From: a virus
Strand: one strand, 5' to 3'
Length of the DNA: 39,149 bases
IMG/VR virus record: IMGVR_UViG_3300047172_000023
Span: 1-39,149 of that record
Shown here: one piece after another, positions 1 to 39,149 of the stretch
Numbering within the stretch: the first letter of the stretch is position 1
Layout of the letters: each line of letters opens with the position of its first letter
Position numbers and translations under genes: made by a program
The notes under the pieces: model-generated
The model's input: only the letters and a program-made list of their open reading frames with translations
What the model was told of the DNA's origin: nothing
The model's database searches: none

Positions 1-127
1 TGCGGTCTCAGTACGGAGCTTCTCAATCTCTTGTTTAATGCTTTGCATCTCAAGCTCAGGAGTGGGCTTTTGTCCATTGAGCATGAACTGCGTAATCTGT
101 TCGTATGAAAGACCAAGCATTTCAAGG
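1..127. repeat. Terminal direct repeat copy 1 (identical to 39023..39149); circular-assembly overlap
   Basis: Read directly: tgcggtctcagtacggagc...gaccaagcatttcaagg recurs verbatim as the last 127 nt of the window. Confidence 0.95.
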
Positions 128-438
128 GCTTTGATAGGATTCTGCGTAGCTTGTTGCCGCGCCTTCTCCCATTCGGAGACTTTAGCCTGTTGTTGCTTCA
201 GCTCAACCATCTGCTTCTGTAGGGCCCGCTCTTTCTTAGCCAATGCGGCGAAGCGGTCAGAGCCGGGTTGCTGGGGCTTCGTTTCCGTTTTAACGGGCGT
301 AACAGCCTCTTGGAGCGTCTTTGGTACTTCCTGAGTACCTTGGGTGCGGGGTACCCCCTGAACAGGGCTTGTAGGGGCCTTAGAGTCGATAATAGGGGCT
401 TCTGTGCTGAGGGCTGCCATTGCTGATTCGATGCTCAT
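1..438 (-). CDS. Scaffolding protein, N-terminal 146 codons (gene continues across the circular junction into 38573..39022)
   Basis: Absent from the ORF track because it runs off the window edge. The minus-strand ATG at 438 overlaps the portal stop (TAATG). My translation MSIESAMAALSTEAPIIDSK...NPIKALEMLGLSYEQ has no stop. It is in frame (438-120=318) with the Met that heads ORF 38573..39142. Confidence 0.7.
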   Translation of the reverse strand, partial: MSIESAMAALSTEAPIIDSKAPTSPVQGVPRTQGTQEVPKTLQEAVTPVKTETKPQQPGSDRFAALAKKERALQKQMVELKQQQAKVSEWEKARQQATQNPIKALEMLGLSYEQITQFMLNGQKPTPELEMQSIKQEIEKLRTETA

Positions 439-2309
439 TACTGTGGAACTCCTGGTTGGTTAGGGATTAAAGGTGATTGGGGCTGCGGTTGAGGGGCGGC
501 CTGCGGTGTCGGCGCACCTTGCCCCGGCTGTGGTTGCGGGTTCGCCGCCTGTGCCAGCATGTCTAACTGGTCAATAAACCTACGATAAAGGTCAAGCCGC
601 TCTTCTTCTAAGCCTTGGCTTTTGTAATGTGCGTAATACAAAAGGGCTAATTTACGAGCGCGATTCATATCATCGAAAGGCTCAGGTGGCGTATATTCGC
701 CGTCTTCGGCCATCTTATCTAGAATCTTCTTCAAGTAGTCGATAGGCGAGTTATTTAAAATCTCTTCAGCTTCCAAATCTGGGTAGTCCAGAAGCCTGCG
801 CCCTGCTTCAGGGTCGACAAGGCCTGCTTGCATCAACTCTTGGATGGTTTGTAAGCGGCCAGCTGGTTCATCAGGGAGAGCGCTGACTGGGTAGCATTTC
901 AATACGTACGCATCTTCGTGCATGTGCACGTCTTTCCAGTCAATTGTCTCGATGAACTTCTTGCCAGGCACCTTTACTTTGTACGATTCTGTGCCTTCCC
1001 CATAGAGAGTCTTAGCCATAGAAACAACCACACTAGCCAAATCAACAAAGAAACGTTCATATGCTTGTCCTACAGTCATGAACCTATCAGATTCAATGTC
1101 GTTATACTCTCTTAACGCTTTCCCGGAATCCAAACCGTCTGGCTTTTTGCTCGCCGCCGACAGCTGAGACACACCAGCTTGTTCGAAGGCGGCGTCTTTG
1201 AGAGTCTGTAAGTGTTGATAGATTTCAGGAGGGATGATAGGTGGAGTAACGTACTGAGGCTGAGTACCACTATAGTTAACAATAGCGCCGATGTCATTGT
1301 TCAGGTGCTCCTTGACTATCTTGGAACCATTTTCCAAGAGAATCTTGAATGAACCAGCCAAGTGCATGGAGCGTTGGATGACCCACAACAGCTTATTAAT
1401 CTCTAGTTGGATGTTTTGAATCTGTTCAACTAAGCTTTGTCCCCAGTACCCAAAGAGCTTCTTGCTCCAGTGGAAGAAGACGAAAGGGAAGAAATGCTTA
1501 TCATACTCTTCTTCAAAAAGGCAAGTTTGGTCAATGCAGATAACGTGGCGTCCATCCTTTGCGTCAGGTCCAGATGGAAGATGCCATGCTTCACAGACGG
1601 CCACTTCGTCACTAATCGTAGGCTTGCCACCGAGGTCATCAGGCTTTGCTTGGTTGCTTTCTTCAATTGCTTTCCTCATGTTGGGGAACATGTTGATTAG
1701 AACGCCGCGGTCAATAGTACGAGTCTTATATAGAGAGCGGGGTTCACCGTAAAAGGCTTCGACTTCATCTACCTGTAATTCTGAGATAATTTGGCGTTGG
1801 AACCTAAGTCGACCGTCTTTCTCATATACGAAGAGCGCTCCCGTGCCCCAGATTGCCGCATCTCGGAATATCTGCGTAGCCAGCTCATAGACGTCATTCT
1901 CATAGAACACGCCCTCTACGAACTTGGTAAGGTTCTGGGCCTTCATCTGGAGCTTGTAGTCCCCTCCAGAAGTAAGGAACAGCGGCTTAGGCTTATTCTT
2001 AGCAATCTTGGCCGTTACTGTATCGACCGTAGCTTGACATACGTTGTATGTAACTCTAGAGGCACTCGCATTAGTAACAGAAGCAAGTTTAGAATAAGTG
2101 AGCCCATTAAGGCCCATGAGAGAAAGGTTTCCATATAATCGCGTAGTTGTGATTAGGTTAGTGATGCGCATCGTCTGGTTCGAGCCCAGATATTTAACCA
2201 CACCAAAGAGAGCGGCGGCCACGTCTTTCTTTGTATCTGCCAGCCACCATTTGCCGTTGACAGGAGAAGTAGAAAGTTCGCCGTTAGAAATAAATGTTTG
2301 ATAGTCCAT
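438..2309 (-). CDS. Portal (head-tail connector) protein, T7 gp8-type
   Basis: 623-aa ORF immediately upstream of the scaffold and capsid genes. FGYWGQSLVEQIQNIQLEINKLLWVIQRSMH parallels the recalled T7 gp8 segment ESYGRSYIEEYLGDLRSLENLQEAIVKMSM. The C-terminal tail is P/Q-rich. Confidence 0.8.
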   Translation of the reverse strand: MDYQTFISNGELSTSPVNGKWWLADTKKDVAAALFGVVKYLGSNQTMRITNLITTTRLYGNLSLMGLNGLTYSKLASVTNASASRVTYNVCQATVDTVTAKIAKNKPKPLFLTSGGDYKLQMKAQNLTKFVEGVFYENDVYELATQIFRDAAIWGTGALFVYEKDGRLRFQRQIISELQVDEVEAFYGEPRSLYKTRTIDRGVLINMFPNMRKAIEESNQAKPDDLGGKPTISDEVAVCEAWHLPSGPDAKDGRHVICIDQTCLFEEEYDKHFFPFVFFHWSKKLFGYWGQSLVEQIQNIQLEINKLLWVIQRSMHLAGSFKILLENGSKIVKEHLNNDIGAIVNYSGTQPQYVTPPIIPPEIYQHLQTLKDAAFEQAGVSQLSAASKKPDGLDSGKALREYNDIESDRFMTVGQAYERFFVDLASVVVSMAKTLYGEGTESYKVKVPGKKFIETIDWKDVHMHEDAYVLKCYPVSALPDEPAGRLQTIQELMQAGLVDPEAGRRLLDYPDLEAEEILNNSPIDYLKKILDKMAEDGEYTPPEPFDDMNRARKLALLYYAHYKSQGLEEERLDLYRRFIDQLDMLAQAANPQPQPGQGAPTPQAAPQPQPQSPLIPNQPGVPQ

Positions 2310-2312
2310 TAA

Positions 2313-2528
2313 TTATTCTTTGGATTCAAGAGGGGCTTCAACACTGTAGAACAGCATGTCTTCATTGCTGAGTTCTTGTGTTGTTGGGGCTATTGGTTCG
2401 GTTGGAACCAGGATAGGAGAATTCATTTGCTTGTCGCTAATAGAAAACTCAATTTCTCCAAACTTCAAATACGTGACGCCACTATCTTTGGCTATCTGTA
2501 TTAGTTCTAAAAGCTTGGTTGTATCCAT
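2313..2528 (-). CDS. Hypothetical protein (71 aa)
   Basis: ATG-initiated ORF ending 4 nt before the portal start on the same strand. No motif recognised. Confidence 0.5.
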   Translation of the reverse strand: MDTTKLLELIQIAKDSGVTYLKFGEIEFSISDKQMNSPILVPTEPIAPTTQELSNEDMLFYSVEAPLESKE

Positions 2529-2589
2529 TGATGTTCTATCAAGAGCGGTGTTTATGTAATATAGCTATTACGCTTCCTATACTACCCAA

Positions 2590-2616
2590 CGCTCCTCATT
2601 AGCAGCGACTAGACAA
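2590..2616 (-). promoter_or_regulatory. Conserved 27-nt intergenic element, copy A (TTGTCTAGTCGCTGCTAATGAGGAGCG on the minus strand)
   Basis: The first 16 nt are identical to 6257..6272. The remainder matches at 9 of 11 positions with one indel. It lies in the 198-nt gap between terL and the 71-aa ORF, oriented with the downstream genes. Confidence 0.6.
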
Positions 2617-2726
2617 CTTCTGGGGCCCCTATATATAGAGATTATTGCAAAGTTTGATTTTAGTGCTAGTTAACTACTAGAGGTTGTTATTTAATATTTA
2701 TTTTCAAGATTGCAGGTTAAGATTTC

Positions 2727-4199
2727 TTAACTGGGTTCGTCAGAGGGTGGAAGGCCTTTGCCCCAAGGAGCATAATCGTCATTGTTGGTGCGTTCGGCTA
2801 AGCGCGCTTCGGCTTCTTCTTCGAGTTCTTTTTCGAGGTTCGCGTACCATTCTGGGGTGTGTTTTGCAACAATTGGTGTTGGGGCCACAAACAACCAATG
2901 GAGAGCTTCTCGATAAGCATATAAAACTGCATCTGCGATATCACTATGAAAGGAGTCTCGAATCGCAAGTCTATTTGGATTGGAACGGTCCCACTCCACG
3001 AGCATACAATCTTGAGCAAATCGCGAGTGTGCACTGGCTTTAAACCTGGAAGTTCTAAGAGCATCATTAAGTAGTTCAATATATTCGAACTTACGAGACT
3101 TTTCAGCAGCTTCGATGGGAAGGGCATAGCGTTTCCTTAACTCTTCAGCAAGCTTCTTGCCAAGCCCGCCCGTGTCCATGACAATGCGCATGGGGTTGTA
3201 TTTTGCGATTACAGTTTCCAATTGCAGGGCTAAATCGGTAACCGTATTTCCACGGGTAACAACTTCTTCTACCAAATATATGTTAGGAGAACCAGCGCTC
3301 CAGCCCAACACAGCAATGGCATCAGCATCGTCAAACCCCAAATCCACGCCAATAACAAACTCGGTCGGCTTCTCATATCCGACACTGCTTTCGGTATAAT
3401 CGTTTTTAGCGTTATCGTAATGAAAAACCAAGCTGGAGCTATCAACAACCCACTCAGCAAACACTTCACGACGAATTGACGAATCGTGGAGAGTTACTCC
3501 TTTTCTTTTGAGGTCTTGCTCAAGTATCTCTTTAGGACTCTTTCCTGACTTTTGTTCAATGTAAGGGTTATCAAACATGGTCCATTTGTGGCCAGAGAAC
3601 CTAGTAGGGCTGAATCTACCGTTAATATCGCTGTACCCGACAGCACATTTGTAGAAGTAGCCTGATGGGACTGGACCAGGCGTTCCGATAAGGGCCAGAG
3701 TTCCATCGTAATCATAGAGGGCTTTCGAGATGACTTCTTCGATGAGCGTTTCGAGGTATTCTTTGAAGCTTTGCGTTTCGTCGATAATACATAGCGCAAG
3801 GCCAAGTCCCCGGAACTTTTCAACTTCTGATGAGTCGTTAGCCCCAGAAAGGAAAATTCTGGACCCATTGGTAAAGGTGATGGATAGGTCTGACTCATTG
3901 ATTTGTCCTTTCAGTTGGTATTCATGATTGATTTCAAGGAGCGTCGGCCATATGATTTTCTTGGCATTGCTCCTGGTCAGCGTTATATAAAGCGATGTGG
4001 AGTTGGGGCGACTGAGGGCGGTGTGCAGTAGATAGGCGGCACAGCAATAGGTCTTGCCAGCGCGGCGGCCGGTAACGCACACCTTAAGCTTCGAGGGGTC
4101 CTTAATGAACCCCACCTGCTTAGGGAAACATACGTCTTCGACCTGGAACCGCCCTTTTGTACGAGCGGCTAATTCTTCAAGCGCTCTTCGGGGGTCCAT
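2727..4199 (-). CDS. terL: Terminase large subunit
   Basis: Walker A VTGRRAGKTY and Walker B LCIIDETQ. C-terminal RNaseH-like nuclease acidic motif VIGVDLGFDDADAIAVL. The track start at 4208 is TTG; the first ATG is at 4199. Confidence 0.9.
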   Translation of the reverse strand: MDPRRALEELAARTKGRFQVEDVCFPKQVGFIKDPSKLKVCVTGRRAGKTYCCAAYLLHTALSRPNSTSLYITLTRSNAKKIIWPTLLEINHEYQLKGQINESDLSITFTNGSRIFLSGANDSSEVEKFRGLGLALCIIDETQSFKEYLETLIEEVISKALYDYDGTLALIGTPGPVPSGYFYKCAVGYSDINGRFSPTRFSGHKWTMFDNPYIEQKSGKSPKEILEQDLKRKGVTLHDSSIRREVFAEWVVDSSSLVFHYDNAKNDYTESSVGYEKPTEFVIGVDLGFDDADAIAVLGWSAGSPNIYLVEEVVTRGNTVTDLALQLETVIAKYNPMRIVMDTGGLGKKLAEELRKRYALPIEAAEKSRKFEYIELLNDALRTSRFKASAHSRFAQDCMLVEWDRSNPNRLAIRDSFHSDIADAVLYAYREALHWLFVAPTPIVAKHTPEWYANLEKELEEEAEARLAERTNNDDYAPWGKGLPPSDEPS

Positions 4200-4470
4200 T
4201 GTCCACAACCTTTAGGTCTGGCGGTGTTGCCGGTTTTGGTGGAATTGAAGATAAGTGGGTCGGGGCTTTGCGCAATCTTAATTTGATTGCAACAAAGTAC
4301 GTTAGAAGGTACATTTGGTACAAGAATTGTACAGTCTTACGCCCAAGCTGAATGTTGGCTGTAACAGCGTTGACCTTGGCTTGGTCTTCAACCCTAACTT
4401 CTTCAGGTTTAACTTGAACTTTTTTCTGCGTCTCAACGAACTTAGTTTCCAGGAAATCAAAGTAGTTCAT
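4177..4470 (-). CDS. Hypothetical protein (97 aa); small terminase only by position
   Basis: The ATG overlaps the upstream stop (ATGA) and the 3' end overlaps the terL start by 23 nt. No motif seen. The C-terminal third is low-complexity. Confidence 0.4.
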   Translation of the reverse strand: MNYFDFLETKFVETQKKVQVKPEEVRVEDQAKVNAVTANIQLGRKTVQFLYQMYLLTYFVAIKLRLRKAPTHLSSIPPKPATPPDLKVVDNGPPKSA

Positions 4471-4700
4471 TCTTTACTCCCATTCTCCGTAACAAAGTCA
4501 ATCTCATAGATATTTGCAAATGGAATTAATTTAATTCCGAAAGGTTTACCTTGGTCGATTAAAACCCCATTATTGTGCAACTTCATTTCGACCCTGTCGC
4601 GCCCCACGTCAACACCCAATTGTGGTACCATCCGGACCGTGACTCCAGCATGAACCCTAATACGATTAATCAGTTTATATCCATCTTTAGACAGCGGCAT
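4467..4700 (-). CDS. Hypothetical protein (77 aa)
   Basis: Track ORF 4467..4853 trimmed to the internal ATG (MPLSKDGYKLINRIRVH...). The upstream part overlaps the better-looking ORF 4687..4941 in another frame. Confidence 0.45.
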   Translation of the reverse strand: MPLSKDGYKLINRIRVHAGVTVRMVPQLGVDVGRDRVEMKLHNNGVLIDQGKPFGIKLIPFANIYEIDFVTENGSKE

Positions 4701-4941
4701 CAGTTTTCTCCTCAGCTGGTGCAGTTTTAGCAGAACCAGCCTCTTGCATTTCTTTACCAAGCTCCACAATCCGCTGCTCATTCTTTTCAATCTCAGCCTG
4801 CATAACCTTAATTTGAAAATGGAGCTGGCCATTTTGAGCACAAAGTTGACCATATTCTTGTTGAATCTCTTCTTGTTTACGAGCCATTGCGTTTTCTCTC
4901 CTTTTATTTATTGATTGCCAAAATGGCGGATATTTATTCAT
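4687..4941 (-). CDS. Hypothetical coiled-coil protein (84 aa)
   Basis: Charged heptad-like sequence QEEIQQEYGQL...EIEKNEQRIVELGKEMQE. TAATG coupling to the upstream gene. Confidence 0.55.
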   Translation of the reverse strand: MNKYPPFWQSINKRRENAMARKQEEIQQEYGQLCAQNGQLHFQIKVMQAEIEKNEQRIVELGKEMQEAGSAKTAPAEEKTDAAV

Positions 4942-5372
4942 TAGATTAAGTATGGGTTATATGTACAAACCCACCCTTCCTTTTCCTTGTTAGCAAACTT
5001 CTTACCTAAATCTGTTTGGTGTGTATAAACCAATGCATTGATTCTAACGCCGGATGCTCCTAAAAGCGTCGTAAACACACCAAGGTTGCGAAACGCCTTC
5101 TTCACATAGCCATACTGTATCACATCCCTATCAGGGAGCGGCTCCCATATCAAATAGCCATAAATAACAGTTGGGTCTACTTTATCCGCGGCAATAAGAA
5201 CGCTAGCGCCACGGTCAAGAATACGCTTAACAACAGCATGGTGAAACTCATAATAAATGTCCTTATCTAAGTCTTTAGCAAATTCACTAGAGTGCCGGTA
5301 GTTGCGAAGCCAGGTGGCGTAGATAAACGGCCTGTCTTGCTCAGTGGCTTTTCTGATTTGTAACTGGGTCAT
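4941..5372 (-). CDS. GNAT-family N-acetyltransferase-like protein
   Basis: 143 aa. YGYVKKAFRNLGVFTTLL resembles GNAT motif A (R-x-x-G-x-[AG]-like). Size is typical. ATGA coupling on both sides. Confidence 0.5.
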   Translation of the reverse strand: MTQLQIRKATEQDRPFIYATWLRNYRHSSEFAKDLDKDIYYEFHHAVVKRILDRGASVLIAADKVDPTVIYGYLIWEPLPDRDVIQYGYVKKAFRNLGVFTTLLGASGVRINALVYTHQTDLGKKFANKEKEGWVCTYNPYLI

Positions 5373-5698
5373 CCCTTCACCCTTGCTTCGTACTTGGCGA
5401 TTGTGCGAGAAACTTTAGACTCGGTCATGGAAAGCATTTTAGCTATTTCGGTACCGAGCCATCCTTCAGAATGCATGAACCACAATACTTTATCTTTCTT
5501 TGTTTCGAAAGAACCGGACTCAAGAAAGTTCTTAGCATTGACAAAGTAACGATAGGTTGCTTCATGAACTTCAGTCAACATCCTTGTAGGTTCAAAGAGT
5601 TCCATTTCATTCTTCTCAATATCTTCAAAGCCATCATCGGCGAGTTTCTTGTACCACTCACGCTTTAACTTCTTAAACTCTGGACTCTTGAACTTCAT
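5369..5698 (-). CDS. Small DNA-binding protein with C-terminal sigma-70 region-4-like helix-turn-helix
   Basis: EGWLGTEIAKMLSMTESKVSRTIAKYEARV follows the region-4 pattern (EG-x4-EIA-x2-L-x-[ML]-[ST]-x3-V-x3-[IL]). 109 aa. Confidence 0.5.
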   Translation of the reverse strand: MKFKSPEFKKLKREWYKKLADDGFEDIEKNEMELFEPTRMLTEVHEATYRYFVNAKNFLESGSFETKKDKVLWFMHSEGWLGTEIAKMLSMTESKVSRTIAKYEARVKG

Positions 5699-5955
5699 TG
5701 ACTTTTGCCTTCAACCAGGGGCTTAGCAAGTTCTAGTAATTCTTCAGTAGTCATCTTTGATAAGCGCCTAGCCTCATCTTTACTCTTAGCTTCTAAGTTA
5801 GAAGAAAGGTTAAGGAGCGCGCGGCTGTAGTCTACCAAGTCAGCGGCAACCGTGTGAGGTAACTTATCTCCAAACTTACTCATGTTAGCGATAGCAGTAA
5901 CATCTTGCTCTATAAGTCCAATTACTTTCTGCAATAGTTGTGATACGTCAGCCAT
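5695..5955 (-). CDS. Hypothetical protein (86 aa)
   Basis: ATG start with TAATG/ATGA coupling to both neighbours. Predicted helical and charged. Confidence 0.5.
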   Translation of the reverse strand: MADVSQLLQKVIGLIEQDVTAIANMSKFGDKLPHTVAADLVDYSRALLNLSSNLEAKSKDEARRLSKMTTEELLELAKPLVEGKSQ

Positions 5956-6194
5956 TATGCACTTGGTGGTTGAGTAATCGTCACCGCTGCGGTTGGTGAC
6001 GTAATGTTTAAATTCTTCTTATAGTTGTAAGCTAACGCACTGATAAGAAATGTGCCAACCTCCATGTAAGAAGCATTCGACACTGTCAATAGCTTATACA
6101 GACTTATCATAATTGATATGTTGGTCAGAGACAACTGACCATTCTCATCTATTAATCTAATGAACTGACCAATCTTTAGTAATGTGTTCAACAT
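5955..6194 (-). CDS. Hypothetical membrane-associated protein (79 aa)
   Basis: The track start at 6233 is TTG and lies inside a promoter. The first ATG (6194, MLNTLLKIGQF...) sits 6 nt after the -10. Contains hydrophobic segments. Confidence 0.5.
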   Translation of the reverse strand: MLNTLLKIGQFIRLIDENGQLSLTNISIMISLYKLLTVSNASYMEVGTFLISALAYNYKKNLNITSPTAAVTITQPPSA

Positions 6195-6200
6195 GATTAC

Positions 6201-6229
6201 AGTATAAGCCTCATTGGACCAATTGTCAA
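6201..6229 (-). promoter_or_regulatory. Sigma70-like promoter TTGACA-N17-TATACT, 6 nt before ATG 6194
   Basis: The minus strand reads TTGACAattggtccaatgaggctTATACTgtaatcATG. Confidence 0.55.
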
Positions 6230-6256
6230 GCAATTGTAAAACTTGTTGTGTTTTAA

Positions 6257-6283
6257 TTGTCTAGTCGCTGCTTAATAGGGGCG
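6257..6283 (+). promoter_or_regulatory. Conserved 27-nt intergenic element, copy B (TTGTCTAGTCGCTGCTTAATAGGGGCG)
   Basis: Matches the minus-strand copy at 2590..2616. Lies between the two divergent promoters. A partial second TTGTCTACT occurs at 6297. Confidence 0.6.
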
Positions 6284-6383
6284 GTGTGCTGTAGCATTGT
6301 CTACTCTACCTATCCACCGCTCTCTTTAGCTAATATATAGCAGTTAACATGCGTTTTGGTGTTTGTCAAGAATAAAATAGATG

Positions 6384-6411
6384 TTGCATTTTAATAGGGT
6401 TGTTGTATGCT
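6384..6411 (+). promoter_or_regulatory. Sigma70-like promoter TTGCAT-N16-TATGCT, 6 nt before ATG 6418
   Basis: Reads TTGCATtttaatagggttgttgTATGCTgtacctATG. No Shine-Dalgarno sequence lies between the -10 and the ATG. Confidence 0.45.
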
Positions 6412-6417
6412 GTACCT

Positions 6418-6621
6418 ATGTTTACGAAGAAAGAAATTAGATACGCAATGATTAAAGGTAAAGCAGAAAAGAAGAAACCTGAGTTAAAGCCTCCGTTTTG
6501 CATACCTCTTAATGAAAGACAATTGACTAATTACTATATTGAGTATACACTTATAACTGCGCGTAGAGAAAAGTTTTACGGTGGTTTTGTGGACACTTTA
6601 AAGACGTATAAGGGATTTTGA
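6418..6621 (+). CDS. Hypothetical basic protein (67 aa), first gene of the plus-strand block
   Basis: The track start at 6400 is TTG; the first ATG is at 6418 (MFTKKEIRYAMIKGKAEKKKPELK...). Confidence 0.45.
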   Translation: MFTKKEIRYAMIKGKAEKKKPELKPPFCIPLNERQLTNYYIEYTLITARREKFYGGFVDTLKTYKGF

Positions 6622-6623
6622 TA

Positions 6624-7496
6624 ATGAGTTTAATTAACAAATTCAAACAATTAATGACGGATGCACATGAAGCAATTAACAAAACAGAAGAAGCTAAAGA
6701 AGCAGAAAAGATTAATACCTTTAGAGTCGGAAGCAGCGGCGCTATTGTGGAAGGTGAGGTTTATTCAACACAATGTGGACGGCTCGCCCAAGCACGTTTT
6801 CTCGGCTATCAGTCCCCTCCAACGCAAGAAATGCGCGTTATGTTTAATGGCGGCCTTACCTTTGAAGATTTTCTTGCAGCCCGTTTCACAAAGCTCGGAC
6901 TCAAGTTTCACCAAGAGCGTCAACAAGAAGGTGAAATCGCACCTGGAATCGTTGTTAGCGGGCGACCAGATTTCGAAGTTGAAACCGAAACAGGCTTGGT
7001 TGGAATAGAAGTTAAATCTTTAGCCTCCCCCTTCTCAGTAATGAAGCAGAGGAAGAATCGCTTCCCTTATATGAAGCACATGATTCAAGCGGCTACGTAC
7101 ATGACACTGACTGGTTTGGACAGTTGGTTAATTGTTATCGGCCATTCGTTTCATGTTAATGATAGAGGGATGAAGATACCCCCCGCTCTAATGTGGTATG
7201 AACTTAAATATGTCAATGGGAAGTTCATCATTACAAACGACAATAATGAGAATGCACTTTTACCATTTGACAAGCAGCATATTATATCTTACTATCGAGA
7301 ACAGCAGGATGGGATTAAAAGTAAACAGCTGATGGCTCGGCCTAAAGAATATGAACTGAATGTCGACACATACAATCGCTGCAACTATTGTCCCATGAAG
7401 AGCGCGTGTAATGAGTATGATAAAGGTTTAATAGGTTTCGAACAATGGTTATCACGTGTTGTGGTATCCAAGGAAAAGGAGCAAAGTGATGAGTGA
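6624..7496 (+). CDS. Cas4/RecB-like PD-(D/E)XK exonuclease with 4-Cys (Fe-S) cluster
   Basis: N-terminal Cys (YSTQCGRL). GRPDFEV and IEVKS form the D...E-x-K core. QAATY is the QxxxY motif. The C-terminal CNYCPMKSAC is C-x2-C-x5-C. ATG at 6624 (the track start at 6618 is TTG). Confidence 0.8.
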   Translation: MSLINKFKQLMTDAHEAINKTEEAKEAEKINTFRVGSSGAIVEGEVYSTQCGRLAQARFLGYQSPPTQEMRVMFNGGLTFEDFLAARFTKLGLKFHQERQQEGEIAPGIVVSGRPDFEVETETGLVGIEVKSLASPFSVMKQRKNRFPYMKHMIQAATYMTLTGLDSWLIVIGHSFHVNDRGMKIPPALMWYELKYVNGKFIITNDNNENALLPFDKQHIISYYREQQDGIKSKQLMARPKEYELNVDTYNRCNYCPMKSACNEYDKGLIGFEQWLSRVVVSKEKEQSDE

Positions 7497-8022
7497 ACTG
7501 AATACAAATAAATACAACTGGGGCGAACAGCTCAAAGTTGAAGTCGGAGATTTGACGTCGAGAGGCGGCGCATCTTCGTATGGTGGCAGCAAGGCGCCGT
7601 CGGGTCCCATCCCGGTCGGCCGTCATGCAGCCTTCTTGCAAGAAGTTAAACACGGTTCGTTTAAGACTGGCTCGTATGGTGTTACATTTACGTATGTCTT
7701 CGAAAGTGGAGAAGCGAAGAACCGTAAGATTCGTGAGACCATCGTACTTTCTAAAGCGGACGGGACTCCGGTTAAGTTTGCGAACAGCCGGTTGAAGCGA
7801 CGGTTGATGAGTCTTGGAATGGCGATTGAAAAAATCAATGCCTTCAAAGGCCCACGCAATGAGCATGACCTCGGCGATTTCAAGTTGGTGCTCGGCGCCC
7901 CCGTTACTTTAATCATCTCGGAAGACAAGGATTCTCGTACGGGTGAAATCCGAACTAATCCGACGACCGGCATCGCTTATCGAGTTGTTAAGGCAGCATA
8001 TGCACGCGAGGTGCAAGAGTAA
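7489..8022 (+). CDS. Hypothetical protein; possible ssDNA-binding protein by position only
   Basis: The ATG at 7489 overlaps the nuclease stop (ATGAGTGA) and is preceded by AAGGAG. 177 aa, between the nuclease and the polymerase. Confidence 0.35.
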   Translation: MSELNTNKYNWGEQLKVEVGDLTSRGGASSYGGSKAPSGPIPVGRHAAFLQEVKHGSFKTGSYGVTFTYVFESGEAKNRKIRETIVLSKADGTPVKFANSRLKRRLMSLGMAIEKINAFKGPRNEHDLGDFKLVLGAPVTLIISEDKDSRTGEIRTNPTTGIAYRVVKAAYAREVQE

Positions 8023-8027
8023 ACATC

Positions 8028-10001
8028 ATGACGGGGCGTTTGACTACATCACTTGAGCAGTTCAACAAGTTCGTGAGCTCTATAGCTTCGGACAGCGTGG
8101 TAGCAGCAGACGTTGAAACATACAAGACACGCCCCACCCACCCAAACTCACACCTCCTCGGCCTGGCTCTTAGCGGATTCAGCACCGCCGGGGAGGTAGT
8201 GAGTACTTACATTCCTTTCATGCATTACAACAAGTTAGAGCAGCGATTTGTTGCTATCTATACACAGCTAGATTCTGTTGCTAGCTTTATAAAGCAAAGA
8301 CAAATAGTTGGATGGAATGTGCCTTTTGATAAGGCCTGGATTGACCACTATTTTAATATTAATACGAATTGGCTTGCAGATGGACGCATCTTATGGCATC
8401 TTCAGAATAACGACTACACCATTCGCGGATACGGATTAAAACTGGCCCAGAAGAAACTGTTGGGCTGGGAGGACACGAATGAAAAAGCTCTTGAAGAGAA
8501 CGTTAAGATGGCCGGAGGGCGACTTAAAGACGGCGACCACTATTTGGCTGACTTGGACGTCCTATCACATTACGCGGCTCTTGATACGTATAGTACTTTA
8601 AAGGCTTACTTACAACTTAAGCCTTTTATGGATAAACACGACTACTGGTGGTTTGCTAAGGAAATCCTTGATTACTCGATAATGCTTAGTCAAGCTTCTG
8701 AAGAAGGGTTGCTCGTAGACGTACCGGAGCTTATGAGAGCGGCGGCCCTGTATAAGCATAAGCGCGAGTCGGCCGAACAGCTAATAAATAGAGTTTGCAG
8801 TGAAGAGATTGGTGCGATGCAAGAGGCGTGGAAGACGGCCAAGTTGGCCAAGTACAAGACCGTGCGAGGACGGGTTAACTTCCTAGAAAAACAGCGGCTG
8901 CAAAAGAAGTTTAATCCCGCCTCCGGCCACCAACGCGCCCTCTTGTTGCACGATGTACTAGCTCTACCGGTAGGGGAGCGAACCCCAACTGGTTTGCCTA
9001 AAACTGACCGTGCCAACTTGTCAACACTCAAGCATGACGTGGCTGGCTCGATGGTACAATTCTCGGAGTATAAAAAGATATATGAAGCTACGCAAACGTA
9101 CCTCCAGCATGTTGAAGACGATGGTAGGATACATACTAATTACGATGTTTGTGGCACTGTCAGTGGCCGTCTTTCAGGATTTAAACCCTCAGTGCTCAAT
9201 ATGCCGTTTTCTGAACCCGAGGTGATGCGTGCGTTTATCCCCAATGAAGGTTATATTGGTATTCATGCTGACTTGGCTGCTATTGAACCTTGTGTCCTGG
9301 CTCATTACAGTGAAGACCCCACACTTCTAAAAGTCTACAAATACGGGCAGGGCGACATCTACCTGGACCTCGCCCTTGACATCTTCCCAGAGAACCAAGG
9401 TTTACGACAGGAATACAATCCTAATGAGAAAGTCACGAGCCAAATCAAAGAGAAATACAAAGATTTGCGAGCGCTGTGCAAGATTGTTCACCTCGCTGTC
9501 TCTTATACAGGTACCCACGTTACTGTCGCTAAGAACCTTTCTAAAGCTGGATTCCCAACCGATAAAGGGAAAGCTATGCAATTGGTCGGACGCTACTGGA
9601 AGAAGTTTTCTCAAGTCAAAGCATTTAATCATAGAATCCAAGAAGTTTACCGACATCGTGGGTTTATTAGAAATCTCGTTGGAAGGGTCATCCAAGTGCC
9701 TGACATTTTTGAGAAGGATTTAATGAACCGACTTGTGCAATCCTCGGCACATGATATACTGAGGTTGTGGGTACGAGAGATTGTTAGTGAATTTAAAACG
9801 AAAGGTGTTGATTGGCACCATTGGCTTCCGGACCTTCACGATTCTACAACCTTTATGGTGAAGGAGTCACAGAAGGACTTAGCAGCCGAGGTATACACTA
9901 CCACTCTCAATAGGGTTAAGGATATGATTAATCTTTCTGTACCTCTTAATATGGAAATGAAATTCATGAAAACTCTAGCAGGAGTGAAAGTTAATGAATA
10001 A
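8028..10001 (+). CDS. Family A DNA polymerase with 3'-5' exonuclease domain
   Basis: Exo motifs VAADVETY, WNVPFDKAWI and YAALDTY. Pol motif A is IHADLAAIEP, motif B is RALCKIVHLAVSYTG and motif C is LPDLHDST. Confidence 0.9.
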   Translation: MTGRLTTSLEQFNKFVSSIASDSVVAADVETYKTRPTHPNSHLLGLALSGFSTAGEVVSTYIPFMHYNKLEQRFVAIYTQLDSVASFIKQRQIVGWNVPFDKAWIDHYFNINTNWLADGRILWHLQNNDYTIRGYGLKLAQKKLLGWEDTNEKALEENVKMAGGRLKDGDHYLADLDVLSHYAALDTYSTLKAYLQLKPFMDKHDYWWFAKEILDYSIMLSQASEEGLLVDVPELMRAAALYKHKRESAEQLINRVCSEEIGAMQEAWKTAKLAKYKTVRGRVNFLEKQRLQKKFNPASGHQRALLLHDVLALPVGERTPTGLPKTDRANLSTLKHDVAGSMVQFSEYKKIYEATQTYLQHVEDDGRIHTNYDVCGTVSGRLSGFKPSVLNMPFSEPEVMRAFIPNEGYIGIHADLAAIEPCVLAHYSEDPTLLKVYKYGQGDIYLDLALDIFPENQGLRQEYNPNEKVTSQIKEKYKDLRALCKIVHLAVSYTGTHVTVAKNLSKAGFPTDKGKAMQLVGRYWKKFSQVKAFNHRIQEVYRHRGFIRNLVGRVIQVPDIFEKDLMNRLVQSSAHDILRLWVREIVSEFKTKGVDWHHWLPDLHDSTTFMVKESQKDLAAEVYTTTLNRVKDMINLSVPLNMEMKFMKTLAGVKVNE

Positions 10002-10779
10002 TTACGGAGATAAATATGACACAGTCATCTTCAAGTTCAATGTTTATGACCCTACTCATCTTGTTTTCCCTGCTTCCGACGTTCCTAGTGCTGGGTTTAG
10101 CTCTCTATATCGCATTACGGCCGAAACGGCAGAAGCCCTTAATGCATCTGGTATCTCGGGATATAGAGGAGCGGTCTGGTCTCCCGGTTTATGGATTGAC
10201 TGCGACACAGAAGAAGCGGCAATGGAGACCCGGGCAAGACTTACACAGCTTGGACTAGGATTCGAAGTGTGGTCAACTGGTAATCGGGGCATGCATTTCT
10301 ATATAGAACGGCCGCACGCGCCTAGCCATTTGTTACCACAAATCGACAAAGAGTGGGTAAAAAGTAGCATTCCAGGTGCCGACACCAGTATTTACAGCCA
10401 TTTACATCTGTTCAGAAACCCAGGAAGCCGCCACAAGAAGACTGGCAAGCCCAAGTTGTGTCTAGAGCGCATCTCGGGGCAACCGCTCCTATTAAAGGAT
10501 GAACCTGTCGAAAAACAGCAGTTACGTACAAAGATAGAAGTTCCAGAAAAGTCCATCTTTCTTGATAATTACGTAATGAGCCTTACGGCCCCTGTAGATG
10601 AGGGTAAGCGGCACGAGACTCTACTTAACTGTGCGCTAGCAATGAACCGCTTGGGAGAGCCGATTGACTTTATAGGGCGGTGGCTTTATCATGTTAACAT
10701 GCTTTATGCGTCACCTAAACCAGATGGCGAGATTGAACGTATCTTAGATTTTGTGGTGACTAACAGTGAAACAATTTGA
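9994..10779 (+). CDS. Archaeo-eukaryotic-type (AEP) DNA primase / prim-pol
   Basis: Motif I is LWIDCDT (DxD). Motif II is STGNRGMHFYI (sGxGxH). Motif III is LFRNPGSRHKKTG, like RLPGSLHxKTG. The C-terminal helix RHETLLNCALAMNRLG is PriCT-like. Confidence 0.75.
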   Translation: MNNYGDKYDTVIFKFNVYDPTHLVFPASDVPSAGFSSLYRITAETAEALNASGISGYRGAVWSPGLWIDCDTEEAAMETRARLTQLGLGFEVWSTGNRGMHFYIERPHAPSHLLPQIDKEWVKSSIPGADTSIYSHLHLFRNPGSRHKKTGKPKLCLERISGQPLLLKDEPVEKQQLRTKIEVPEKSIFLDNYVMSLTAPVDEGKRHETLLNCALAMNRLGEPIDFIGRWLYHVNMLYASPKPDGEIERILDFVVTNSETI

Positions 10780-11251
10780 CTTTAAAACCCAATTGACTAA
10801 AGGAGAAGCGGGTGAAACTCTATTCCTCAAATACCATCCCGACCTCACAAGACTTGACGGGCGAAAGGGAGATTTCATTGGGTTTACAAAACGAAAGATT
10901 GAGCTTAAAACAGACAGTCGGTCGACACGGGAAACTGCTAACTTTTTCATGGAGTACACTCGCAATGAGTCGACCGGAGCTCCCGGGGGACCTTGGCAGA
11001 GCGCCGCGAGCAAGGTTCATTATTTCGTCTATCTATTCTCCGACGGGTTTATTTACTGGTTTGAAACTACGGCACTCGTTGCACACCTTGAAGCTCACAA
11101 AGAGAAATACAAAACTCGTAGAATCTTCAATAAAGGTTGGACCGCTGTGGGTTGGCTGGTACCTAGGGCTTCCCTGGAGGAAGTCATAATTAAGAAGGAG
11201 AACATGCTTGAAAGGAACTGTAGTAAATGTGGTCATTTGCCCAAGTTGTAG
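10766..11251 (+). CDS. PD-(D/E)XK-family nuclease (resolvase/endonuclease-like)
   Basis: GEAGE ... KGDFIG ... KIELKTD gives an E...D...E-x-K arrangement. GTG start overlapping the primase end by 14 nt. Confidence 0.5.
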   Translation: MKQFDFKTQLTKGEAGETLFLKYHPDLTRLDGRKGDFIGFTKRKIELKTDSRSTRETANFFMEYTRNESTGAPGGPWQSAASKVHYFVYLFSDGFIYWFETTALVAHLEAHKEKYKTRRIFNKGWTAVGWLVPRASLEEVIIKKENMLERNCSKCGHLPKL

Positions 11252-11570
11252 AGATGGTATCTTTAGTGTGGCAAATCATGATTTCCACTATTGTTCATGT
11301 GGCGCTACTTTTGTTGACGGCGGCTTTGATTATTTTCGTTACGGCAGCATTCCTGGTTATAGGGTTCTTCGCAGTATACAGGTCACTGTACCACAAAGTA
11401 AAAAGGAACTATTAAACGATTATGTCAAAGCGTACCCGGGATTTAATAGTACAAGAACGTATGGCACACTTAGTTGGGACGAAGTACGGAGCCTATATCG
11501 TTCGCAACTTAAGAAAGATATTCGCATGGTGGCCGCCAAGGCAGGAAGCAAGAAAGAGAGCCCTTGTTAA
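11208..11570 (+). CDS. Zinc-ribbon protein (120 aa)
   Basis: CPSC-x13-CSC. TTG start 7 nt after AAGGAG. The last 149 nt overlap the HNH ORF in another frame. Confidence 0.5.
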   Translation: MKGTVVNVVICPSCRDGIFSVANHDFHYCSCGATFVDGGFDYFRYGSIPGYRVLRSIQVTVPQSKKELLNDYVKAYPGFNSTRTYGTLSWDEVRSLYRSQLKKDIRMVAAKAGSKKESPC

Positions 11571-11895
11571 AAAAGAAGGCAAAACGGAATTCTACTCGTG
11601 TGAAAACTGTAGTGGCGTCTTTCCTCGTAAGGACACTCATGTTGACCATATTGTGCCTGTGGTTGCTTTTAATGGCATACTCAGCTGGGACACTTATATT
11701 GAGCGTCTTTTCTGCCCTGACACAAATTTGAGAGTTTTATGCAAAGGATGTCATTATGAAAAATCAAGAGAAGAAACCAAAGGTCGCGCTGAAGTACGAC
11801 GCCGGCAAGCCCGACTTATCTCAGGTGACCCTGGAACTGGTCGAAGGCCTTGCACGCGTTCGCATGTTCGGAGAGCAAAAGTACGCAAGGGATAA
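11422..11895 (+). CDS. HNH endonuclease
   Basis: CENC...HVDHIVPV...NLRVLCKGCHYEK is the CxxC/HNH/CxxC core. It is preceded by the typical helix LRKIFAWWPPRQEARKRAL. The true start is uncertain. The R-rich C-tail overlaps the next gene. Confidence 0.75.
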   Translation: MSKRTRDLIVQERMAHLVGTKYGAYIVRNLRKIFAWWPPRQEARKRALVKKEGKTEFYSCENCSGVFPRKDTHVDHIVPVVAFNGILSWDTYIERLFCPDTNLRVLCKGCHYEKSREETKGRAEVRRRQARLISGDPGTGRRPCTRSHVRRAKVRKG

Positions 11896-12085
11896 CTGGA
11901 AGATGGGATTCAAGGTCACCCGCTCTCTCTCAGCAGCCCTTCGCCATATCTTTAAGTTCTTGGCTGGCCAAACGGTTGATGAGGAGAGCGGTCTCTCGCA
12001 TCTGTTCCATGCTGTGGCGTGTCTTGAACATGCAATTTATGATATGAAGCACAACCCTTCTAACGACGATAGGTACAAATCATGA
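11756..12085 (+). CDS. Conserved phage protein resembling the dATP/dGTP diphosphohydrolase N-terminal (DUF5664-like) family
   Basis: KYDAGKPDLS...FGEQKYARDNW...ALRHIFKFLAG...DEESGLSHLFHAVACLEH matches my recollection of that family. AAGGA lies 7 nt before the ATG. Confidence 0.5.
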   Translation: MKNQEKKPKVALKYDAGKPDLSQVTLELVEGLARVRMFGEQKYARDNWKMGFKVTRSLSAALRHIFKFLAGQTVDEESGLSHLFHAVACLEHAIYDMKHNPSNDDRYKS

Positions 12086-12540
12086 CCTTAATCTTCTTAG
12101 ATATCGATGGAACATGCGCTGATTCCTCTAAAAGGTTTCTAAGGGCGGGGCATGAGCCTAAGACTCGTGGCCCGGCCTATACGAAATGGCTGAACAAGGT
12201 ACAGGACCGCCGCTCCTTATTGAAAGACCTACCAGTTAGAGGCATGCCTGAATTGGCTATGATGATGAGAGATAACTTAATATACCTAACAGCCCGAAGT
12301 GAGATTTATAGAGAAGTTACTAAGCAATGGCTGACTGAGAATATGTTTCCTGAGGCGCAGCTGTTGATGCGCCCCAAGCGTAATACGGAGCAGGCTGGGG
12401 AGCTTAAAGAACGTATCATTTTATCTATTGTGGACCCTGAAGATGATGTTATAGTAATAGATGATGACTATAATGAAGAATTGGAAGTAGTTTGTAAACG
12501 TAATCACTGGACCCTACTTAAAGCAAGGAGCGGCTCATGA
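12082..12540 (+). CDS. HAD-superfamily phosphatase (nucleotidase/phosphatase-like)
   Basis: Motif I is FLDIDGT and motif II is YLTARS. Lys is in ELKERI. Motif IV is VIDDD. ATGA coupling. Confidence 0.7.
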   Translation: MTLIFLDIDGTCADSSKRFLRAGHEPKTRGPAYTKWLNKVQDRRSLLKDLPVRGMPELAMMMRDNLIYLTARSEIYREVTKQWLTENMFPEAQLLMRPKRNTEQAGELKERIILSIVDPEDDVIVIDDDYNEELEVVCKRNHWTLLKARSGS

Positions 12541-12746
12541 GCGAACAGAAGACACGACGAACATTCTATAGGGAAGTTACCGCCCCCACCATGCTAGAGG
12601 CCCTTAAGCATACGGATGATTTTAATAAGTCGTTCTTTGATATGTTGGTTGTTGCTGTCTATCCTGCTGAACACCCTCAAGGTTTCATGACAATTCAAGT
12701 ATTTGGATGGGAGAACCGAGAGACAAGGGAGACTTACTCTGTATGA
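12537..12746 (+). CDS. Hypothetical protein (69 aa)
   Basis: ATGA coupling at both ends. No motif recognised. Confidence 0.5.
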   Translation: MSEQKTRRTFYREVTAPTMLEALKHTDDFNKSFFDMLVVAVYPAEHPQGFMTIQVFGWENRETRETYSV

Positions 12747-13069
12747 AACAAGTTATTAAACCCTTAGTTTATTTACGGTATTGGGACCATGCGGCCGATA
12801 ATGCTCAAGATGTTAAACCTATTATTTGTGAAGTATTTGGTATCTTGAAATGCGAAGATGACCTGTGCTACACTGTTGTTAGTTGGATAGCTAACTACAA
12901 CTTAGATGACTACAACTCAGATGGGTACGCCATCATTAAGAGCGCGGTGGTTGAGTTCCGAATTATTAATCTCGAGGAGGACCGAAATGCAAACTCAGAT
13001 GAGAAAAGACGTATCAGAAGCAAGAAAACAGCTGAAGAAGATAACAAAGATGGTATACGGAAAGAATAA
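12743..13069 (+). CDS. Hypothetical protein (108 aa)
   Basis: Track ORF trimmed to the ATG at 12743 (ATGA overlap with the upstream stop). The K/E/R-rich tail overlaps the next ORF. Confidence 0.45.
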   Translation: MKQVIKPLVYLRYWDHAADNAQDVKPIICEVFGILKCEDDLCYTVVSWIANYNLDDYNSDGYAIIKSAVVEFRIINLEEDRNANSDEKRRIRSKKTAEEDNKDGIRKE

Positions 13070-13160
13070 CGAATTTGTATACAACTTGGCCGTCAAGACA
13101 TACTTAAAGGGCTACACAGACGCTCTTAAGAATGTTCAGAAAGAGGCCGACAATGAATAG
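12987..13160 (+). CDS. Hypothetical protein (57 aa)
   Basis: Track ORF trimmed to the ATG at 12987, preceded by GAGGAGG at good spacing. MQTQMRKDVSEARKQLKK... Confidence 0.45.
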   Translation: MQTQMRKDVSEARKQLKKITKMVYGKNNEFVYNLAVKTYLKGYTDALKNVQKEADNE

Positions 13161-13539
13161 CATATTTTTATTACTCTTGGCAGTGCACAACCAAGGTTGC
13201 CCCGCCCCTAAAGTACTCGACTGGACGGACTCACCCTGGACGCAGCAAGATACGACAGCATACTCGGGGGCGGTGGACAGGTGCAAGGCTCACTTCGGTG
13301 ACCAGGCGCCGTGCTTAAAGAAATTCATAAAGAAAGGTATACACACATATTATGCAATCTGTGGTCTCCCAATTAACAAAAGTAGTTCTAATAGCCTTGA
13401 GCGCCATTACTGGTTTACTATTAGTGATACTCAAGATGCGGGGCAACAAAATAGCTTCTCTGGAGGCTCAACTGCTTCAGAGCAAAGATGCAGCCACACT
13501 TGCTCCCGTGGACGCGCAGTTGAAGGAGGTAGAAAGTAA
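13153..13539 (+). CDS. Putative secreted Cys-rich protein
   Basis: The ATG at 13153 overlaps the upstream stop. The N-terminus MNSIFLLLLAVHNQGC is signal-like and the first 75 aa contain five Cys. The distal half overlaps 13352..13603 and looks non-protein-like. Confidence 0.35.
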   Translation: MNSIFLLLLAVHNQGCPAPKVLDWTDSPWTQQDTTAYSGAVDRCKAHFGDQAPCLKKFIKKGIHTYYAICGLPINKSSSNSLERHYWFTISDTQDAGQQNSFSGGSTASEQRCSHTCSRGRAVEGGRK

Positions 13540-13603
13540 TGTTGAAAAAGACCGCACTGCTTTTAGCGATGCTCTCGCTGCAATTAAACGCTCAGACAGT
13601 TAA
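13352..13603 (+). CDS. Membrane protein with N-terminal TM helix and coiled coil (holin or i-spanin-like topology)
   Basis: The TM helix is VVLIALSAITGLLLVIL, followed by a charged helical region. Confidence 0.45.
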   Translation: MQSVVSQLTKVVLIALSAITGLLLVILKMRGNKIASLEAQLLQSKDAATLAPVDAQLKEVESNVEKDRTAFSDALAAIKRSDS

Positions 13604-13838
13604 CTTCGTAACCTGCAACGATGAGCAAAAGGCATTGGGCCTGTGCCAACAACTAGTTAAGGACCTAGACAACGAGAACGCCCTCCTTAAGCAAAAGATT
13701 GGGACTCTTGTTGAGCAACGTGATGAAGCAGAAAAAGCACTTGAGAAAGCTACGCAGCCTGCCTTTATCCCAGCATGGGGCTGGGTTGTAATAGGGGCGG
13801 TCTTGGGTGTTGGAACCTATGCAGCAATCAGGCATTAA
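13539..13838 (+). CDS. Envelope protein with cleavable signal peptide, coiled coil and C-terminal TM anchor
   Basis: Strong AAGGAGG RBS. The signal is MLKKTALLLAMLSLQLNA/QT and the C-terminal TM is AWGWVVIGAVLGVGTYAAI. Confidence 0.6.
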   Translation: MLKKTALLLAMLSLQLNAQTVNFVTCNDEQKALGLCQQLVKDLDNENALLKQKIGTLVEQRDEAEKALEKATQPAFIPAWGWVVIGAVLGVGTYAAIRH

Positions 13839-13840
13839 TC

Positions 13841-13854
13841 AGGTCATATGACCT
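13841..13854. repeat. Perfect 14-bp palindrome AGGTCATATGACCT
   Basis: Read directly. It starts 3 nt after the stop of 13539..13838. Confidence 0.9.
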
Positions 13855-13869
13855 ATAAAGGAGGTGGTT

Positions 13870-14022
13870 GTGAAATCAGCGACAAAAGTCATAATCGTTC
13901 CAAATAAACAATATTTGTGGCATCTGCTTACAAACCCGTTGCCGCTAAAGATTGACCCATTTAAAGCCGCCAATGTTAAGAAGCGACGAGAAATGTTGCG
14001 GCTCGTGCGAGGTGGAAAATGA
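13870..14022 (+). CDS. Hypothetical protein (50 aa, GTG start), below the ORF-track size cutoff
   Basis: AAAGGAGG lies upstream of the GTG. My translation is (M)KSATKVIIVPNKQYLWHLLTNPLPLKIDPFKAANVKKRREMLRLVRGGK. Its stop overlaps the next ATG (ATGA). Confidence 0.4.
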   Translation: MKSATKVIIVPNKQYLWHLLTNPLPLKIDPFKAANVKKRREMLRLVRGGK

Positions 14023-14378
14023 GACAAGTGGACGTGTCTTCTACGGATTTCATTAGAGGGGCGGCCTGGACATCAGATACTCCTGTAGATGTTGTGACTG
14101 TCTATGAAATTATTACTCCCTATGCTAAGTACTTGGGAATAGATAGTACAACCTTTACTAAAGTAAAAGGTAACGTGCAGTACTACTGGACCTCTCCGGA
14201 CGAAACCTATACAGGTAGAGCCTATATTCGTATGTTGTACTTATACGACTACGCAGACAAACATGACATTGAACAACAGTTGCAGCCCGCTCTTGTAACT
14301 ACTCGGCAAGTGTACCTCCCAAGGTTTGGTGAGAAAGAATGGTGTTCTACTAACAAGGTGACGAAAGCTTTCAGTTGA
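14019..14378 (+). CDS. Hypothetical protein (119 aa)
   Basis: ATG ORF with no motif recognised. Confidence 0.5.
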   Translation: MRQVDVSSTDFIRGAAWTSDTPVDVVTVYEIITPYAKYLGIDSTTFTKVKGNVQYYWTSPDETYTGRAYIRMLYLYDYADKHDIEQQLQPALVTTRQVYLPRFGEKEWCSTNKVTKAFS

Positions 14379-14403
14379 CAAGGGCTACAAAAGGGTGTAG
14401 ATT
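14375..14403 (+). promoter_or_regulatory. Sigma70-like promoter TTGACA-N17-TAGATT, 6 nt before ATG 14410
   Basis: Reads TTGACAagggctacaaaagggtgTAGATTgaaagtATG. Confidence 0.55.
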
Positions 14404-14409
14404 GAAAGT

Positions 14410-14877
14410 ATGAAACAGCTTATATTAATAGCTTTACTGCTACCAACCACAGCATTTGCACGCAATCAACAAGAAGTGGTTGAAAAGGTTCGCATTATTA
14501 ACGCAATCCGCTGGGCCGCTCATTATGTGGGCGTGCCGGAAGACCTTATGGTAGCAGTAGCCTGGGTAGAGTCGTCTCATCGCGCTAACCTCCCCGCAAA
14601 GCTCGACGGCTCTACCCCCTCCTACGGGGTGTTCCAGATTAAGCTGGAGACTGCTCAGTGGGTGGACAAGGTCTACAAGCATAAGAAGTTGGCTACAAGA
14701 GGGCGGCTCCTATCCGTGGATGACAACTGTGTGTACGCGGCTAAGTATATGAAGTTGTTACTTAAACGATACGACGGCAGCTGGAAGATGGCCGTGGATG
14801 CCTATAATAAGGGGCACGTCGTCAGCTTAAATAGCCAGTATGTTCAACGGGTTAGCAAGGCATTGGGGGTTAAATGA
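14410..14877 (+). CDS. Lytic transglycosylase (SLT domain) with N-terminal signal peptide
   Basis: The signal is MKQLILIALLLPTTAFA. The catalytic Glu is in AWVESSH. YGVFQI and AYNKG are SLT family motifs. Confidence 0.85.
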   Translation: MKQLILIALLLPTTAFARNQQEVVEKVRIINAIRWAAHYVGVPEDLMVAVAWVESSHRANLPAKLDGSTPSYGVFQIKLETAQWVDKVYKHKKLATRGRLLSVDDNCVYAAKYMKLLLKRYDGSWKMAVDAYNKGHVVSLNSQYVQRVSKALGVK

Positions 14878-15101
14878 ACCTATTACTCTTGAAGATTAGC
14901 AGAACGGTAGAGACGCCACCCCCAGCCCCCCGCTCCTTCATGGAACACAGGGTTGATGAGATAAGGTACCTCTCTAATAGCCTCTATTACGCGTTTAAAG
15001 GGGCCGCCACGCGTTTGGTTGCGGTACCCCGCTACCTACCTACCAGGACATGGGTAGTTATAGCTTTGTTAGGAGGGTTTATAGGTTTATTACTAGTTTA
15101 G
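14874..15101 (+). CDS. Tail-anchored membrane protein (75 aa)
   Basis: ATGA coupling to the SLT gene. The C-terminal TM is WVVIALLGGFIGLLLV. Confidence 0.5.
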   Translation: MNLLLLKISRTVETPPPAPRSFMEHRVDEIRYLSNSLYYAFKGAATRLVAVPRYLPTRTWVVIALLGGFIGLLLV

Positions 15102-15217
15102 CTGCCGGCAGCGTGGAAGGACACGCAGGTGACGACCCCGAGAGCCTGGAAGGGGAAATACACACCTAAGGCGGAGGTTAGTTACCTCGAGCGGGAATCA
15201 AGCCCGGCCCGGCAGCT
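15100..15217 (+). ncRNA. Structured RNA candidate 1: expanded cloverleaf closed by a 9-bp helix
   Basis: The closing helix pairs AGCTGCCGG (15100-15108) with CCGGCAGCT (15209-15217). Internal hairpins are 15111-15126, 15127-15167 (two-tier), 15174-15188 and 15192-15206 (7-nt loop). No ORF. Confidence 0.4.
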
Positions 15218-15344
15218 CTAGTCCTCGGGGCTAGCAATCAAGGTGAATGCGCCGCACTATAAGGGTACGTAACCAATAATGCGAAGAGTTACATACAAAC
15301 GTATGTAATGAGCCCAGTTCGATTCTGGGGCCCCGAGGACTGGA
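15217..15344 (+). ncRNA. Structured RNA candidate 2: tRNA-like RNA (acceptor, D and T arms present; no normal anticodon loop)
   Basis: A 15-bp closing helix pairs 15217-15231 with 15330-15344. The T arm CCCAG-TTCGATT-CTGGG (15313-15329) abuts the 3' acceptor strand GCCCCGA, which pairs with TCGGGGC (15225-15231). TA sits at positions 8-9 and the D arm is GCA-ATCAAGGTGAA-TGC. The stem CCGCA/TGCGA encloses 23 nt. An 8-bp hairpin TTACATAC-AAAC-GTATGTAA occupies the variable-arm position. Confidence 0.5.
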
Positions 15345-15369
15345 TTTATAAAGTGGAAATGAGGAAGAA

Positions 15370-15750
15370 ATGAAGAAGCAATGGAAATGTCTCAATTGTA
15401 AAAGAACTGAACTCACCTGGATAACGGGAGGTCCTTCTCCTTGTAGATATTGTATTGAACTAGTTTCTATGTACACACTACAAAAACGCATGACCACTCA
15501 ATCCCACAACCCCCCTGATTGGTCCCCCTACCCACCAGATTTGATGTCACAAAATATTACTACAAATCGTGACAAGCATTCTCACATTGGAGCGATAACT
15601 CTTTTCCCTGTCAACAGGGATGACGCGGCAGGCGCCCTTGATAATCCCTCACCGTTTATTGATGAACCCGTGTGTGAGTGCGGAGCTGATAAAGCTGGAA
15701 CCGGTGGGCATTCATTTTGGTGTGCAAAGTATGTCGACCCCTCTAAATAA
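15370..15750 (+). CDS. Zinc-ribbon protein (126 aa)
   Basis: The GAGGAAG RBS precedes the start. CLNC-x14-CRYC lies at the N-terminus and CECG...H..WC at the C-terminus. Confidence 0.6.
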   Translation: MKKQWKCLNCKRTELTWITGGPSPCRYCIELVSMYTLQKRMTTQSHNPPDWSPYPPDLMSQNITTNRDKHSHIGAITLFPVNRDDAAGALDNPSPFIDEPVCECGADKAGTGGHSFWCAKYVDPSK

Positions 15751-15769
15751 ATTACCTTTTCATTCCTAC

Positions 15770-15798
15770 TTGACATCCCCTTAAAACTAGCGTAGATT
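15770..15798 (+). promoter_or_regulatory. Sigma70-like promoter TTGACA-N17-TAGATT
   Basis: Reads TTGACAtccccttaaaactagcgTAGATT in the 68-nt gap. It is followed by AAGGAGG and ATG 15819. Confidence 0.6.
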
Positions 15799-15818
15799 GG
15801 ATTTATAAGGAGGTTACG

Positions 15819-15881
15819 ATGATTACGGCAATCGTTCTCTATCTAGCTTTCAGATTCTGGCTAAAAGGAGGCATCAAATGA
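15819..15881 (+). CDS. Mini-ORF: 20-aa hydrophobic peptide
   Basis: TAAGGAGG lies 7 nt upstream. My translation is MITAIVLYLAFRFWLKGGIK. Its stop overlaps the next ATG (ATGA). Confidence 0.35.
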   Translation: MITAIVLYLAFRFWLKGGIK

Positions 15882-16045
15882 AATCAGCACTTAACTACTT
15901 AATCCTGGTCCTGTTTGTTGCACTTGTCTTGGCCGCTCTACCTGGATGCGGCAAAGAAACTGACCCTAACATAATTGTTAATCAAGCGTGCACTCGGCCA
16001 GACGGTTCAATTGGGTTGCTTTACGCCAATGGGGTGTGCGAATGA
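15878..16045 (+). CDS. Small secreted protein / putative lipoprotein (55 aa)
   Basis: My translation is MKSALNYLILVLFVALVLAALPGCGKETDPNIIVNQACTRPDGSIGLLYANGVCE. The signal peptide ends in LPGC, which is lipobox-like although Pro at -2 is atypical. AAGGAGG lies upstream. Confidence 0.5.
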   Translation: MKSALNYLILVLFVALVLAALPGCGKETDPNIIVNQACTRPDGSIGLLYANGVCE

Positions 16046-16110
16046 CATACATTGCAGCTATCATATTGTTTAGTACTATAATGTGGGTTATAGGAGTATT
16101 CAATGACTAA
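16042..16110 (+). CDS. Mini-ORF: 22-aa hydrophobic peptide
   Basis: ATGA overlap with the upstream stop. My translation is MTYIAAIILFSTIMWVIGVFND. Confidence 0.3.
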   Translation: MTYIAAIILFSTIMWVIGVFND

Positions 16111-16333
16111 TACATGTAACTGTTCAGCATTTATTAAAGACATTAAAGACATGTGCAATTTCTGTAAGATTGACTATATCCGTTGGTCGACAGGACTGAC
16201 AAGAGAGGATATCAAATGCCTTGCCAAAACTGTAACTGTGGCAGACAAAGTAAAAAGCTTGAGAATGGAGATTTACAGCAAGCGGCAGGAGAAGCAAAGA
16301 AAGAGCGGCCTCCACTTAGTCTCCGAGAGGTAA
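16103..16333 (+). CDS. Cys-rich small protein (76 aa)
   Basis: A TAGGAG RBS precedes the start. Contains CNC-x10-CNFC. The 3' 118 nt overlap the next ORF. Confidence 0.45.
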   Translation: MTNTCNCSAFIKDIKDMCNFCKIDYIRWSTGLTREDIKCLAKTVTVADKVKSLRMEIYSKRQEKQRKSGLHLVSER

Positions 16334-16431
16334 CGTGCGAGGAGGAGTATCAGGCATGGCTAGAAGGCCCAGAGCGGGCTGGATTGACATTGCTAGAGAT
16401 AGAGAGTATCTTGGATACTAGGAGAGGTTAG
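16216..16431 (+). CDS. Cys-rich small protein (71 aa)
   Basis: Track ORF trimmed to the ATG at 16216, which has a GAGAGGA RBS. MPCQNCNCGRQ... with an acidic helical C-terminus. Confidence 0.45.
   Translation: MPCQNCNCGRQSKKLENGDLQQAAGEAKKERPPLSLREVTCEEEYQAWLEGPERAGLTLLEIESILDTRRG
16384..16412 (+). promoter_or_regulatory. Sigma70-like promoter TTGACA-N17-TATCTT (inside the preceding CDS)
   Basis: Reads TTGACAttgctagagatagagagTATCTT. It is followed by AGGAGAGG and ATG 16433. Confidence 0.4.
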
Positions 16432-16432
16432 T

Positions 16433-16618
16433 ATGAAACTGTATAAATGTTTTGCATGTACACAGCATTTAGTGGAGATGAACGATAGATATTATTGCTC
16501 GAATTGTGATATTGAATACGGAGAAGTCATTCTGACTCTTCAACCAGACGAAGTAAGCCCGTCTGAGCATCTTCTCGCCATTGGCGCCACTCAATATGTG
16601 GTAGGTCATGAAGAGTAG
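16433..16618 (+). CDS. Zinc-ribbon protein (61 aa)
   Basis: CFAC-x12-CSNC. The AGGAGAGG RBS precedes the start. Confidence 0.55.
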   Translation: MKLYKCFACTQHLVEMNDRYYCSNCDIEYGEVILTLQPDEVSPSEHLLAIGATQYVVGHEE

Positions 16619-16952
16619 TAAAGGTGCCGCCCCAGGTAAGTTTGGGGTCATTCAAGGTGGCAAATAGCCCGCGAAACCAGGGGGCGTCGAAAGATGCCCC
16701 TCCACTCAAAGTTAACCTAAACCAATCCACTGCAGCATTATAGTTGTGAGGAGACTCACCAAAGTGGGCTTTACTGGCTCCTTTGGCGAAGTCTGCCTCC
16801 TGGTCTGCCCTGCCACGACCACATTGGCTTATGTGAGCTTCTGTGTGTTGTTGTCTAAAGGAGAGCGCCCACTCTAGTAAGTAGGGTTGTGGAGTTTGAT
16901 ACTTGTGGAGTATGTCAATACAGGCTTGACATAATGAACTATTTACATGCAT
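16527..16952 (-). CDS. M15-family zinc peptidase (T5-endolysin/VanY-like), putative endolysin
   Basis: GRGRADQEADFAKGASKAHFGESPHNYNAAVD follows G-x-R-x3-Q...S-x-H-x2-G/A-A-x-D. LTWGGTF..LHDLPHIEW follows WGG...D-x-P-H-x-E. Confidence 0.75.
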   Translation of the reverse strand: MHVNSSLCQACIDILHKYQTPQPYLLEWALSFRQQHTEAHISQCGRGRADQEADFAKGASKAHFGESPHNYNAAVDWFRLTLSGGASFDAPWFRGLFATLNDPKLTWGGTFTTLHDLPHIEWRQWREDAQTGLLRLVEESE

Positions 16953-17706
16953 TACGATGGCACCGGTTCAGCTTAGGGTGCTTGAGGGGGTGCAAATGAA
17001 GTCTGAAAGCCTTAAGCATGTCATTCAGTGGAATTATGGAGCCCTTCTTATTAGGCCCTGCTGCGAAAGCGATACCACGCACACGCCCCCACCAGTCAAG
17101 TACAGGAGAACCACTATTGCCAGGCTCTATAAGAGCGGTGGTGCGTTGGGCGCGAACATGTATAGTGCAAGCTTTAAAGAGACCAAAGAAGATAGATACA
17201 ATACGATTCTTGGGGAGGTGGCACTCCTTCTCATCATCGGGTGTCTGAATTATGTACATAAGCACATCTTCCATAACCATCCACTTGACTACCCCATGAG
17301 ACGCATAGAGAGGTTTAAGTTTAGGGTGCCCCAAGATAGTGATAGTGTCAAAGGGTTCAAACTCTTTAATCCCAAACTTTAGTGCGGGCAGCTCTTTTAC
17401 AGGCTCCAGAATACAAACATCTGTTATAGGGGAGCGGTAGAGTATACCGATACCTTGTATTGCGGTATAGGGGGAATCGGCAATTAATCGGCCATCCTTA
17501 CCGCCCAACTCACACACGTGGTCGTTCGTGACCGTATACTGCTTGCCGTGGTACATCACTTCGAAGCCGGTACCTCCTCCACCCGCTCCTAGTAGCCTAA
17601 CAATAGACTTACCCCAGATGTGCATTTCAGCATAAGAATGGTAGGCAGAGAATCCAAGCCGGGCTGAACACAACAATAAGATACCTATTAAGATACGTTT
17701 AAGCAT
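16939..17706 (-). CDS. Secreted trypsin-like (S1 family) serine protease
   Basis: The signal peptide is MLKRILIGILLLCSARLGFSA. The triad contexts are TNDHV (His63), ITDVCIL (Asp96) and EPGNSGSPV (Ser198). Confidence 0.8.
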   Translation of the reverse strand: MLKRILIGILLLCSARLGFSAYHSYAEMHIWGKSIVRLLGAGGGGTGFEVMYHGKQYTVTNDHVCELGGKDGRLIADSPYTAIQGIGILYRSPITDVCILEPVKELPALKFGIKEFEPFDTITILGHPKLKPLYASHGVVKWMVMEDVLMYIIQTPDDEKECHLPKNRIVSIFFGLFKACTIHVRAQRTTALIEPGNSGSPVLDWWGRVRGIAFAAGPNKKGSIIPLNDMLKAFRLHLHPLKHPKLNRCHRNACK

Positions 17707-17945
17707 TACATTTTCCTCAATAGTTTAAGTACGCCTACAACAAACCCGCCAATGGATGCGAAGTAAAGTGACATTTTTACAAGGCCCTGTATAAATTTTA
17801 CATGGTCTTCTACAGGCACCATGCGCTCTTCTATGAGCTCCGTACGCTTAATATGGACCTCTAGCTGTTTGGCCTGGAATTCCAAGGTTTTGTTAATCCC
17901 GCCAATTTGCTCAACTACGTAGTCAATTTTGTCGTCGGTCGACAT
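17706..17945 (-). CDS. Lysis-associated membrane protein (holin/XhlA-like topology)
   Basis: 79 aa. An N-terminal coiled coil is followed by a single C-terminal TM (MSLYFASIGGFVVGVL). It is the first gene of the protease-peptidase cassette. Confidence 0.4.
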   Translation of the reverse strand: MSTDDKIDYVVEQIGGINKTLEFQAKQLEVHIKRTELIEERMVPVEDHVKFIQGLVKMSLYFASIGGFVVGVLKLLRKM

Positions 17946-18199
17946 TCAATCCCCCTAAACCACCTAAGGCCGTTGCTATGGCCAAGTTTAACACCTTTTG
18001 ACTTTAAAACCTCTATAACTAATTTACGCGTCATTGGAGACTGCAATACGCGAATCCCCGTGGCTTGCTGTATGAGGGCGTGCACCTGATTGCGGCGCAT
18101 CTTCCCCCTGCCTTCTGTCACAAATAGGCGACTGACGGTTAAATCAAAGACTTGATAAATCAACTTTCGGCGTTCCAATTCTTTGATTAACCCTTCCAT
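17915..18199 (-). CDS. Hypothetical basic protein (94 aa)
   Basis: ATG ORF whose 3' end overlaps the next gene by 31 nt. Confidence 0.45.
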   Translation of the reverse strand: MEGLIKELERRKLIYQVFDLTVSRLFVTEGRGKMRRNQVHALIQQATGIRVLQSPMTRKLVIEVLKSKGVKLGHSNGLRWFRGIECRPTTKLTT

Positions 18200-18200
18200 G

Positions 18201-18389
18201 CTAGTTTCCTGGCGGGACGTTAAAAGTTATTAGGCCCGTTTGAAGGTCCACTGTGCAATTAGGGAGCACGATATCATTAATAAAACTAGAAAGTATGTTA
18301 CAAAGATTAGTGGTGCCGTCGGGGCTATTGGCAGTCTGGGACGCTATTAGGGCTGATATCTGGCTAGCCAAGTATTGTTCGGGCGTCAT
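18201..18389 (-). CDS. Hypothetical protein (62 aa)
   Basis: ATG ORF tightly packed after the fibre genes. Confidence 0.45.
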   Translation of the reverse strand: MTPEQYLASQISALIASQTANSPDGTTNLCNILSSFINDIVLPNCTVDLQTGLITFNVPPGN

Positions 18390-18859
18390 TATGAAATCCT
18401 TACTACGTCAAAATTCAGGCCGGTTACGGTAACAGTCCCGGCGCTAGATACCGCTTGCAGAGCAATTGCTTGGGAACCGTTAACAGTTACAATTTTATTC
18501 GTAACAATTGACATGTTTTGAAAGGTTGCCAATGCTGCCGTTGAAATGGGCATAGCTTTTCTTATAGTATCGGCCAGGCCGGTGCCCCCTACATAAAGCT
18601 CTATGGTAAGGATGTTACCAGCAGCGCTGGAGGCGCTGATATTTACGCTGGCCATCACCAAATAAGCACCTGCGGCCGGGGTTGTTGTGGCGCTCCCAAT
18701 AACACCATTAGTTGTAGTTACAGAGATAGCAGAAGAGCTATTAACTTCAGTATTAGTTAATCCATTTGCTAACTGATTGTTGTTAACTACTAGGGGAGCA
18801 CCTGCGGTTGCTCCAAATACGTACTCTCCAATAAATAATGATGACTTGGATACTGGCAT
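18389..18859 (-). CDS. Beta-rich fibre-tip-like protein (possible C1q/TNF/BclA-CTD-like jelly roll)
   Basis: 156 aa. AAGAYLVMASVNISA...LTIELYVGG...NGSQAIALQAVSSAG...LNFDVVRIS resembles my recollection of BclA-CTD-like sequences. TAATG coupled to the fibre gene. Confidence 0.4.
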   Translation of the reverse strand: MPVSKSSLFIGEYVFGATAGAPLVVNNNQLANGLTNTEVNSSSAISVTTTNGVIGSATTTPAAGAYLVMASVNISASSAAGNILTIELYVGGTGLADTIRKAMPISTAALATFQNMSIVTNKIVTVNGSQAIALQAVSSAGTVTVTGLNFDVVRIS

Positions 18860-20151
18860 TATGTAATCTCTTGAACACCGATGTACGTAGTTGTGCCTGT
18901 AGTTACAGCACTAACTGCGCCGGTTGAAAATGAATACTCATCCATAAAGAATTTTTCACCAGGAAACAAGGTGATACCATTTTGGTAAACGGCCGCGTTC
19001 CCGTTAAACCCCAAAGATATTTGTTGTGATGTAGTATTACTTAAATACAAGCCTTTCCTATTTGCGTTTGCTGCGACAATTACACTCGAAGTTGTAGTTA
19101 CAGAGGCTGTGGTGGGCGCCGAGTAGGTTCTTGGTACCTTTGTTGATACGTAGGTAGCCCCATTTACGTCAGTTTGTAAGTCAGCTCGGGCACCTATTGA
19201 TAGGGATGGAAGGGTTGAGTTATACACCCCGCTCACCTTAACCCCGTTACCGGAGTCAGCAGAGCCGGAAGCCACATTACCAACAACTTGGGCAATTAGT
19301 CTCCCGGAGGCATCCAATTGAAGGGCGGACTGCTGTGTGTTGGTAAGAGTTGGGAGGGTACTATTGTACTGCGCTCCTATTAAGGTAGAGTTATTAGCTG
19401 CGGTTCCAGGTGTCACCGGACCATCGGCATTATCTTTAACTAATAGGGAGCCTGAAGCTGAACTCAGTGCATTACCTGAGCCATCACTCAACCACGCACT
19501 GGTTAAGTTGTTGGAGGCGTTGAAAGACATTGGCTCGACAAAGAAATTAGCTACGCTTGCCGAGATATTAATAGTAGCGCTGCCGGACGTGTAGGTTTGG
19601 AAGGCCACGTTGATGTTACGGGAACTTGGAATTCCAAAAATGCGGTAGTTGCCGTTTGTCGTAATGGTGGAAGCCAATGCGCTGCTATTTAAAGCCATTA
19701 CCCCCAGTGTCCTAGAAGACGAGGGATAGGTTTCGTATACGTAGATTGTACCGACAAAACCAGGGCCCGATACGTCAACGTTTACAGCGTTAATACCATT
19801 AAGAGCGAGGGTTACTATTGACGAGAGATTGGTAAGTGTGCCTGTAGCGGTCAGGTCGTTTTGCGTTACTGGGAGCGTAGAGGCGCTATTTATTAAAAGA
19901 TTACCACGAGAGTCAAGTTGTAAAGCTGCTTGTTGACCCGTGGTTAAAGTAGGAAGGGTTGAATTATACAACCCCCCCATTAACGTAGAGACCGAGGCGG
20001 CAGTTCCACCGGTAGCCGAGCCGTCAGCGTAATCCTTAACCAACATGTTTCCATTGGTATCAGCACTTACGTAATTGACGTTGGAACCGGTGGAATTCTG
20101 CCCCACTATCTTAGTTTCAAGCGTACTTTGTATGTAGCTTAAATCAGCCAT
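18859..20151 (-). CDS. Tail fibre-like protein with internal repeats
   Basis: 430 aa, S/T/G/N-rich. A repeat of about 50 aa occurs at aa 36-86 and 236-286, with a partial copy at 305-335. Confidence 0.65.
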   Translation of the reverse strand: MADLSYIQSTLETKIVGQNSTGSNVNYVSADTNGNMLVKDYADGSATGGTAASVSTLMGGLYNSTLPTLTTGQQAALQLDSRGNLLINSASTLPVTQNDLTATGTLTNLSSIVTLALNGINAVNVDVSGPGFVGTIYVYETYPSSSRTLGVMALNSSALASTITTNGNYRIFGIPSSRNINVAFQTYTSGSATINISASVANFFVEPMSFNASNNLTSAWLSDGSGNALSSASGSLLVKDNADGPVTPGTAANNSTLIGAQYNSTLPTLTNTQQSALQLDASGRLIAQVVGNVASGSADSGNGVKVSGVYNSTLPSLSIGARADLQTDVNGATYVSTKVPRTYSAPTTASVTTTSSVIVAANANRKGLYLSNTTSQQISLGFNGNAAVYQNGITLFPGEKFFMDEYSFSTGAVSAVTTGTTTYIGVQEIT

Positions 20152-20153
20152 TT

Positions 20154-21272
20154 TTATTGCTCATGACCACTTGTGGTCGAGTAGACATCCATTGCAGCCA
20201 AGTCGTTGTTAGTTAAAACGCAACGTACTCGGACTCCAGCAGCAACTTGAGGGAACGCTGCCATTGGGATGTTGATGTTCGGGTCTGCCGTAGAGTTAAA
20301 GGCAACCCAGAAGGTGTTAAACACTCCGGTTGCAACTCCTGTTTCAATCTCAACTTGCAGTTTAAGTTTACCAGATGCTGTCGCCCAGATTTGCTCTAGG
20401 TGGAGCGTCTTGCCTGAAGTGACTGTGTAATCGGCGTTAACCGACGACCCTGCTGCCACTGCTGACGAAGTGAAATACGAGTTAACCGACGTTCCGCCAT
20501 CTTGCAAATAGACAGGAAGGGGATTGGTGGGGCTAATTGCAGCCGTGCCGTTTGTCAACTCAGCAAATACGGGGTTAGTGGCGCTAATAGTCGCCCCCAA
20601 CACTTGGTTGAGGTTAACTGCGAATTCGCCAGTTCCAGCGTTAGCTGTAACAGTTCCACTAACAGGCTGTGTTACCGATGAACCATCAGTAAGTAATTTG
20701 CCCGAAGAATCCAGCTGAAGAGCGGCTTGCTGGCCGTTGGTCAATGTGGGCAGCGTAGTGTTGTAAACACCTCCTGCGAGCATCGACTTTGTTCCAGCTG
20801 TTCCACCTGCAACCGAGCCATCGGCCAAGTCTGAAGTTACCCAAGGGGAGGTAGACTGTGTAACCGCAACTGTGCCAGCAACGGAGGAAACCGAAACGGT
20901 TCCTGATACGGGCTGTGTAACCGCGCTACCATCGACTTTAAGGGCGCTGGCTGCAGTGACAGTTACTGGGCCGTGGGTACCATCGGTAATTTCAATTGGC
21001 CACGCATTTGCCAACGTATTGGGAGTACCTTGGTTTGCTGTGACAGTGCCCCCGCTCCCTGTAGTCTGAACTACGTTAACGTCTAACGCCTGATGCGTAG
21101 AAACCGTCGTACTCGTTAACGCGTTTCCGGAGCCGTCGTCTAATTTAACAACTATGCGACCTGACGAATCAATCGCTAGCTGTTGTGAGGGCGTCGTCGC
21201 GTCTGCTATTTTAGCAACGACGTCACCCGGGTTTTGTGTACGTACTGGTAAACTTGAATTATAATCTGCCAT
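20154..21272 (-). CDS. Tail fibre-like protein sharing the same repeat
   Basis: 372 aa. DLADGSVAGGTAGTKSMLAGGVYNTTLPTLTNGQQAALQLDSSGKLL lies at aa 148-194. GS[AS]VTQPVSGTV occurs twice. Confidence 0.65.
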   Translation of the reverse strand: MADYNSSLPVRTQNPGDVVAKIADATTPSQQLAIDSSGRIVVKLDDGSGNALTSTTVSTHQALDVNVVQTTGSGGTVTANQGTPNTLANAWPIEITDGTHGPVTVTAASALKVDGSAVTQPVSGTVSVSSVAGTVAVTQSTSPWVTSDLADGSVAGGTAGTKSMLAGGVYNTTLPTLTNGQQAALQLDSSGKLLTDGSSVTQPVSGTVTANAGTGEFAVNLNQVLGATISATNPVFAELTNGTAAISPTNPLPVYLQDGGTSVNSYFTSSAVAAGSSVNADYTVTSGKTLHLEQIWATASGKLKLQVEIETGVATGVFNTFWVAFNSTADPNINIPMAAFPQVAAGVRVRCVLTNNDLAAMDVYSTTSGHEQ

Positions 21273-21453
21273 TGTCGGCTCCTAGTTCCTTTAGTTTGGC
21301 TTGAAGGTTCGCTTCAGCCTCCTCCTGTTTTTGTATGTGGTCGCGGAGACGATTAATTTCGTCTTCACATTGTGCAATTCTGTATTCCATCTCAGCCCGT
21401 GCTGCGTGTACGCGCATCAATTCGGCTTTGAATTTCTTTATTTCTAGTGTCAT
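21259..21453 (-). CDS. Coiled-coil protein (64 aa)
   Basis: Heptad-rich and charged (EMEYRIAQCEDEINRLRDHIQKQEEAEANLQAKLKEL). Confidence 0.5.
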   Translation of the reverse strand: MTLEIKKFKAELMRVHAARAEMEYRIAQCEDEINRLRDHIQKQEEAEANLQAKLKELGADNGRL

Positions 21454-21947
21454 TAACTAACCTCTACTGCCTGTATTTTGGCATTGAATGTTCCTAAACT
21501 AGCGTTATTTTGGGTTACTGTAATTGATACGGTATCCCCCGGTGCCAGAATTACTCCAGGTACCGAAGAGTAACCAGTCTCAAAGGTGAAAAGAAGGTCT
21601 AGAGGGGTGCCGTAGGTAGTGTACTTCTTATCAATTACTGACGCGTTCCTGTAAACTATGTAAATGCCATTATTAGTGCCGGCAGCTTCAATCTGCACAA
21701 GGTAGCTACTTCCTGTGGCGGGCGCAGTGTAAATAGCAATCTGCGTCTCTACTCCAGACGCTACGCTTGTAATTTCATTGTAAACAAGCGGTGTCGCAAT
21801 ATTAGAAGGCGACGGGCCATTGACAACGTTAACATCAAGAACATCGCCGGAAGCTTGCGTTACATCTATTGTACCGCCAGAAACCGTTACGGAACCGCCA
21901 GTAATGTCTACCAGCTGTTCAGGCAGATTGACGTTAATGTTAGGCAC
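21453..21947 (-). CDS. Fibre/virion-associated beta-rich protein (164 aa)
   Basis: The N-terminus VDITGGSVTVSGGTIDVTQASGDVLDVNVV resembles segments of 20154..21272. Confidence 0.5.
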   Translation of the reverse strand: MPNINVNLPEQLVDITGGSVTVSGGTIDVTQASGDVLDVNVVNGPSPSNIATPLVYNEITSVASGVETQIAIYTAPATGSSYLVQIEAAGTNNGIYIVYRNASVIDKKYTTYGTPLDLLFTFETGYSSVPGVILAPGDTVSITVTQNNASLGTFNAKIQAVEVS

Positions 21948-22322
21948 TTAAGAACCTTTAGTGTTACCTACAATTATACAAGAGCCGCTCCCCGATATGG
22001 GCGTGTAGGTAACTCGGACGTACCTGTAATAGCAATCCGAAAAGTTGTACAAAATAGCATCTGGTCCAAATACGTTAATTGAAGAACCGGCCAGAGTCGT
22101 CCAGTTAGTTGGAACAAAAGCCGCGTATTGAAAATTGGCATCTTGCGGGCTTGGGGCGTCGTTAGAACCTTCTAAAATCATAGTTCCACTAGGGCTGCCC
22201 GTGTAACTGACCTGTATGGAATAGCCGTACGAGTAGGTCAAGTCTAAGGGCATAGAATGGAGCGTGGTGCTCATGTCCCCATTCTTTAGTAGAACTTCAT
22301 TTTTAGTTCTAAAAGATGCCAT
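21948..22322 (-). CDS. Small beta-sandwich virion protein, paralog 1
   Basis: Shares YSYGYSIQ / VPTNW / YYRYVRVTY / GNTKG with 22322..22678. Confidence 0.55.
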   Translation of the reverse strand: MASFRTKNEVLLKNGDMSTTLHSMPLDLTYSYGYSIQVSYTGSPSGTMILEGSNDAPSPQDANFQYAAFVPTNWTTLAGSSINVFGPDAILYNFSDCYYRYVRVTYTPISGSGSCIIVGNTKGS

Positions 22323-22678
22323 TAAAAGCCTTTAACATTCCCAGTAACAGTTAAGTTTCCAGTTCCACTAGAGTTTGTCCACACAACACGTACGAAAGAA
22401 TAGTACGCATTGATGCTGTTAAACACTTCATTAGAACTTGCTGTGACTGTTACAGGAGAACCAAAATTTACCCAATTAGTTGGAACGTACCCGGCGTACC
22501 CGAATGATGCGTTAGCGGGAGCATCACACGATACCTGTAGTTGAAGGGTTCCACCCACACTTCCAGTAAAAATGCATTGAATAGCGTATCCAAATGCATA
22601 CTCTAATGGGAGCGGTGCCGACGTAAGGTTTCCTGCTGCGTTACCCGCATTAATCAGAATTTCATTGTATACGCGCAT
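22322..22678 (-). CDS. Small beta-sandwich virion protein, paralog 2
   Basis: YAFGYAIQ / VPTNW / YYSFVRVVW / GNVKG. Adjacent tandem copy. Confidence 0.55.
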   Translation of the reverse strand: MRVYNEILINAGNAAGNLTSAPLPLEYAFGYAIQCIFTGSVGGTLQLQVSCDAPANASFGYAGYVPTNWVNFGSPVTVTASSNEVFNSINAYYSFVRVVWTNSSGTGNLTVTGNVKGF

Positions 22679-22681
22679 GAC

Positions 22682-23101
22682 TTAGAAACTCCGTTTCCGT
22701 TTGCGTAGGGCATCTAGGAATTCGCGGCTGGGTTCTTGCATTTCTTCCGGTTCTGCATCATCCCGATAGTCGTTGTCCATAGACGTCAAGTAAGGGTCGA
22801 AGCCCTTGGACGGCATCGGAGAATCGTGGTGCTCCGTGTGCTTGCTTCCGTCTTCACTACCCATTGCGGGCATCATTTGCATGTCCTTTTGCTCTTCACC
22901 TTCGGACGTATGGTAACGCGCGGTGAAATCCGCATACTCTTTTTCATCAATGAGGCCGCCCTCATATAGCTTCTTTACATGTTCTGGTAGTTTCATTCCC
23001 TTGCTCGCTTGGTCAAATTCATTGACCGTAGATTGTTTTATATCCCCTCGCGCCTCCGCAGCGTGAAAGAATCGACGTTGTGCGTCTGATTTATAAGGCA
23101 T
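22682..23101 (-). CDS. Acidic hypothetical protein (139 aa)
   Basis: The N-terminal KSDAQRRFFHAAEARG resembles the DUF3008-type motif I recall. The remainder is D/E-rich. Confidence 0.5.
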   Translation of the reverse strand: MPYKSDAQRRFFHAAEARGDIKQSTVNEFDQASKGMKLPEHVKKLYEGGLIDEKEYADFTARYHTSEGEEQKDMQMMPAMGSEDGSKHTEHHDSPMPSKGFDPYLTSMDNDYRDDAEPEEMQEPSREFLDALRKRKRSF

Positions 23102-23102
23102 A

Positions 23103-24722
23103 CTATTCCATCCAATTAACTATTGGGCAAATTACGTTAAGTGAAAACTGTACTACAGGGTCCCCAAATAATAAACCGCTGACGCCAAAGTCTGTAAAAG
23201 TACTTCCTTGAAAAATCAACATTGCTATGTTTTGAGAATCATACAAATAGGTTTTACCAAACCAGTTACCAGTGGCAGTGGAGTACCCTCCGCCGTCCCC
23301 CACTGAACCCTCCCCCGAATTTGCTCCTACAACCGCAAATTTTCCAGTATCTACTTGTAACCCGAACGGGAGTGGAATTAAATAACGGGCCACGCTGCCT
23401 GAAGAGCCTCCAGAAGTTTGGGCGTACCCGTAGTTAATTTCAATTGAATCTCCTGTACGTCTCCATTGTGCATTATCTAAAGTAGTCGTACCTTTGGTTG
23501 GGGGAGTTGGTCCTTCAGAGCCTATAGTTACACTGTATTGAGTCCAGGGTGTTATACATTTATGGTCTTGAATTTTCCAATTAGACCCGTCAGAAAAGAG
23601 CGTGTACGACTCATTCTGGGTTTGAAGATAGATAGTTGTGTACCCGTCTATTGTTTCGGAACCCCCTCCTGCAATTATAACGCTAATCGGGTTGTTTGGA
23701 TTCATGTCTACGCGTTTAAGGATGTAAACTTTACCTGTTATACCAGTAGCCACTGGCAAAGTCAGCGTAAAAGAGCCTCCAGTACCGTCAACAGTTACGA
23801 CTTGGTCCGTAGAAGTCAGAGTGTAGTTGGCCGTTTTAGAAGTTACAGTATAGTTACCGCCCGCGGGAGCAGAAGATACCCACGTCGTTCCGTTACTTGT
23901 AAGAACGTTGCCGGAAGTCCCGGGGGACGACAGACCGGTACCGCCATTAGCAACAGGCAATATTCCTGTTACTTTTGCAGTTAAATCAATCGTTGAATTT
24001 GCAATCTTACTGTTAGTAATTGCCAGGGGTTGAATTGTGGCAGCAACTGAACCGGGTCCGGTTGCAGCGACATCCCCCGTTAATGCTGTAATGTAATTTC
24101 CTGTTGGTTGTTTACCTGCTAAGTCAGAAACTAAATTTGTAACTTGTGATTCAGCGATTTGAATTGAAGTGTTACTTGCAGCTGTGACTAAACCTTTTCC
24201 GTTAACGGTAAACGTACCAACTTGAGTTGAAGAACCAAACAAACCAACGTTGCTATTTACTGTCGCTAAAGTTAATGCAGCCGAACCCGGACCAGAGGCG
24301 GTTCCGTCGCCAGTAAGGGCAGTGATGTAGTTACCAGCAGCTTGTTTAGAGTTAAAGGTAGTCCAATCTGAAGAACTCAAATACCCATTTTGGGTAGAGT
24401 TTGCAACTTGAATTGTTAGGTTTGGGTTGAGGCCTCCAGAGCTAAATAGTGGAGAAGAGGCTGTAACTGAGGAGACGTAAGAGAGCGCTGGTATGTCGGC
24501 AGAAACCAGTGAGCGAAATGTCGGTGTTGCAGCGCCTCCACTTGCGGGACCAGCAAACACAGTGTTGGCGGGCTCTGTAGTAAATGTAGCTGTCAATGTT
24601 CCGTTGTTAGTAACCGGAGACCCGGTGACCGTAAAGATAGAGGGAAGAGAGAGGCCGACACTGGTTACCGTTCCAGTGCCCGCTCCCGTTGCAGGGTAAC
24701 GTATGTACTGTGTGGTAGCCAT
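23103..24722 (-). CDS. Tail fibre protein with GNYITALTGD-type repeats
   Basis: GNYITALTGDGTASGPGSAALTLATVNSNVG and GNYITALTGDVAATGPGSVAATIQP are tandem repeats, a type I recall in phage and chlorovirus fibres (DUF5907-like). 539 aa. Confidence 0.7.
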   Translation of the reverse strand: MATTQYIRYPATGAGTGTVTSVGLSLPSIFTVTGSPVTNNGTLTATFTTEPANTVFAGPASGGAATPTFRSLVSADIPALSYVSSVTASSPLFSSGGLNPNLTIQVANSTQNGYLSSSDWTTFNSKQAAGNYITALTGDGTASGPGSAALTLATVNSNVGLFGSSTQVGTFTVNGKGLVTAASNTSIQIAESQVTNLVSDLAGKQPTGNYITALTGDVAATGPGSVAATIQPLAITNSKIANSTIDLTAKVTGILPVANGGTGLSSPGTSGNVLTSNGTTWVSSAPAGGNYTVTSKTANYTLTSTDQVVTVDGTGGSFTLTLPVATGITGKVYILKRVDMNPNNPISVIIAGGGSETIDGYTTIYLQTQNESYTLFSDGSNWKIQDHKCITPWTQYSVTIGSEGPTPPTKGTTTLDNAQWRRTGDSIEINYGYAQTSGGSSGSVARYLIPLPFGLQVDTGKFAVVGANSGEGSVGDGGGYSTATGNWFGKTYLYDSQNIAMLIFQGSTFTDFGVSGLLFGDPVVQFSLNVICPIVNWME

Positions 24723-24723
24723 G

Positions 24724-25065
24724 TTAGATTGCCTTTGCTGTGATGTTACAGTTTAAAACGCCTGCCCCAGTGCCACTATAAGTGACTTGAATATAGGGGG
24801 CGGAGAGTGCGAAGATATCGATGTATATTGAGCCGGGCGCTCCTGAAGCTACCGGCGATTGGGGGAGTGTAAGAGGAACCCAGTTAATTTTGTCTGTAGA
24901 CACGTTTACAGAAAACGTTCCAGTGGGGGTTCCTGTCCATGTCAGCTGTACCCCGATGTCGTCCAGGTACCTAATGTCAGTGGCTGGAGAAGTTATCGGG
25001 GAAGCCATGTTTGCGTTGGTAATCAAAGGAAACACGGGTAAAAAGTTCTTACTGTTGCCGGCCAT
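24724..25065 (-). CDS. Small beta-sandwich virion protein, distant paralog 3
   Basis: QLTWTGTPTGTFSVNVSTD...INWVPL...YIQVTYSGTGAGVL..ITAKA matches the pattern of 21948..22678. Confidence 0.5.
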   Translation of the reverse strand: MAGNSKNFLPVFPLITNANMASPITSPATDIRYLDDIGVQLTWTGTPTGTFSVNVSTDKINWVPLTLPQSPVASGAPGSIYIDIFALSAPYIQVTYSGTGAGVLNCNITAKAI

Positions 25066-25068
25066 TGT

Positions 25069-27240
25069 TTATGCTCCTGACCTTTGTGCGGTCGCTTGTT
25101 GGGCTGTTAATGCCCGTTCACTTATTGAAATCTCTCGCATACCTTTACTTGTAGGTTTAGGTCTGCCGATAAAAGCTTGTTCTTTTTGTTGAGCTTGCTG
25201 ATTAGCTACTTCTAGCTGCATTTGGTTAGCTTGAATTGACTGAGGCGCCAATGAGCCATCCAAGTTCTGCCCGAGCAATAAGGAAATCATCATTTTCTTA
25301 TGATAAGGCATGTCCTTGGCCTTTTTGTTATCACTTAAAGATGACATCAGGGCTTGCTTAATTTGGGTAAAGAGGGCGGGGTGCACTGTGGCAACTGCCT
25401 CTAAGCTCTCTTGGGTCAAAGTACCTTCCGCGGCCTGTTTCATAATGACTAGCGGATTCTCGACTGCTTGGTAGTACTCATTAAAATGCGCTATTTGGGT
25501 CCCGGAGGGCTCTGGTTTGCGCGCTAGGGGTCCCGGGTCACTCGTCTGAGGTATTTTGCTAGCCAAGAAGCTTATAGCGCGTCCTGCCGTCTGCCTCATT
25601 GCGTCTACGACTGCGGGAGCGTGTTGCTCTAGACCGGCCGTATTATCGTGAATCTTATTAGTCGTGCCCTCGATGTCCTGATTAAGCGACTGAATTTGTT
25701 CAGTTATTTTAGTATAAGACTTTTTATCATCTGCCGCTATTTTGCCTGCTGCGAACCCTTTAATAGGAGAAATGCCCTGACTAGAGGAGGCCACCGCGTC
25801 AGCCAAATTCCCTAATTGTTTAGCGGACTTACTAATAGTCTGCTGTAACTCACCGAGTTTATTGATAGTTTCGATAGGGTTACGCAATACTTCAAACACG
25901 GACGCCGCCCCTGTTACGAGGGGCGTTGGTATACCTAGCAAATGCCCTACCGCCACTACGCCCAACCCCTCACCCACTCCACCAGCTTTACCACTATATT
26001 TTTGTGTCAACTTTTGTGCCAAAGCAGCATCTTGTTGTTGCTGCAATAAATCTTTATTCTTACTTATCAACTCTTGAAGGTTGTCAGAGTCGGGGGTTAA
26101 ATTTGAAGGACCTAGGGCGTGCTCATTGCTAAGTTTCTCTAACAAATTGCTGGCGGAATCAAAGTAGTTGCTGAAGGCTTCCGCTCCTTTGATGCCTCGA
26201 GCAGAGTTGGTATTCTTTAAAAATGTCTCAACTTTAACTGGGTCAATCTTCAATTGCCCCCGAGACTTATACATAAACTGTTTTGCAAAGTCCCCGTTTC
26301 CCTTAGAGGAATCAACTGACTGAAGGTAGTCGCTCATGGCCGATTGAGTTTCAGGAGTCAAGTCATCAAACTCTTTAACAGCTCCACGGAGTGCGCTCTC
26401 AACAGTCTGATGCATGTCTTGAAGGGAAGAGACAAAGTCTGCCGCCTTAGCTTCGCCTTCTTCACGACCCAAATTAGCGAAGGTTTCCATTATCTTTTCT
26501 TTAGGAACTTTAGAAATAGGTGCGGAAATAGATGCGAACGCCTCTTTACCTGCGTTTTTAATGGCCTCTAAGGGCTCTGAGAGCCCTGCAACATCGGAAA
26601 CCTTACTTAGGGCACCCTTGGCCGCTTGTAAACCCTCTGGGAGGCTTCCAGCGAGTTTAAACGCCCCTCCAAGACCCGCTCCCCAAAGAGCACTTGTGCC
26701 AATTTCACTTAAAGCTTGTTGAGCAACGACTTGAGGGTCTCCGACAACAGCATCATTAACAACATTGCTAGTACCAAACGTTGCGCCTTCGGCAGCGCCT
26801 CTAGCCAAAGTAGTAGCGATTTTACCTGCAACACCCGCGTCTTCTCCCAATCCAACTAACCCAGTTAACCCTGCGGCTAGCTTGCTAGCTCGCGCGGCAA
26901 CCTTAGCAATACCTGTTCCAGGAGCAAAAGCGCCTCCAAGTTCTCCTGCAACAGACGATGTTGGATTATATTTAACCAGCTTTTCCTGTATTTCCGGACT
27001 TGCTCCGATATTCGTAAGGAGTGACGCTCCCACTCCAAAAGGAAGCGCTCCCTTTAAAGCACCCGCAGCTGCAGCCATTCCCGGGTGTGCCCCGTAAACT
27101 TGTCTTTCCGCCTCTTCATGAATCTGGTCAGAAGTGGGAACAGTGAATCCTTGGTTAAGTGCTTCCTTTAAGTTACTAGAAGGAACACTACCAAATTCCC
27201 CTTCAGGGCTGATTATCGGTGATGTATCGTTATTGGGCAC
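25069..27240 (-). CDS. Internal virion / ejection-type protein (723 aa)
   Basis: G/A-rich hydrophobic stretches plus long helical regions. Its position downstream of the nozzle matches that of the T7 core proteins. Confidence 0.5.
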   Translation of the reverse strand: MPNNDTSPIISPEGEFGSVPSSNLKEALNQGFTVPTSDQIHEEAERQVYGAHPGMAAAAGALKGALPFGVGASLLTNIGASPEIQEKLVKYNPTSSVAGELGGAFAPGTGIAKVAARASKLAAGLTGLVGLGEDAGVAGKIATTLARGAAEGATFGTSNVVNDAVVGDPQVVAQQALSEIGTSALWGAGLGGAFKLAGSLPEGLQAAKGALSKVSDVAGLSEPLEAIKNAGKEAFASISAPISKVPKEKIMETFANLGREEGEAKAADFVSSLQDMHQTVESALRGAVKEFDDLTPETQSAMSDYLQSVDSSKGNGDFAKQFMYKSRGQLKIDPVKVETFLKNTNSARGIKGAEAFSNYFDSASNLLEKLSNEHALGPSNLTPDSDNLQELISKNKDLLQQQQDAALAQKLTQKYSGKAGGVGEGLGVVAVGHLLGIPTPLVTGAASVFEVLRNPIETINKLGELQQTISKSAKQLGNLADAVASSSQGISPIKGFAAGKIAADDKKSYTKITEQIQSLNQDIEGTTNKIHDNTAGLEQHAPAVVDAMRQTAGRAISFLASKIPQTSDPGPLARKPEPSGTQIAHFNEYYQAVENPLVIMKQAAEGTLTQESLEAVATVHPALFTQIKQALMSSLSDNKKAKDMPYHKKMMISLLLGQNLDGSLAPQSIQANQMQLEVANQQAQQKEQAFIGRPKPTSKGMREISISERALTAQQATAQRSGA

Positions 27241-28588
27241 TCTTAAATCCTAAAGAAGGGCGTGCTCTGTAGCTCGGCAGGTACGGAGCTATCTTTGCAT
27301 CTCGTTGTTCAATTAGGGAGCGTTTCAAAGCTTTTGTTCTCTCGTCGTGCAAAAGAACTTCTCTCAGCTCGGTTGGGTTATTAAATGTTTGTTCGAGAAT
27401 CTTAATACCTTCGGGGCTTAACCGACCGAGGCCCGACACCCCCTTAAGCTGTGTTAAAAGAGTCGCAGTTAAAGCTTTAGCTTGTTGGTACTGGGGACTC
27501 AAGGGGGTTAAGGGGTTAACAGCTAACTGTTCTAACCTATTCAACGTATCGATTGGTGGCTGGTGTTGTCCCAGCACTTCTTGAACCTTACCGGCTGCTT
27601 GAGGACTCGAAGCTTGGATTGCTGTCCCGTCGCCAAAGGAAACCACAGAAGCTGGGTTCTTTGCAAACGGGGCCAAATTGGCATCAAACCGCCCGCCGGT
27701 AGCGATTTTATTTTGTAAATTGTACAAGTATAATTGTTGACTAATAGCTGCTTGCTTTTGGTCGATGGCTGCAGTACCCAGCATGTAAGCTTGTTGTGCC
27801 GCGGGGGTTTGAGCTTTAGCTGCTGCTTGAGCTAATTGTTGCTGAGCAATTGAAAGCTGTTGGCTTTGAGTTAGTGCAGTAGCTTCTCTCTCATCCTTAC
27901 CCATTTCCAAATATTTATTAAATAAACTATTCTTATTCTCGAGGTTCGCTTTTTGAGCTTCGACGTCTTGTTTAATTTGGTTATCTAAAACGTTCACAGC
28001 TTGGTTTATTCCACTCGCGCCTGCTCCGATACCTCCAAGCACTAGCCCAAGTACAGTAGAAATTTTTCCTGGAGTAGAAAGATTATTAAAGTAGGCTTTA
28101 GGGTCAATTTTAGTGTTCGCAATTTCTTTTGCTAATTCACTTTGTTTTTGTAGACGGTCTGCTTCACGCTCTTGATGAGCTGCTAACTCGTCTTGGGCAT
28201 TAACAACTTGGTCACCAATAGCTTGCTGAGCTTCCTTACTTTGCTCAATCTGACCCTGTTCACCAGTCTGTAAACCTTGTCGTTCCCGCTCGAAGGCTTC
28301 TGCGTACTGTCCTGCAACATCGGGACTCATAGGAGTGTTAGGAACTTCCTGAGGAGCCGATGCGGGCATCTGGGGGGCGCCCTCTTGAGCTGCCGGCGCT
28401 GGGGCCTCTACGTCTTCTGGTTGAGCGTCTGTTGTGCCTTCATCATAATGCGCCATCCCGCCTTCGCACATCTTCTTAATGCGCTCGTGCATGGGCTTAG
28501 TGAGGCCTGCTTTAGCCACGTGAAATGAACCACCTTCCGGTGTCTCAATTTCGTAGTGATGCTCAGATTCATCTTTAATCTTATACAT
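27230..28588 (-). CDS. Internal virion protein (452 aa), Q/A-rich with one TM-like segment
   Basis: ISTVLGLVLGGIGAGASGI, followed by QQ/AA-rich helices. Confidence 0.5.
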   Translation of the reverse strand: MYKIKDESEHHYEIETPEGGSFHVAKAGLTKPMHERIKKMCEGGMAHYDEGTTDAQPEDVEAPAPAAQEGAPQMPASAPQEVPNTPMSPDVAGQYAEAFERERQGLQTGEQGQIEQSKEAQQAIGDQVVNAQDELAAHQEREADRLQKQSELAKEIANTKIDPKAYFNNLSTPGKISTVLGLVLGGIGAGASGINQAVNVLDNQIKQDVEAQKANLENKNSLFNKYLEMGKDEREATALTQSQQLSIAQQQLAQAAAKAQTPAAQQAYMLGTAAIDQKQAAISQQLYLYNLQNKIATGGRFDANLAPFAKNPASVVSFGDGTAIQASSPQAAGKVQEVLGQHQPPIDTLNRLEQLAVNPLTPLSPQYQQAKALTATLLTQLKGVSGLGRLSPEGIKILEQTFNNPTELREVLLHDERTKALKRSLIEQRDAKIAPYLPSYRARPSLGFKSAQ

Positions 28589-29496
28589 TAGAGCTTACCG
28601 CCCTTCCACTTCCTTCGTGCTGCCACAACCTTGCCGTACCCCTCTGCTGGCTCACCACGAACAGCGGCCATGAAATTCTTAACTGCATCAGGGTCTAGGC
28701 GCTGCGTAACGGAGCGTGGGACCACGATTGTGCCAGGTCGTAACATCTTAGGAACAATGTCGTTCTGTGGACTGTCGCCTTGAACAGGAGCCTCGCCAGG
28801 AACAATTCCACCATCATCAGCACTTCCGCCTGGAGGGATAATTTTCTCCCCGGGGGAAACCATTGCAGGAACTTCTCCGCCGCCACTAAAAGCCTTAGCT
28901 GCAGAGGCCGCTCCTTGACCCAATCCACCAATTCCGCCTAACAGGCTAGGAACGAATGAGTTGGCTGCTTGAGCATTCTGTGAAGCAACGCCAGCGTTAA
29001 TTCCTTGAACACCCAAGTTCTGTTGTACATTGAGGGCATTCTGTCCTTGCTGGATTCCACCCAACGCTCCAATTTGGCTAATTCCCAAATTACCTTCTTG
29101 TCCCAGCACCCCAGCCAATTGTTGCTGAGCGGCTAACTGTTGCTGTTGTTGCAATTGAGCTGACTGATTAGCAGATGCTTGGTTATTCTGCGCGTTATTC
29201 TGTAGAATCTGACGAGCTGCCAATTGAGGGTTAAGGCCACGCTGTCCAGCAATTAAACCAGCCGCTTGTTGGTTCTCCTGATTAAGGGCGGATTGCAGTT
29301 GAGTCTGGCCTAAGTTTGGACCTTGCCCCTGCATCTGGCCTTGCAACGCTTGTGCGAGTTGCTGCTCTTGACTCAAAGCTTGCCCGGGTGCCCCCAGCGC
29401 TCCTTGTAGAGCACCGCTAACATCAGTCTGCTGTAGAGGTGTAGCCGCTGCATTATAATTATTCTTTGCAGTGAATAACTGCCCTAAGAATCCCAT
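28588..29496 (-). CDS. Gln/Gly-rich low-complexity virion protein (302 aa)
   Basis: About 200 aa of Q/N/G/A/L repeats. The C-terminus is PAMVSPGEKIIPPG...IVPKMLRPGTIVVPRSV. Confidence 0.5.
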   Translation of the reverse strand: MGFLGQLFTAKNNYNAAATPLQQTDVSGALQGALGAPGQALSQEQQLAQALQGQMQGQGPNLGQTQLQSALNQENQQAAGLIAGQRGLNPQLAARQILQNNAQNNQASANQSAQLQQQQQLAAQQQLAGVLGQEGNLGISQIGALGGIQQGQNALNVQQNLGVQGINAGVASQNAQAANSFVPSLLGGIGGLGQGAASAAKAFSGGGEVPAMVSPGEKIIPPGGSADDGGIVPGEAPVQGDSPQNDIVPKMLRPGTIVVPRSVTQRLDPDAVKNFMAAVRGEPAEGYGKVVAARRKWKGGKL

Positions 29497-29873
29497 TATC
29501 TTAACTCCTTAAACATCATAATCTTTTTAGCTTTATTTTCGAAGCCGGAACGTTCGGCCCGTTTAACAATGGATTCGTCACCGGTAAAGGCCACAATATA
29601 TGTGAATCCTTTTGCCTCAGCGATTGCTAGAAGGTGTTCTGTTACAACTTCTAATGCCTTATTGCGAATCTCCGAATCACACTCTGGGTTGGTTACGTAC
29701 CCTTCTAGTATACAAAGGGATGAATCGGTAGAATAAAGAAATCCTGCGGCTACTCCTGGAACTATGGAACCCACTTTGGGGTACAAATCTGACTTAGGTA
29801 TGGGCAGATTTCGGGCCGACAGCCACTTTGCTAGGCTATCTATGTCGCGACTAGATGTGAGTCTAGGCTGCAT
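29496..29873 (-). CDS. Small GNAT-like protein (125 aa), divergent
   Basis: AAGFLYSTDS...LEGYVTNP...RNKALEVVTEHLLAIAEAKGF...KRAERSGF gives an acetyltransferase-like pattern. AGGAG lies 5 nt before the ATG. Confidence 0.35.
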   Translation of the reverse strand: MQPRLTSSRDIDSLAKWLSARNLPIPKSDLYPKVGSIVPGVAAGFLYSTDSSLCILEGYVTNPECDSEIRNKALEVVTEHLLAIAEAKGFTYIVAFTGDESIVKRAERSGFENKAKKIMMFKELR

Positions 29874-29945
29874 CGCTACTCCTAATAGGAGCGGTGGATG
29901 TGTACTTGGCGTCTTGTCGTTTCATCGCTGAAGAATATGTATTAA

Positions 29946-29975
29946 TATATACCATACTATGTCAATACTATGCAA
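29946..29975 (-). promoter_or_regulatory. Candidate promoter TTGCAT-N18-TATATA
   Basis: The minus strand reads TTGCATagtattgacatagtatggTATATA in the 116-nt gap between the nozzle gene and the GNAT-like gene. Confidence 0.3.
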
Positions 29976-29989
29976 CTAAATAATTACTA

Positions 29990-32977
29990 TTATGAGTAAA
30001 TATTTGGTTGGCGCAGTTTATTTGTGCCTTTCTTCATTCCAACGGTTAGGTTGAAACCCGATAAGCTCAATCCTTCTCCAAAGTTAGACGATTGCACGTC
30101 CTCCATTGTAAATTGTATAGCCGTACACTGCTGCCGCTCAAAATCAAATCTGAATTGGTAAAGTGGGAACTGCCCACCGTAAGGGGACCCGCCCCCATAA
30201 GGAGAGTCTTCTCCGTAGTTTGTTAAACTAAATAAAGAGCCTGCGTTTACGTAGTCTTGTTGAACCTGGGTGGGGTCAAAATCATAGGCAACTCCTACTA
30301 ACAGTTGGTGCGGGCTAATATAGTTACCCAAGAAAAGCGCTCGGTAGCATCTTTGAAACCCCTGCAATTGAGCCATCGATAACCACGATGTGGTAGCTTT
30401 TAATTTGATGAAGTTGCCGTTGTCTGTAAATAACCCCGGAGTTTCTTGTAAAACCATACCATCTGGATTAAGGTAGGTAAACTCATTTTCAAATATTACA
30501 GCATCAACGGCGTTATGGTTTGTAAATGTCGACCACTGTTTCATGTAGTAGTCGTACATTAGGCAAGTTTCATTGTCTGCCATTGTAAATCGCACTTGGT
30601 TTGTGGTGGCAATCAACTGAGCAGAAGTGATGGTAGCTGAATTGTAATACTCGACAGGCGCTCCTATATACTCCACAGAGAGGTTGCGACCCATTAGGTA
30701 TATGCCTTTTTCACTTTGGTACATTACTCCAACAGGCGTTTGTACAATAGAATTAGCGTTAATACAGCCGCTGTCACTAGTAATAAGTTGAGCATTTCCG
30801 TAATCGTTTTGAGCTCCCGTAGAATCTGGCCCCTGCCCCACAATGTAGAAAATCCTATCCTTCTTAAAAATTAAGAGGTAGCTGTCCATTTGCTGCAAGG
30901 CTGTTATGGCGCCGCCGCGAGAGTCTACGTTTAGAGTAAAGAGAGCGGACCACTGTACCGGCGTACCAGGAATAACTTCTTCGCTGAACCAAATTGTTAA
31001 TAGGCTTTCAGAAGGTACTAGCATCAGCCGGTTTACGTATTGCGTAATCAAAGCTGGTGCGGGAGGTGGGTCGTTACCAACCACATTACCGGTCGTGTAT
31101 AGAATTGGATTACCTTGAATAGATGCATCTGATGCTGTGTCTGTATATGTAACTGTATCAACAGTAGGGTCGTTGTAGAGTGGGTTGTTTATACCCAAGT
31201 TAGTAAGTTGGTAGAAGACGGTGCCATTACCCGTTGTGCGGTATACCGTAATTACAACTCCGGTTTTCTGTGACAAACGTAAAGTTGGAATAGTTAATGT
31301 AACCATCCCGGTGGTGACACCTGATGCAAAATTGATAGTTGTACCACCATCTGGTATAGAAGGAAAGGAGCGGTGGAGTTGTCCTTGGTTGTCCGTCCAC
31401 TCGTACGTCACACTATATTCATATTGGGTGGCAACGGAAGCACTTCCCAGGTTTCCGCCCGTAGATGCATTTGTATTACTGATATCCTCTGGGTAGACAT
31501 TGAAACCGCTCTCCACTACGTTAACCCCGTCGTATATAGAAAGGATTCCGCCGGTGAGTTGCAGGTTGTTTCCGATTTCCGCCTTGTAGAAGATATTGTT
31601 GGAAGTAAAATCCAGTGTGGTTTCGGTTACTCCAGTTTGCGTATAGGCCGTGCCACTAATTGTAGTTAGTAAATCCTTTTGAAGTGTGGCAAAGCTGACC
31701 GTCCCTGCCGTAACTTGCACAGACTCCGGAACAAGTTCGGTGGTAAGCAGCCCGCCCCCCACGAGGTCCTGTTCTTTTGCTACAATTATACCAGCAGCCG
31801 TAACGGTAAAATAAGTGGGTTGTTGGGGTTGCTGATAGGCGACTGTAAAGTATACCGTTGTTAAGTATAAGAAAGGTTTAGCTGCAATTCCAACTGAACG
31901 TAAGAATACTTTTGCAGTACCGATGACAGAAGCGTTGGTTCCTGTGTTGGTTCTAATTAAATGGTTGTAGGGGAGTGCGGCACTAACTTCGTACCAGAAT
32001 TGACCTTTGCCGTTGTTTGTGTAACAAATTATTCTCACAACGTTTGAAAGAGTCTCAACTGTTGTTGGTCCAGTAACCGGAGTCGCAACTAGAGTCGACG
32101 TGATTACAAAATAACGAACTGCTGTTCCATTGTAGTATGTAATCCAAAGTTGAAGAAGTGCCGGGTCTGGCACTATGCTGATGCAAACTGAAGCATTGTT
32201 ACCGGTGTAATCTTGTGCTGAAGATATTACTAAGAATTGATTTACGTTCTTAACAGAGATGCCATTTCCAACATCGCTGTTATTGTAAGCAAAGTAAATC
32301 CTGTTGTTTAGCATGCACGCATCGTAATTAGGATTAGATACGTTTACATTTGTAGCTGCATCTATAGGAGCGTTGGGGGCGAGGGGGTTTACTACCGGGA
32401 TTGAAACTAGGCGTAAGTGATGGGTTGCGGTATCAATGTAAAAGATAATCAGGTACTGACCTACCGCAAATGGCTTAGCCATTATCGACGTAGAAACTAA
32501 CGCTTGGTCTTGTACGACTGCTTGCCCGGTTATAGAATCAACTATAGAGTACCGGCAGCTCCCCCGAGAGTCAGTCCACGTAAAACATTGAAGACCGTCC
32601 GGGTGTTGAGCCATGTCTTGCACAGTTTGTTGGTAGGTGTTTCGTATTATTGGGGCTTCTGTAACTTCCATTGAAGTTAGAGGCCCTTTGTTTACCCAGA
32701 CTTCGTTTGACTGCGAGTAGGAGTACAGGAATGAACCGTCAAACTCAATTAACTCGTCTTTAAAGGTTGCTAGCCCTTGACCAACACTAATTAATCCTGC
32801 TCCGTCTATTTGTTGAGAGAGGGCGGTGTACCCATTACGTTTACGTATCTCTCCAGGAGTGGTGAATATGGCGTTTTGTAGTAAAAGGAATTTACCTGGC
32901 ACAACTTGCTTGAAGTCTGTTTTTAAATCCAGACCTTGCGCAAAGCTAATGGGTATATTTTGTGGGATAAGAGCCAA
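29990..32977 (-). CDS. Tail nozzle protein (T7 gp12 / tail tubular protein B-like)
   Basis: 995 aa. The N-terminus MALIPQNIPISFAQGLDLKTD...GEIRKRNG parallels the recalled T7 gp12 N-terminus MALISQSIKNLKGGISQQPD...GLQKRP. Confidence 0.6.
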   Translation of the reverse strand: MALIPQNIPISFAQGLDLKTDFKQVVPGKFLLLQNAIFTTPGEIRKRNGYTALSQQIDGAGLISVGQGLATFKDELIEFDGSFLYSYSQSNEVWVNKGPLTSMEVTEAPIIRNTYQQTVQDMAQHPDGLQCFTWTDSRGSCRYSIVDSITGQAVVQDQALVSTSIMAKPFAVGQYLIIFYIDTATHHLRLVSIPVVNPLAPNAPIDAATNVNVSNPNYDACMLNNRIYFAYNNSDVGNGISVKNVNQFLVISSAQDYTGNNASVCISIVPDPALLQLWITYYNGTAVRYFVITSTLVATPVTGPTTVETLSNVVRIICYTNNGKGQFWYEVSAALPYNHLIRTNTGTNASVIGTAKVFLRSVGIAAKPFLYLTTVYFTVAYQQPQQPTYFTVTAAGIIVAKEQDLVGGGLLTTELVPESVQVTAGTVSFATLQKDLLTTISGTAYTQTGVTETTLDFTSNNIFYKAEIGNNLQLTGGILSIYDGVNVVESGFNVYPEDISNTNASTGGNLGSASVATQYEYSVTYEWTDNQGQLHRSFPSIPDGGTTINFASGVTTGMVTLTIPTLRLSQKTGVVITVYRTTGNGTVFYQLTNLGINNPLYNDPTVDTVTYTDTASDASIQGNPILYTTGNVVGNDPPPAPALITQYVNRLMLVPSESLLTIWFSEEVIPGTPVQWSALFTLNVDSRGGAITALQQMDSYLLIFKKDRIFYIVGQGPDSTGAQNDYGNAQLITSDSGCINANSIVQTPVGVMYQSEKGIYLMGRNLSVEYIGAPVEYYNSATITSAQLIATTNQVRFTMADNETCLMYDYYMKQWSTFTNHNAVDAVIFENEFTYLNPDGMVLQETPGLFTDNGNFIKLKATTSWLSMAQLQGFQRCYRALFLGNYISPHQLLVGVAYDFDPTQVQQDYVNAGSLFSLTNYGEDSPYGGGSPYGGQFPLYQFRFDFERQQCTAIQFTMEDVQSSNFGEGLSLSGFNLTVGMKKGTNKLRQPNIYS

Positions 32978-32979
32978 GA

Positions 32980-34149
32980 TTATAATTCCGCAATTAGAAG
33001 TTTAACCGCATTTATTGAGACTGTCTGAGGAGACCCAAACAAGGGTACGCACTTGATACCAATTTGGTACGTGCTAGTTCCGGAAGAAAAGGACGAATCG
33101 ATAAAGGTTATGGATGCGGGGGAATATTCTGTTATACCGCCCGTTCCAGTTTGTCCCAGCAGCTGCTCAGAGATTACGTTGCCGTCTTTAATTATGTACA
33201 CACCAACCGCAGACGTGTTCCCGCCAGAAGACACCGCTCTTATTGACGCTTCACCAGTTCCGCCCGCCCCGTTGTCCGATTGGATAGAGCACATGACTAG
33301 GCGGTAACCGCTTAATCCTATTGAAGTTGCGGTATTCGGAACTGGAGTTACAAACCCATTCTGACTGGTGGAAAAGGTTCCACTTGTACCGCTTATAGTC
33401 CAGTTGGGTGTGGATAATTGTACAGGACCTACGGCTCCGTTGGCTATGTTTCCTCGTTGGATTCCCAAAGGAGCGACTTCTAATGTGTTACTAGAAACTG
33501 TTAGTGTAGCATTATCAACATCATATACGTCACCAACGTTTCCGCTGGAGTCTACTGTAAGAATCTTTGTAGACGCAGGTAAAGAAACGGGCAATGTTAA
33601 GTTGTAGCTGCTACTTAAACTTGTAGATGCAAGAAGCGTAACTCCTAGTGTATGAGAATTAGAGGGATGGATTGTAATAGCGCCAGTGTCCATAAGAGCA
33701 CTGACATTAGGGGCGGACCAGAAGGTAAAGGTAGAAGTGGCGCTTGTATAGAAGGCAGAAGCTGTAGAAGTTCCGTAGTCGCCTCCGAAACCTCCTACAG
33801 TCGACGCATCTAGCCCCGCCCCTGCAGTAATTTGAACCTGGTTGCCCACACCATTGTTATAGTAGAGGTTGTTACCGGAAACATACAAACAAGTTAAGTC
33901 TGTGACACCAGAAAGGGGTGTCGATTGGTTCGACATCCTTACTGAACGAAGCAAAGTTGCATTGTAACCGTTAAAAGGAAGGTCTCCGTTAAGAGAAATG
34001 CCGTTTGTGGGTACGGGAACACCGTTCCCAGGGGTGTGGTTGTGCGCATCTACTACATCAAAAGCTGCATTTAACTCTGTGGCCCATTCGGGTCCCAGTG
34101 TAGAGCCTACTGTCGGAAGTACTAGGCCCATGTAAGGTGTGGGGGGCAT
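32980..34149 (-). CDS. Tail fibre/spike-like protein (389 aa)
   Basis: The N-terminus is MGLVLPTVGSTLGPEWATELNAAFDVVDAHNHTPGNG. The rest is S/T/G-rich and beta-like. Confidence 0.5.
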   Translation of the reverse strand: MPPTPYMGLVLPTVGSTLGPEWATELNAAFDVVDAHNHTPGNGVPVPTNGISLNGDLPFNGYNATLLRSVRMSNQSTPLSGVTDLTCLYVSGNNLYYNNGVGNQVQITAGAGLDASTVGGFGGDYGTSTASAFYTSATSTFTFWSAPNVSALMDTGAITIHPSNSHTLGVTLLASTSLSSSYNLTLPVSLPASTKILTVDSSGNVGDVYDVDNATLTVSSNTLEVAPLGIQRGNIANGAVGPVQLSTPNWTISGTSGTFSTSQNGFVTPVPNTATSIGLSGYRLVMCSIQSDNGAGGTGEASIRAVSSGGNTSAVGVYIIKDGNVISEQLLGQTGTGGITEYSPASITFIDSSFSSGTSTYQIGIKCVPLFGSPQTVSINAVKLLIAEL

Positions 34150-34160
34150 TAACTAACTCC

Positions 34161-34481
34161 TTAAAATACTACTAAGTCCACGGTGACGGCCGCAGAGCTG
34201 TATAAAATCAATGTTTTTGACTGGCTAATGTTCGTATCTTGGTTGTCGTAGAAGGTTGCCGCAACTCCTCGAATACGGGTAACAATCCAGCCTTTTAAAG
34301 GGGCGTCCAGGCCATGATAAATCGTATTGTTACCAACAACTAAGGCAACTTTCTGTAATAGGTTCCCAGTAATTAATGGTTGAACTGAGAGATTGTCTAC
34401 GACTTTGCTGATGTTGCTTTGAAGTTGATTTACCGCGTAATCGGTCGTAGTAATCTTTTGGAATTTGCCAAGAGCGGGCAT
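34161..34481 (-). CDS. Hypothetical virion protein (106 aa)
   Basis: Track ORF trimmed to the ATG at 34481, which overlaps the upstream stop as TAATG. Confidence 0.45.
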   Translation of the reverse strand: MPALGKFQKITTTDYAVNQLQSNISKVVDNLSVQPLITGNLLQKVALVVGNNTIYHGLDAPLKGWIVTRIRGVAATFYDNQDTNISQSKTLILYSSAAVTVDLVVF

Positions 34482-35269
34482 TAAAGGAATCCGCCCGTTC
34501 CATTGCCCCATCCCCAACCACTATCCGAACCAAACCAATTCTGGCTTTGCGAGTCGGACACGACTTGGGGGTTGCCGGCATCGCGATTCTCAGCTGCAGC
34601 CTCAATACGCTGGATAAGAGCTTGCTTTTGAGCCAATAAAACGCTGACATCGCTCTCCTGTTTCTGTAAACATTTAATTGCCGCATCAACAATGATGTAC
34701 TCAGTCCACCCGCTCACTCCATCGCACACGTCAGTAAGGGCGGCCAGCTGGGTTAGCCTTGGAATGTACCAAACTCTGATAGTTTGCCCTGCTGCAGGCG
34801 TAGGAGTAAACCAGACGTTGTTTCCTTGGAGTCTATAACGCAGGTTGGTAAGTCCGTAGAAGGCTTGCATGTTTGGCACAGAATAGCGATTGCGTTCTGC
34901 GAACATGAATGGAGGGATTGTGATGAATGAATCTGAAACTGTGGGATTGAGGTTGAGGTCCAGCCCCAAGACTTTGTAGAAAGCTTGTGCGCCGCTGTAG
35001 TTTGTACCGTTTGGCAAAGGATACAAGTAGGATTGACCATCAGTGCTGATGTTAATAGGCGGTGCAACAAAGTAATCGTCTCCATATTTCTGAACCATTA
35101 TGTCGTAGAGTTCGTAATAGGATTGGTTGATGTAGGTAATTAATTCAGGGTCAGTGACAAAATAGTTTGTGCTGGTTAGAGAGGGAGTGTAGTTCTGCGG
35201 AAGCATGTCTGCTCGCGAACGCACCTGAATCATGAGGTCGCTTAATGTAAGTGTGCCTTGTTCGGCCAT
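34481..35269 (-). CDS. Head-tail adaptor (T7 gp11 / tail tubular protein A-like)
   Basis: 262 aa. GWTEYIIVDAAIKCLQKQESDVSVLLAQKQALIQRIEAAAENRD parallels the recalled gp11 C-terminal region CFRYWIVTKASRQF...EEEDEARRL. It lies upstream of the nozzle. Confidence 0.45.
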   Translation of the reverse strand: MAEQGTLTLSDLMIQVRSRADMLPQNYTPSLTSTNYFVTDPELITYINQSYYELYDIMVQKYGDDYFVAPPINISTDGQSYLYPLPNGTNYSGAQAFYKVLGLDLNLNPTVSDSFITIPPFMFAERNRYSVPNMQAFYGLTNLRYRLQGNNVWFTPTPAAGQTIRVWYIPRLTQLAALTDVCDGVSGWTEYIIVDAAIKCLQKQESDVSVLLAQKQALIQRIEAAAENRDAGNPQVVSDSQSQNWFGSDSGWGWGNGTGGFL

Positions 35270-35310
35270 GGTAAGGTCGGGGGCCCGCTACGCAGTACCC
35301 CCCGCTCCTA

Positions 35311-35604
35311 TTAGAACATCGGATTACGCTCAACGCCTTTTTCATTCTCGCTGGGCTTATTGTCTGGCTCTTCGCCAGGCTGGAGTTGTTTATGCAACTC
35401 TAAGTAGGACGACAGTGCTTTGTGCATGTCTCCCGGGTGCTTTCTGGAGATAGCATCAACCATGTCTTCCATGCAGGCGTGTAAACCTGCAAAGTCGTGG
35501 TCGACATTCTCAACTGCACCGCCTTCAGCAAGCTTCTGAGGCTCTTCACCGTGTTTCATCTTGCCTAGGATAAGCGTTGCCGCTTTCTTTTTATCGAACA
35601 TCAT
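35311..35604 (-). CDS. Hypothetical protein (97 aa)
   Basis: ATG ORF. Charged and His-rich. Confidence 0.5.
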   Translation of the reverse strand: MMFDKKKAATLILGKMKHGEEPQKLAEGGAVENVDHDFAGLHACMEDMVDAISRKHPGDMHKALSSYLELHKQLQPGEEPDNKPSENEKGVERNPMF

Positions 35605-35606
35605 TG

Positions 35607-36251
35607 TTATTCTCCTTGAACAACAACCGAGCTATTGCTTAGGTAGAAGCTCAATCCGATAACTGTTCCGTTAGCGGGAGCTGTTACTGCGCCAGCATCA
35701 AAACATTGCAGGAGTATTTGATTAATTCCACCGGGGTTGTTAAGAGTTTGGTTGGGGTCACCGAACACTTCGATGTGGTCGATTCCTGAGCCAGCTGCAG
35801 CCGGAGCTTGGACTGTTGCCCCGCCACCAATTGTAGCAGATGCGGTTGCAATGAAGGATTGTCCTATTGTGGGGATTAATCCAACAGGAAGTCCGACAGC
35901 TTGCCATTGAGCAGGTGTCGCAGTTCCTAAAGAAGTAATTGTATACAAACCATTAGCCGTGGTAGCAGTCAGAGAAGTTCCACTACTTGGCGAGACGAAC
36001 CCATCAAATCCGCCGTAGTAGCGGAAGTACGTGTCATCCAATTGGACAACTATGACACCCGGAGCTGGGTTTGGGTTACCGGGAGCGGGGGTTGCTGTCG
36101 TGTGCATGAACACGTTAGAAATTCCGGCTCCTTTGAGAGACCGAATTCCAAGTCCATTACCATTTGCGTTATCGACTACAAAGTTGCAGTCAAGCAACAC
36201 CGGCATTGCGTGCCTGGTGTAAAAGAACTGCCTCATGTATTTATTAGCCAT
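35607..36251 (-). CDS. Hypothetical virion protein (214 aa)
   Basis: Beta-rich and G/A/T-rich. It lies in the head-tail region. Confidence 0.5.
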   Translation of the reverse strand: MANKYMRQFFYTRHAMPVLLDCNFVVDNANGNGLGIRSLKGAGISNVFMHTTATPAPGNPNPAPGVIVVQLDDTYFRYYGGFDGFVSPSSGTSLTATTANGLYTITSLGTATPAQWQAVGLPVGLIPTIGQSFIATASATIGGGATVQAPAAAGSGIDHIEVFGDPNQTLNNPGGINQILLQCFDAGAVTAPANGTVIGLSFYLSNSSVVVQGE

Positions 36252-36327
36252 GTTTATTACCTATTGGCCCCGAGTATTCACCATGAGAGGGGGCCGCTCT
36301 CCTGGGGATAGCCACTGTGGCTGGAAA

Positions 36328-36732
36328 TTAGTTAGCTGTGATGGGTGTTATTGTCAAAGTAACTGGAGTAGGGGCAAAAGAAGAACCATCACTTGTAAAG
36401 ATGTTGCAGCTGACTTGGTATGTCTGCGGCACGCTCTGGTCCAAGTTTCCTTGCTCGAGCACTTGGGGAGAGAACAAAAGGAAATTGAAGGGCACAACGA
36501 CGCTACCACTGGCGGGAGCGATGAATTGTTGTCCAAATCCTTTGGGCAGAGCTGAAAACCTGGCATTTACATTCATTTCGTAGTTTGGTGCTCCAGTGGG
36601 AAGAATTTGCGGATGCAGTTCTTGCACTGTAACGGCAGATGCACCACTGTTACTAATTGTTACATTAGCACTTGATTGTTGATTGTACCCTATTGGCGAT
36701 TGAGCCAGGGCAATTGTAGCTGTTAAAGCCAT
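36328..36732 (-). CDS. Ig-like/decoration-type protein, paralog B
   Basis: Shares ISNSGASAV[TN]V and TSDGS[SV]F[AS]PT...T[LI]T[IV].PI with 36749..37129. Confidence 0.55.
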   Translation of the reverse strand: MALTATIALAQSPIGYNQQSSANVTISNSGASAVTVQELHPQILPTGAPNYEMNVNARFSALPKGFGQQFIAPASGSVVVPFNFLLFSPQVLEQGNLDQSVPQTYQVSCNIFTSDGSSFAPTPVTLTITPITAN

Positions 36733-36748
36733 TGTTAGATTCCTTTAA

Positions 36749-37129
36749 TTAGGTTGCGTCTATGAGTACGATTGGTTTGACGGTAATTGTCGTCGCTGTG
36801 GGACTGAAAACTGACCCATCGCTAGTTTCAATGACCGCATAAAGGTCAAAGGTACTAACAGAAGGTTGAAAGTAAATGACCGGTATATAAAGTGTCAAGC
36901 TTCCAGAAGCGGGGACCGCCACTGGGAAGCCTGCGGAGAGCGGTGCATCACCAAATGCGCAGGACGTCTTATCCATTGGAATGGGGTTGCCTGTAGCATT
37001 GGTCATGAGTTGGCAACTAAGCACGTTCACAGCAGAAGCTCCGCTGTTACTAATGACAACAGTTGCGACTGCTTGTTGCTGAACGAACACCGTACTGGGT
37101 GCTACGCTGATTGTGGCTGCCATTGCCAT
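36749..37129 (-). CDS. Ig-like/decoration-type protein, paralog A
   Basis: Tandem duplicate located immediately downstream of the capsid gene. Confidence 0.55.
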   Translation of the reverse strand: MAMAATISVAPSTVFVQQQAVATVVISNSGASAVNVLSCQLMTNATGNPIPMDKTSCAFGDAPLSAGFPVAVPASGSLTLYIPVIYFQPSVSTFDLYAVIETSDGSVFSPTATTITVKPIVLIDAT

Positions 37130-37217
37130 ATATAAATCCTTTAGAAGTGCGGGATACCGGGTATCACAGGGTCGAACCCCTATACTATTTGCCCAGTACC
37201 CCGCTCTCCATTATCTC

Positions 37218-38459
37218 TTACGCAGAGAATTGAATGTACGCGTTCCAACCAGGAGCATTGGTGCGGAGTTGTGCATAGTACCCAACTCGAACTTCACCAG
37301 CGTCCGCGTTGTAAACACGGAGCATCTCAAGTCCGTCGCCATAACGAAGGATTTGGGGTGCGTCGCCCAGCGATTCCAAGGCCCATGTCTCCATTTGAAG
37401 GAGGTAGCCAGTGAGAGCGGGGCAGTTGCGGTCCGGGAACACCTTAATAAGGCTGTTCGCGCCGTTAACCAAGATACCTCGGAACCCGATTTCAGCAGGG
37501 TTCGCTTGGCCATCTTTACCGAATTGCACGTACTGAACCTTACTTCCAAGCGACTTTTCGAGTGCGCTGTAAGTAGCAAAGTTAGTAATACAGACGTTTG
37601 GTTTTCCGCCTTCACGAGCAAGCAAACTAGAAGCGTCGATTAGAGCCTCTTCGATTGTTTGCGCGCTTCCGTTATACCGCACGCCAGCAAGACGCACCGT
37701 ATCAACAGCGCGGGGTACGCCGAAGAAGTTATCGTTCGCCCCAGGAGCCACTTGTGGCAACCATGCTTGCAAACCTTTAATCTTCGCGTTGTTATCTCCT
37801 TGCACGAGCAAGAAGTCACCCACAGCCCAACCAGCCGGAGAGCCTGCCGCTCCACCCTGAGCAACGTTAGAAACGGTGATTAAACCGTTGCTTCGGTCGA
37901 CAGCAGTGATGTATCCAAGAGCCGCACGAGGCGTTCCCCCGTCCGTAGCGTTAGCTTGGATGGTCATGTTAACTTCGAATTGCACGACATCAGACGCATT
38001 GGCTAAGGTAATGACACCCGCTGTAATTGCTCCGATTTGGCTTAAAGAGCCCGTACCGCTCCTAAAGAGGGCGCTGGCCAGTGAGTTGGTGATAGAGCGA
38101 ATTGCGCCATCGATAACGAGCTTGGAACCTTCCAAGAACGCCATTTTGTCTGTACGCGAAGCCAGCATCGTTTGGTTATCAATCGTGGCAATAGAATAGT
38201 CGCTAGCTCGCGTTAACAAGAATGATTCAATTTGCACTGCTGATTGATTACTTTGCGCGTTTGCAAACGTCGAAGAACGACCTTGCGACACGCCAGTGAT
38301 GATTGGGATGGGTTTATACTTTCCACCAAAGTCCGTTCGCTTGGGAACCATCGCGAGGAACGGATTGTCCGCATACACTAAGTTCTCAACGACTTGTCCA
38401 TCATAGAGTTCTTTAAGTGCTGCGTTCATCGCGGTTAAATCTAAATAACCGGAAGCCAT
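37218..38459 (-). CDS. Major capsid protein
   Basis: 413 aa and the first gene after the scaffold. Called by size and position; no specific motif claimed. Confidence 0.65.
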   Translation of the reverse strand: MASGYLDLTAMNAALKELYDGQVVENLVYADNPFLAMVPKRTDFGGKYKPIPIITGVSQGRSSTFANAQSNQSAVQIESFLLTRASDYSIATIDNQTMLASRTDKMAFLEGSKLVIDGAIRSITNSLASALFRSGTGSLSQIGAITAGVITLANASDVVQFEVNMTIQANATDGGTPRAALGYITAVDRSNGLITVSNVAQGGAAGSPAGWAVGDFLLVQGDNNAKIKGLQAWLPQVAPGANDNFFGVPRAVDTVRLAGVRYNGSAQTIEEALIDASSLLAREGGKPNVCITNFATYSALEKSLGSKVQYVQFGKDGQANPAEIGFRGILVNGANSLIKVFPDRNCPALTGYLLQMETWALESLGDAPQILRYGDGLEMLRVYNADAGEVRVGYYAQLRTNAPGWNAYIQFSA

Positions 38460-38572
38460 TTGCTTTACCTAAAAGGTTTGAAGTGTTTCACACAACGTGG
38501 AACATTTCGTGATTTGCGTAACTACGCAGTTCTTGGTCGCTTCATAAGCGGTTGCTGAGGCCCGCTAGCCGT

Positions 38573-39149
38573 TTAGCCACGATTCAATGCAGCCATCGCT
38601 CTACTAATGCGGTCTTGCTCTGTCTTCGCCGGCAATAGTGAAGGGGCTGAAGAGGTCATCTCATTCGAGAGTGTCGGGGAAGATTGCTTTGTCCCTGGTT
38701 CCCGTTTGGACTGGCCGTCCTCTTTAGGCGTTTGTTTAGCCTGAAACTTCTTAGCTTTCTGTGCAGCAGCTACTTGGTCCTCAAAATACTTCTCAACGAG
38801 GTCCGCTGCTTCTTTAACAGATAAAATCTTCTTGGTATTGGCAAAGTGCTGCTCAATAGTAGCTTGCACAATAGCTTCACCTTGGTACATGGCCGTCAAC
38901 TCATAGGTGTCAGCATTAGTCTTTACAAAGTCACTGATTTCCTGACTGAACTCAGCGAGCGTCCTCTGGTATTCGGCCTTGGCAGCTTGCTCTTGTGCCT
39001 GCTTAGCAATCCGCTCTTTCTCTGCGGTCTCAGTACGGAGCTTCTCAATCTCTTGTTTAATGCTTTGCATCTCAAGCTCAGGAGTGGGCTTTTGTCCATT
39101 GAGCATGAACTGCGTAATCTGTTCGTATGAAAGACCAAGCATTTCAAGG
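38573..39149 (-). CDS. Scaffolding protein, C-terminal part (5' end runs off the window; continues from 1..438 after removing the 127-nt overlap)
   Basis: Helical, charged sequence (EKERIAKQAQEQAAKAEYQRTLAEF...). It lies between the portal and capsid genes. The frame stays open to the window edge. Confidence 0.65.
   Translation of the reverse strand, partial: LEMLGLSYEQITQFMLNGQKPTPELEMQSIKQEIEKLRTETAEKERIAKQAQEQAAKAEYQRTLAEFSQEISDFVKTNADTYELTAMYQGEAIVQATIEQHFANTKKILSVKEAADLVEKYFEDQVAAAQKAKKFQAKQTPKEDGQSKREPGTKQSSPTLSNEMTSSAPSLLPAKTEQDRISRAMAALNRG
39023..39149. repeat. Terminal direct repeat copy 2 (identical to 1..127)
   Basis: Same 127-nt string as the window start. Coordinates were anchored on the ORF-track start at 39142, which equals position 120 in copy 1. 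Confidence 0.95.

What the first reader, a model, noticed from the sequence alone, without database searches (positions are those of the whole stretch)
15100..15344. Two back-to-back tRNA-like structured RNAs in the only large gene-free gap of the plus-strand operon
A 268-nt stretch has no credible ORF in an otherwise overlapping-gene operon.

Element 2:
- It has a textbook T arm (CCCAG-TTCGATT-CTGGG).
- That arm directly abuts a 7-nt acceptor strand that pairs 100 nt upstream.
- It has a U8-like T and a D arm with GG.
- The acceptor helix continues to 15 bp.
- The anticodon position is a helix enclosing 23 nt rather than a 7-nt loop.
- The variable position carries a perfect 8-bp hairpin.
- The cloverleaf core is 113 nt and lacks CCA.

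Element 1 starts in the upstream stop codon. It has the same five-helix topology: a 9-bp closing helix, a D-like hairpin, a two-tier long arm, a V-like hairpin and a T-like hairpin with a 7-nt loop. It lacks the TTC consensus.

This architecture recalls stable tRNA-like RNAs such as T4 species 1/2 RNAs and bacterial YrlA (Y-RNA-like) RNAs rather than decoding tRNAs. I know of no described equivalent in small podoviruses.
Basis: partly seen in the sequence, partly recalled or inferred. Interest (0 to 1): 0.75.

Follow-up and report, generated by a model that had tools for sequence, protein, structure and literature searches.

The report
Two tRNA-shaped phage RNAs in tandem
The gene-free gap holds two real structured RNAs: one belongs to a widespread tRNA-shaped phage RNA family that I could not find described, and the other is a phage tRNA-Asn gene remodelled so that it can no longer decode.

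Summary
Window 15100-15344 folds into two abutting multi-branch domains (z = -5.8 against shuffles), and no credible ORF lies there.

**Element 1 (15100-15217)** is not a one-off. I collected 29 distinct homologues plus one more in the cultured Acidovorax phage AP1.
- They come from related podophage contigs, unrelated IMG/VR viral contigs at 33-69% GC, and one MAG contig.
- All share a closing helix P1, a 2-nt spacer, an invariant D-like arm (GCGUGG...GACACGC-A), a variable middle domain, and a 5-bp T-like stem with an 8-nt loop that abuts the P1 3' strand.
- P1 and the T-like stem covary strongly: 99.4% of cells paired, 107 double-sided changes, 0 of 500 shuffles as high.
- Rfam 15 has no match, and no paper in the searched library contains the core sequences.

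**Element 2 (15217-15344)** is homologous to a genuine tRNA-Asn(GUU) that follows element 1 in a relative.
- The D arm (27 nt) and T loop are identical, and the stem differences are compensatory.
- The 7-nt anticodon loop is replaced by a 31-nt arm.
- A 9-bp hairpin sits in the variable loop.
- The acceptor helix is extended to 15 bp.

Function is inferred only. The most likely role is as non-decoding tRNA mimics cut out of the operon transcript.

The parts
15100..15217 (+). Element 1 (E1): a 118-nt member of a conserved tRNA-shaped phage RNA family.
   Evidence: Fold z = -3.8. Homologues found by nhmmer, regex and pattern scans. Covariation on 9 full-length copies and on 29 spliced cores.
15100..15108 (+). 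E1 P1 5' strand (AGCUGCCGG). It pairs with 15209-15217 and begins inside the TAG stop codon of ORF 14874-15101.
   Evidence: Parser output. In the 9-copy alignment all 10 P1 pairs show double-sided changes. In the 29-member spliced core all 6 P1 pairs retained do.
15109..15127 (+). E1 spacer CA, then the D-like arm GCGUG-GAAGGA-CACGC, then A. This is the sequence-invariant core of the family.
   Evidence: GCGUGG and GACACGCA are invariant in 29 of 29 members. The spacer is CG in 28 members and CA here.
15136..15155 (+). E1 hairpin P3 (CCCC / GGGG) with a 12-nt loop.
   Evidence: In six subgroup members, 3 of 4 pairs covary and 100% of cells are paired.
15144..15172 (+). E1 pseudoknot: GCCU in the P3 loop (15144-15147) pairs with AGGC (15169-15172).
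   Evidence: 3 of 4 pairs covary (GCCU/AGGC, CCCU/AGGG, UCCU/AGGA, CACU/AGUG, GCAU/AUGC). 100% of cells are paired, and slid controls give 19-52%. The segments were chosen by eye and n = 6.
15174..15188 (+). E1 anticodon-like hairpin GAGG-UUAGUUA-CCUC.
   Evidence: The stem covaries in relatives (CCAAG/CUUGG, CCGGG/CCCGG, CCGUU/AACGG). The loops carry AGU, GGU or UGU. In 5 relatives the hairpin is part of a nested relic cloverleaf. Read by eye.
15191..15208 (+). E1 T-like arm. In the family register it reads GCGGG-AAUCAAGC-CCGGC with one G.G mismatch. The alternative register is CGGG-AAUCAAG-CCCG. It abuts the P1 3' strand with no spacer.
   Evidence: All 5 stem pairs covary across 29 members. 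The loop is AAUCAAGC or AGUCGCG[CAU].
15209..15217 (+). E1 P1 3' strand (CCGGCAGCU). U15217 is shared with the first pair of the E2 closing helix.
15217..15344 (+). Element 2 (E2): a 128-nt tRNA-Asn-derived, non-decoding tRNA-like RNA.
   Evidence: Fold z = -7.4. nhmmer and MAFFT alignment to the L006 tRNA-Asn(GUU). That relative scores 46.6 bits on Rfam tRNA. E2 gives no Rfam or default ARAGORN call.
15217..15231 (+). E2 closing helix, 5' strand. It pairs with 15330-15344 (15 bp, one G.U). The tRNA-homologous acceptor is 15225-15231 with 15330-15336.
   Evidence: The 2-71 pair is C-G here and G-C in L006, a compensatory change.
15232..15251 (+). E2 U8 A9, the D arm (GCA-AUCAAGGUGAA-UGC) and G26.
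   Evidence: Lies within a 27-nt run that is identical to the L006 tRNA.
15252..15284 (+). E2 arm at the anticodon position. The stem CGCA/UGCG encloses 23 nt, which fold into a further 3+3 bp and a 5-nt loop. There is no 7-nt anticodon loop.
   Evidence: It is 16 nt longer than the L006 anticodon arm, and three stem pairs changed on both sides relative to L006 (read by eye).
15288..15309 (+). E2 hairpin inserted in the variable loop (GUUACAUAC-AAAC-GUAUGUAAU).
   Evidence: Absent from the L006 tRNA. Unique in the window and in all fetched loci.
15313..15329 (+). E2 T arm CCCAG-UUCGAUU-CUGGG.
   Evidence: The T loop is identical to L006. Pairs 49-65 and 51-63 changed on both sides.
14375..14403 (+). 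Promoter-like site TTGACA-N17-TAGATT. It probably starts the transcription unit SLT - orf75 - E1 - E2 - orf126. The next such site is at 15770.
   Evidence: Consensus scan only. No promoter-like site on the + strand lies between it and E1.

Best explanation
**Shown**
- The gap encodes two tRNA-shaped RNAs on the + strand. No + strand promoter-like site lies between the site at 14375 and E1, so they are probably co-transcribed with the flanking genes (consensus scan only).
- E1 belongs to a phage RNA family that I found in no database or paper. Its constant parts reproduce the geometry of the tRNA acceptor, D and T arms:
  - a closing helix of 6-20 bp;
  - a 2-nt spacer;
  - an invariant D-like arm;
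  - a 5-bp T-like stem that abuts the 3' strand of the closing helix.
- The position of the anticodon arm in E1 holds a variable domain. In this window that domain is a small pseudoknot plus an anticodon-like hairpin.
- E2 descends from the tRNA-Asn(GUU) gene that follows E1 in a relative.
  - It kept the acceptor, D and T arms under selection.
  - It lost the anticodon loop.
  - It gained a variable-arm hairpin.
  - Its ends are sealed in a 15-bp helix, which resembles E1 members with a long P1.

**Inferred**
- Both modules fold into L-shaped tRNA-like bodies.
- Host tRNA-processing nucleases (RNase P at the 5' side, 3' trimming enzymes) or RNase III on the long helices excise them from the mRNA.
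- They persist as stable small RNAs that act in trans as tRNA mimics or decoys.
- Their target would be a host factor that reads the tRNA elbow and acceptor stack and is conserved across many bacterial phyla. Candidates are tRNA-targeting defence nucleases, tRNA-modifying or aminoacylation enzymes, RNase P and the ribosome.
- The variable middle domain would supply specificity. In this subgroup it carries a threonine-type NGU loop.
For: **The structure is real**
- z-scores are -5.8, -3.8 and -7.4.

**E1 is a conserved family**
- 9 full-length copies: 98.2% of cells paired, 15 of 20 pairs with double-sided changes, 0 of 500 shuffles as high, slid controls about 30-36%.
- 29 distinct members, spliced cores: 99.4% paired, 107 double-sided cells, 0 of 500 shuffles.
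- Pseudoknot and P3 in the window's subgroup: 100% paired, 6 of 8 pairs covary.
- The same core motifs persist in contexts of 33-69% GC.
- P1 contains 10 G.U pairs, which fits RNA read from this strand.
- About 10 of 35 distinct PolA-group loci of 10 kb or more carry a copy, at different genomic positions.
- No protein family is recurrently adjacent to E1 outside that phage group, which argues for a host partner.

**E1 has tRNA-like geometry and keeps tRNA company**
- The spacer is 2 nt, and the 5-bp T-like stem abuts the P1 3' strand directly (one alternative, probably spurious, parse differed).
- E1 sits between tRNA-Met and tRNA-Thr in L250/255/260, and before tRNA-Asn in L006.

**E2 is tRNA-derived and still constrained**
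- 27 nt are identical to L006 across the D arm, and the T loop is identical.
- Changes at pairs 2-71, 49-65 and 51-63, and at three anticodon-stem pairs, are compensatory. PolA in the two phages is only 62% identical.
- ARAGORN calls E2 a tRNA only after the variable-loop hairpin is deleted in silico, alone or together with trimming the anticodon-position loop to 7 nt.

**No match to anything described**
- Rfam gives no family on E1 in 22 E1-bearing sequences: the window and 21 loci.
- No paper in the library contains the core sequences.
Against: **No evidence on expression or function**
- Nothing here shows expression, processing or stability.
- The decoy or mimic function is pure inference.

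**Departures from a canonical tRNA elbow**
- E1's D-like and T-like loops (GAAGGA; AAUCAAGC, 8 nt) differ from the canonical G18G19 / T-Psi-C elbow. An elbow is plausible but unproven.
- The perfect 29 of 29 correlation between a D-loop base and the T-loop type may only reflect two clades.

**Processing is uncertain**
- P1 length varies from 6 to 20 bp and no CCA is encoded. A uniform RNase P or CCA pathway is therefore not evident.
- 10 of 13 subtype-B members are followed by a U-run. That fits stand-alone terminated sRNA genes rather than excision from an mRNA.

**E2-specific features are untested**
- The 15-bp helix, the long arm and the variable-loop hairpin occur only in this phage, in identical contigs. 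Covariation cannot test them.

**Alignment caveat**
- The spliced alignments were fitted to the proposed structure.
Confidence: 0.55

Rival explanations
1. Both elements act only in cis. They are tRNA-like 'punctuation' marks that direct RNase P, RNase III or RNase E cleavage of the polycistronic transcript, or they protect the upstream mRNA's 3' end. The excised RNA itself has no role.
For: - E1 and E2 lie inside an operon with no promoter of their own.
- E1's P1 starts in the upstream stop codon.
- In relatives E1 sits at gene-block boundaries, often followed by a U-run or a promoter-like TTGACA.
- The long closing helix stacked on the 5-bp T stem gives 20 bp or more, which is RNase III-like. 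From general knowledge, RNase P cleaves tRNA-like structures in mRNAs.
Against: - A processing signal would not need an invariant 16-nt D-like arm and an 8-nt loop kept across 33-69% GC and unrelated phages.
- An ordinary tRNA or hairpin would do the job.
- Only about 30% of related phages carry it, at varying sites, and one carries two tandem copies of different subtypes.
- The elaborate variable domain, with a conserved pseudoknot, would be unexplained.
Confidence: 0.2
2. E2 is simply a recently inactivated tRNA-Asn pseudogene, disrupted by two small insertions, and has no function. Only E1 is functional.
For: - E2 has a single known homologue, and that homologue is a normal tRNA.
- The E2-specific features exist only in this phage.
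- E2 fails both tRNA detectors.
- Most related phages carry no tRNA at all.
Against: - All differences from L006 in the acceptor, T and anticodon stems keep base pairing: six pairs changed on both sides and none was disrupted.
- The D arm and T loop are unchanged, although PolA identity is only 62%.
- The added segments form near-perfect helices, and the leader and trailer became fully complementary (8 of 8 against 5 of 8 in L006).
- z = -7.4.
- These features point to selection for a closed, stable fold rather than decay.
Confidence: 0.2
3. E1 is a riboswitch-like or attenuator cis-regulator. Its P1, stabilised by a ligand or by a tRNA-binding factor, would control termination or translation of the downstream gene.
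For: - The invariant core could be a binding pocket.
- 10 of 13 subtype-B members have a U-run directly after P1.
- Several copies sit immediately upstream of the PolA gene.
- Riboswitches with a tRNA-like fold are known, for example yjdF (PMC9142559, listed).
Against: - Downstream genes are unrelated across members: PolA, SLT, tRNAs, unknown ORFs.
- In the window E1 is followed by E2, not by an expression platform.
- Some copies lie inside tRNA clusters.
- There is no alternative terminator/antiterminator pairing, and subtype A mostly lacks the U-run.
Confidence: 0.05
4. The conservation acts on DNA rather than RNA, for example a replication origin, a recombination or attachment site derived from a tRNA gene, or a protein-binding palindrome.
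For: - From general knowledge, phage attachment sites often copy tRNA 3' halves.
- The element moves between genomic positions.
Against: - Covariation preserves base pairing, not sequence. It includes G.U pairs that would be A.C mismatches on the other strand.
- In the PolA phage group every copy is co-oriented with the PolA operon.
- No integrase was found in the window ORFs scanned.
- Multi-branch architecture with a pseudoknot is typical of RNA.
Confidence: 0.02

Closest known systems
Canonical bacterial/phage tRNA (Rfam RF00005), specifically the phage tRNA-Asn(GUU) of relative L006
   Same: - E2 shares the acceptor, U8 A9, D arm, T arm and T loop UUCGAUU with it, and even the leader and trailer are homologous.
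- E1 shares the order and spacing of the acceptor-like, D-like and T-like helices.
   Different: - E2 has no 7-nt anticodon loop, carries a 9-bp variable-arm hairpin and a 15-bp sealed acceptor, and encodes no CCA. It gets no Rfam or default ARAGORN call.
- E1 lacks the UUC and GG loop consensus. It has an 8-nt T-like loop, a P1 of variable length, and a 50-140 nt domain in place of the anticodon arm.
Bacterial Y RNAs: YrlA, and D. radiodurans Yrn1 (Chen et al. 2014, PMC4201824)
   Same: - These are non-decoding RNAs with a tRNA-like D/T module attached to a long terminal helix.
- Some are phage-encoded, and two RNAs can be processed from one precursor.
- Yrn1 has the order stem - D - AC-like arm - T - stem, like E1.
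   Different: - YrlA has a permuted order, with the T arm before the D arm and an acceptor-like hairpin between them.
- YrlA lies next to a Ro60/rsr gene and carries a GNCGAAN0-1G motif in the stem.
- Here there is no TROVE protein in the scanned ORFs, P1 has no conserved sequence, and Rfam gives no hit.
tmRNA tRNA-like domain
   Same: An acceptor/T-arm stack with the anticodon arm replaced by a large inserted domain that contains pseudoknots.
   Different: - There is no CCA, no G3.U70, no tag reading frame and no ARAGORN tmRNA call.
- E1 has a full and invariant D-like stem, which tmRNA lacks (my own knowledge).
T4 species 1 and 2 RNAs (rnaC, rnaD) and other stable phage RNAs co-transcribed with tRNAs
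   Same: These are small stable RNAs of unknown function encoded beside phage tRNA genes and matured with them (my own knowledge). E1 likewise lies in or beside tRNA clusters in some phages.
   Different: - No sequence comparison was possible with these tools.
- E1 gave no blastn match to T4-like records in the phage collection.
tRNA-like processing handles and engineered tRNA scaffolds: MALAT1 mascRNA, MHV68 tRNA-miRNA transcripts, the Ponchon-Dardel tRNA scaffold
   Same: In each, a tRNA-shaped body gives processing and stability while a different RNA occupies or follows the anticodon-arm position. This is the design logic proposed here for E1 and E2.
   Different: Those are eukaryotic, viral-eukaryotic or artificial, and they use canonical D and T loops. 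This comparison rests on my own knowledge and was not tested.

Membership tests
Decoding tRNA (RF00005) | Passes tRNA detectors (covariance model or ARAGORN at normal thresholds). | tested here: not met
   - ARAGORN finds 0 genes in the window.
- Rfam gives no hit at the gathering score, nor at E <= 10 on 14900-15500.
- Only a forced low-score ARAGORN run gives 'tRNA-Arg with a 21-nt intron'.
- As positive controls, the tRNAs of relatives L006 and L008 score 46.6 and 32.7 bits.
Decoding tRNA (RF00005) | 5-bp anticodon stem closed by a 7-nt loop with U33 and a purine at position 37. | tested here: not met
   E2 has a 4-bp stem enclosing 23 nt that fold further into a 5-nt loop. E1 has only an anticodon-like hairpin (UUAGUUA) inside a larger domain.
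Decoding tRNA (RF00005) | 7-bp acceptor, U8, D arm with GG, and T arm with a UUCRANY loop abutting the acceptor 3' strand. | tested here: met
   Met for E2. After in-silico removal of the two inserts ARAGORN calls E2 a tRNA. For E1 only the geometry is met, not the loop sequences.
Decoding tRNA (RF00005) | Homology to a genuine tRNA gene. | tested here: met
   E2 aligns with the L006 tRNA-Asn(GUU): nhmmer E = 3e-6, and 27 nt are identical across the D arm.
YrlA-type bacterial Y RNA | Encoded next to a Ro60/Rsr (TROVE) gene. | tested here: not met
   Pfam and PHROGs scans of all 27 window ORFs of 150 aa or more, plus six shorter ones, found no TROVE domain. No protein family recurs next to E1 in other contigs.
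YrlA-type bacterial Y RNA | Permuted module order (stem - V - T - acceptor-like hairpin - D - stem) and a GNCGAAN0-1G motif in the stem (PMC4201824). | tested here: not met
   E1 and E2 have the tRNA order, with D before T, and the terminal helix takes the acceptor position. P1 has no conserved sequence.
YrlA-type bacterial Y RNA | Match to the Rfam covariance model. | tested here: not met
   No Rfam match of any family on E1 or E2 at E <= 10, nor on 21 E1-bearing loci at the gathering score.
tmRNA | tRNA-Ala-like acceptor with CCA, a tag reading frame, and detection by ARAGORN or Rfam. | tested here: not met
   ARAGORN in tmRNA mode finds none, even at lowered score. Rfam finds none.
E1 family (defined here) | P1 helix, 2-nt spacer, GCGUGG...GACACGC-A arm, variable domain, 5-bp stem with an 8-nt loop A[AG]U[CA][AG][AC][GA]N, then the P1 3' strand with no spacer. 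| tested here: met
   The window copy fits, with spacer CA instead of CG and one G.G mismatch, or a 7-nt-loop register, in the T-like stem.
Self-cleaving ribozymes / riboswitches in Rfam | Match to any curated model. | tested here: not met
   The only E <= 10 hits were chance-level (CRISPR-DR31, Plastid-ycf2, sR035), far below their gathering scores.
Stable processed small RNA (any kind) | A discrete transcript with defined ends accumulates in infected cells. | not testable with these tools
   No expression data are available. It needs RNA-seq or a Northern blot.

The most novel reading that the evidence does not exclude
E1 defines a widespread and so far undescribed class of phage RNAs: natural 'tRNA scaffolds'. 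A non-canonical but strictly conserved elbow/acceptor frame docks onto a universal bacterial machine that handles tRNA. The anticodon-arm position carries exchangeable cargo, which in this subgroup is a threonine-type anticodon arm. E2 captures the same transition in progress, as a working phage tRNA-Asn being converted into such a sealed, anticodon-less mimic. If true, phages would be repeatedly evolving tRNA genes into decoys or effectors against tRNA-directed host processes.
Probability: 0.3. Interest if true: 0.85.

Novelty: new variant of a known kind. Interest (0 to 1): 0.7.

Why it matters
**What is already known.** tRNA mimicry by non-coding RNAs is established (tmRNA, Y RNAs, viral TLS). 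Phage tRNAs have recently been tied to escape from tRNA-cleaving defence systems.

**What is new here.**
- A compact RNA family with very strong covariation, absent from Rfam 15, spans phages of very different GC content.
- It keeps a tRNA-like frame while swapping its central domain.

**What follows.**
- It would add a new class of phage small RNA.
- One member lies in a cultured phage-host pair (Acidovorax phage AP1 on Paracidovorax oryzae), so it can be tested experimentally.
- Together with E2, it offers a rare view of how a decoding tRNA becomes a non-decoding mimic.
- In practice, such elements are missed by tRNA finders and left as 'gaps' in phage annotation.

Tried and rejected
**Searches that found nothing or added nothing**
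- Rfam at the gathering score and at E <= 10: only noise.
- blastn of the 3-kb region against 50,697 phage records: no match.
- IMG/VR search with the two flanking proteins and an exact E2 pattern: nothing.
- Homologues of the flanking 126-aa ORF: none.
- The exact-protein look-up returned only an identical 1.4-kb contig, which is uninformative.
The rows returned yielded no copy with the strict upstream GGCGTGG filter. A looser parser later recognised two of those loci, L076 and L161, as E1 copies that duplicate L202 and L025.
- The genome contigs pattern scan gave 23 hits, about the chance level. Only one was a true member.
- Five further relatives fetched through PolA had no E1 or E2.
- Literature searches by sequence and by topic found no description. 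One possibly relevant 2026 preprint could not be opened. The supplement of the 10,006-csRNA paper is not held.

**Models that could not be used for searching**
- Model R1, built on the spliced core, cannot search genomic DNA because the variable domains are cut out.

**Readings considered and rejected**
- E2 as an intron-containing tRNA: there is no bulge-helix-bulge, the host is bacterial (SLT lysin, sigma-70-like promoters), and no trimming of the 23-nt loop to 7 nt recreated the ancestral Asn GUU anticodon (AAU, AUU or AUA only).
- E1 as a hammerhead: the GAUGA...GAA resemblance is not conserved across members and Rfam gives no hit.
- A k-turn in P2: the strand register does not fit.
- A protein recurrently adjacent to E1: none.
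Full report
**Context**

The window is a roughly 39-kb phage genome. It carries the following:
- a family-A DNA polymerase (8028-10001)
- a PD-(D/E)XK nuclease
- an HNH endonuclease
- a HAD/PNKP-phosphatase-like protein
- an SLT lytic transglycosylase (14410-14877)
- a large terminase
- an SU10/P22-like portal, adaptor and capsid module

The best cultured match to the large terminase is only 27% identical, so the lineage is uncultured. Promoter-like TTGACA-N17-TAGATT sites lie at 14375, 15770 and 16384. The finding therefore sits inside the unit SLT - orf75 (14874-15101) - gap - orf126 (15370-15750).

**Checking the observation**

ORFs of 25 aa or more overlapping the gap are three short ones of 28-39 aa and an 88-aa minus-strand GTG ORF that overlaps the next gene.

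Folding 15095-15350 gives two abutting multi-branch domains, with MFE -112.7 kcal/mol and z = -5.82. Folded alone, E1 (15100-15217) has z = -3.8 and E2 (15217-15344) has z = -7.4. ARAGORN at default settings finds nothing. Rfam 15 gives nothing at gathering scores and only chance-level hits at E <= 10. Only a forced low-threshold ARAGORN run calls E2 a 'tRNA-Arg with a 21-nt intron'.

**Finding relatives**

The flanking small ORFs have no homologues, and IMG/VR held no close relative. The DNA polymerase has many relatives at 38-71% identity on contigs of 36-41 kb. I fetched their neighbourhoods by exact-protein look-up. I also used a polymerase alignment against metagenome and viral contigs. 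Gene order is conserved.

**E2 is a remodelled tRNA-Asn**

In relative L006 (PolA 62% identical), nhmmer with the window elements hits 16702-16914 (E = 3e-15). ARAGORN and Rfam call a genuine tRNA-Asn(GUU) there, at 46.6 bits. It follows an E1 homologue directly, as E2 follows E1 in the window.

The pairwise alignment shows:
- 27 consecutive identical bases across the acceptor end, U8 A9, D arm and G26.
- An identical T loop (UUCGAUU) and identical 3' variable-loop bases.
- Homologous leader and trailer sequences.
- Differences in the acceptor (2-71), T stem (49-65, 51-63) and anticodon stem (three pairs) are all changes on both sides that keep pairing. None disrupts a pair.
- E2 is 38 nt longer. 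Sixteen of these turn the 17-nt anticodon arm into a 31-nt arm without a 7-nt loop. Twenty-two form a 9-bp hairpin in the variable loop.
- Leader and trailer have become fully complementary (8 of 8, against 5 of 8 in L006), which gives the 15-bp closing helix.

When the variable-loop hairpin is deleted in silico, alone or together with trimming the anticodon-position loop to 7 nt, ARAGORN calls E2 a tRNA. The hairpin and the long arm are unique to this phage among all fetched DNA. Their own helices therefore cannot be tested by covariation. The pattern of change argues for continued selection on a closed, stable tRNA-like fold rather than free decay, but that is inference.

**E1 is a member of a conserved family**

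- nhmmer and a simple motif search (GCGTGG ... GACACGC) found E1 homologues in nine further places in the polymerase-related loci. One phage (L005) has two tandem copies.
- Two-motif pattern scans of IMG/VR returned 12 and 14 loci. Nearly all parse as family members.
- The same scan of 596 Gb of genomes gave one true member, on a 2-kb phage-like contig binned with a Cytophagales MAG. The other 22 hits were at chance level.
- blastn against GenBank phages found one member in an unannotated gap of the cultured Acidovorax phage AP1.

The 29 distinct members analysed, and the AP1 copy, share the following, in order:
- P1 of 6-20 bp
- a 2-nt spacer (CG; CA in the window)
- GCGUG G..., then an optional insert of up to about 160 nt, then ...GA CACGC
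- an A
- a variable middle domain of 52-139 nt
- a 5-bp stem with an 8-nt loop, AAUCAAGC or AGUCGCG[CAU]
- the P1 3' strand with no spacer

Covariation counts:

| Alignment | Cells paired | Pairs with double-sided change | Shuffles as high | Slid controls |
|---|---|---|---|---|
| 9 full-length copies (MAFFT) | 98.2% | 15 of 20 | 0 of 500 | 29-36% paired |
| 29 spliced cores | 99.4% | 11 of 16 (107 cells) | 0 of 500 | 30-39% paired |

The D-like stem never varies, apart from one G.U pair. The base before GACACGC is G whenever the loop is AAUCAAGC, and A whenever it is AGUCGCG-type, in 29 of 29 members. This is either a tertiary contact between the two loops or simply two clades.

Other family properties:
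- The core is kept in genomic contexts of 33-69% GC.
- Ten G.U pairs in P1 fit an RNA read from this strand.
- Within the polymerase group, about 10 of 35 distinct loci of 10 kb or more carry E1, at different sites: upstream of PolA, before or after SLT, and elsewhere.
- No protein family is recurrently adjacent outside that group.
- E1 lies between tRNA-Met and tRNA-Thr genes in one IMG/VR lineage.
- Rfam finds nothing on E1 in 21 E1-bearing loci.
- No paper in the library contains the core sequences.

**The window copy's middle domain**

The MFE 'long arm' is not supported by relatives. In the subgroup formed by the window, L005a, L035, L076/L202, L195 and L198, three features are supported:
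- A 4-bp hairpin P3, at window 15136-39 with 15152-55.
- A 4-bp pseudoknot between the P3 loop and a downstream ANNN, at window 15144-47 GCCU with 15169-72 AGGC.
- These two helices are 100% paired, and 6 of 8 pairs covary. The caveats are n = 6 and segments chosen by eye.
- An anticodon-like hairpin follows, at window 15174-88 (GAGG-UUAGUUA-CCUC).

In five relatives this hairpin is part of a nested relic cloverleaf (UA-GCUC...GAGU, a 5-bp stem, degenerate T arm). That cloverleaf resembles the tRNA found in relative L008. The loops carry AGU, GGU or UGU, all threonine-type triplets (read by eye). Outside this subgroup the middle domains share no sequence.

**Interpretation**

Shown:
- There are two tRNA-shaped RNAs.
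- E1 belongs to a strongly covarying, widespread family that I could not find described.
- E2 derives from a tRNA-Asn gene and is non-decoding.

Inferred:
- The constant acceptor/D/T-like frame forms an L-shaped body.
- Host tRNA-processing or dsRNA nucleases excise it from the operon transcript.
- It acts in trans as a tRNA mimic on a host factor conserved across phyla.
- The variable domain supplies specificity.

Points against a purely cis processing role:
- The family keeps invariant loops regardless of GC content.
- No viral protein is consistently adjacent.
- It associates with tRNA genes.
- E2 has converged on the same sealed architecture.

A cis role still cannot be excluded (0.2). It also remains possible that E2 is a young pseudogene (0.2).

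**Comparison with known families**

- E2 fails the defining tests of a decoding tRNA but meets the homology test.
- Neither element meets the YrlA criteria. These are a neighbouring Ro60 gene, permuted arm order, a stem motif (PMC4201824) and an Rfam model hit.
- Neither element meets the tmRNA criteria.
- The nearest functional analogies are Yrn1-type Y RNAs, the tmRNA tRNA-like domain, T4 species 1/2 RNAs, and natural or engineered tRNA scaffolds. The last two rest on my own knowledge and were not tested.

**Verdict**

The finding is real and more interesting than a stray pseudo-tRNA. It is a new family-level variant of tRNA mimicry in phages, with a cultured representative available for experiments. 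Its function is still unknown.

Noticed in passing
L262 2487-2620 (= OM049504.1 4321-4454, minus strand): The cultured Acidovorax phage AP1 (host Paracidovorax oryzae) carries an E1 family member in an unannotated intergenic gap. Its P1 is 14 bp and the core motifs are identical. This gives a tractable experimental system.
   Followed up: partly
L005 16292-16511 and 16519-16696: One relative carries two tandem E1 copies of the two different subtypes (AAUCAAGC type, then AGUCGCAC type) and no tRNA.
   Followed up: partly
L003 17286-17619: The closest relative (PolA 71% identical) has neither E1 nor E2. The gap after its SLT gene reads as a Cys-rich, HNH-motif (endonuclease VII-like) ORF by eye, which suggests that this site is a hotspot for accessory or mobile inserts.
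   Followed up: no
L008 11970-12046: A tRNA (Rfam 32.7 bits, anticodon loop AUGGUAU = GGU, Thr-type) sits after SLT plus a small ORF, at the same relative site as E1+E2 in the window. The same phage has an E1 copy 3 kb further on (14992-15158).
   Followed up: partly
window 14375-14403, 15770-15798, 16384-16412: Promoter-like TTGACA-N17-TAGATT/TATCTT sites recur on the + strand at gene-block starts. Similar TTGACA boxes follow E1 or the tRNA in L005, L006 and L008.
   Followed up: no
spliced core alignment A5 (29 members), column 17 against columns 32, 35, 36: There is a perfect two-state correlation between the base preceding GACACGC (G or A) and the T-like loop type (AAUCAAGC or AGUCGCG-). 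It may be a D-loop/T-loop tertiary contact or just two clades.
   Followed up: partly
E1 members of subtype B (e.g. L234, L240, L241, L243, L057): 10 of 13 subtype-B members have 4 or more T in the 8 nt after P1, against 3 of 16 for subtype A. These copies may be stand-alone terminated sRNA genes.
   Followed up: partly
window 12082-12540 (+): A 152-aa HAD/PNKP-phosphatase-like protein (PHROG 'polynucleotide kinase') is conserved across the phage group, near a dGTP-diphosphohydrolase-like gene in relatives. No RNA ligase was seen. Any link to RNA end-healing is untested.
   Followed up: no
window 15231-15497 (-): An 88-aa GTG ORF on the minus strand overlaps E2 and the start of orf126. It is probably spurious.
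   Followed up: no
L250 8003-8623 / L260 6320-6940: In a GC-rich (about 69%) IMG/VR phage lineage, E1 with a 16-bp P1 lies between tRNA-Met(CAU) and tRNA-Thr(UGU) genes on the same strand.
   Followed up: partly
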